Shown here one piece after another: positions 1-32,000 of a stretch of DNA of 32,000 bases (position 1 is its first letter; each line of letters begins with the position of its first letter). Location: positions 510,001 through 542,000 of the forward strand of contig CAZETV010000001.1 in assembly GCA_964514965.1 (NCBI GenBank), written 5' to 3'. The position numbers were made by a program, and so were the translations under genes. The notes under the pieces are model-generated. The model saw only the letters and a list, made by a program, of their open reading frames with translations, was not told the origin of the DNA and did not search any database. The DNA comes from Candidatus Hadarchaeota archaeon (GTDB lineage Archaea; Hadarchaeota; Hadarchaeia; Hadarchaeales; Hadarchaeaceae).

Positions 1-1487
1 GGGTCTACACGATATTTTTTTACTATATCTTCAAACAGGACAACATTTTCTGAAAGGCTTATGCGGCCGGCTAAATTTTGACTCAGGCGATATTCTTTGA
101 TAAATCGCTTAACTTTATTTTCAGGAAGTTCCGATAGTTTACTTTTTATCCTGTTTAATCTATCTCCACTAATTGGAATTGGCGGGATGTCCGTTTCCGG
201 GTACATTCGCTCTGCACCCGGCAGCGGGCGCATGAATTCTGTGTTTCCATCGCGCAGAGCTCGGCGTGTCTCCTCCGGTACACCTCGGAGTGCTTGGTTC
301 GCCCTATCTACAACAGCTTTTAACGCAATTTCTGTTCTTTCTTTATCACCTACCACGAGCACGACGGCATCGTACTCCGCAGCTCCGATCGTGCTTCTCA
401 GTTTATCGGTCTCTTCTTCTGAAATTCCATACCCGGGCAGCTCATCCGTGTGGAAAATGCCTCCAACCTTTCCGTAAAGTCTTGCATGGTCCGCGAGTTC
501 CGTGCCAAATCTACGTCCCGGTTGAAGTTCCCTGCCGAGAATACTCGCAAATTTGGGTAATTTTACTGCGAGCGCCCTCCCTCCAGTTCCAATCTCCCCG
601 CGGACGACGCCGGAATTGGTACAGGAAAAAATCTCTGTGACATCGGTGCCCTTCCATTCCACTTTTTCTACTCCCCTTCGTCTCAATTCATCACGAATTT
701 CCAGTAGGACAAGCTGTCTTTTCACCTCTCGCTTGATAACCTCAGAGATCAGCGAGAGTTCCTGCACCCCTTTAATCTCCTGACGTGCACCGTCTGCGAC
801 TGAGATGTTTATGTCCTGACGAATAGTCCCAATCCCCCGCTTGACCTTCCCGGTTGCCCGTAGAATCTGTCCGATATGCAGAGCTGCCTTCGCTGGTGTC
901 TCGGGGTCTGAGAAATCCGGTCCGGTAGCAATCTCGACGAGCGGAATGCCCAGCCTATCCAGCCGGTAATTCGCGTACTTTGTATTTTCATCCATCTTCC
1001 TAGCAGCATCTTCCTCCAGACAGATTGTTGATATCCTGAAACTCTTGCCGTCGGTCTCAACCCGCCCATCTAGGGCTACTAAGGCAGTACGCTGGAAACC
1101 GCATGTGTTACTGCCATCTATTACTATCTTGCGCATCGTGTGAACCTCGTCTACCTGCTTGGCCCCGAGCAGTAACGCCACCTCAAGGACTATGTTGAGC
1201 GCTTCCTCGTTGATGGGGTGTGGTGGTTCATCATCCAGCTCTACAAGACACGTGCTGTCTGGATAAACTTGATACACAAACCCTTTACCTTTCAGAACTT
1301 CTGCCAGCGCGGCACGGTCCACTGCCCCCATCTCACTCTGTGTCGGGCGCAGTCTCCGCATCACCTTCAGCGACGGTTCCTCCTCGCGCAGTATTGAGGG
1401 ACAGTTACAGAACAGCTTGTGGGTATGGAGTTCCTGATGTATTTCAAACCCGACACGCAGGCCGAGTTTTTCGTATCTAAGCGCCAT
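1..1487 (-). CDS. gatE: Glutamyl-tRNA(Gln) amidotransferase subunit E (GatE), N-terminal ~495 codons; the C-terminus runs off the left edge, so it is absent from the ORF track
   Basis: Hand translation of the minus strand from ATG at 1487..1485 gives MALRYEKLGLRVGFEIHQELHTHKLFCNCPS...LVELDDEPPHPINEEAL...GIGTIRQDINISV...AERMYPETDIPPI with no stop down to position 1. GGCGGTGAT lies directly upstream. The five short track ORFs in 97..1480 are shadow frames of this gene. Confidence 0.9.
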   Translation of the reverse strand, partial: MALRYEKLGLRVGFEIHQELHTHKLFCNCPSILREEEPSLKVMRRLRPTQSEMGAVDRAALAEVLKGKGFVYQVYPDSTCLVELDDEPPHPINEEALNIVLEVALLLGAKQVDEVHTMRKIVIDGSNTCGFQRTALVALDGRVETDGKSFRISTICLEEDAARKMDENTKYANYRLDRLGIPLVEIATGPDFSDPETPAKAALHIGQILRATGKVKRGIGTIRQDINISVADGARQEIKGVQELSLISEVIKREVKRQLVLLEIRDELRRRGVEKVEWKGTDVTEIFSCTNSGVVRGEIGTGGRALAVKLPKFASILGRELQPGRRFGTELADHARLYGKVGGIFHTDELPGYGISEEETDKLRSTIGAAEYDAVVLVVGDKERTEIALKAVVDRANQALRGVPEETRRALRDGNTEFMRPLPGAERMYPETDIPPIPISGDRLNRIKSKLSELPENKVKRFIKEYRLSQNLAGRISLSENVVLFEDIVKKYRVD

Positions 1488-1518
1488 ATCACCGCCCGAT
1501 CAATTTTTGATTGTGTAA

Positions 1519-1538
1519 TATTTCAGTAAATAGATTGA
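1519..1538 (-). promoter_or_regulatory. Putative BRE/TATA promoter element of gatE (minus-strand reading TCAATCTATTTACTGAAATA)
   Basis: The TATTTA core lies 40-45 nt upstream of the gatE ATG. A 17/20-identical copy sits upstream of the DUF2703-like gene at 3796..3815. Confidence 0.4.
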
Positions 1539-1609
1539 CCCACCCATCCCAATACTCTAACTTTTTAGGAAAAGATAGTTGCGTCTAATGAGGGACGAAC
1601 TTGGACGAA

Positions 1610-2506
1610 ATGGTCAAAATAGCCCTGATTCCGGCCCTGATGTTTTTGGGCATCGCGCTGAAGAAGACCAAGCTGGGCCTGAAGGCCTCGCATCTAGAGT
1701 TATTAATCATCTATTTCACCGCCCCTATATTGATGTTCACAGAGATGCTGAAAATAGAACTCGACAGCTTTTCTCTCGGAAGCATCGCTGGGGTATCCTT
1801 GGCTTTCTTAGCGCTCTGTTTCTCGGTGAGCTATGGGTTATCGAGAAAATTCACGGGGCGAGCAAAGGGCACAATAGTTTTCAACTCAACTTTTTTTAAC
1901 TCGATGTTCCTGCCATTTCCGCTAATTTACGCGTTCTACGGTGACCTTTCCATCGCCTTACTCTTCAGCCTGCCGATATTGATCGTTCACAATACCCTCG
2001 GGATATTCTTGGCGTCGTACTGGGGGCACGGAAAGGTCGGAAGGAAGGTCTTGATTCGCGCGATTACTTTTCCACCACTCATAGCGTTTTTCGTCGGAGC
2101 GTTGGCGAGACCGATGTTCGCCAGCTTTGTTCTCAGTCCGGTATTTGGTGGGTTAAGCGACTTGGGTCTATCAACCGTTTACTTGAGCTTAATCTTCGTT
2201 GGCTTGGCCATCCCACTCTCAAAGGATTCATTGTTTGTGTTTCGCAATCGTGTCACCAGCATCATCACGCTGAACCGACTGTTGATATCGCCCGCGCTTG
2301 CGCTGATTTTAATAGCAGTTCTAAACCCGATTGAAATCACGAAAAATACTCTCCTTATAATGTCCCTCATGCCGCCAGCCTTCACTAACTTAATCATAAT
2401 CTCAAGATTCGGCTTGAACGTAAAAGCGACTTCTCAGAGCATCTTTCTGCCCACACTCATGAGTCTGGGAATAGTGTTCGCGCTTAGATTTTTTGTCCTT
2501 ATTTGA
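1610..2506 (+). CDS. Auxin-efflux-carrier (AEC) family membrane transporter
   Basis: The track ORF is 1601..2506; the first ATG is at 1610 (MVKIALIPALMFLGIAL...). The product is polytopic and hydrophobic, ~300 aa with about 10 predicted TM stretches, as is typical of the Mem_trans/AEC family. Confidence 0.65.
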   Translation: MVKIALIPALMFLGIALKKTKLGLKASHLELLIIYFTAPILMFTEMLKIELDSFSLGSIAGVSLAFLALCFSVSYGLSRKFTGRAKGTIVFNSTFFNSMFLPFPLIYAFYGDLSIALLFSLPILIVHNTLGIFLASYWGHGKVGRKVLIRAITFPPLIAFFVGALARPMFASFVLSPVFGGLSDLGLSTVYLSLIFVGLAIPLSKDSLFVFRNRVTSIITLNRLLISPALALILIAVLNPIEITKNTLLIMSLMPPAFTNLIIISRFGLNVKATSQSIFLPTLMSLGIVFALRFFVLI

Positions 2507-2546
2507 AAAGTGGATTCTGATATTTACGAACCTATCCCAAGCGCGG

Positions 2547-3284
2547 TTATTTCGGCAGCGAGGAAAGCAGTTTGTTTTCCCAAGCGACTTGATGGTTGAA
2601 ATGGTTGTTCGGGTCTACTATTAAGGCATACAGCCAGTAGACGCCGAAAATACCCATTGTCAATATGGTCAACACAAGATAGAGGATTACATTTCGATCC
2701 GGAATCGAATGAAACCGGCGTGGCATTTCTAAAGCTACGATGGGTCCAGCGGCTTTTTTCAAATCTTCCAGAAAGAAGTCCTCACGCCTTTCGTGACGGT
2801 AAAAGTCTCTCATTAGAAAATATGCCACATACAAAGCGACGAAGGGTATGAAAAAACATAAAATAGCCCATAGGAAGGCTGGTTGCTCCTTCTCACTTAG
2901 TCTTGCCTCTCTGGTGCTTCGCTCAGCGGAGGCCAACTTATCTTCAATTTTGGATCTCTTTTTCCCAGCCGATGAGGTGAGAACTCCGACTACATCTTCT
3001 TCCAGCAGTTGATGGCGCTTGAAGTGTTCATTCCTGCGCTTGATTAGCCTGTAAATTAGGATTAGTAGCGATAGAGCACCCATGATGCCTATCAAGGCAA
3101 CAACCACGAAGAAGATAGCATTGGTCAGAATAATTCTCATAGGGACCTGCCACCCCCAAATTAAAAATCCTACAACCGCCATACTTGCTGCTGCGAAGAA
3201 TAGAAGCGGAACGAATGTCCATAACGGTGAAATCACTTTGTCAGTTCCACCACGCATTCGAACACTTTGTTTTAACCTCTCCAT
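2547..3284 (-). CDS. Membrane protein with a C-terminal DUF4234-like segment
   Basis: 245-aa ORF with several hydrophobic helices and a charged central coil. The C-terminal GIFGVYWLYALIVDPNNHF resembles the DUF4234 signature as I recall it. Confidence 0.5.
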   Translation of the reverse strand: MERLKQSVRMRGGTDKVISPLWTFVPLLFFAAASMAVVGFLIWGWQVPMRIILTNAIFFVVVALIGIMGALSLLILIYRLIKRRNEHFKRHQLLEEDVVGVLTSSAGKKRSKIEDKLASAERSTREARLSEKEQPAFLWAILCFFIPFVALYVAYFLMRDFYRHERREDFFLEDLKKAAGPIVALEMPRRFHSIPDRNVILYLVLTILTMGIFGVYWLYALIVDPNNHFNHQVAWENKLLSSLPK

Positions 3285-3363
3285 CCGGGCACGCTACCGG
3301 CTAACATTTGGCTTTGAAAGATCATAAATTATGGTTATCACTAACGCTTACCAAAGTAGCAAA

Positions 3364-3736
3364 TCAACTCAGTTTTTTAATGGCTTCTTTAATCATTTCT
3401 TTTGGTGGATAAGGGTATTGTTTTCCTTTATAGGAATAGATTCTGCATCCATCTTTGCATTCTTGTTCGACGGATTCAATTTTTTTCTTTTGCACGTTCA
3501 GTGAGTTCCTCACAAGACAAACATTGCCCCTTGCTAACTTTTTCCTGTATATCCTTTCCATTTATTCTGACGGTGGGCGAGCTAACGAAGTTATATTTCC
3601 TCGCCTTTTCATCTGCATCAATTAAAATTTCTTCTACTTCAGTTTTTACCCCAAGTTCTCCTAAACTTTCTTTGACTAATTTTTTAGTTTCCACACAACA
3701 ATGACAATTTAGAATATACAAAAGTTGAACTTTCAT
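3364..3736 (-). pseudogene. Thioredoxin-fold DUF2703-like protein gene, interrupted by a frameshift in an A7 run
   Basis: Two overlapping ORFs lie in adjacent frames. ORF 3476..3736 carries NCHCC...SPTVRINGKDI...CLSC. ORF 3364..3561 carries ...ECKDGCRIYSYKGKQYPYPPKEMIKEAI. Removing one A from the run at 3480..3486 joins them into one ~123-aa protein. Confidence 0.55.
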
Positions 3737-3795
3737 CTTTATCCACCCGTGTATTCTAGCCCCATACGAACGCCCACTCAGTTTTGATGATGAAG

Positions 3796-3815
3796 TATTT
3801 TAGTAAATAGGTTAA
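3796..3815 (-). promoter_or_regulatory. Putative BRE/TATA promoter element (minus-strand reading TTAACCTATTTACTAAAATA)
   Basis: Near-identical to the element at 1519..1538. It lies 60-80 nt upstream of the start at 3736. Confidence 0.35.
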
Positions 3816-3851
3816 ACTGCTTGCAACTCAAACTGATAATAATCTAAAAAA

Positions 3852-5069
3852 TCAAAATTGGATTATGTCGTCATCGTGGTATAACGATATGAACAGGGCG
3901 AGGTAGTCACGGATATGCCTAGTGATGAGGAAGTTGTTTTTTATGTGTTTCCTACCATTCAGCCCGATGGTCCTAGCATATTCAGGCTCGTTCAGCAACA
4001 TCCTCAAGTAGTGCGCGGTTCCTTCGACCGAATACGTGAGAAATCCGGAGTATCCGTGAACCACCTGTAGAGGGATGCCTCCCACAGCGGACGCCACTAC
4101 TGGCCTCGCTTTCCACAACGCCTCGGCTACGGTCAGGCCGAAACCCTCTTTCAAAGATTTCTGGAGGATAACCGTAGACATCTTTTGCAAGGCGTTGATC
4201 TCTATGTCGCTTGCAGGCGGGAGAAAGATGACGTGAATATCTGGATCATCGGCTGACGCGGATTTCACTTCCTCGTAAACTTTGAACCCCTCGGGATCGT
4301 CTGGGGCACTGCCGCCAGCGAGAACGAGCTGGCAGCCAAATTGTCTTTTAACCTTTCTGTAAGCATTTATTACTCCGATGGGATCTTTCAAACGGTCGAA
4401 GCGAGAGACCTGAGTTATTATCGGTCTTTCTTTGTCTATTCCAAAACGTTCAGCCACCGATTCCACGAACTCCTTAGGCAACTCCTTGTTTTTGTCGCTC
4501 AGAGGGTCTATCGAAGGAGGTATCATGAACTGAGAAATATTCAAATCCGCGGAAAAAGCCGGGGCCGAGAAAACTGCGCAATCATAATTCTTAATGTAAG
4601 ACTTCAAGAAATCCATTATATCGGGTTTCGGTCGGGAGAGATCGATGTGACATCTCCAGACCCACTTTTTATCTTCACTTTTCTTCTCCACAAGGGCTAT
4701 GGGCTGAGGGTCATGGATGAACATCACGTCCCCGTAGAACTGCATCCCCCCCGCATTCTGGAGGTTTACCTGCCGGAAGTATTCTAGGTCTTCCTCCGAG
4801 ACATCCACATCCATCCCGTGCAGAGCATTGTGGATTTTTTTCGTGACGCCGAAGAATTTTTCGTTTCCCTTTATGACATCCCACCTCACATCCACCCCGA
4901 GCTGTTTCATGAGCGGAACCATCCTAGTCAATATCTCTGCGACCCCGCCGCCAACTGACGTCGAGTTGATGTTCTGGACCACTTTGCCCTTCAATTTTTC
5001 CGCCAAGAGGTACAGCTCGTCGATTTTTGCCTGACCGACTACGGCAGCGTAATCATCAATTCTTTGCAT
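3852..5069 (-). CDS. treT: Trehalose glycosyltransferring synthase (TreT), GT4 family
   Basis: The N-terminus ...DDYAAVVGQAKIDELYLLAEKLKGKVVQNINSTSVGGGVAEILTRMVPLMKQLGVDVRWDVIKGNEKFFGVTKKIHNALHG closely follows the archaeal TreT pattern (NSTSxGGGVAEIL...FF.VTK..HNALxG). Length is 405 aa. Confidence 0.8.
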   Translation of the reverse strand: MQRIDDYAAVVGQAKIDELYLLAEKLKGKVVQNINSTSVGGGVAEILTRMVPLMKQLGVDVRWDVIKGNEKFFGVTKKIHNALHGMDVDVSEEDLEYFRQVNLQNAGGMQFYGDVMFIHDPQPIALVEKKSEDKKWVWRCHIDLSRPKPDIMDFLKSYIKNYDCAVFSAPAFSADLNISQFMIPPSIDPLSDKNKELPKEFVESVAERFGIDKERPIITQVSRFDRLKDPIGVINAYRKVKRQFGCQLVLAGGSAPDDPEGFKVYEEVKSASADDPDIHVIFLPPASDIEINALQKMSTVILQKSLKEGFGLTVAEALWKARPVVASAVGGIPLQVVHGYSGFLTYSVEGTAHYLRMLLNEPEYARTIGLNGRKHIKNNFLITRHIRDYLALFISLYHDDDIIQF

Positions 5070-5709
5070 ATTTGCTTACCATCTTGATGAGTTTTTTACG
5101 GAGCCCATTCAGAGTAATCGTGTAGATGCTCAATCCCGAAATTTCCTCCGCCAATTTTTCCTCTCCAATGCCGCGGAACCAAGTTGCAAAATCGCTTGCG
5201 CCCCTCCGGAGGCGCATCGGCGCTTCGAACATGTGGAAGTAGATGGAGTGGATGCTTATCTTATCCAAGACCTCGACGAACTCTTTCAGGTTACTAGCTA
5301 CGTAGAGTGTGGGCAGTATGATAGTTATGCAACTTGAGAAATGAAATTCATGGCCTTCCGGACAGTCGGCGATGCGTCTTCCTTTGGATATGTATTCTTC
5401 CAAAATCTTGATAAATTCCGATCGCACTTCCTCCATTTCTTTAAAGCTCATTATGTCTACGCTAGCAAAAAGTTCCCCCAAGTCTTTTTGGTTGAGGATA
5501 TTCGACAACCAATACGCGAAATCGTTTGGCGGCTCGGGGGACAGGTAGTGATGTTTTTCTAGGAAATGGTGGGTATGGTAGTATATCGAACTTGTGGGCA
5601 CCTTTTTTAACCCCTCTAATAATTCAACTGGATTTCTCGCCCTTATCCCGAGTAATCTGACTAGATGAAAATGGGTGTAGAATTTAAACGGGCCACTCAT
5701 TTTTCTCAT
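5056..5709 (-). CDS. Conserved hypothetical protein, translationally coupled to treT (possibly DUF5752-like)
   Basis: 217-aa ORF whose 3' end overlaps the treT start by 14 nt on the same strand. I recognise no catalytic motif; the family name is from memory only. Confidence 0.45.
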   Translation of the reverse strand: MRKMSGPFKFYTHFHLVRLLGIRARNPVELLEGLKKVPTSSIYYHTHHFLEKHHYLSPEPPNDFAYWLSNILNQKDLGELFASVDIMSFKEMEEVRSEFIKILEEYISKGRRIADCPEGHEFHFSSCITIILPTLYVASNLKEFVEVLDKISIHSIYFHMFEAPMRLRRGASDFATWFRGIGEEKLAEEISGLSIYTITLNGLRKKLIKMVSKYAKN

Positions 5710-5819
5710 CTTTAAAGGAGGGACTCAAGGTGCCATAAATTTTGCGCAAATTGCTTGCCAGTCGGGAAAAATAATTTTCTTGCGACTTGCCACGAGGTGT
5801 TTCTCTTTAAATATGTCCC

Positions 5820-7160
5820 TCAGGGAAGAGTAAAAGCTGGCTTCAGGAAAACATCGGGTCTGGTCCTGGGGGTGATTTCGCCGGCAATGTTGCTCTGCAT
5901 AATTTTTGAGACTTCTTCAATTTTTTCCACATGGGCGAGTGTGAACATGAGTTTCACGTAAGCTGTCTCCGGAAGCATATCATCGCCGGGTATCACGCCC
6001 AGCTGGAGCAGGTCACGACCAGTCGAATAGACCTTCATGTCGACCCTCCCCCAGAGGCACTGAGAGGTCATCACCACGGGCACTCCATTCGCAACGGCGT
6101 GCTTTACCCCGCCAAACAGGGATTCCGGAACGTGCCCCAGCCCGGTTCCCTCGAGCACGATGCCCTTGTCCCCTGCCCTGAGCATTCCCTCGATGACACT
6201 CGAAGGCATTCCCGGCGTGACCTTCAGGAGCGCAACCTTGGGTTCGAATTTTCCATCCACCTCCACTTTACCTTTCAGGCTCGCGTGGTTGTAGTCATCG
6301 CGGAAAAGCTTCAGTTCACGCTTGCTGACTTTTCCTATCGGGATGTCGTTGATACTCATAAAGGTGTCGCGGCGACTCGTGTGACATTTTCTAACTTTTG
6401 TCCCACGGTGAATCAAACAGAAATCGTCCTCCGCTGAGCCGTGCATCACCACGCAAACTTCCGCAATGTCGGACTTGCCAGCCACCGTCACGGCCGATAT
6501 CAAGTTGAAGGCCGCATCGCTGCTGGGCCTGTCCGAAGAGCGCTGGGACCCCACTAGCACGACTGGCCGGTGGAGCCCCTTGAGCATGAAACTGAGCGCC
6601 GCCGCAGTGTAGCCCATGGTGTCGGTGCCGTGGGCGACCACCACGCCGGATGCCCCTCTATTTATCTCCTCCGCGATAGCCTTGCCGATTTTAACCCAGA
6701 GTTCAGGAGTCATGTGCTCGCTGAAGACGTTGCAGACCTCCACGACCTTGACGTTCGCAAGTTCCGCGAGCTCGGGTACCGCGCTGTAGATTTCCTCGGG
6801 TGTGAAGGCCGGGAAGACCGCGCCCGTCCTGTAATCGACCCTGCTCGCTATCGTCCCACCCGTGCCTATTATCGTTACGTTTGACTTCGACGGGTCGGGT
6901 TTGAGTTCGAGTTTTGGGACGCTGAGTTTTGGGGGTTTCCCACACTCAAGCAGCTCGATTTTTGTGCCAGTACCCATCTTTACACCCAAATTGTACCCAC
7001 TCGGGAGTTTGAGAACTAGGTGATTTGGGTCTCCGAGTTCGGTGCGGGGCATCAGCACGCCTTCGTAGCTTCTTCCGGCTTCCTTTACCTTTATCCGGTC
7101 CCCCACTTTCACGGAGGCCACCTTCAAAAGTCGCTGAGCCCTGCCCCTGTATCCGGACAT
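5820..7160 (-). CDS. gatD: Glutamyl-tRNA(Gln) amidotransferase subunit D (GatD)
   Basis: 446 aa. An N-terminal AD1-like domain is followed by an asparaginase-type domain with IIGTGGTIAS and HGTDTMGYTAAALSF motifs. Confidence 0.9.
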   Translation of the reverse strand: MSGYRGRAQRLLKVASVKVGDRIKVKEAGRSYEGVLMPRTELGDPNHLVLKLPSGYNLGVKMGTGTKIELLECGKPPKLSVPKLELKPDPSKSNVTIIGTGGTIASRVDYRTGAVFPAFTPEEIYSAVPELAELANVKVVEVCNVFSEHMTPELWVKIGKAIAEEINRGASGVVVAHGTDTMGYTAAALSFMLKGLHRPVVLVGSQRSSDRPSSDAAFNLISAVTVAGKSDIAEVCVVMHGSAEDDFCLIHRGTKVRKCHTSRRDTFMSINDIPIGKVSKRELKLFRDDYNHASLKGKVEVDGKFEPKVALLKVTPGMPSSVIEGMLRAGDKGIVLEGTGLGHVPESLFGGVKHAVANGVPVVMTSQCLWGRVDMKVYSTGRDLLQLGVIPGDDMLPETAYVKLMFTLAHVEKIEEVSKIMQSNIAGEITPRTRPDVFLKPAFTLP

Positions 7161-7239
7161 CGCTATCAGCTTACGGTAATGCGCTGGGGCTTAAATCGAT
7201 AGCTCTCGCAAGCCATCAACTGCACTAGCGGCAAAAACA

Positions 7240-7266
7240 GTTCAAATTTTCTTTTCAAAGAAAAAG
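7240..7266 (-). terminator. Oligo-T tract after the pckG stop (mRNA sense CUUUUUCUUUGAAAAGAAAAUUUGAAC)
   Basis: A T-rich run starts immediately 3' of the TGA at 7269..7267, with a short CTTTTC/GAAAAG inverted repeat. Archaeal terminators are typically oligo-T. Confidence 0.35.
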
Positions 7267-9141
7267 TCAGAACTTGTCCGGAGAGATGTAATCCCCATAT
7301 TTTTCTCTTGCCTTGTTTAGCCTCTGTTTCTGTTCTTCCAACAATTTAAACAAAATTTGTGGTGTGTCTGAAATTTTCTTGTATATCTCGATTATTCTAT
7401 CAATCTTAGCCAAATTTTCCGATACCCGCAACGTGAATTGTTTAAGGTAATCCTTCTTTGAATAGTCCCGACCGAGAACTTCCTTGAACAGTTTTTTGAG
7501 GTCTTGATATTTTGGTATAAGGCCAGTGGGTGTTTCTATCGCTTCAACTTCTTTGTGCGCGCGTAATTCCATCCATTTGAACCAGACTGCTTTATCAGCC
7601 TTGCTATTCATGAAATTTCCTTTGGAGTCTTTCAGAAAGTAATTCACAGAAAAGATAAGAGGTGGATTCTTAAAGCTAGCGCCGAACTTCAGGTGCTTTT
7701 CTATGTACTCACCTATGGATACGGATAGGAAGTCCAGATTTGACATGGGATTGAAATTTCTCACACCTTCTTCACCCAAGGTTGCGGCTGTAGTTTCTGA
7801 CTCCAGCGATGCACCCTTGGTTATCACACCATGCTCCCAATTGAAAGATTCCTCAACTGGTACCCAAGTGTCCGAATCTCTTCCCCCGTAAATTATCCCC
7901 TTCACTACGACACCTTCGGGATTGTTTATTTCGGGGTCAATATTCTCTAAAAGCTTCAAATCAAGCGTGAACCGAGCATTTCTGTGTGAAGGTGGTATTT
8001 CATTACCTTCTGAATCTTTCTTTCCGGGGATCCATTCCCCCGAGTGATTGATACCTTTTCTCGGAGCTTCCCCATCCTTACCAATCCAGTAGGCGTCTTT
8101 CTCTTCAGTAACCAACACATTTGAAAAAATAATCTCGCCCGGGTTATTTAGTGTCTTCCACAGTATTGTGTCGTCCCTAGAGTTTATGCCTTGTATTATT
8201 CCAAATATTCCCTTTTCAACATTGACCGCGCGTATTTCTCCACCCTTTTTCATTAAATAAGCTATATCATCCCCAACTATCGTCTCTCCTTCAAGCATCG
8301 ATGTAGAAGTCTTTCCACAGAGGGAAGGAAATGCTCCTGTGAAATAACTTACTCTACCTTTTGGACCGTGCACCCCAATGATAAACATGTGTTCTGTCAG
8401 CCAACCCTCCTTTAACGCCAGATTTATTGCCAGACGCATCGCTAATTTCTTAAGTCCAATCGTGTTGCCGCCGTATTGGGTGTTCGCGCTATAAACTACA
8501 TTCTCTTGGAGATCGATGTATATCCTGCGTTTGTCGACATTTTTACTCACCCCGTTTTCAAGCTCCCCTTCAGAATGCACAAACTTGAAGAACCGCTCGG
8601 ACTCACCCAATCTTTTGAATTCCTCGTACCCGGGCCTGTAAAGTAAGCTTTCACTGTGAGCCACATAGCTGGAATCGGTAAGCTGCACAGAGGGTATGGA
8701 AAATTCAGAATTTGTTGGCCCTAAAGAAAAGAATAACACGTACAATTTGTGCCCCTGCATGATATTTTTTAAAATAGCACGAATTTCTTTTAGGCCCTCC
8801 TCTTTATCTATCACGTTTATGTTAGGGCCCAAATCAACGCCCCTAGGTAGAAGAAATTTAGTATTTTTCTTGTCTCTGGCCTGATCGTAATAGCTCTCGA
8901 AATGAAAGGTGTGCCCCTCTATAGCAAGTTCTTTTTCCTCCTTGGACATTATCGCCTCTTCCCTGATATGTTGGATATCCTCTGGCGAGCCAGTACAGAC
9001 AAAACTTTCATCGGGATTACAAAGTTCCACGTACTCAGCAATGAATTGATGAAGATTTGAATTATTTATCCCAGCAAGTTTCTGGTAATTTTTTTCGCCC
9101 AACCTATTTTTGAGTATATCCACAGTCTTTTTGTCCACCAT
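7267..9141 (-). CDS. pckG: Phosphoenolpyruvate carboxykinase (GTP)
   Basis: The GTP-PEPCK kinase-1a motif is present as FPSLCGKTSTSML, and length is ~624 aa. The track start at 9162 is a TTG. The ATG at 9141 (MVDKKTVDIL...) is preceded by AGAGGGGAG and is the more likely start. Confidence 0.9.
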   Translation of the reverse strand: MVDKKTVDILKNRLGEKNYQKLAGINNSNLHQFIAEYVELCNPDESFVCTGSPEDIQHIREEAIMSKEEKELAIEGHTFHFESYYDQARDKKNTKFLLPRGVDLGPNINVIDKEEGLKEIRAILKNIMQGHKLYVLFFSLGPTNSEFSIPSVQLTDSSYVAHSESLLYRPGYEEFKRLGESERFFKFVHSEGELENGVSKNVDKRRIYIDLQENVVYSANTQYGGNTIGLKKLAMRLAINLALKEGWLTEHMFIIGVHGPKGRVSYFTGAFPSLCGKTSTSMLEGETIVGDDIAYLMKKGGEIRAVNVEKGIFGIIQGINSRDDTILWKTLNNPGEIIFSNVLVTEEKDAYWIGKDGEAPRKGINHSGEWIPGKKDSEGNEIPPSHRNARFTLDLKLLENIDPEINNPEGVVVKGIIYGGRDSDTWVPVEESFNWEHGVITKGASLESETTAATLGEEGVRNFNPMSNLDFLSVSIGEYIEKHLKFGASFKNPPLIFSVNYFLKDSKGNFMNSKADKAVWFKWMELRAHKEVEAIETPTGLIPKYQDLKKLFKEVLGRDYSKKDYLKQFTLRVSENLAKIDRIIEIYKKISDTPQILFKLLEEQKQRLNKAREKYGDYISPDKF

Positions 9142-9173
9142 TTTTTCTCCCCTCTTTCTCAAACCCCCGACGT

Positions 9174-9237
9174 GTTTTAACCTTCTTCTTTATTAAAACG
9201 TTAACCTTTTAAGCATTTTTGTTAACATTATGTTAAC
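9174..9237. promoter_or_regulatory. Cluster of GTTAAC palindromes in the pckG/lrp divergent intergenic region (candidate Lrp/AsnC operators)
   Basis: GTTAAC occurs at 9200..9205, 9221..9226 and 9232..9237, with spacings of 21 and 11 bp. A variant GTTTTAAC lies at 9174..9181. The last copy ends 10 nt before the lrp ATG. Confidence 0.4.
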
Positions 9238-9246
9238 GGAATAAAA

Positions 9247-9723
9247 ATGAACGAATTAGAACAAAAAATACTGCTCCAACTTATAAAAAATAGTGAACAG
9301 CCCTTAACAGAAATATCAAAAAGAGTAGGGGCCTCAAGGCAGACCGTTGCTAAGAAGATAAAACAGCTAAAAGAAGAAGAAATTATTGCCTCCTTCAAGG
9401 CTAAGTTGAACCCAGAAAAATTTGGCTTGAATACGAAAGCTTACATTTTTCTACGTGAGGACCCGCTGGAAGAACTTAGGCAGAGAAATGAGACAACGAT
9501 TAAGCAATTTCATCAAATCACGGAATTTTACCGTTTATTCGGGAGATATAGTGCGATATTGGAAGTATTGGTCAAGGATGGCAAGGAACTAACCAAACTT
9601 GTAAAGCGGATTCACAGGCTGAAAGGCGTGAGAGAAACCGAAACTTTCATAGTACACAGCGCGGTGAAGAACGCGCCAGAAGCCCCTATTGTGTACGCCC
9701 TGAAACCGACGCTTGAGAAATAG
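9247..9723 (+). CDS. Lrp/AsnC family transcriptional regulator
   Basis: An N-terminal HTH (LEQKILLQLIKNSEQPLTEISKRVGASRQTVAKKIKQLKEEEII) is followed by a RAM/AsnC_trans_reg-like C-terminal domain. Length is 158 aa. Confidence 0.85.
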   Translation: MNELEQKILLQLIKNSEQPLTEISKRVGASRQTVAKKIKQLKEEEIIASFKAKLNPEKFGLNTKAYIFLREDPLEELRQRNETTIKQFHQITEFYRLFGRYSAILEVLVKDGKELTKLVKRIHRLKGVRETETFIVHSAVKNAPEAPIVYALKPTLEK

Positions 9724-9782
9724 CACATGCAGAAAATTAACCGCAAACGTGAAAGAGATCTCTAATCAAAACCAACTCACAA

Positions 9783-11381
9783 TTAACTGATATTTTTGAC
9801 CATGTATGGCCCTTCTCGCCTATAGCCAAATCGCCGATAATAGTTCCGCGTTCCTATGCCCGAGAGTACGACGACTTTGCGCGCGTCGAACTCCTTCTGG
9901 GAGATAAATTCTGCCTCGCGGAGCAAACGTTCACCCCAACCTCGATGTTGCCACTCGCCTACTCCCGCTTCTTTGCCGACCTGCACGAGCGGGCCATAAA
10001 CATGCAGCTCTCTCACGAGCATCGATCTATCAGTTTTGATTCCGAATTTGTGTATCTTTGGAGATGGTTCCCTTAATCTCAGAAGCCCCATCAAGATGTC
10101 ACGTTTAACATCCTCGAACGACAGAAAGAGTTCCTCACCGTCCGAAGCATGATACCTCTCAACCACGAGTTCTATGTCTTCAGGTTTCGGCTCTAAACCG
10201 AGTTTGTACTTCACATGCCCAACTTCACGACATCTTATGCACCTGCAGCGCGTCCCCTCTCTTCTCATTTTCTCCTGAATCAAAGCTCGTAGATCGCCTC
10301 GCTTAACGCCCTCTGCTATCAGGTTAACTGGAATGTCTCGCTGGATGCGCTGAATCCTGACCCACTTCGGTATGTGCCGCTTCATCTCAGCGATGAGTTC
10401 CACAATTTGCTCGAAAGGATATGGCTTGTACTCTCCCCGCCGCCATAGCTCATAAAGCTTTGTGCCAGGCATGACGAGCGTCGGGTATATCTTCAGGGCA
10501 TCGGGCTTGAACCTTTCATCCTTGAAGAGGGTTTTGAATGTATCCAAGTCTTTTTCGTAATTGGCGCTGGGGAGGCCGGGCATGAAGTGATAAACTACCG
10601 CAAATCCAGCATCCTTCGCTATTCGTGTTGCTTCAGCCACATCTTCTACAGTATGGCCACGGTTGATGAGCTCGTAGATGTCATCATGAAGTGTTTGCAC
10701 CCCCAGCTCGACTCGCGTGGCACCAAGACGAAGCATGAAGTCAACGTGGGGCTCCTTGCAGTAGTCGGGACGGGTCTCAAGTGCGATGTCGCTGTTTCGG
10801 GTCGGCGCATCCTCGGCCGCTTGCTGTGCTTCCTCTATCGTGACAGCGTTCGCGCCCGATATCGCGTTCAAACATTGCACGGTGAACCACTCTAGATAAT
10901 CGTGAGGGTAAGCAGTGAGCGTGCCGCCAAACATTATCAACTCTACCTTGTCGACTACATGTCCTATCGCCCGAAGCTGCTCAATCCTGCTCCGTACTTG
11001 CCTGCAAGGGTCATAACTCGCTTGAAGGGCCCTTGCCGATGCGGGTTCTTTTCCTGTGTATGACTGCGGAACGCCGACACTAGGCCCTCCAGGACAGTAA
11101 ATGCAGGGCTCGGACTTTGGACAGGGGTAAGGCTTTGGCATCACTGTGATAACAGAAACCCCTGAAATCGAGCGTACGGGCTTCAGCTTGAGCAGTTGGA
11201 TTACTCTGGCCTTCTGTTCGCCAGTCGCTGCTGTCAAGAGTTCCGAGTTTCTAAACAGCTTAGATAATCCAAACTTTCGACAAGCTTGGATTTTAGCCTT
11301 AGCTAGTTCTTGCGCGTCAGCGATTTCACCGCTCGAGATTTTTTGTAAAATCTCTTGGTAAGCTGCCGAAGAGGTATCCAC
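9783..11381 (-). CDS. elp3: Elp3-type tRNA uridine(34) modification enzyme (radical SAM + GNAT acetyltransferase)
   Basis: 532 aa with a Cys cluster (PYPCPKSEPCIYCPGG), a radical-SAM core and a C-terminal GNAT region (WQHRGWGERLLREAE). Confidence 0.9.
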   Translation of the reverse strand: MDTSSAAYQEILQKISSGEIADAQELAKAKIQACRKFGLSKLFRNSELLTAATGEQKARVIQLLKLKPVRSISGVSVITVMPKPYPCPKSEPCIYCPGGPSVGVPQSYTGKEPASARALQASYDPCRQVRSRIEQLRAIGHVVDKVELIMFGGTLTAYPHDYLEWFTVQCLNAISGANAVTIEEAQQAAEDAPTRNSDIALETRPDYCKEPHVDFMLRLGATRVELGVQTLHDDIYELINRGHTVEDVAEATRIAKDAGFAVVYHFMPGLPSANYEKDLDTFKTLFKDERFKPDALKIYPTLVMPGTKLYELWRRGEYKPYPFEQIVELIAEMKRHIPKWVRIQRIQRDIPVNLIAEGVKRGDLRALIQEKMRREGTRCRCIRCREVGHVKYKLGLEPKPEDIELVVERYHASDGEELFLSFEDVKRDILMGLLRLREPSPKIHKFGIKTDRSMLVRELHVYGPLVQVGKEAGVGEWQHRGWGERLLREAEFISQKEFDARKVVVLSGIGTRNYYRRFGYRREGPYMVKNIS

Positions 11382-11427
11382 TATCTCCCCTAAGTTAATT
11401 TGTGTTCAAAGCTATTTTCTTGATGGT

Positions 11428-13608
11428 GTGCAAGTGGAAGTCGAGGAGCTTTGCAAGAAATATGGATTACCCGAACAAATCGTGAGAGTGCTTGAAAAAT
11501 CGGGCGTAACGACTCTTTACCCTCCACAGTTGGACGCGATAAGAAAAGGTGCGCTTGATGGAAAAAATCTCGTGCTGGCGATCCCGACCGCGAGCGGTAA
11601 AACGCTTGTCGCCGAGTTCTGCATGCTCAAGTCCGTGTTCGAGGCAAGCGGCAAATGCCTTTACATAGTTCCGCTCCGAGCGCTGGCGAGTGAGAAGTAC
11701 AAGGAGTTCAGGGAAAAGTATGGACTCCTCGGCTTGAAAGTTGGAATCAGCACCGGAGATTTAGATGTTGTCGACCCTAGGCTCGCTCACTATGACATTC
11801 TCATCGCGACCTCCGAAAAAGTTGACTCTCTAATCCGTCACCGCGCAAAATGGCTCGCCGACATTATCTCTGTTGTAGTGCTCGACGAGATTCACTTAAT
11901 TGATGACCCGGGACGCGGCCCTACACTCGAAGTTTTGACGGCCCGACTCCGACAGGTCAACCCTAATCTCCAAACACTCGCACTTAGCGCTACCGTAAAA
12001 AATGCAGAAGAGATAGCTGGGTGGCTAGGTGCGGAACTCGTCAAAAGCGAATGGCGTCCGGTTCCCCTGAAAAAAGGAGTGTACTACGGCGAAAAGATAA
12101 AGTTCGACGATGGGAGCAAACGGGTAGTGAAAGTTGAAATTAAAGACAAACTCGCTGCACTTGCAATCGATACTGTCCAAGAAGGAGGACAGACACTGGT
12201 CTTCGTTAGCACGCGCCGCTCCGCACAGTCAGCAGCCACGCTCCTAGCTAAACACACGAAGGGAACTCTTTCACTTGCAGAGCTTGAGCAGCTGACTGTT
12301 GTTGCAAAAAATATTGAAAAAGCACTCGGAGAATCCACTCGAACTTGCCGCCAGCTGGCCGACTGCGTTCGTCAGGGGGCGGCGTTTCACCACGCTGGAT
12401 TACACCATACCCAGCGAAAGGCCGTGGAGGACGCGTTCAGAAAAAATCTGATAAAAGTAGTATGCGCGACTCCGACATTGGCTGCGGGCATTAACTTACC
12501 TTCGCGCCGGACGATTATCCGAGACTACCGTCGCTATGTCGAGCCTTACGGACTCCAACTCATCCCCGTTTTAGAGTTCCATCAGATGTGCGGTCGCGCT
12601 GGAAGACCCCAATACGATAAGTATGGTGAAGCAGTTGTGATTGCTAAAGGGAAAGACGAAGCCGAAGCACTTTTTGAGGAGTTCATCCGAGCCGAGCCCG
12701 AGCGAATAACCTCGAAGCTCGCTGCCGAACCTGCGCTCCGGACCCATGTGCTCGCCTCAATTGCAGCGGGTTACGTGAATGATGCAGATGGACTGCTGGA
12801 GTTCATGGAACAAACTTTCTTCGCCTACCAGTATGGGACGGGCGAAGTGGCGAGAATCATAGAACTCGTGCTGGATTTCCTTGAGCGGGAAGAGATGATC
12901 CGCACACATGGGAAATTGTTACTCGCAACTCCTTTCGGCGAACATGTCTCTCGCCTCTACATTGACCCGATGTCAGCGGTCATCTTGCGTGACGGAATCA
13001 AAAACATCGCCACCAAGGAGCCTACCGCCATCGGCTTGCTCCACCTCGTGTGCGATACACCCGACATGGGACGACTCTACCTTAGGCGGCACGATTACCC
13101 CGACATCGAGCTCTTCCTCAAAGAACATGCCGATGAATTCTTGACCCCTATACCACACCAAGAATACGAACCCGACAAATACGAATTCTTTCTAGCTGAG
13201 GTGAAGACAGCGCAGATGTTGAAGGCTTGGCTCGAGGAGACGCGCGAGGACGACATTCACGAGCAGTTCGGCGTGGGGGCTGGCGACATTCGGAGAAAAG
13301 TGAGCACGGCTGAGTGGCTCTTATACGCTGCTCACGAACTCGCCAAGCTGTTCAAAGCCAGAGCTGCAGTGGGGCCCCTCCGAAAGCTGCGTGAGCGTGT
13401 ACGCTACGGAGTCAAGGAAGAGCTTCTAGAGCTGGTACAACTTCGGGGTGTAGGACGCGTGCGAGCGCGGAGCCTCTTCAAGGCGGGTTATCGGAAGCTT
13501 GCGGACATCAAACGAGTAACCGAACAAGAACTCGCAAAGGTGCCTTACGTCGGTGTTGAAATTGCAAGGAGCATCAAGCGGCAGATCGAAAAGGATGAAG
13601 TTGTTTGA
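11428..13608 (+). CDS. hel308: Hel308/Hjm Ski2-like ATP-dependent DNA helicase
   Basis: 726 aa from a GTG start. Walker A is AIPTASGKT and the DEAH-type box is VLDEIH. SAT, QMCGRAGRP and a C-terminal HhH-like domain are also present. Confidence 0.9.
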   Translation: MQVEVEELCKKYGLPEQIVRVLEKSGVTTLYPPQLDAIRKGALDGKNLVLAIPTASGKTLVAEFCMLKSVFEASGKCLYIVPLRALASEKYKEFREKYGLLGLKVGISTGDLDVVDPRLAHYDILIATSEKVDSLIRHRAKWLADIISVVVLDEIHLIDDPGRGPTLEVLTARLRQVNPNLQTLALSATVKNAEEIAGWLGAELVKSEWRPVPLKKGVYYGEKIKFDDGSKRVVKVEIKDKLAALAIDTVQEGGQTLVFVSTRRSAQSAATLLAKHTKGTLSLAELEQLTVVAKNIEKALGESTRTCRQLADCVRQGAAFHHAGLHHTQRKAVEDAFRKNLIKVVCATPTLAAGINLPSRRTIIRDYRRYVEPYGLQLIPVLEFHQMCGRAGRPQYDKYGEAVVIAKGKDEAEALFEEFIRAEPERITSKLAAEPALRTHVLASIAAGYVNDADGLLEFMEQTFFAYQYGTGEVARIIELVLDFLEREEMIRTHGKLLLATPFGEHVSRLYIDPMSAVILRDGIKNIATKEPTAIGLLHLVCDTPDMGRLYLRRHDYPDIELFLKEHADEFLTPIPHQEYEPDKYEFFLAEVKTAQMLKAWLEETREDDIHEQFGVGAGDIRRKVSTAEWLLYAAHELAKLFKARAAVGPLRKLRERVRYGVKEELLELVQLRGVGRVRARSLFKAGYRKLADIKRVTEQELAKVPYVGVEIARSIKRQIEKDEVV

Positions 13609-13636
13609 TTCAGCCCAATATTTTTCTCAATATTAG

Positions 13637-14542
13637 CTAAGACTTAATAAACAACTCCTCGTACTTCGCTTGAACTGCATCAGCACAAAATTTCTTGACA
13701 CCTTCTTCCGTCTTCGGATGTTTGAGCATTTCTTGAATTACCTCGAAAGGTATGGTTGCAATGTCGCATCCAGTTTCAGCCACTTCTCTAACCTGTCGGG
13801 AATTTCTCAAGCTGGCAGCAATCACCTTTGTTTTTATGTTATATTTTTTGAAGATGTCGACTATTTTTCTCACCAAATCTACACCACTAGTTATTCCATT
13901 ATCCTTTCCAACCTCAATCGCTTTCTTTATCTTTTCGTCTGAGTAGAGCGATGGAATTTCCTCTGCAGTCGAATTTTTCAAGTACTCGCCCAGCCTCGCC
14001 TCAGAAATCGTCCTCACCAACTCGAAGTCGAAATAATCGTTTTTTTTGAAATCAATCCCTAGATTTTTCCTAATGTAATCATCCACCCTTCCGGCAAATG
14101 GGCTTGCATACGTAGCTCCCGCTTTCGCCGCCAAAAGCGCCTGCTCTGCGGTCATCACTAAAGTCGCATTTGTAGGAATTTCCGCTCTTCCCAATTTTTT
14201 TATCGCCTTCAACCCTTCATAATCAGCCATTTCTTGCCCCGTATATGTGTTAATTGGTATCTTGATCAGGACATTTCCAGCGATTGGATTAAATTTCTTG
14301 TATAAAATTTGAGCTTCCTCAACCATCTTGCTTGCTTTTTGACTTAGCACTTCCAAACTTACAGGTCTTCCTTTTCCCGCTGCTTTGCATATTTTCTCCA
14401 AATAATCTTCTAAATTCACTTCTCTTTCTTCATCGACTGCCTTTCTGATCAGGCTGGGGTTAGTCGTCACTCCGTCGACTATGCCCCATGAAAGAGCTTC
14501 CTTGATTTCGCTTAATTTGGCCGTATCCACAAATATTTTCAT
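13637..14542 (-). CDS. tal: Transaldolase / fructose-6-phosphate aldolase family protein with an internal ~60-aa insertion
   Basis: The N-terminus is MKIFVDTAKLSEIKEALSWGIVDGVTTNPSLI. The Schiff-base lysine context VLIKIP and ATYASPFAGRVDD are present. At 301 aa it is longer than the ~220 aa usual for this subfamily. Confidence 0.8.
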   Translation of the reverse strand: MKIFVDTAKLSEIKEALSWGIVDGVTTNPSLIRKAVDEEREVNLEDYLEKICKAAGKGRPVSLEVLSQKASKMVEEAQILYKKFNPIAGNVLIKIPINTYTGQEMADYEGLKAIKKLGRAEIPTNATLVMTAEQALLAAKAGATYASPFAGRVDDYIRKNLGIDFKKNDYFDFELVRTISEARLGEYLKNSTAEEIPSLYSDEKIKKAIEVGKDNGITSGVDLVRKIVDIFKKYNIKTKVIAASLRNSRQVREVAETGCDIATIPFEVIQEMLKHPKTEEGVKKFCADAVQAKYEELFIKS

Positions 14543-14550
14543 CCCAACAC

Positions 14551-15219
14551 CTAGATTTTTTTTCTTTGAAGTAGACTGTCTTTGAGCTTTTTGATAGATA
14601 ATTTTGGTTCTCTACCATAGATGGCGAAGCCTATTGTGAGAACATTCCCGCCAGCCTCCATAGCCAGCGGTGCTGTCTTTTCGTTTATGCCTCCATCCAC
14701 ACCAATATCGATGTTTAATCCGCGCGTTTCGATCATCTGCCTAGCTTCCCGAACCTTTGGCAGTACAGCCGAAATGAATTCTTGGCCTCCAAAGCCAGGA
14801 TTCACCGTCATAATCAAGACGAAATCAATATCGTCCAGTACATATTCAATTACATTCAGCTGGGTTGCAGGGTTAAGTGCCACCCCCACTTTTACTCCTA
14901 AGCTCTTGATATCCCGAACAGTATGCTGCAAATGATCACACGCTTCAGCATGAACAGATATAATATCGCTACCGACCTCGGCAAACTTTTCAACAAAATT
15001 GTACGGCTTCTCAATCATTAGATGAACATTAAAAGGTAACTTTGTTTTACCCCTTAGCGACTTAATCACCGCTGGCCCGAAAGTGATATTTGGCACGAAG
15101 TGACCGTCCATGATATCCCAGTGGATGAGGTCAACTCCCTCCTTCTCAACATTTTTAACTTCTTCACCTAGCCTGCTGAAATCCGCGGAGAGTAACGATG
15201 CAGCTATTTTCAAACTCAT
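14551..15219 (-). CDS. rpe: Ribulose-phosphate 3-epimerase
   Basis: 222 aa with IAASLLSADFSRLGEEV, HWDIMDGHFVPNITFG, MTVNPGFGGQ and VDGGI motifs. Confidence 0.9.
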   Translation of the reverse strand: MSLKIAASLLSADFSRLGEEVKNVEKEGVDLIHWDIMDGHFVPNITFGPAVIKSLRGKTKLPFNVHLMIEKPYNFVEKFAEVGSDIISVHAEACDHLQHTVRDIKSLGVKVGVALNPATQLNVIEYVLDDIDFVLIMTVNPGFGGQEFISAVLPKVREARQMIETRGLNIDIGVDGGINEKTAPLAMEAGGNVLTIGFAIYGREPKLSIKKLKDSLLQRKKI

Positions 15220-16185
15220 CTAACCCCTCCTTTTAATTACCTCTTTTGCCTTCTTTACGATATCGGGGGAAGTTAGACCATACTTGACAAAAAGGTCCTT
15301 CCAATCTCCTGATTCTCCGAAGATATCTCTAATGCCCACCCTCGCCATGGGTACAGGAGCGTTCTCCACGAGCAATTCCGCCACTGCCCCTCCCAAACCT
15401 CCTAAGATACTGTGCTCCTCCGCCGTGACTATTGCGCCACTTTCTCTTGCTGCCCTCAAAATTGCCTCTTGGTCAATGGGTTTAATTGTATGGACATTAA
15501 TCACGCCAGCATCTATCCCTTCCTTAGCTAAATCGGACGCTGCAATTAGTGCCTCGGCCACCATCAGGCCTGTGGCCACGATTGTCACATCCCCCCCCTC
15601 TTTTAGAGTCACACTTTTTCCCACCTGAAAAGTCAAATCGGTGCCGGCATATCGATAACCCTCTTCGTAAACCAAGGGTGTTTTAGGACGGCACAATCTC
15701 ATGAAAACTGGTCCGTCGTATTCGGCTATCGCCTTGGTCCCAACCCCAGTTTCGATAGCATCTGCTGGAATTATAACTGTCACGTTAGGCAAAGAGCGCA
15801 TAACAGCTATGTCCTCGATGCAGAAGTGGGATACTCCATCTCCCCCCACACTTATTCCTCCGTGAGTCACTACGAGCTTCACGTTGAGTTGGGGGTAAGC
15901 AGCGGATTGCTTGAATTGATTCAACCCCTTTTCCGTGCCGAAGACCGAGAAGGTACTTGCGAAAGATATTTTCCCTTCGGAGGCAAACCCAGCAGCCATC
16001 GAAATCAAGTTTGCCTCAGCTACCCCCACATCAAAGAACCTCTCTGGAAATTCTTTAGCAAACTTGGAGGTTTTTGTCGAAGGCGAGAGATCCGCATCCA
16101 AGACCACCACGTTTTTGTTGGCCCGACCAATTTCTACTAAAGCCGTCCCATATGCATCTCGGCTTGCGCCCAAACGCTCACTCAT
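15220..16185 (-). CDS. tkt: Transketolase, C-terminal (pyrimidine-binding) subunit
   Basis: 321 aa starting RDAYGTALVEIG, with FDVGVAEANLISMAAGFA. Its stop abuts the rpe start, and its start overlaps the N-terminal subunit gene by 8 nt. Confidence 0.9.
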   Translation of the reverse strand: MSERLGASRDAYGTALVEIGRANKNVVVLDADLSPSTKTSKFAKEFPERFFDVGVAEANLISMAAGFASEGKISFASTFSVFGTEKGLNQFKQSAAYPQLNVKLVVTHGGISVGGDGVSHFCIEDIAVMRSLPNVTVIIPADAIETGVGTKAIAEYDGPVFMRLCRPKTPLVYEEGYRYAGTDLTFQVGKSVTLKEGGDVTIVATGLMVAEALIAASDLAKEGIDAGVINVHTIKPIDQEAILRAARESGAIVTAEEHSILGGLGGAVAELLVENAPVPMARVGIRDIFGESGDWKDLFVKYGLTSPDIVKKAKEVIKRRG

Positions 16186-17044
16186 GCAGTTCCTCCAAAG
16201 CTCGAGCTAGTTCCGATTCGGTTAAGGTGATCCCGTGATATTCGGAGTGCCCCTCGGCGAAGGCTTTTTCGACGAATGAGACACCTTTACCTTTGTTCGT
16301 GCGAGCGATGATCACAGTAGGCTTGCCTTTTATCCTTTCCGCTTCGTCTAACGAGTCGAGGATTTGCTTCATCTGGTGGCCATCAATCTCGATCACATGC
16401 CAACCGAATGCCCGCCATTTATCGGCTACAGGTTTGAGCGACATGACCTTATCGGTGAATCCGCTCAATTGGTGAGAGTTGAGATCCACTATCGCGACCA
16501 AATTATCTATCTGGTAGTGTGATGCTGACATCGCTGCTTCCCAAATTTGCCCTTCATCGAGTTCTCCATCGCCGAGCAAGACATACACCCGATGAGATTT
16601 CCCGTCTAACCTAGCCGCTAAGGCCATTCCTTCACCTATGGATAAGCCTTGGCCGAGAGTTCCAGTAGATGTTTCTACACCAGGTGTTCTTCTCATGTCA
16701 GGGTGCCCTTGGAGGACACTTCCGATTTTCCTTAACTTCCATAGCTCTTCTCTTGGGAAATACCCCGCCTTTTCCAATGCCGCATAAACTACTGGGCAAG
16801 CATGGCCTTTTGATAATACGAACCGATCCCTATCTTCCCACTTTGGATTTTTGGGATCATGCCGCAGATGATGAAAATACAAAGCTGCCACGATGTCGGC
16901 TGCTGAAAGAGACCCGCCGATATGCCCTGAGCCAGCCTTCGTAGTCATAATGAGAGAATCCCTTCTAAGAGAAAGAGCTATTGCATCTAACCTCTTTGTC
17001 AATTTTTCATCGTGCGGCGCTTTTTTTTCACTGAACGGTGCCAT
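16178..17044 (-). CDS. tkt: Transketolase, N-terminal (thiamine-diphosphate-binding) subunit
   Basis: 288 aa with GSGHIGGSLSAADIVAALY, LSKGHACPVVYAAL and the GDGELDEGQIWEA ThDP motif. Confidence 0.9.
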   Translation of the reverse strand: MAPFSEKKAPHDEKLTKRLDAIALSLRRDSLIMTTKAGSGHIGGSLSAADIVAALYFHHLRHDPKNPKWEDRDRFVLSKGHACPVVYAALEKAGYFPREELWKLRKIGSVLQGHPDMRRTPGVETSTGTLGQGLSIGEGMALAARLDGKSHRVYVLLGDGELDEGQIWEAAMSASHYQIDNLVAIVDLNSHQLSGFTDKVMSLKPVADKWRAFGWHVIEIDGHQMKQILDSLDEAERIKGKPTVIIARTNKGKGVSFVEKAFAEGHSEYHGITLTESELARALEELHE

Positions 17045-17099
17045 TTTTTTTAACCCCTAATAAAATCAGTAAATCTAAATTAAACTTTTCCTATTACTC

Positions 17100-17993
17100 T
17101 CATTCCAGAATCGCCTCTGCAATGACTGGTGCGACCGAAGCAACGCTCACCTGAGTCTCAATCGTGTCTGTGGCTACAACATTTGTCACGCCTGCGGCGG
17201 TAAGTTTTTGCAGCGTATTGCCAACGAGTACAGCATGCGTGCAGGCAGCATAAATCCTGCGTGCACAAGATTGCTTAAGCGATTTGGTAGCCTCGATGAT
17301 GGTGCCGCCCGTGCTGATAATGTCGTCGATTACCACCACATCACGCCCTGCAACGTCAAGAGATTTGGTCTGTGTTATAACCTCGGTTGGGGTAATTCTC
17401 TTCTTCGTTAGATAGTCCGCTTCTGCCCCAAGTTCTGCTGCTGCGCTACTTGCACACTCAAATGCTTTTTTATCAGGCCCTAGGATTAGAGGACTCTTCA
17501 AATTAAGGCTAGAGAAGTACTGCCCGAGAAGAGATGCGGCAGAAAGGTCACGAGCTGGAATCAAAAAGTCTTTCATTATTTCAACATCATGAACATCTAC
17601 AACAAATAGTTCATCTGCTCTATGCCCTATGAGTTTGCAAATTGTTTGAGCACTTATCGCTTCTCCCAGCTTGTAGCGCCTGCTTTGCCGTGCGTAAGCA
17701 AGATATGGCACAACTGCCGTTACACGTCTAGCACCCGAATCTTTTGCAGCATATAGTAAGAAAAAAAGCTCCATCAAATTGTCATTCTGGGGATAAGGGG
17801 TCGACTGTACGACGATAGCATGCCGACCTTTTAGCTTGGCATCAATACGTACGTAAGTTTCGCCGTGGGGTGAGCACTTCAACTCGGGCTTTACAAGTGG
17901 GCACTTGAGCTGCTTTGCGACCTTCACCGCAAGCTTGGGCGAAGCAGACCCGGCGATGACTATCAAACTACCCCTCGCGTAGCTTTTCGGCAC
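17100..17993 (-). CDS. prs: Ribose-phosphate pyrophosphokinase (PRPP synthetase)
   Basis: 297 aa. The PRPP-binding loop is VVVIDDIISTGGT, and the N-terminus LIVIAGSASPKLAVKVA is characteristic. The start is GTG at 17993, with an alternative TTG at 17966. Confidence 0.88.
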   Translation of the reverse strand: MPKSYARGSLIVIAGSASPKLAVKVAKQLKCPLVKPELKCSPHGETYVRIDAKLKGRHAIVVQSTPYPQNDNLMELFFLLYAAKDSGARRVTAVVPYLAYARQSRRYKLGEAISAQTICKLIGHRADELFVVDVHDVEIMKDFLIPARDLSAASLLGQYFSSLNLKSPLILGPDKKAFECASSAAAELGAEADYLTKKRITPTEVITQTKSLDVAGRDVVVIDDIISTGGTIIEATKSLKQSCARRIYAACTHAVLVGNTLQKLTAAGVTNVVATDTIETQVSVASVAPVIAEAILE

Positions 17994-18093
17994 ATCTATT
18001 TAAAAATGTTTTAGATGCTAGGCTTGGACGAATTACATCCGCCCAGATAGATTTTTTTCTTGTTGAACCGCATAAATTCTCAAGGGGTAGAGA

Positions 18094-19304
18094 TGAGACC
18101 GATAATAGCGGTGGGGCTTGAATCCACCCTCGATATGTGGGTAACCTTTCCCAGCCTTGGTGACTTCGCGAGATTTGTCCGAGGTTACAATGGGCGTCTT
18201 ACCAAGTACGTGAAGGAAGGATACGAAACGGTGGCGACGGGAAGTGGCGACGAGGTGTCTATAGACGGATGGGTAAAGGACGCACAGAAACTTGTGAAGC
18301 GGGCGAGAGAATCTGGCGCCGACATTAAATGCAAGCTCGGTGGGAACGGGGCACAAGAGGTTGCAACTCTCAAAGCCTTAGAGTCAAATGTCATATTTAT
18401 GGGGGGGGTTTTTCCTGAGCAGCTACTCAAGTTACCACTTAAGACTAGAAGGTTTTTCAACGAGGCAGATCTCTCATTTGCTCACACTTTCAAAAGATAT
18501 AATCCAACCTCTTTCATCCTACAGGCCCAAGGGGCGAATCGATACATTCTCTGCGAGGGGCAGGGACGAAGAATCGAACAACTTCGGCCATATTTGCGGA
18601 AGCTACCTAGCTTACTAAAGCAAATCCTCAAAAAATACGGCAGACTGAACATGGTGAACTTGGTTGGATGGCATGTGTTATTCGCAAATGGTATAAGCAA
18701 TAGAGATTTTCGCTTAGTAGAAGGAATAATCAAAAAAATTCGTGACGTGGCTGATCCTCTCCTTTTCACGGAGGCAGGGGGACTAGCCGCATTCGATGAA
18801 AAGGAAAGGCGCCTTCTCTGTCGAATCTACTCTCTGTTCGACATTCTTTCGGTGAATGAGGACGAGTTGTTACAGGTTGCACGAGCGGTTAAAGTTAGAA
18901 CGAAAGACGAGTTTCAAGCTATGCACAATATTCTCAAGTCCTTGAAAATGCCATCCACGGTCTGGCTCCACTCCCTTGATTATCAGGCCACGCTGAGTAC
19001 AAAATATGGGCGGAAACTGCTTGAAAAGGCACAGGTTGCCGCGGCAGCTGCAGGAGTTTATAGAGTTGAGAAAGGCACTTATCCAACTCTCAAGGAACTC
19101 ACCAAACGAATGAAAATAAAAACTTTTTCAGAAAAAGGTTTAAAAATGACCCAGTATGCAACAAAAAAGTACGGTGACAAGGTAGGAGCTGCTGAGCTGG
19201 TGGTTACCCCCTGTTATGAGGCGAGGGGTTTCACATCTACTGTTGGAGCGGGAGATGCCTCGGCGGCTGCGTATACTTACGTAATTGCTGGTGGAGAACT
19301 CTAA
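18094..19304 (+). CDS. Ribokinase-fold sugar kinase, divergent ADP-dependent PFK/GK-like family member
   Basis: The track ORF starts at a TTG at 18060. The ATG at 18094 (MRPIIAVGLESTLD...) follows AAGGGGTAGAG. KLGGNGAQEVATL resembles the GGNA motif, and the C-terminal TSTVGAGDASAAAY resembles the catalytic GxGD motif of ADP-dependent kinases. Confidence 0.5.
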
Positions 19305-19333
19305 GTTACCTTCACGTGAAAAAATCAAGTTGC

Positions 19334-20311
19334 CTAGTTTTTGTGTCCGGCAGATACACGAGGATAAACCATAAGCCGTCCTTGTTTCATTATAATTTTG
19401 CCATCCAACTTAACCGTCGGGCGCAATATGATACCATCGATATGAATTCCTGCCCTGATTCGCCCCCCAAAAGTTGAATTGTCGCCGAGCGCTACGTGGC
19501 AGGTCCCAAGTACCTTTTCATCCTCAATAATGTTGCCGATCAGCCGAGCCTTTGGATTTGTACCCACACCTAATTCAGCTAAATTGTAAGCCTTAGGCCC
19601 AACCGCTTTCAACAGCTTCTTCAGCTTGGCGGCGTGAGCACCTGAAATCTTGGAAGCCCTTCCTTTTTTGATAATTATTTCGACCGTCTCGCGGGGAAAG
19701 CCCACCATACTTCCACCCACAACCACTCGTCCTTCTGCGGTCCCCTCGATAGGCGCGATGAATGCCTCACCGGCTGGCAAATTTCCAAAATCACCCGGTT
19801 GATGAAAAATGCCTGTATCGGAGTGAGCTTCTCGCCCCTTAATGCTGAGGCTGAGTTCCGTTCCAGCGGGAGAATTGATTTCAATCTCAGAAGCTCTGCT
19901 CAGGGGCGTGGCCACTTTTTTCGTCCGCTTGCCGACCTCGCGGTAGTTGGCGAGCATCGCGCCTCGTCGCATTATATCTTCAGTTATCATGGGCATAGTG
20001 GCAATTCTAGCACCAGCCTTGCAGGCATGATGTCGCGCTTGTGTGTGGGTGAGTGAATAAGTTGTTGGTGCGAGCACGACATCAGCGACGCGCATTGCGC
20101 TCGCGACGACTTCGGGAGGTTCTTCGCCGTGCCTACTGAGCGTTTGCATACAGATAAGCGTGGTTTCGGCTCCCGCCGCATGAGCAGCACTGATGAGGGC
20201 TTCAGCAATCTTCAACCTAGGCGGATCCGTGACCACGAGGACACTTTCTCCCCGCTTGACACCCATACAGGTCTTGACCGCTATTCGTGCACCTTTTAAC
20301 AACTCGCGCAT
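19334..20311 (-). CDS. Aminopeptidase, M29 (AmpS/PepS-like) family
   Basis: 325 aa with GEAFIAPIEGTAEG..., ...LGTCHVALGDN... and GIHIDGI segments typical of COG2309-type aminopeptidases, as recalled. Confidence 0.65.
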   Translation of the reverse strand: MRELLKGARIAVKTCMGVKRGESVLVVTDPPRLKIAEALISAAHAAGAETTLICMQTLSRHGEEPPEVVASAMRVADVVLAPTTYSLTHTQARHHACKAGARIATMPMITEDIMRRGAMLANYREVGKRTKKVATPLSRASEIEINSPAGTELSLSIKGREAHSDTGIFHQPGDFGNLPAGEAFIAPIEGTAEGRVVVGGSMVGFPRETVEIIIKKGRASKISGAHAAKLKKLLKAVGPKAYNLAELGVGTNPKARLIGNIIEDEKVLGTCHVALGDNSTFGGRIRAGIHIDGIILRPTVKLDGKIIMKQGRLMVYPRVSAGHKN

Positions 20312-20322
20312 GTTAGAACCAG

Positions 20323-20640
20323 CTATTTTATAAGACCTTTTTTGTAAAGCTCGTCCCTGAATGCTAGCAGAACCTCACGAACCTTTCCTTCATCGGGAGC
20401 GTGAACCTCCACATAGTACGAAGGAAAAAGGAGAAGATAAGTGCCCCGACTGAGCTCGAATTTCACAATCTCCTTGTTCGACGTTTTTATCTTACGCGCA
20501 CGGGAGACGTGCTTGAGAATTTCGCCAATATCAACTTTTGAGCGAAGCATTGTAATTGTTCGCACAGACATGAGCTTCGGCATGTCGAAGAGATTATAGA
20601 GACGTGGCATCTCGCTTACGCGCGGCTCGGCTCCGCTCAA
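20323..20640 (-). CDS. Small hypothetical protein (alpha/beta, single-domain)
   Basis: 105-aa ORF lying 11 nt upstream of the aminopeptidase gene on the same strand. No motif is confidently recognised. The true start may be an internal Met. Confidence 0.4.
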   Translation of the reverse strand: MSGAEPRVSEMPRLYNLFDMPKLMSVRTITMLRSKVDIGEILKHVSRARKIKTSNKEIVKFELSRGTYLLLFPSYYVEVHAPDEGKVREVLLAFRDELYKKGLIK

Positions 20641-20683
20641 TCAAACCCCAAAATTATTGGAGTGGGGAGAATTTAAAATTTAG

Positions 20684-20890
20684 CTATATTCTTTTCGCAG
20701 CCAATCGTATATCTACGTCTCGAACGGTTCTTCGTCCAGCGTGCTCCGCGAGTTTAGCCGCTTCGTTCGAAATTGTGATAGCGCGCTCTTCAAGAACCTC
20801 GGCTAATGCGACGGCCGCACTCTCACTCACCCGTCTAGCGCCTGATTTTCTTATGATACGATCTATCGCCGCAACAGGCAATTCAACCAT
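20684..20890 (-). CDS. Archaeal histone (HMf family)
   Basis: 68 aa: MVELPVAAIDRIIRKSGARRVSESAAVALAEVLEERAITISNEAAKLAEHAGRRTVRDVDIRLAAKRI. This aligns along its whole length with HMfA/B-type histone folds. GGAGG lies just upstream. Confidence 0.9.
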   Translation of the reverse strand: MVELPVAAIDRIIRKSGARRVSESAAVALAEVLEERAITISNEAAKLAEHAGRRTVRDVDIRLAAKRI

Positions 20891-21177
20891 TTATCCGCCT
20901 CCTCGATTGTTTCAAGCCACTTATGGGGCAAATTTCCCCTTTATTTGGGCAGTATTTAAATCTTTCCTAAAATGGGCTTTTAAATCGGTGGTTTTGGTGA
21001 AAATCTAGTTTTTAATGGCTCCGCATGAGTTAGAAATTTTTGTGCTTACACTCGCGCCAATCATGATTGAGCCAAAATAATGCGGCATTTTTTTCTTAGG
21101 CGTCCCATATCGGCAAGTTTAAATAAAAATTTAAGCGAGTGCCTCATAATAACCAAGGGGTGAGAAGTTTGCCATGC

Positions 21178-22182
21178 ATGATTGTTGCTGGGGGATTTTG
21201 GGGCGACGAAGGAAAGGGAAAAGTAGTTGCATATCTGGCGCTCAACGACAAGCCGAAAATTATCGCGCGGGCGGGAGTAGGCCCAAACGCCGGCCACACA
21301 GTATACTCGATGGAAAATAAATTCGGCCTGCGCCAGCTTCCATGTGGATTCGTTTACAAAGGAGCACGCTTGCTCATCGGGCCAGGGGTGCTCATCAACC
21401 CCGATATTGTGCTGAAGGAAGTTAAGCTGACTGATACGGTCGATAGAGTTGGCGTGGACCAGCGTTGCACAGTTATCGAGCCCTCACACATCGAACATGA
21501 CCAATCTTCAGCTCACCTAAAGGGCAAGATAGGCACCACGGGGACGGGCTGTGGTCCCGCAAATGTGGCAAGAGTGAACCGCGTCGCAAAGCTAGCCAAA
21601 GAAATCCCCGAACTCAAAAACTTTCTCACCGATGTCCCCTTAGAGGTCAACGACGCTTTAGGGGAGAACGAACTCGTGCTCGTTGAGGGATCGCAGGGCT
21701 TTGGTCTTTCGTTGATTCACGGCACCTATCCCTATGTCACGAGCAAGGACACATCGGCGTGCACGCTCGCGGCCGATGTCGGTGTGGGGCCTACTAAAAT
21801 AGACGATGTCATGCTCATCTTCAAGGCATACGTGAGCCGAGTTGGTGAGGGGCCTTTCCCGACCGAGATAAACATGGCGGAAGCTGAACGATTAGGCATA
21901 GTTGAGTATGGCACGGTCACCGGGCGGCGGAGGCGCATCGGGGAGTTCGATTTCGACCTAGCAAAGCGCGCGGCGATGATAAACGGTGCCACCCAGCTCA
22001 CGATAACTTGCCTCGACCGGCTTTTCAAGGAAAGTTCGGGAATTAAAAGTTACGGGCAACTACCCGCGAATGCAAAAGAGTTTATCGAGCGCATCGAAGG
22101 TGAACTCAAGGTACCAGTCACATTGATTTCAACGGGCAAAGACATCAAAAACATCATCGACCTCCGCTCGGAGAAACTCTAA
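21178..22182 (+). CDS. purA: Adenylosuccinate synthetase (short archaeal type)
   Basis: [20 protein letters not shown] forms the P-loop, with GPNAGHTV and [10 protein letters not shown] also present. The ATG at 21178 is preceded by AAGGGGTGAG. The track start at 21139 is an upstream GTG. Confidence 0.9.
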
Positions 22183-22730
22183 TGGCGCGGATGGTAATCG
22201 CGGTTAGCGGCACTCCAGGGACGGGAAAGTCAATTTTTGCCCGGGTGCTCGCGAAAAAACTTGGCGCTCAATTGATAGATCTCAACGCATTGATCAAAAA
22301 GAAGAAGATTTACAGGCTCGACATCGATGGCACGAAGATAGCCAATCTCCCAAAAATGCGGAAAGAGTTTGTCCGCGCGATTCAATCTTCTCACGGCCCG
22401 GTCATCGTAGAGGGACTGCTTGCCCACTTGCTACCTAAAAGGTACCTCACCCACATTGTCGTCCTGCGCACCCGACCGAGGATTCTCGAGCGACGCCTTC
22501 GAACCCGCAAGTACTCAAATACCAAAACCCGCGAAAATGTGGAGGCGGAGGCGCTGGATATAATTTTGTGGGAAGCAGTCAAGATTCACGGTATGAACAG
22601 AGTTTACGAAATCGACACCACGAGACTAAAGCCCAGCGCTGTGGTGAAACTATTCCTGAACGCGCTGGTTGGTGAGATTTCTCTCAAACCAGGCAAGGTC
22701 AACTGGCTGGAGGAATATTACAAAAAATAA
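22182..22730 (+). CDS. Putative adenylate kinase / NTPase of the AK6 (Fap7) family
   Basis: 182 aa with the P-loop VSGTPGTGKS and VVLRTRPRILERRLRTRKYSNTKTRENVEAEA, which is typical of AK6. Its ATG overlaps the purA stop (TAATG). Confidence 0.75.
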   Translation: MARMVIAVSGTPGTGKSIFARVLAKKLGAQLIDLNALIKKKKIYRLDIDGTKIANLPKMRKEFVRAIQSSHGPVIVEGLLAHLLPKRYLTHIVVLRTRPRILERRLRTRKYSNTKTRENVEAEALDIILWEAVKIHGMNRVYEIDTTRLKPSAVVKLFLNALVGEISLKPGKVNWLEEYYKK

Positions 22731-22786
22731 TTTTAAAAAACAAACTCTTTTAATCAAGAACAAGATAAGATTAACCCAGCGATAAT

Positions 22787-23650
22787 ATGGGCGGCACCGC
22801 GAGAACTGCTATTCTCATGGGTGTGCTGACGGGGCTTATGCTTGTGGTGGGGTTTATAGCAGGGTACCTTACAAGCACCCCAATCAGCTATACTCTTGCA
22901 ATTTTCCTAGGCTTAGCCATAGCAATGAATTTGGGGGTCTATTGGTACGCGGACCGATGGGTGCTGCGACTCTACAAGGCCAAAATCGTGAGCGAGGCAG
23001 AGGAACCTGAGCTGCATCGCACGGTAGAACGCTTGGCGTCGAGTGCACGTATACCAAAACCCCGCGTGGCAATCGTCCCCACGGATACGCCAAACGCGTT
23101 TGCGACCGGGCGCAGTCCTTCTCATTCAGTCGTCGCGGTGACACAAGGAGCAATGCATCTGTTGAACCAAGATGAGCTTGAGGGAGTGCTGGGGCACGAA
23201 CTTGGTCACGTGAAGAACCGCGATATGCTGGTCAATACTATGGCTGCAATCATCGGGGCGGTTATCACTTATGTCATGTATTTTACGCTATTCGCGGGAG
23301 GCGGACGCAGGCGCGATGGAGGTGCGGGAATCTTGGCACTCGTGGCACTGATAACGATACCATTTTGCGCGATGTTAGTAAGGCTCTCGATATCTCGTGG
23401 ACGAGAATTTGAGGCAGACCACGACGGGGCCAGTATTTCACGCAAACCGCTCGCGCTGGCTAGTGCACTGCGAAGTCTCCAATCGGCGGTCAGGAACAGA
23501 CCCATGCAGAAGGGCAACCCATCGACCTCTCATATGTTTATCGTCAACCCATTCGCAAAGGTCAGCATGAGGGGACTTTTCTCGACCCACCCTCCGACCG
23601 AGGAACGAATTCGACGGCTCGAAGAGATGGCAAAAACTGGACGATTCTAG
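22787..23650 (+). CDS. htpX: Zinc metalloprotease HtpX (M48 family)
   Basis: 287 aa with TM helices flanking the HELGHVKNRD zinc motif. The downstream EFEADHDGA and C-terminal STHPPTEERIRRL are also present. Confidence 0.9.
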   Translation: MGGTARTAILMGVLTGLMLVVGFIAGYLTSTPISYTLAIFLGLAIAMNLGVYWYADRWVLRLYKAKIVSEAEEPELHRTVERLASSARIPKPRVAIVPTDTPNAFATGRSPSHSVVAVTQGAMHLLNQDELEGVLGHELGHVKNRDMLVNTMAAIIGAVITYVMYFTLFAGGGRRRDGGAGILALVALITIPFCAMLVRLSISRGREFEADHDGASISRKPLALASALRSLQSAVRNRPMQKGNPSTSHMFIVNPFAKVSMRGLFSTHPPTEERIRRLEEMAKTGRF

Positions 23651-23823
23651 AATCCGAGCAGAGATTCGCCATAAAAACGCAGAAATACCTCAAAAATAAT
23701 GATTGCAATAGTAAAAATTAGCACACTTTTTGGCGATATCTTGATGCCGTGCCCTTCATCTTTAAAGTAACGTATCAACCCAGCGCCCGTAGCAGGCATC
23801 TCTTCTCCTCGTCTTCCGCGCAT
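23647..23823 (-). CDS. secG: Preprotein translocase subunit Sec61-beta (SecG)
   Basis: Contains ...PATGAGLIRYFKDEG...ISPKSVLIFTIAIIIFEVFL with a single C-terminal TM. The track ORF begins at 23871. The internal ATG at 23823 (preceded by GGTGGTGAG) gives the usual ~58 aa. Confidence 0.75.
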   Translation of the reverse strand: MRGRRGEEMPATGAGLIRYFKDEGHGIKISPKSVLIFTIAIIIFEVFLRFYGESLLGF

Positions 23824-23910
23824 CTCACCACCATCATTTTTTCTAGACTTCTGAAGTTTAAGTCTTTCCATCCGAGCGCTGGGGTTTTAACCACTCAAAG
23901 CTTAGTTGTC

Positions 23911-25314
23911 ATGATTACAATGACAAAATACGCCCCAGATGCAGATATTATCGTCAACGGTTTACTGACGCGACTGGTTGAGAGTGAGCTAGCCGGTAGC
24001 GAGATTGTTGTGGCCAACGCGATTGTCGCCCAGCTCGAACACCAATCCAAGTTGGGTAAGGACTCGGGCTTAAGCGGGCTCGCGGAGCTCAGGCGCCTGC
24101 AGGCGTTGGCCGAACAAGAGAAGATAAAACTGAATTTCGCGGGAGAACGCCCAAGTGTCGAGCAAATGATGGGTGCGGATTTCGGTACTATCGACGCCGA
24201 AGTTCGAGAGATAGCTCGGAGTCAAGACGTGACCATTCTCACGAGTAATGCCGTGATGGCAGAAGTCGCACGAATAGAAGGGCTAGAAACAAAGTACTTC
24301 GAGCCCTCACGCGTGGAGGAGACGCCGAGACTCCTGCGCTACTTCGATAAGAACACGATGTCGGTGCACCTGAAGGCACGAGTGCGCCCTATGGCCAAGG
24401 TCGGGCGCCCGGGCAATTTTAAAGTTCAAGTGCTAGACGAGAAACCGCTTGAGGAGACGGAGCTTCGTGAGATAGCGCGAGAGATTCTCGAGTTTGCCAC
24501 GCGCGATCCTGATGGATTCATCGAGTTCGAGCGTGAAGGCGCCAGCATGATACAGTTCCGCGAATACCGCATCGCTATTACCCGCCCTCCGTTCAGCGAC
24601 GGGTTCGAGATCACTGCGGTCCGACCAGTTGTATGGGTGAGGTTAGAGGATTACCGATTGTCGGAGAAACTGAAAGAACGTCTGCGAGAACGCGCGGAGG
24701 GAGTGCTCATCGCGGGTTCACCTGGCGCGGGCAAGACAACTTTTGCTCAGGCGTTGGCTGAATTCTATCACCTGCAAAGAAAAATAGTCAAAACGATGGA
24801 ATCCCCTCGCGACCTCCAAGTGAGCGATGAAATCACACAATATACTGCGCTTGACGGCGACATGGCAAAAACCGCAGACCTGCTTCTCCTTGTGCGCCCA
24901 GATTACACAATTTACGACGAACTGAGAAAGACGAGCGATTTCCAGATATTTACTGACATGCGATTGGCCGGAGTGGGTATGGTGGGTGTGGTGCATTCAA
25001 CGCGGGCAATCGACGCCGTGCAAAGATTGATCGGCCGGGTGGAACTCGGAATGATTCCCATGATTGTCGACACTGTAATTTTCATCAAGGACGGCGAAAT
25101 TCGGGAGGTCTATTCGTTGAGGTTCATGGTCAGAGTTCCGTACGGCATGGTGGAAGCGGACCTAGCGAGGCCCCTAATCGAGGTCTTGGACTTCGAGACG
25201 GGCGAACCGCGCTACGAGATATATACATTCGGTGAGCAGGTCGTGGTTTCCGATTTGAGAAGAGTGCAAATGCGTCCGAGATTTCAGAGAAAACCGAGGC
25301 GAAGGTGGAGATAG
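23911..25314 (+). CDS. PIN-domain / PilT-like ATPase with C-terminal KH-like region (archaeal COG1855-type)
   Basis: Walker A is GSPGAGKTTFAQALA. An N-terminal PIN-like segment is present and the C-terminal tail is basic. The track start at 23749 would overlap sec61-beta antisense. The ATG at 23911 (MITMTKYAPD...) is preferred. Confidence 0.7.
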   Translation: MITMTKYAPDADIIVNGLLTRLVESELAGSEIVVANAIVAQLEHQSKLGKDSGLSGLAELRRLQALAEQEKIKLNFAGERPSVEQMMGADFGTIDAEVREIARSQDVTILTSNAVMAEVARIEGLETKYFEPSRVEETPRLLRYFDKNTMSVHLKARVRPMAKVGRPGNFKVQVLDEKPLEETELREIAREILEFATRDPDGFIEFEREGASMIQFREYRIAITRPPFSDGFEITAVRPVVWVRLEDYRLSEKLKERLRERAEGVLIAGSPGAGKTTFAQALAEFYHLQRKIVKTMESPRDLQVSDEITQYTALDGDMAKTADLLLLVRPDYTIYDELRKTSDFQIFTDMRLAGVGMVGVVHSTRAIDAVQRLIGRVELGMIPMIVDTVIFIKDGEIREVYSLRFMVRVPYGMVEADLARPLIEVLDFETGEPRYEIYTFGEQVVVSDLRRVQMRPRFQRKPRRRWR

Positions 25315-25331
25315 AGGTAACTTCTCTATCA

Positions 25332-25841
25332 TCACAATTGGGACATGAACTGACGCTGGAGAATAACTATTTCCGTGCTGTCCTTAGCGCGGGCATAAGC
25401 TTCGAGCGGCTCGCGATTTAGCTCGAGAAAAATTGGCCCCCACTTGAACTTGTTGAGGATTTCTTCCGCACTGGTTTTATCGCCTAGAATTACTAATGCT
25501 GCCGCGAGTGCTTCAGCAGTGCTCAGCTTGGTCGGGCGCCCGTAGTAGGTGGGGTTTGTTGCTACTAAGTAAGGCAAGGCCCGGAGCACCATTCGCGCTC
25601 GAATGCGGGAAATCTGTTCTATTTGCTTCCAAGAGCAGTCAAGCGCCACTAATCCGCGCTTTTTCGCAGTCCCAACATCTTCTCCGGAGAGAGCTCGCTC
25701 AGCAAATGGATCAAGCAAAATTGCGCCTTGCGGCAACTCTTGGGGCTGAAAGACCATCTTAATTTTTTCGAATCTATGTAAGCGCATCGCAGTGCACTTT
25801 TTCGGGTCGCATTCCCGAGCGTTGTATACAACTAGTTCCAT
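25332..25841 (-). CDS. tsr3: 16S rRNA aminocarboxypropyltransferase Tsr3
   Basis: 169 aa with MELVVYNARECDPKKCTAMRL and ...LDCSW... motifs typical of Tsr3/DUF367. Confidence 0.85.
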   Translation of the reverse strand: MELVVYNARECDPKKCTAMRLHRFEKIKMVFQPQELPQGAILLDPFAERALSGEDVGTAKKRGLVALDCSWKQIEQISRIRARMVLRALPYLVATNPTYYGRPTKLSTAEALAAALVILGDKTSAEEILNKFKWGPIFLELNREPLEAYARAKDSTEIVILQRQFMSQL

Positions 25842-25845
25842 CGGC

Positions 25846-25861
25846 CTCAGTTATAACTGAG
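25846..25861. repeat. Perfect 16-bp palindrome CTCAGTTATAACTGAG
   Basis: Read directly. The sequence is self-complementary with a TTATAA core. It starts 5 nt upstream of the tsr3 ATG and lies 49 nt upstream of the amidohydrolase ATG. Confidence 0.9.
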
Positions 25862-25909
25862 TCTGGTAAACTTTTAAGCCATGATTGAACAAGGCGGGTT
25901 GGGCACGCC

Positions 25910-27016
25910 ATGACTCAGCAAGTACTTTCCAATGCGACAATCTTCAATGGCGAGGAGCTCGAGGTCACTCACGGCTATTTAGTAATCCGTGATGGCATGA
26001 TAAAAAAAATTTCAGAAGGCTCCCCTCCGGGACGGGCAACTGACCTAAAACGAGGCTTCATTTTACCACCTTTTGTGAACGCGCATACCCACATTGCAGA
26101 TTCCGTTGCTAAGGAACTCTACCTCGGCAGGACACAACAGGAAGTTGTCGGTTCGGGCGGGGAGAAATTTCGTGCTCTGAATTCACATTCGCGTAGCGAG
26201 TTGCTTACATCAGTTCGCGTAACGCTTCAGGACATGTTCCGCACAGGAACCCTAGCCCACTGTGATTTCAGGGAGGGTGGTGTGAAAGGAGTTGAGCTCC
26301 TTCGAGAGGCATCGCACAAAACGGTAAAATCGATTATCATGGGGCGCTTTTCAACACTCGAAGAACTAAACGGTGCCTTAAAAAAATCGGATGGGATCGG
26401 CTTGCCTTCGCTCAATGCTTTTGATGAAAAAGCACTTCAATCAATCGCTAATCAAACTAGGCGGGCGAAGAAACTTCTCTCGGTTCATGTTGCCGAGTTA
26501 GCGTCTACCCGAAACGAAGTCGAGCGAGCACTTAAACTTCACCCCTCTTTTATCGTCCATGCGACCCACGCGGACGAAGAAGATTTCGTGTCTTTGCAAA
26601 AGAATGATGTCCCCGTTGTTTTTTGCCCAAGGGCGAATAGCTTGCTGAGTGTCGGCCTACCTCCTATTCACCTCGCGATCGCAACCAAAGTTCGTTTTTA
26701 CCTTGGGACGGATAACGCGACGGTTTGCCCGCCGAACATGTTCAAGGAACTCTCGTTCTCTTGGGCGTGCCTGCGCCGAGCCGATCCAACGGCGGGAGGC
26801 GAGGAAGCGCGCAAGCTTCTGCAGGCCGCGACAATTGAACCCCTAAATCTTTTTAATTTACCGTGGGGATCCGTCGAGGAGGGGAGTAGCGCGACGTTCA
26901 TGGTGCTCACCCGTGGAAATAATCTCACGAATCTCACCAACTTGTATGCAGGATTGATTAATCGGGCTCGATCAGACAACATTCGAGCGATTTACGCGCG
27001 CGGCAAAATTTTATAA
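25910..27016 (+). CDS. Amidohydrolase superfamily protein (chlorohydrolase/MtaD/SsnA-like)
   Basis: 368 aa. The metal-binding HxH appears in PPFVNAHTHIADS. Later segments are HVAE, HATH and GTDN. Confidence 0.7.
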   Translation: MTQQVLSNATIFNGEELEVTHGYLVIRDGMIKKISEGSPPGRATDLKRGFILPPFVNAHTHIADSVAKELYLGRTQQEVVGSGGEKFRALNSHSRSELLTSVRVTLQDMFRTGTLAHCDFREGGVKGVELLREASHKTVKSIIMGRFSTLEELNGALKKSDGIGLPSLNAFDEKALQSIANQTRRAKKLLSVHVAELASTRNEVERALKLHPSFIVHATHADEEDFVSLQKNDVPVVFCPRANSLLSVGLPPIHLAIATKVRFYLGTDNATVCPPNMFKELSFSWACLRRADPTAGGEEARKLLQAATIEPLNLFNLPWGSVEEGSSATFMVLTRGNNLTNLTNLYAGLINRARSDNIRAIYARGKIL

Positions 27017-27074
27017 GCTTGAGAACCAACCAAAAATTGATGTTTTAAAGGTTAACTAGCACAGTGAATGGTGG

Positions 27075-27914
27075 ATGAAAAACATGCAGGTCAAAGATGT
27101 GATGACCAAAGAGGTTAGGTGGGTGGAGGTACCCGGTACCCGAGCGGAGACCCTCGACCTTCTAAGGAAAATAGGTACAAACGCGGTTCCTGTGGTGAAG
27201 CGGGGCACTGATGAGCTCGTCGGGATGGTGACGCTCCGCAAATTGTTCGAGAAATCCGATGAAAATCAACTCGCGATGCTTGTAGATCGCGACGTTCCGA
27301 CCGTTGCGCTGAGCGATAGCCTCGAAGAAACAGCAAATCGTTTCCTTACGGCTCACGTCCGCAAGCTGCCTGTATTAAAAAACGAAAAACTCGTCGGAAT
27401 CATCACGGTCAGGGACATCGTTTACCGCGCAATCGCCGAGATGAATTTGGATCGCCCGGCATCGGATTTCATGCGCCCTCACGTTATCGCTGTCTGGGAC
27501 GGAACCCCGCTCAAGGCTGCAGTGGAGATTATGGACCTATCAGGCTTCCAAGCCTTGCCCACGATCGACGAGAACGGCAAACTAGTTGGGATCATCGATG
27601 ATACAGACATCCTCAAGGTGAGTGATGTCGAGACCGAGTCGAAAATAAGCCAGATGACAGGACGAAGCGAGGGCGATAGCTGGACGTGGGACAGCGAAAA
27701 CCGAATCTACATCACCAAGCAGGAGTTAAAGATTCCGAATAAACTCGTCCGGGACGTTATGACGAAGGATCTCTTAACGATAACTCGCAAGACTTCTGTT
27801 AGTAGGACAGCACAACTTATGAAACAGCACAAAATTGAGCAGACTCCAGTTTTGTCCGGGGAAGATAAGTTCATCGGCATCGTGCAGGATGTCGACCTGC
27901 TCAAGGCTGTATAG
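27075..27914 (+). CDS. CBS-domain protein (four CBS repeats)
   Basis: 279 aa with four repeats of the V(M/R)T..h......t......l......G..PV.d..g.lvGi.t..Dl pattern, for example VKDVMTKEV... and VRDVMTKDLLTI.... Confidence 0.8.
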   Translation: MKNMQVKDVMTKEVRWVEVPGTRAETLDLLRKIGTNAVPVVKRGTDELVGMVTLRKLFEKSDENQLAMLVDRDVPTVALSDSLEETANRFLTAHVRKLPVLKNEKLVGIITVRDIVYRAIAEMNLDRPASDFMRPHVIAVWDGTPLKAAVEIMDLSGFQALPTIDENGKLVGIIDDTDILKVSDVETESKISQMTGRSEGDSWTWDSENRIYITKQELKIPNKLVRDVMTKDLLTITRKTSVSRTAQLMKQHKIEQTPVLSGEDKFIGIVQDVDLLKAV

Positions 27915-28015
27915 AATCGTCACAAGGAATTTCTCCCAATTTTCGGTTATGAATGAAATTTTCACTTGATAAAAGCGAAAAAGCTTAAACTGTTTCTTAA
28001 CCTGTATAAAAATGT

Positions 28016-28138
28016 GCGGGGATAACTCAACCTGGGAGAGTGTCGGTCCGTCGTTGAGACTATCTCACACGGGGCAAAACTGAAGACACCCAGTCGGACA
28101 TCCGAATGTTGGGGGTTCAAATCCCCCTCCCCGCACCA
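28016..28138 (+). tRNA. tRNA gene with encoded CCA and a ~46-nt intervening sequence in the anticodon arm; isotype unresolved (Asp-GUC by one parse, Phe-GAA by another)
   Basis: The acceptor pairs GCGGGGA with TCCCCGC, followed by A and CCA. The D arm is ACTC-AACCTGGGA-GAGT and the T arm is GGGGG-TTCAAAT-CCCCC. The anticodon-stem halves are TCGG(T) at 28043 and TCCGA at 28101..28105. Total length is 123 nt against 77 expected. Confidence 0.8.
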
Positions 28139-28277
28139 TCAAAATCCTGCCGAATGAGCAAAATTCTTGCTTATTTTAGGAAAATATCCTGCCTAAATCT
28201 TGCTTTATTTTTGCGTCATTCTCCTATTTCACAATTAGGTTTAAATCTCTCAAAAGACACATTAAAAGGGGGGAGAC

Positions 28278-29870
28278 ATGGGGAAAAAATCTCAGACCCG
28301 GGATGCGATTTTGGCCGCGCTGTCCGACGGCAGGTCCAAGAGCCACCGGGACATCGTCAAGAAAACTGGGCTCACCCCGAGTGCCGTGTGGAACACCCTT
28401 CTCAGGTTCTGGAAGGAAGGGGCGGTCCTGCGCACGAAGGAGCCCATCTGCGAATCCGAAAAAGTGTTTCGAGGACGGGCTGGCTTCGTCAGGATCCTGA
28501 GGCCCTATCACCTCTACCTGCTGAAGCCCGAGGAGAGGGGGCAGTTGACCCCCGATGGGCACCAGTTCGTGGGCTTTTCGAAAAAATATCTCGACGTTAG
28601 GGGGGGCGGTAAGGAGAGCAAGGCCAAACTCATTTTGAACATCCTCAAGAAGAACTCGCGCAGGGCTTGGTTCTCGAAGGAAATAGCGGATGCCCTCAAG
28701 GACAGGGGAGTCAAACCCCGCGATGTTATGTCGAACGTCCGGAGATACGAAAGGGCAGGCCTCGTTTACGTCCGGGGCTACCGCACGGAGGAGAGGGAAA
28801 CCCCCTTCAAGGAGGGCTACCTGATAACTTGGGTGGACCAGGCCAAGCCCAGGCAGCGGGCGCTGGACGAGGCGATCGGGCGGACGAGCCTAGCCCTAGA
28901 GAAAAATCGCCTGAGCAGCCCCCTCGTGCAGAGGATCCACATGGTCAGGGACATCATCATGGAATCCTCAAAGCTGAGGGAGCTCGTCGGCACCGCCTAC
29001 ATCCAAAACAAGCTCGGGTGCTCCGAGTACGAGGCCGAGGGGGCGATCACCAGGGCTTTCCAGCTTTATCCAGATCTCAGGGAGGTGAAGCTGTTCAACG
29101 CGTACAAGTACTTCTACCACCCGTCAATGGGCGAGGTGGAGCTCCGAACCGCAATAAAGATGAAGGAGAACTACGTGCGCATCGTGAAGGGCAGGGACAA
29201 CCGCGTGGGGCACAACTGGGAGGCCGTGCCCGAGTGGTTCATCGATAAGTTTACCACGGGTGCTAGGTTCTGGACTCAAGAGCACCGGACGAAGGGGATG
29301 GACCCGAGGCGGATAGCCCTGTACCTGATCAAGCCAGTCGGGGAAAGGAGGAACAGCGCCGAGGTCGACCGGGTCTGGGAGGTGACTCCCGGGGTTTTCT
29401 CCAACCCCGTGACCTACGTGCTCTCGTGCAAGTGGGGCCTAGTGAACAAGAGGGATGTCGACGACTTCCTGGAGGTGCTGAAGTGGAGCAAGGAGTTCGG
29501 GGTCAACACGCCCGACGGGAGGCGGGTGAAGCAGGGCGTGATAGGGATATTCGCGGCAGGCTCGTTTAACCCCAAGGAAGGGGTGAAGCTGAAGGACGGG
29601 ACCCAGGTGAGCCTGGCCACCTACGCGAGCCGGATGAACATCCAGCTCCTGAAGGCCGTCGACTTCAACCAGAGGCTGCACGAGCGGGGATGTCCGAAAG
29701 CCGTAACCGTCCAGAAAATCTGCAAAGTGGCCAAGAATGAGGGAGAGGTCAGGGAGATTCTGGACGCGATCTGGGAGGAGCCCAAGAGAGGCGAAGGAAT
29801 TTTGGGCAAAGCCATGGAGAAGAACAAAGAGCTCTACAAGTTCGAGAGGACGCTCGAGGAAAGCCGATAG
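28278..29870 (+). CDS. Triple winged-helix protein with a C-terminal Mrr/PD-(D/E)xK-like (restriction-endonuclease-fold) domain
   Basis: 530 aa, preceded by AAAGGGGGGAGAC. There are three wHTH-like units (RDAILAALSDGRSKSHRDIVKKTGLTPSAVWNTLLRFWKEGAV; FSKEIADALKDRGVKPRDVMSNVRRYERAGLVYV; a third around LGCSEYEAEGAITRAF). The C-terminal region reads GHNWEAVPEWFIDKF...EVDRVWEV...YVLSCKWGLVNKRDVDDFLEVL...GIFAAGSFN. Confidence 0.6.
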   Translation: MGKKSQTRDAILAALSDGRSKSHRDIVKKTGLTPSAVWNTLLRFWKEGAVLRTKEPICESEKVFRGRAGFVRILRPYHLYLLKPEERGQLTPDGHQFVGFSKKYLDVRGGGKESKAKLILNILKKNSRRAWFSKEIADALKDRGVKPRDVMSNVRRYERAGLVYVRGYRTEERETPFKEGYLITWVDQAKPRQRALDEAIGRTSLALEKNRLSSPLVQRIHMVRDIIMESSKLRELVGTAYIQNKLGCSEYEAEGAITRAFQLYPDLREVKLFNAYKYFYHPSMGEVELRTAIKMKENYVRIVKGRDNRVGHNWEAVPEWFIDKFTTGARFWTQEHRTKGMDPRRIALYLIKPVGERRNSAEVDRVWEVTPGVFSNPVTYVLSCKWGLVNKRDVDDFLEVLKWSKEFGVNTPDGRRVKQGVIGIFAAGSFNPKEGVKLKDGTQVSLATYASRMNIQLLKAVDFNQRLHERGCPKAVTVQKICKVAKNEGEVREILDAIWEEPKRGEGILGKAMEKNKELYKFERTLEESR

Positions 29871-29888
29871 CGTTCCGAACTCAATGAA

Positions 29889-29917
29889 GGGCGGGCCTCA
29901 TCGGGATTTGAACCCGG
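29889..29917 (-). other. tRNA T-arm/3'-half-like remnant (minus strand CCGGGTTCAAATCCCGATGAGGCCCGCCC)
   Basis: A GGTTCAAATCC T-loop consensus is flanked by an imperfect stem. No matching 5' half, D arm or anticodon arm could be built on either side. Confidence 0.3.
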
Positions 29918-30109
29918 ATTTTGTGCTCCAGAAGATTTACGGAAAATCTCCTCGGAAAATGTTGGTTTGTCGGAATCTCTTGGTATGGGGGCATGTGCAA
30001 GCTGTTGTCTGAAGCTTGCCGCTCAGGCAAAGGTAGTGAGCTAAGACATTTGTCCGGTTAGCTTCTAGAGGGATTAGAGTTAATAGTTTTACGATTTTAT
30101 CAATTACTG

Positions 30110-32000
30110 GTGAGTAAAATTTCAGAAACTGAGCAACATCGTAGACTAAAGGAGCTTTTAGCTGAAAAACTGAAAGAATGGTTCGGCGTTTGTGTACCAG
30201 AGTACCCTTCAGCTGGCCATGAACTGGACATATTTGGCGTCACGCCAGAAGGCGTCTCTATCTATATTGAGATAATATGGTCTCCATCAAGAACTCATTT
30301 TTTGAATGACATAAATATGCTTCAACAATCTGATGCAGACGTAAAAGTGGCGATTGCGAGTCCTGAAATAATCTCAAAAGAGGAGTTTCGCAGGGAATTT
30401 TCGAAAGTTGCTATTGCGCAGCGTCGCGAAGGGCAAGTATTCCATGGAGAGATGTTGAACGGTGAGAAAATTCTTCAAAACAAGGGTTTTATGGACAGTG
30501 ATCTGAAGGGACTCTTTACACAGCTGGTAGCACAAGTAGCACCGTTAAAGAAAAGACCTCCTAGACCAAAGTTAAAGTTCCCCCAACCTCAAATCTCCGA
30601 TACTTTGCCTGATGAGATAAGTGACAGACTTCTATCAAACCTGTTTCCGGTAGCCAGTATGCCTAAGTTTCCAGATGTGGAACAACGGCGCTTAATGGAG
30701 TTTTTGAACAACGCCCTTTATACGTACCTGAAATCAAACCCGAGTTTGCAACAGCATCCCATATTTAGAAGCACCTATTTTTACAAGCCGGATAATAGCA
30801 AGCCGAGGGTGGTCGATGGGCGAATCGTAGCATCGCCAGAATATCTGCCTTCCGGGGAGCTACACTATTGGGTGCACGACTCTGTAACTTTGAGGTTTGT
30901 CGCGTTAGAAGAGATGATTTTTCTACTTGTGGAGCCATGTTACGTTTTCACCGAGGATGAGGAGAAGTTACTTCCCAAAGAAAAAGCCGGGCCACTTACA
31001 ACCAAAAAAATTGCCCATGAGTTCAACAGGCAATATTTGCAGCACATAAGATTTTGGATTTCTACTCTCGCAACTGACAAAGATAAAATTACAATACCAA
31101 CTAGTCTGGGCTCGATAGTTATTTCTGTAAGCGAAGCTGGGGTAAGTGTAAACTTTGGGGGGGGGAGTCAGGTGAATTCTCAACATGATTTCCAAAGCTG
31201 GCATGTAAATGAGCCGGAATTGTTTTTCGGAGGCGGTAATAGACATGTCGACCAGAAAATCGGACTCACACTTTACGGGCCAGCCCAGCTTCCTGATAAG
31301 GCCGATCTCATAAAGTCGATTAATGTGGGGATCGTGGGTACAGGTGAAACAGTTGGTCTCGCCGAAATGTGGATGGAAAAACTAAAGCGTGAGATACCAA
31401 GCAAAAAAGAGTCTGTACATTCTCCTTCATTCATGGGATTTGAAAAGACGTTCAATTGCGTACTTAATGTCGCAGATCAATGGAAAGAGATCATCCCTGA
31501 AAAAGAGATACAGCAACTTGCAGATCTAGAAAAATATAAAGATTGCGTAAATAAAGCTGTCGATTTGTTTGTAGAAAGGCTCCAAAGCTTGGTAGAACGA
31601 GAGCCGCGACCGCAAATCGTTATCTGTGCCATACCTCAAGCTCTTATACGTATAATCGGCAGTCGAAAAACATCTGTAGCAGTTCCAGAAGAAAATGATG
31701 TTGCGGATCCTCTACCCGAAGCGATAGATTTCCGGAGAGCATTGAAAGCTAAGGCGATGGGATTTGGGATACCAACTCAGCTGGCTAAAGAGAGTACATT
31801 TACAGGAAAGACGACCACAGAGGAAAGGCCATTACAAGATGAAGCTATGAGAGCTTGGAACTTCTCTGTTGCTCTGTACTATAAGGCTGGAGGGCTTCCG
31901 TGGAGATTGGCAGAGGCTTCTCCAAGGACTTGCTATATCGGCGTATCTTTCTACAGGGAATATTTTCTAAGCGCAGCCAGAACAAGAACCAGTTTAGTTC
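30110..32000 (+). CDS. Prokaryotic Argonaute (partial, 630 codons, 3' end beyond the window): N-terminal nuclease-like domain + N/L1/L2 (APAZ-like) region + MID + start of a catalytically degenerate PIWI
   Basis: Hand translation from GTG at 30110 finds no stop to 32000; an in-frame TAG at 30059..30061 closes the frame upstream. MID/PIWI hallmarks are DQKIGLTLYGP, DFRRALKAKAMGFGIPTQL and AWNFSVALYYKAGGLPWRL, then TCYIGVSFY. The ORF is absent from the track only because it lacks a stop in the window. Confidence 0.85.
   Translation, partial: MSKISETEQHRRLKELLAEKLKEWFGVCVPEYPSAGHELDIFGVTPEGVSIYIEIIWSPSRTHFLNDINMLQQSDADVKVAIASPEIISKEEFRREFSKVAIAQRREGQVFHGEMLNGEKILQNKGFMDSDLKGLFTQLVAQVAPLKKRPPRPKLKFPQPQISDTLPDEISDRLLSNLFPVASMPKFPDVEQRRLMEFLNNALYTYLKSNPSLQQHPIFRSTYFYKPDNSKPRVVDGRIVASPEYLPSGELHYWVHDSVTLRFVALEEMIFLLVEPCYVFTEDEEKLLPKEKAGPLTTKKIAHEFNRQYLQHIRFWISTLATDKDKITIPTSLGSIVISVSEAGVSVNFGGGSQVNSQHDFQSWHVNEPELFFGGGNRHVDQKIGLTLYGPAQLPDKADLIKSINVGIVGTGETVGLAEMWMEKLKREIPSKKESVHSPSFMGFEKTFNCVLNVADQWKEIIPEKEIQQLADLEKYKDCVNKAVDLFVERLQSLVEREPRPQIVICAIPQALIRIIGSRKTSVAVPEENDVADPLPEAIDFRRALKAKAMGFGIPTQLAKESTFTGKTTTEERPLQDEAMRAWNFSVALYYKAGGLPWRLAEASPRTCYIGVSFYREYFLSAARTRTSLV

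Follow-up and report, generated by a model that had tools for sequence, protein, structure and literature searches.

A PAZ-less Argonaute gene of a Hadarchaeia archaeon with a predicted nuclease-fold head, open as one frame at a G9 tract where its relatives are split

Near the end of a 32,000-nt stretch of archaeal DNA (the window), a forward-strand frame remains open to the last base. A sequence-only reading took it for a single-chain Argonaute without a PAZ domain, carrying an additional effector-like domain at its N-terminus and representing a new architecture. What does this gene encode, and does the single chain belong to the family or to this one sequence?

An open frame for a short Argonaute

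The frame at 30110..32000 (+) contained 630 codons without a stop, for which the chance expectation at 43.6% GC is roughly 1e-16 by arithmetic. A protein database search returned the full product (P0001, 834 aa), which is identical to the window frame and sits on a 1.03 Mb NCBI contig. The frame is thus confirmed to be open at the window edge, and the gene is expected to end near 32614. The GTG start, about which doubt had been raised, is favoured as the correct one, since relatives begin at the same position and the gene of one close relative (L004) also starts with GTG. In P0001, the head (aa 1-145) is followed by a Pro/Lys linker (146-161), a truncated APAZ (162 to ~350), the MID domain (~360-600) and PIWI (from ~600). 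The boundaries proposed earlier were essentially right: the pAgo_I model began at aa 363, APAZ models covered ~190-348, and aa 1-145 formed a separate conserved unit ahead of the linker. There was neither room nor signal for a normal PAZ domain. The locus is a genuine short (PAZ-less) Argonaute defence gene of a Hadarchaeia archaeon. As the first reading had it, an effector-like, nuclease-like head and an APAZ region lie ahead of the pAgo in one open frame. The features along the frame are as follows.

30110..30544, + strand: effector head, aa 1-145, an unannotated, predicted PD-(D/E)xK-like (restriction-endonuclease-fold) domain (AF2 model, Foldseek, conserved columns)
30545..30592, + strand: Pro/Lys-rich linker, aa 146-161, PLKKRPPRPKLKFPQPQ (sequence; positional equivalent of the DREN-APAZ 'bridging loop')
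30593..31156, + strand: truncated APAZ, aa 162-349 (PADLOC APAZ models, alignment gap, family profile)
31157..31165, + strand: G9 homopolymer, codons 350-352, Gly-Gly-Gly (alignment to L001 and L004, tract-length simulation)
31172..31174, + strand: internal GTG at the position of the relatives' separate pAgo ATG start (alignment)
31172..31909, + strand: MID region of the short pAgo, aa ~355-600 (PADLOC pAgo_I, PDB sequence matches)
31910..32000, + strand: start of PIWI, aa 601-630, running on to about 32614 (full-length P0001, motif positions)

Compared with the relative L001, dN/dS was 0.10 for the head, 0.16 for the APAZ and 0.19 for the pAgo, indicating purifying selection across all three parts.

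The MID-PIWI half belongs to the S2B chassis

The PADLOC pAgo_I model matched aa 363-629 of the window fragment (E 2e-70), and in P0001 aa 363-834 aligned to model positions 3-455 of 455 (E 6e-159). Pfam, Piwi PF02171 included, returned nothing for the window fragment or the full-length protein, and NCBIfam returned nothing meaningful; the profile check thus succeeded with pAgo_I while PF02171 stayed silent. In PDB sequence searches, the pAgo half ranked SPARHA first (9om4_B, E 5e-84), followed by SPARDA (9qbp_B, 9qbl_B and 9jsb_A, 1e-77 to 1e-70), SPARTA (1e-51) and SPARSA (1e-26), and the four SPARHA and SPARDA chains were covered end to end. Foldseek placed SPARDA chains at the top and 9om4_B at rank 9, followed by SPARTA and SPARSA. 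By sequence comparison, SPARHA and SPARDA, both of clade S2B, are the solved systems nearest to the pAgo half and the family APAZ. The earlier proviso that the architecture might belong to an already characterised clade applies to the chassis, which PDB sequence matches, Foldseek and the APAZ profile all place in S2B.

The 5'-end pocket showed an RK-type pattern formed by R542, K546, Q557 and K592, and the last three residues did not vary across an alignment of 27 short pAgos. At the position of the first PIWI catalytic Asp, the protein has a serine (G611-V612-S613, 31946-31948) by motif position. The second Asp position (third of the tetrad) corresponds, likewise by motif position, to S691 in an HKSS motif; a weak hhalign alignment (E 0.13) to the human AGO2 PIWI, with its YRDG motif, agrees with this register. 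Inactivating substitutions in PIWI are described as universal among short pAgos (PMC12738770). The pAgo_I match and the pocket residues bear out the assignment of a MID domain, and the serines at the Asp positions, with their weakly supported register, point to a probably degenerate PIWI. The full-length AF2 model was poor (pLDDT 64, pTM 0.36) because the alignment held only five sequences for the pAgo half, and it is uninformative on whether the covalent joint would fit sterically with filament formation.

A linker and a shortened APAZ precede the pAgo

In NbaSPARDA, the DREN domain spans aa 1-146 with the catalytic D41 in β2, and a bridging loop spans aa 146-161 (PMC12205087). The linker of P0001 occupies the equivalent position, and pLDDT fell below 50 over aa 148-173 of the full-length AF2 model. 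Behind it, the PADLOC REase-, SIR2- and TIR-APAZ models aligned to aa ~190-348. The alignment to the REase-APAZ model PDLC02415 started at model position 239 of 423 in P0001, as opposed to 145 of 423 in the family member P0012. In the family alignment, the first part of the APAZ was short by about 75-90 residues in P0001, P0002 and the L004 gene and was present in the other 16 members. This region had been described as an APAZ-like region the size of N, L1 and L2 without a PAZ domain; the APAZ identity and the missing PAZ stand, whereas the complete N-L1-L2 equivalence is lost with these residues in all three proteins. The shortened APAZ could change or weaken duplex handling. Its persistence under purifying selection makes it a natural test case for the minimum of APAZ that the system requires.

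Searched against the PDB, the family APAZ profile matched the SPARHA HNH-APAZ protein (9om4_A, 5e-42), DREN-APAZ (1e-14) and TIR-APAZ (4e-7). The match to 9om4_A was confined to its APAZ (residues 107-383 by the family profile and 285-382 in a second PDB sequence search), and the head-APAZ part of our protein gave no HNH signal.

The head is a predicted PD-(D/E)xK-like domain of an uncharacterised family

The AF2 model of the head reached a pLDDT of 90.4 and showed an α-βββ-α-β topology, with helices at 8-25 and 61-73 and strands at 27-34, 37-44, 50-56 and 78-83. The best Foldseek matches in the PDB were NucS/EndoMS, 3dnx, SfsA, Cas4 SSO0001 and Card1, with E values of 2e-3 to 0.1 and probabilities of 0.6-1.0. 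In this model, the head has the fold that defines the PD-(D/E)xK superfamily, albeit with weak matches (best E 1.7e-3, TM 0.4). SPARDA DREN chains were absent from the top 50 matches.

Sequence searches placed the head in no annotated family. It had no match in the Pfam, NCBIfam, PADLOC or PDB sequence families, and the head profile found nothing among PDB sequences at E<=10. Pfam scans with 18 single head sequences at E<=10 gave nothing consistent and no PF14280; DUF4365 (PF14280) was likewise missing at E<=1 for the window protein and at E<=0.1 for P0001. Because the profile and Pfam searches gave nothing consistent, assignments by sequence to DUF4365/DREN, Mrr/SMEK, HNH or NucS were rejected. 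The head family is not yet characterised, and the modelled fold together with the lack of a sequence-family match upholds the proposal of a nuclease-like head of a family without a characterised member.

Family-invariant positions of the head were E6, K14, E31, S34, G36-H37-E38-L39-D40, G48, E54, I56, W57, D67, K79 and P85, and H10 was nearly invariant. D40 lies on β2 and E54 on β3. The position two residues after E54, where the canonical lysine is missing, holds the invariant I56; K79 or K14 could stand in for it, judging from their conservation. The missing β3 lysine (E54-x-I56), the weak fold matches and the lack of a sequence link to any characterised nuclease would suit a head that is inactive as a nuclease. 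Such a head would be a nuclease-fold module for DNA binding or oligomerisation, in a system that sequesters its target or recruits another factor. We regard this as unlikely. Relocation of the lysine is well known in PD-(D/E)xK enzymes, and the acidic, His and Lys residues (E6, K14, E31, H37, E38, D40, E54, D67 and K79, with near-invariant H10) stayed constant at identities down to ~42%, which together with the low dN/dS of the head is what an active site would show. In addition, no conserved third gene that could act as the effector was found next to the family operons across the loci.

The same head also occurred at the N-terminus of archaeal NACHT proteins with pentapeptide repeats (P0033, P0035 and P0037). 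Fusion to NACHT/STAND proteins is what an effector module would be expected to show, and the unannotated head shared by short pAgos and archaeal NACHT proteins is therefore a candidate for an effector module that archaeal immune systems have in common.

Relatives are two-gene operons, and the single chain hinges on one G

About 37 relatives from at least 10 distinct loci (Bathyarchaeia, Nitrososphaerales and metagenomes) were all two-gene operons, with pAgo genes of 460-545 aa. The head-APAZ gene lay directly upstream of the pAgo in 10 of 10 distinct loci. In the nine distinct loci other than ours, the two genes were separate: they overlapped by 4 or 16 nt, had a small gap between them, or met where the stop is followed at once by ATG. 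Searches with P0001 found no relative in genome contigs and, in metagenomes, only the known L001 contig and three fragments; viral contigs held no relatives. One locus (L011) appeared to be a second fusion in tblastn, with one frame across both genes, yet a stop codon separates them.

One continuous ORF was present only in this genome and only with the G9 tract, the longest homopolymer in the window, which exceeds the aligned G-rich stretch of the two closest relatives (L001 and L004) by one base. Simulation of the tract length showed that G8 gives a 354-aa upstream protein ending in NFGGGVR* and overlapping a GTG start at 31172, G9 gives the open fusion, and with G7 or G10 the frame is extended briefly before it reaches a stop. 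The fusion thus stems from one extra G at a stop/start overlap, and what had been proposed as a new single-chain architecture is a singleton whose relatives are split even at 80-88% identity. Since GTG 31172 follows a G-rich, Shine-Dalgarno-like tract, independent initiation of a ~480-aa pAgo at this codon is possible. A genuine fusion of recent date, a sequencing error in the homopolymer and variation in tract length could each lie behind G9.

There is a considerable chance, somewhat short of even, that the single chain does not exist in the organism, which would instead carry a G8 two-gene operon, encoding the 354-aa head-APAZ protein and the ~480-aa pAgo from GTG 31172, and the ninth G would have been added by a sequencing or assembly error. 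The fusion rests on the longest homopolymer, and removal of one G restores the family ending (P0002 ends in GGVR*, the L004 gene in NFGGGIK*) and makes the two genes overlap by 4 nt (GTGA). P0001 was the sole fused member among 37 family matches in a search of 5.8 billion proteins, no fused member was among the best 150 of a representative library of 1.84 billion, and none of 14 other junction-bearing loci (about 9 distinct) was fused. That an uncultured archaeon yielded a contig of 1.03 Mb also suggests a long-read assembly. On the other side, the other seven homopolymers of at least 8 bases in the window coincide with no broken gene and the gene density shows no sign of disruption; the assembly is thus not obviously riddled with indels. 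NCBI and Logan sources, which may not be independent, both list the identical 834-aa product.

A slippage-prone G-run, with a population switching between split (G8) and fused (G9) forms in the manner of phase variation, seems improbable. The run is interrupted in relatives (GGGGGAGG, GGAGGGGGG), and the uninterrupted G9 would be more prone to slippage; moreover, the pAgo start and frame are intact at every tract length, so that no variant is a knock-out. Against this, a single assembly offers a single state, and the fused and split forms have no known functional difference. Most documented cases of homopolymer phase variation come from host-adapted bacteria, and none in Hadarchaeia is known to us. 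The fullest reading is possible, if rather doubtful: a real G9, marking a split-to-fused transition that arose by slippage in the G-rich ribosome-binding tract at the gene overlap and is perhaps toggled by it, combined with a minimised APAZ and an undescribed archaeal PD-(D/E)xK effector family common to pAgo and NACHT/STAND immunity.

Comparison with known systems

SPARHA (PDB 9OM4; PMC12738770), by sequence the nearest solved system for the pAgo half as well as for the family APAZ, is likewise a clade S2B two-gene operon with a nuclease head on the APAZ and a dead PIWI. By analogy, its target-triggered filament and nuclease logic may carry over to this family. In contrast, SPARHA is bacterial and has an HNH head, whereas the archaeal protein has a PD-(D/E)xK-like head, a shorter APAZ and one ORF. 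SPARDA (PDB 9JSB, 9QBP, 9QCC; PMC12205087, PMC10810196) shares the order of an α-βββ-α-β head of ~145 aa, a bridging loop of ~15 aa, APAZ and then pAgo, and its β2 Asp is near the same position (D41, compared to D40 here). However, our head lacks the DUF4365 sequence signal, DREN is not among its top fold matches, β3 has E-x-I as opposed to Q-x-K, and the APAZ is less similar to SPARDA than to SPARHA.

The view that fused forms carry SIR2 proved too narrow, as direct effector-APAZ-pAgo fusions are on record for SIR2, TIR and DUF4365 (bioRxiv 10.1101/2023.06.08.544223). The S1A SIR2-APAZ-pAgo proteins and the rarer TIR- and DUF4365-APAZ-pAgo fusions (bioRxiv 10.1101/2023.06.08.544223; PMC6299218) also hold effector, APAZ, MID and PIWI in one polypeptide. 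The S1A fusion is old and conserved clade-wide, whereas the present one is confined to one genome, stems from a 1-nt homopolymer change and has a head of another family. Two Thorarchaeota proteins (P0071 = NHI83436.1 and P0118 = MCF2138277.1) are archaeal single chains as well, with a pAgo 38% identical to this one; they differ in their Schlafen (AlbA_2) head and full-length APAZ, and are uncharacterised. This fusion was found in two separate MAGs and is therefore probably genuine. The SiAgo-Aga1-Aga2 system of Sulfolobus islandicus is an archaeal short-pAgo defence in which Aga1 is a distinct partner protein and Aga2 the membrane effector; in contrast, no Aga1/Aga2-type genes are conserved beside this family. 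What is new here is the uncharacterised head family and the shortened APAZ; the short-pAgo S2B chassis and single-chain forms with other heads are already known.

A survey in 2018 described APAZ proteins as present 'almost exclusively in eubacterial species' (PMC6299218). With this family, short-pAgo systems with a predicted nuclease head reach Bathyarchaeia, Nitrososphaerales and Hadarchaeia. The one-base step from operon to single chain indicates that the fused architectures of other clades could arise easily; it is also a warning that 'new architectures' seen in a single genome and resting on homopolymers call for read-level confirmation.

Proposed mechanism and genomic setting

We consider it probable that the locus is an S2B (SPARHA/SPARDA-like) short-pAgo defence module, composed of a nuclease-fold head, a linker, an APAZ and a catalytically dead MID-PIWI, which was gained horizontally and joined by the extra G. 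The ancestral state would have been two overlapping genes, head-APAZ and then pAgo, and one extra G at the stop/start overlap would have produced the 834-aa chain, in which Gly-Gly-Gly-Ser forms the joint. If the analogy to the solved systems holds, the MID pocket would bind a 5'-phosphorylated small guide, probably RNA, and complementary invader DNA would be bound by MID-PIWI and APAZ. Propagation of the duplex would then lead to oligomerisation, which may gather the tethered heads for indiscriminate DNA cleavage, ending in abortive infection or plasmid loss.

The horizontal arrival in the Hadarchaeia archaeon, part of this same probable explanation, is supported by a drop in GC from 0.55-0.575 to 0.436 at ~30000 and by the abrupt start of similarity to L001 only ~60 nt upstream of the gene. 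A 530-aa ORF upstream (28278-29870), considered as a conserved partner, is unrelated to the 541-aa gene in the upstream position of L001. ARAGORN reported no tRNA in the window, and Rfam identified an intron-containing tRNA at 28016-28135. As to the host, proteins of the window fall into the same clusters (>=90%) as proteins from Hadesarchaea MAGs, and the window also encodes archaeal markers such as Hel308.

A short Argonaute without a PAZ domain

The gene under study follows this frame:
30110 to the window end, plus strand: 630 codons without a stop

The protein database holds an identical full-length product of 834 aa (P0001), encoded on a 1.03 Mb NCBI contig; the gene is thus expected to end near 32614, beyond the window, and the sequence-only reading of a frame open to the window edge was borne out. 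The PADLOC short-pAgo model spanned aa 363-834 of P0001 end to end (E 6e-159), which likewise upheld the reading of a short Argonaute with MID and PIWI. When the pAgo half was compared by sequence with solved structures, SPARHA 9OM4_B was the best match (E 5e-84), followed by SPARDA 9QBP, 9QBL and 9JSB (E 1e-77 to 1e-70), with lower matches to SPARTA (~1e-51) and SPARSA (~1e-26). Foldseek with an imperfect full-length model gave a similar ranking, with SPARDA chains on top and SPARHA at rank 9. PADLOC APAZ models matched aa ~190-348, and the profile of the head-APAZ family matched SPARHA HNH-APAZ within its APAZ (E 5e-42), DREN-APAZ (~1e-14) and TIR-APAZ (4e-7). The pAgo rankings and APAZ profile matches together indicate that the system sits on the clade S2B chassis described previously (PMC12738770; bioRxiv 10.1101/2023.06.08.544223).

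The MID pocket residues R542, K546, Q557 and K592 were all present, and the K, Q and K were invariant across 27 relatives. In PIWI, GVS613 and HKS691S occupy the strands where the first and third catalytic Asp would be expected, and the placement of the second of these motifs depends on a weak profile alignment with the PIWI of AGO2. Short pAgos are stated in published work always to bear inactivating PIWI substitutions (PMC12738770). By its sequence, the gene encodes a bona fide defence Argonaute. P0001 contains no PAZ domain, as had been proposed; the stretch of ~190 residues from the linker to MID is wholly explained by APAZ homology. A deletion of ~75-90 residues at the APAZ start is common to P0001, the related head-APAZ protein P0002 and the gene of the related locus L004, compared with 16 other family members. 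The dN/dS values against L001, the closest related contig, were low (head 0.10, APAZ 0.16, pAgo 0.19), indicating that the shortened APAZ form is maintained by selection.

A putative nuclease head

The head sequence alone (aa 1-145) matched no Pfam, NCBIfam, PADLOC or PDB sequence family, nor did 18 head relatives, either as a profile against the PDB or singly against Pfam. With no sequence-family match, the head was not classified as DREN, Mrr/SMEK or HNH. An AF2 model of the head had pLDDT 90.4 and a-bbb-a-b topology. Its best PDB fold matches all had the restriction-endonuclease fold (NucS/EndoMS, 3DNX, SfsA, Cas4 SSO0001 and Card1), with weak scores (best E 1.7e-3, TM ~0.4). Invariant head residues in the family include E6, K14, E31, H37, E38, D40 (beta-2), E54 (beta-3), D67 and K79, and an invariant Ile occupies the canonical Lys position of the motif. 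A divergent PD-(D/E)xK nuclease is the most likely identity of the head. The layout of this protein mirrors that of NbaSPARDA DREN-APAZ (PMC12205087): the heads cover aa 1-145 and 1-146, respectively, the bridging linker covers aa 146-161 in both, the beta-2 Asp is D40 and D41, and the beta-3 motif is E54-x-I56 and Q60-x-K62.

The same head lies at the N-terminus of ~1050-aa metagenomic proteins with NACHT and pentapeptide repeats (P0033, P0035 and P0037), which also have a TFIIB-like C-terminus, and on several other uncharacterised proteins. The head thus appears to behave as a portable immune effector module, and the three NACHT proteins are candidate archaeal STAND immune sensors sharing it. 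The public call of the L004 head-APAZ gene (4484-5548) begins at an internal Met and yields 285 aa; the true start lies ~70 codons further upstream, at a GTG as in the window gene, so automated calls under-report the head domain.

One chain or two genes

P0001 was the only fused form among 37 database relatives, the remainder being either head-APAZ proteins of 350-467 aa or short pAgos of ~480 aa. The nearest pair, P0002 (80% identical) and the short pAgo P0003 (88%), is encoded on one metagenomic contig with an ATGA overlap, as are the two genes of L004. All seven archaeal MAG loci with both genes were split (six Bathyarchaeia, one Nitrososphaerales), with a 4-nt or 16-nt overlap, a small gap, or a stop followed directly by an in-frame ATG. 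In the junction alignment, the run in the window is an unbroken G9 (31157-31165), one base more than GGGGGAGG in L001 and GGAGGGGGG in L004, and the pAgo-gene ATG of the relatives is replaced by GTG at 31172. We simulated tracts of G7, G8, G9 and G10 in the window sequence.

Predicted products of simulated G-tract lengths
G8: 354-aa upstream protein ending NFGGGVR* (cf. GGVR* and GGGIK* in relatives), overlap GTGA
G9: both genes in one open frame, joined by GGGS
G7 or G10: brief extension, then a stop

The single frame may reflect a genuine recent fusion, a homopolymer error or tract variation. The G9 is the longest homopolymer of the window; none of the seven other runs of at least 8 bases breaks a gene. 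The G-run doubles as a Shine-Dalgarno-like tract of the downstream pAgo gene, and therefore a separate pAgo could still start internally. The sequence itself had been read accurately. The proposed new single-chain architecture is weakly founded: it hinges on one G in one assembly. Between 30110-32000 and L001 1969-3860, nucleotide identity steps near the junction from ~0.79-0.87 (head-APAZ gene) to ~0.89-0.93 (pAgo gene), and synonymous divergence is 0.75 and 0.28, respectively, which points to recombination with a breakpoint at the gene boundary or close to it.

In an exhaustive search of 1.84 billion representatives, the best 150 hits included no long proteins other than P0071 (NHI83436.1, 981 aa) and P0118 (MCF2138277.1, 913 aa, partial), which are Schlafen(AlbA_2)-APAZ-pAgo fusions from two Asgard (Thorarchaeota) MAGs. 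Published surveys also record fusions with SIR2, TIR and DUF4365 heads (bioRxiv 10.1101/2023.06.08.544223), so the earlier view that known fused forms carry SIR2 was too narrow. The novelty is of a smaller kind and lies in an archaeal system of S2B type whose putatively nuclease-fold head is undescribed and whose APAZ is minimised.

By analogy with solved relatives (PMC12738770, PMC12205087, PMC10810196), MID would hold a small 5'-phosphorylated guide, probably RNA, and MID-PIWI and APAZ would recognise complementary invader DNA. Duplex propagation would drive oligomerisation or filament formation, bringing the tethered heads together and switching on indiscriminate nuclease activity, with abortive infection or plasmid loss as the outcome.

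Genomic setting

By its gene content the window is archaeal: it encodes Hel308 with archaeal domain 4, Tsr3, an ADP-dependent kinase, a PINA-type ATPase and an intron-containing tRNA, and two housekeeping proteins cluster at at least 90% identity with Hadesarchaea/Hadarchaeaceae MAG proteins. The pAgo module looks horizontally acquired, because GC falls from 0.55-0.575 to 0.436 at the start of the 630-codon frame and similarity to L001 sets in just ~60 nt before its start codon. The family was absent from the viral contigs searched. Three features precede the module:
28016-28135, plus strand: intron-containing tRNA (48 bits by Rfam; missed by ARAGORN in bacterial mode)
28278-29870, plus strand: 530-aa ORF of high GC (0.55-0.575)
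29886-29915, minus strand: look-alike of a tRNA T-arm and 3' acceptor strand, TCCGGGTTCAAATCCCGATGAGGCCCGCC on the minus strand

The ORF had no family match beyond a faint N-terminal Csa3-like HTH (E 3.5e-4), and its sole close homologue, encoded on a Logan contig, was a protein of 534 aa. It is not kept beside the pAgo module in other loci, and no third gene is kept next to the head-APAZ/pAgo pair across related loci. The tRNA-like stretch, just ahead of the GC drop and the module start, was called by neither ARAGORN nor Rfam; it could be an att remnant of an element integrated in a tRNA gene beyond the window. The L004 pAgo operon is preceded at ~200 nt by a different tRNA gene, so the module is near tRNA genes in both genomes. 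Downstream of that operon (L004 9004-13057) are an EVE-domain gene, an Eco57I/N6_Mtase gene and an N6_N4 methyltransferase, a context that is defence-island-like in its predicted content.

Follow-up and report, generated by a model that had tools for sequence, protein, structure and literature searches.

Short Argonaute (pAgo) systems are classed by their effector, and in the characterised systems the domain N-terminal of APAZ is SIR2, TIR, DREN or HNH (PMC12738770). For clade S2B, the literature also recognises "additional uncharacterized effectors" (PMC12738770). In SPARDA (DREN/DUF4365-APAZ) and SPARHA (HNH-APAZ), a nuclease-type effector stands ahead of an APAZ adaptor, which is paired with a slicer-dead MID-PIWI. 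The same arrangement is found in a genome of Candidatus Hadarchaeota archaeon (GCA_964514965.1), close to the end of the window, i.e., the whole 32,000-nt stretch of DNA that was analysed (contig CAZETV010000001.1, positions 510,001 to 542,000). A real and conserved domain of ~147 aa opens an ORF of 834 aa, the stop codon of which lies beyond the window end, at window-equivalent position 32614 (Table 1). The GTG start of this ORF is consistent with the N-termini of homologues, and positions 30110-30544 translate to exactly the peptide quoted in the initial annotation. The domain is best explained, with a probability of about two in three, as a divergent PD-(D/E)xK nuclease serving as the effector of an abortive-infection system that is built on a short pAgo and belongs to the nuclease-associated type. 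As such, it would most likely be the cell-killing nuclease of the system.

Table 1. Features of the ORF and of its APAZ/pAgo junction, in window coordinates
Feature	Position	Strand	Basis
N-terminal PD-(D/E)xK-fold domain (aa 1-147), putative effector	30110..30550	+	AF2, Foldseek, homologue clusters
Helix-1 triad E6 (30125-30127), H10 (30137-30139), K14 (30149-30151), spaced i, i+4, i+8	30125..30151	+	conservation
Acidic core E31 (30200-30202, strand 1), D40 (30227-30229, strand 2), E54 (30269-30271, strand 3), with I56 (30275-30277) at the canonical Lys position	30200..30277	+	conservation, NucS register
K79 (strand 4), candidate relocated catalytic lysine	30344..30346	+	conserved in 132/136; invariant in alignment A1
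Flexible Pro/Lys-rich linker, effector domain to APAZ (aa 149-175)	30554..30634	+	pLDDT <50 in full-length model; unconserved
APAZ domain (aa ~176-350)	30635..31159	+	PADLOC PNTD1-PNTD2 models, aa 190-348
G9 homopolymer at the APAZ/pAgo junction	31157..31165	+	genome's only G9
In-frame GTG, ancestral pAgo start codon	31172..31174	+	start context as in L007
MID-PIWI, short pAgo (aa 363-834), 614 nt further past the window end	31196..32000	+	PADLOC pAgo_I, E 5.8e-159

Evidence that the locus encodes a short pAgo system comes from the C-terminal portion of the ORF. The PADLOC pAgo_I model spans its section end to end, with MID-PIWI only and N/PAZ absent; aa 223-816 can be aligned to the PADLOC fusion models PDLC02384 and PDLC02420; and an N-terminal effector and APAZ are fused to the pAgo, where short pAgo systems have them either beside or fused to it. 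The PIWI had been described as degenerate, which proved correct: the catalytic DEDX tetrad is lost, with S (GVSF), S (HKSS) and R (RFSRE) replacing the D, D and H of a long pAgo from a related genome (the first position was assigned by motif, MAFFT having gapped it). The best PDB sequence matches of the pAgo are the pAgo chains of SPARHA (9om4_B, 5e-84) and SPARDA (9qbp, 9qbl and 9jsb, 1.9e-77 to 5.6e-70), followed by SPARTA (~1e-50) and 8in8 (7e-26). Similarly, the family profile matched the HNH-APAZ chain 9om4_A (2e-26) ahead of DREN-APAZ chains (~1e-9 to 1e-8). The preferred explanation, at the same probability, takes the system to be of an S2B-like clade. Relatives also share the two-gene operons of SPARDA and SPARHA. 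In contrast to those systems, the effector here matches no HNH or DUF4365 model and belongs to neither kind; the (D/E)xK lysine is absent; the hosts are archaeal MAGs; and this genome reads effector-APAZ and pAgo as one chain. The last feature recalls SPARSA-A (the clade S1A SIR2-APAZ-pAgo), where effector, APAZ and MID-PIWI also form a single polypeptide. However, the effector here has a nuclease fold rather than being a SIR2 NADase, the pAgo is, by ranked PDB similarity, nearest to the S2B type, and the fusion hinges on a single G of a homopolymer, no other family member found being fused.

The assignment of the domain to a fold class was based on modelling. The AF2 model of the domain (pLDDT 92.1, pTM 0.87) consists of helix 8-25, strands 27-34, 37-44 and 50-56, helix 61-73 and strand 78-83, followed by a C-terminal helical extension (aa 85-147). 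This is the helix-strand-strand-strand-helix-strand order, on a mixed sheet, of the PD-(D/E)xK core, and it matches the succession of helix, strands and hairpin that had been read from the sequence in the initial annotation. The top PDB matches in a Foldseek search were 3dnx (MmcB-like), NucS 2vld, EndoMS 5gke, SfsA, Exo5, Card1, Can2, Cas4, I-Bth0305I, YaeQ and EcoT38I, while BFVD returned MmcB-like, Mrr, Vsr-like, VRR-NUC and Cas4 proteins. Nearly all of the top matches in the two collections are PD-(D/E)xK proteins; the N-terminal domain of Rpb5 was also among the matches. The nearest neighbours are 3dnx and NucS/EndoMS (E 1e-3 to 3e-3, prob 0.97-1.0), at a match strength that is modest overall (best E ~1e-3 in the PDB and 8e-5 in BFVD; TM ~0.4-0.5). 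These predictions support a restriction-endonuclease-like fold, as had been proposed. The AF2 model of the full-length 834-aa protein (pLDDT 68.6) was too poor for this purpose and was therefore left out of the fold search.

At the level of sequence models, the domain matches none of the described nuclease families searched. No Pfam, NCBIfam or PADLOC model covers it (SMEK being included in this statement only if the NCBIfam set has a SMEK model), and a Pfam scan of 110 family members at E <= 10 gave no family repeatedly matching the domain. There was no Pfam match to Hjc (PF01870), Mrr_cat (PF04471) or DUF4365/DREN (PF14280), nor to NucS_C (PF01939) even at E <= 10, and the NucS N-terminal domain is absent. 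The PADLOC REase-APAZ models align only from ~aa 156-190 onward, which is the APAZ part, and, whether the query was the domain or the family profile, PDB sequence searches returned APAZ matches only. DREN-APAZ chains are missing from the best 50 Foldseek matches, and a DUF4365 search of 66 genomes of the phylum and of control genomes found nothing, so that no DREN profile could be built. The suggested likeness to Hjc, Mrr and DREN-type nucleases holds as an analogy of fold and fails in the family sequence models. Alignment of the domain family with 10 NucS sequences using hhalign gave E 0.03-0.05, which is not significant alone, in a register also seen with the genome's own NucS: E31, D40 and E54 pair with the E, D and E, and I56 with the K, of D-x13-E-x-K. 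In addition, K79 is paired with an Arg found in all 10 of the NucS sequences compared, and in a greedy NucS alignment E6 falls opposite the Glu of the "GSE" helix. The domain and the C-terminal nuclease domain of NucS/EndoMS (PF01939) have in common an identical D-x13-E spacing and, in register, a Glu on helix 1, a Glu on strand 1, an Asp on strand 2, a Glu on strand 3 and a basic residue on strand 4. They differ, as do the domain and the MmcB-like proteins, in that sequence models give no significant match, that Ile/Val takes the place of the ExK lysine, that the DNA-binding N-terminal domain of NucS is lacking, and that conserved H10/K14 and the C-terminal helical extension are particular to the domain family. 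The hhalign comparison with Hjc (E 0.64) is uninformative, since a NucS-versus-Hjc control likewise failed, indicating that thin local profiles are insensitive.

Conservation was counted over 136 full-length homologous domains. D40 and E54 are invariant (136/136), giving the Asp on strand 2 and the Asp/Glu on strand 3 that characterise the superfamily, and E31 is kept in 135. Position 56 is Ile in 117 domains and Val in 18, and is basic in none, such that the lysine expected two residues after the strand-3 acid is absent from all 136. The initial annotation, which had noted the spacing D-x13-E as well as an Ile where the Lys is expected, is therefore confirmed as an observation, and its interpretation is supported, the predicted fold being of the class it named and its three acids being 99-100% conserved. 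It had offered R61 or K79 as substitutes for the lysine. R61 is ruled out, with K or R in only 81/136, while K79 is conserved (Table 1) and, judging from the sheet topology of the model, would lie near D40 and E54. Helix 1 carries a further conserved set, missed in the initial annotation: E6 (132/136), H10 (135/136) and K14 (135/136). All seven residues (E6, H10, K14, E31, D40, E54 and K79) are kept together in 125 of the 136 domains, down to ~30% identity.

The distribution of the domain bears on its role. Homologues form 151 clusters (50% identity) at E <= 1e-3, of which 134 reach E <= 1e-10, a degree of sequence similarity far beyond chance. The hosts are uncultured archaea known from MAGs, making the family essentially archaeal; no homologue of the domain was found in phage and plasmid collections, and no orthologue among 45 genomes of the same genus or family. 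In every family member found, the domain is N-terminal, heading APAZ proteins, STAND NTPases (nSTAND3, NACHT, nSTAND1/5 and Avs2-like, with C-termini of the pentapeptide, TPR or HEAT type) and AbiTii proteins, a range of architectures typical of an effector. In STAND/Avs-type NTPases this is the position of oligomerisation-activated effectors; unlike the known N-terminal nuclease effectors of these proteins, the domain family lies outside the Pfam, NCBIfam and PADLOC models. At 7 related loci, a short pAgo gene comes immediately after the domain-APAZ gene, the two adjoining or overlapping. The present locus is an accessory gene within a defence island; a tRNA lies next to it, and a type IIG restriction-modification system is close by. 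A second tRNA considered at 29885-29915 amounts to a 13-nt T-loop match with no Rfam match. Downstream, and on the same strand, are two genes for membrane proteins (transglutaminase-like and PrsW protease). Neither these nor the upstream genes are conserved beside seven related operons, and an upstream 530-aa wHTH gene was rejected as a conserved partner, having no homologue adjoining those operons.

In the proposed mechanism, E31, D40 and E54 would sit next to one another on strands 1-3, where they would coordinate the catalytic metal. A buried Ile would replace the usual lysine of (D/E)xK, and the basic residue would come from elsewhere, most likely from K79 on strand 4, the adjoining strand; help may also come from the side of helix 1 with E6/H10/K14, or this side may itself provide that residue. 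The catalytically dead MID-PIWI would bind a small guide, the pairing of which with invader DNA would change the conformation of APAZ/PIWI and lead to oligomerisation. The nuclease domains, each on a 25-residue flexible linker, would thereby be gathered and cleave nucleic acid indiscriminately, resulting in death or arrest of the infected cell.

No member has the canonical lysine, which makes the site a non-standard one that could lack activity or have another chemistry. PD-(D/E)xK variants without this lysine are known, e.g., BamHI and BglII. It is unlikely that the domain has the restriction-endonuclease fold without activity, as a DNA/RNA-binding, sensing or oligomerisation module in a system where another host factor kills. 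Such a role would fit the loss of the lysine in 136/136 domains and the existence of inactive derivatives of this fold, the Rpb5 N-terminal domain being among the Foldseek matches, and the two downstream membrane proteins could be read in the same way. However, inactive derivatives of the PD-(D/E)xK fold normally lack the acidic residues, which are here invariant (D40 and E54) or 99% conserved (E31) across very diverse architectures; the N-terminal slot of STAND and APAZ proteins is an effector slot; and the flanking genes do not accompany the related operons. The initial annotation had left a nuclease and a sensor or oligomerisation module side by side, and the effector-like distribution of the domain favours the active nuclease. 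Less probable still is an active phosphodiesterase of the same fold with another substrate or chemistry than a collateral DNase, such as an RNase, a tRNA-directed nuclease or an enzyme performing metal-independent His/Lys cleavage via H10/K14. While E6, H10 and K14 are conserved as strongly as the acidic core, although standard DNases of this fold manage without them, and while the structural neighbours include Card1 and Can2, both of which cleave RNA in addition to DNA, the invariant acidic triad points to metal-ion catalysis, and the closest neighbours (NucS/EndoMS, MmcB-like and SfsA) are DNA enzymes or have no assigned function.

The single-chain form is a separate matter. The description of the domain as the N-terminal domain of the Argonaute is correct for this ORF as read, and only because the frame of the APAZ partner runs into the pAgo frame across the G9 tract; in all relatives examined, the domain-APAZ protein and the Argonaute are encoded by two separate genes. 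The fusion is one G off the usual overlapping stop/start. In the 8-G frame, APAZ would end ...FGGGVR at a TGA (31173-31175) that overlaps the GTG as GTGA, just as the closest relative (P0161) ends ...WGGVR-TGA in overlap with ATG; at the related locus L036 the two genes overlap as ATGA, and the start context "GTGAATTC" recurs in L007, whose pAgo begins VNSE.... It is somewhat doubtful, if with appreciable weight, that the fusion is an assembly artefact and that a true count of 8 G yields a 354-aa domain-APAZ gene and a 480-aa pAgo gene; this would affect the fusion alone, not the nature of the domain, and its likelihood is compatible with that of the other readings. Besides the G9 run and the overlap itself, an artefact is suggested by the lack of a second fused member among 219 family proteins, and the assembly of the genome in 3 contigs suggests long reads. 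A scan of metagenomes for the junction with 7-11 G gave no match. Against an artefact, nearly all other homopolymers of at least 8 nt in long ORFs keep frame, with about one suspicious case (an MFS gene), slippage in vivo is likewise probable at a tract of this kind, and single-chain forms are functional in SIR2-APAZ-pAgo fusions (PMC9097488). Candidates for homopolymer frameshifts elsewhere in the genome were mostly adjacent separate genes, e.g., rpe and tal.

A more far-reaching proposal, held tentatively and at somewhat less than even odds, is that the domain founds an undescribed PD-(D/E)xK family with a relocated lysine (the strand-4 Lys and/or the helix-1 His/Lys). It would be an archaeal oligomerisation-activated suicide effector on short pAgo/APAZ, STAND and AbiTii platforms, and define a new type of short-pAgo system alongside SPARTA, SPARSA, SPARDA and SPARHA, in which G9 is a genuine slippage toggle between two-subunit and single-chain forms. 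The archaea named for this proposal are Bathyarchaeia, Nitrososphaerales, Asgard and the present small-genome lineage.

As a divergent nuclease effector, the domain would be one of the uncharacterized effectors of S2B. It is invisible to domain libraries and defence-system finders, and operons carrying it are consequently annotated as hypothetical proteins. Retention of the metal-binding acids with a moved lysine would make it a useful test of active-site plasticity in the PD-(D/E)xK superfamily, and developers of nucleic-acid detection tools, who already take an interest in SPARDA and SPARTA, would be drawn to a nuclease that is compact, single-chain and activated by a guide. Because the domain is reused on STAND and AbiTii platforms, one assay would annotate ~150 protein clusters and several archaeal defence systems.

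The open reading frame (ORF) that encodes the Argonaute was divided with PADLOC models into an APAZ region and a short-pAgo MID-PIWI region (table), and residues 1 to ~150 had no match among Pfam, NCBIfam and PADLOC models. When HMMER was run exhaustively with this N-terminal piece over 1.84 billion representative proteins, 151 homologous clusters scored E <= 1e-3, of which 134 reached E <= 1e-10 and 46 reached E <= 1e-30. It lies at the extreme N-terminus of 217 of the 219 homologues collected, and is a real domain.

The initial annotation had proposed a restriction-endonuclease-like fold for this domain, and structure prediction bears this out. The AlphaFold2 model of residues 1-150, built from an alignment of 86 sequences (pLDDT 92.1, pTM 0.87), has a helix (8-25), three strands (27-34, 37-44 and 50-56), a second helix (61-73), a fourth strand (78-83) and a helical extension to ~147. 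As modeled, this helix-strand-strand-strand-helix-strand order is that of a restriction-endonuclease-like core. The top Foldseek match in the PDB was 3dnx (SPO1766; E 1e-3), with NucS (2vld) and EndoMS (5gke) at 1e-3 to 3e-3 (probability 0.97-0.99) and SfsA, Exo5, Card1, Can2, Cas4 SSO0001, I-Bth0305I, YaeQ and EcoT38I among the further top matches; no DREN-APAZ chain was among the best 50. Against predicted viral structures, the best named matches were mostly MmcB-like, Mrr, endonuclease-like, DUF559, VRR-NUC, resolvase and Cas4 proteins. The neighbors are of a consistent class, and the modest structural scores (TM about 0.4-0.5) mark the domain as a divergent member. A profile-profile comparison with ten NucS sequences, taken from this genome and related ones, gave E 0.03-0.05, not significant by itself, yet the register is exact: E31 pairs with a NucS Glu, D40 with the catalytic Asp, E54 and I56 with the Glu and Lys of the ExK motif, K79 with an Arg invariant across the ten, and E6 with the Glu of the "GSE" helix. 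In a control, NucS and Hjc could not be aligned by this method, so its silence on other families carries little weight.

Conservation over 136 full-length copies of the domain agrees with the proposed acidic motif: D40 and E54 are invariant and E31 is retained in 135. Position 56, the canonical lysine place of (D/E)xK, is Ile or Val in 135 copies, as had been noted for the single sequence. Since the hairpins are tight, E31, D40 and E54 should face one another on three adjacent antiparallel strands, as a putative metal-binding row; acids across adjacent strands are the usual metal-binding row of the PD-(D/E)xK superfamily. The missing lysine would be supplied from another place in the domain. 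Two substitutes had been suggested, of which R61 is ruled out, being basic in just 81 copies, whereas K79 is conserved in 132. K79 begins strand 4 of the predicted structure, and strand 4 adjoins strand 3 in the restriction-endonuclease-like fold; of the two, K79 is the better candidate for a relocated lysine. An alternative or additional contributor to the active site may be the equally conserved face of helix 1 formed by E6 (132/136), H10 and K14 (135/136 each). The full set E6-H10-K14-E31-D40-E54-K79 is retained in 125 sequences; W57 (134), D67 (132), K99 (131) and R95 (123) are also widely conserved. The predicted fold and acidic motif thus place the domain in the PD-(D/E)xK superfamily, with the lysine feature absent from its usual position. 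Every sequence model tested leaves it outside the DREN, HNH, Mrr, Hjc and NucS families.

The MID-PIWI region is closest by sequence to the SPARHA pAgo 9om4_B (5e-84) and to SPARDA 9qbp, 9qbl and 9jsb (1.9e-77 to 5.6e-70); SPARTA pAgos are more distant (about 1e-50). The nearest matches to the family APAZ profile were the HNH-APAZ chain 9om4_A (2e-26) and DREN-APAZ chains (about 1e-9 to 1e-8). In the window protein (aa ~250-310) and its two closest relatives, P0161 and P0055, the middle of APAZ is ~55-75 residues shorter than in the family's ~425-aa majority form. In another genome of the same GTDB family, a long pAgo carries intact-looking catalytic motifs (AVDVGR, LLRDGD and RLAHK). At these places the window PIWI has GVSF, IHKSS and RFSRE, the first assigned by motif because MAFFT placed a gap there. 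These replacements show loss of the slicer site, in line with the earlier description of a degenerate PIWI. The lineage, with its small genomes, thus has inactive short Argonautes as well as long ones that appear active. In a 286-aa homologue on a 1158-bp JGI contig (P0221), the first ~83 residues of the domain are joined straight to the C-terminal ~215 of PIWI; the protein may have arisen by deletion or be a chimera of the assembly.

Whether the single-chain form is genuine turns on a nine-G run at the APAZ-MID junction, the sole G9 in the 1.28-Mb genome. Six bases 3' of it lies an in-frame GTG in the context GTGAATTC, and in a Nitrososphaerales relative (locus L007) the pAgo gene starts at the same GTGAATTC (VNSE..., VNSQ... 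in the window). If the run had eight G's, translation in the upstream frame would end ...NFGGGVR-TGA, the TGA overlapping the GTG. The gene for the closest relative, P0161 (80% identical over aa 6-352), terminates ...SCWGGVR-TGA, overlapping the ATG of MNAQHYFQS..., and P0055 (69% identical) has the C-terminus ...NFGGGIK. Relative to the canonical arrangement of two genes, the window therefore has exactly one extra G. Elsewhere, the frame is preserved at most homopolymers of at least 8 nt inside long ORFs, and only one plausible broken gene was found, an MFS transporter, so indels are not widespread in the assembly. Dropping one base from the A8/T8 run in that gene lengthens its frame from 205 to 299 aa, and the sequence on either side is transmembrane-like; a pseudogene or an assembly indel is plausible. 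The window gene has no orthologue in 45 same-family genomes, and a metagenome scan allowing 7-11 G found no other contig carrying the junction. Single-chain forms can work, as in SIR2-APAZ-pAgo fusions (PMC9097488). We put the odds that the fusion is real at roughly two in three; the nature of the effector domain is the same whether fused or split.

The Ago gene (44% GC; genome, 48%) lies in a stretch of mosaic composition, which starts past an intron-containing tRNA and includes an upstream winged-helix (wHTH) gene of 59% GC. Gene content and GC shift directly past the tRNA 3' end; a switch at this point is expected of a tRNA-integrated island. Rfam detected no tRNA at the T-loop copy in the following spacer, which may be an integration-site remnant or chance. 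The Ago gene is missing from the 13 other species of the genus and so fits an accessory defense island.

Features of the Argonaute gene and its surroundings (window positions unless another reference is given; G000:C1 is the contig of the window's own genome)
Feature	Position	Strand	Remarks
tRNA gene	28016-28135	+	Rfam 48.4 bits; long intervening sequence; not called by ARAGORN
530-aa protein	28278-29870	+	N-terminal winged helix (HTH_24); weak Csa3/CARF-like PADLOC matches
13-nt exact tRNA T-loop copy	29903-29915	-	GGGTTCAAATCCC; then acceptor-like GC-rich stretch; wHTH-Ago gene spacer
Argonaute ORF, opening	30110-30544		GTG start; continues beyond window end; 834 aa on genome contig
APAZ (PNTD1-PNTD2)	aa ~190-350		PADLOC
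Short-pAgo MID-PIWI	aa 363-834		PADLOC pAgo_I, E 5.8e-159, model covered end to end
Nine-G run	31157-31165		APAZ-MID junction
Stretch 3' of Ago gene	G000:C1:542000-557000		In order: transglutaminase-like membrane protein; PrsW-family protease; DUF365; M.Eco57I-like methylase and Eco57I/MmeI-like type IIG enzyme with HSDR_N nuclease domain; rhomboid; Rad50/Mre11
A8/T8 run	G000:C1:690944-690951		Outside window; MFS-transporter-like gene

Seven related loci share a pair of genes: one for the domain plus APAZ, called at about 383-451 aa, and, immediately 3' of it, one for a short pAgo of 488-513 aa. The two genes overlap by 4 nt at L007 and L011, and no further neighbor is conserved. The upstream wHTH gene of the window has no counterpart at the seven loci and was rejected as a conserved partner. 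As scored with a family profile, APAZ occurs in 58 of the 219 family proteins collected and, at 50% identity, in 11 of the 150 representatives. In a census of 110 cluster representatives, each 190 aa or longer, the domain is joined to nSTAND3 (12), NACHT (9; often plus pentapeptide and TFIIB-like repeats), AbiTii (9), nSTAND1 and nSTAND5 (4 each) and APAZ-type Aga models (about 10), with single cases of Avs2-like, TPR, HEAT and candidate defense families. Hosts, where named by the source, are Bathyarchaeia/Bathyarchaeota, Nitrososphaerales and one Asgard archaeon; no homologue was found in the phage and plasmid collections searched. For clade S2B, the papers searched name DREN, Mrr-like, HNH, SMEK, REase and "additional uncharacterized effectors", and in none of them do Bathyarchaeota and APAZ occur together.

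The window system probably works like S2B nuclease-type short pAgo systems, and we infer every functional step from that analogy, with SPARDA and SPARHA as models (PMC12738770, PMC12205087, PMC10810196). The catalytically dead pAgo would bind a small guide, and pairing of the guide with invader DNA would lead pAgo/APAZ units to oligomerize. The effector domains, each tethered by a disordered 25-residue linker to APAZ (pLDDT < 50), would be brought together, turning on collateral nucleic-acid cleavage. On the sensor and switch platforms of the census, the domain always takes the N-terminal place; such a distribution is that of an effector to be delivered, and not of a sensor. STAND-fused copies would follow the same logic, with activation via NTPase oligomerization.
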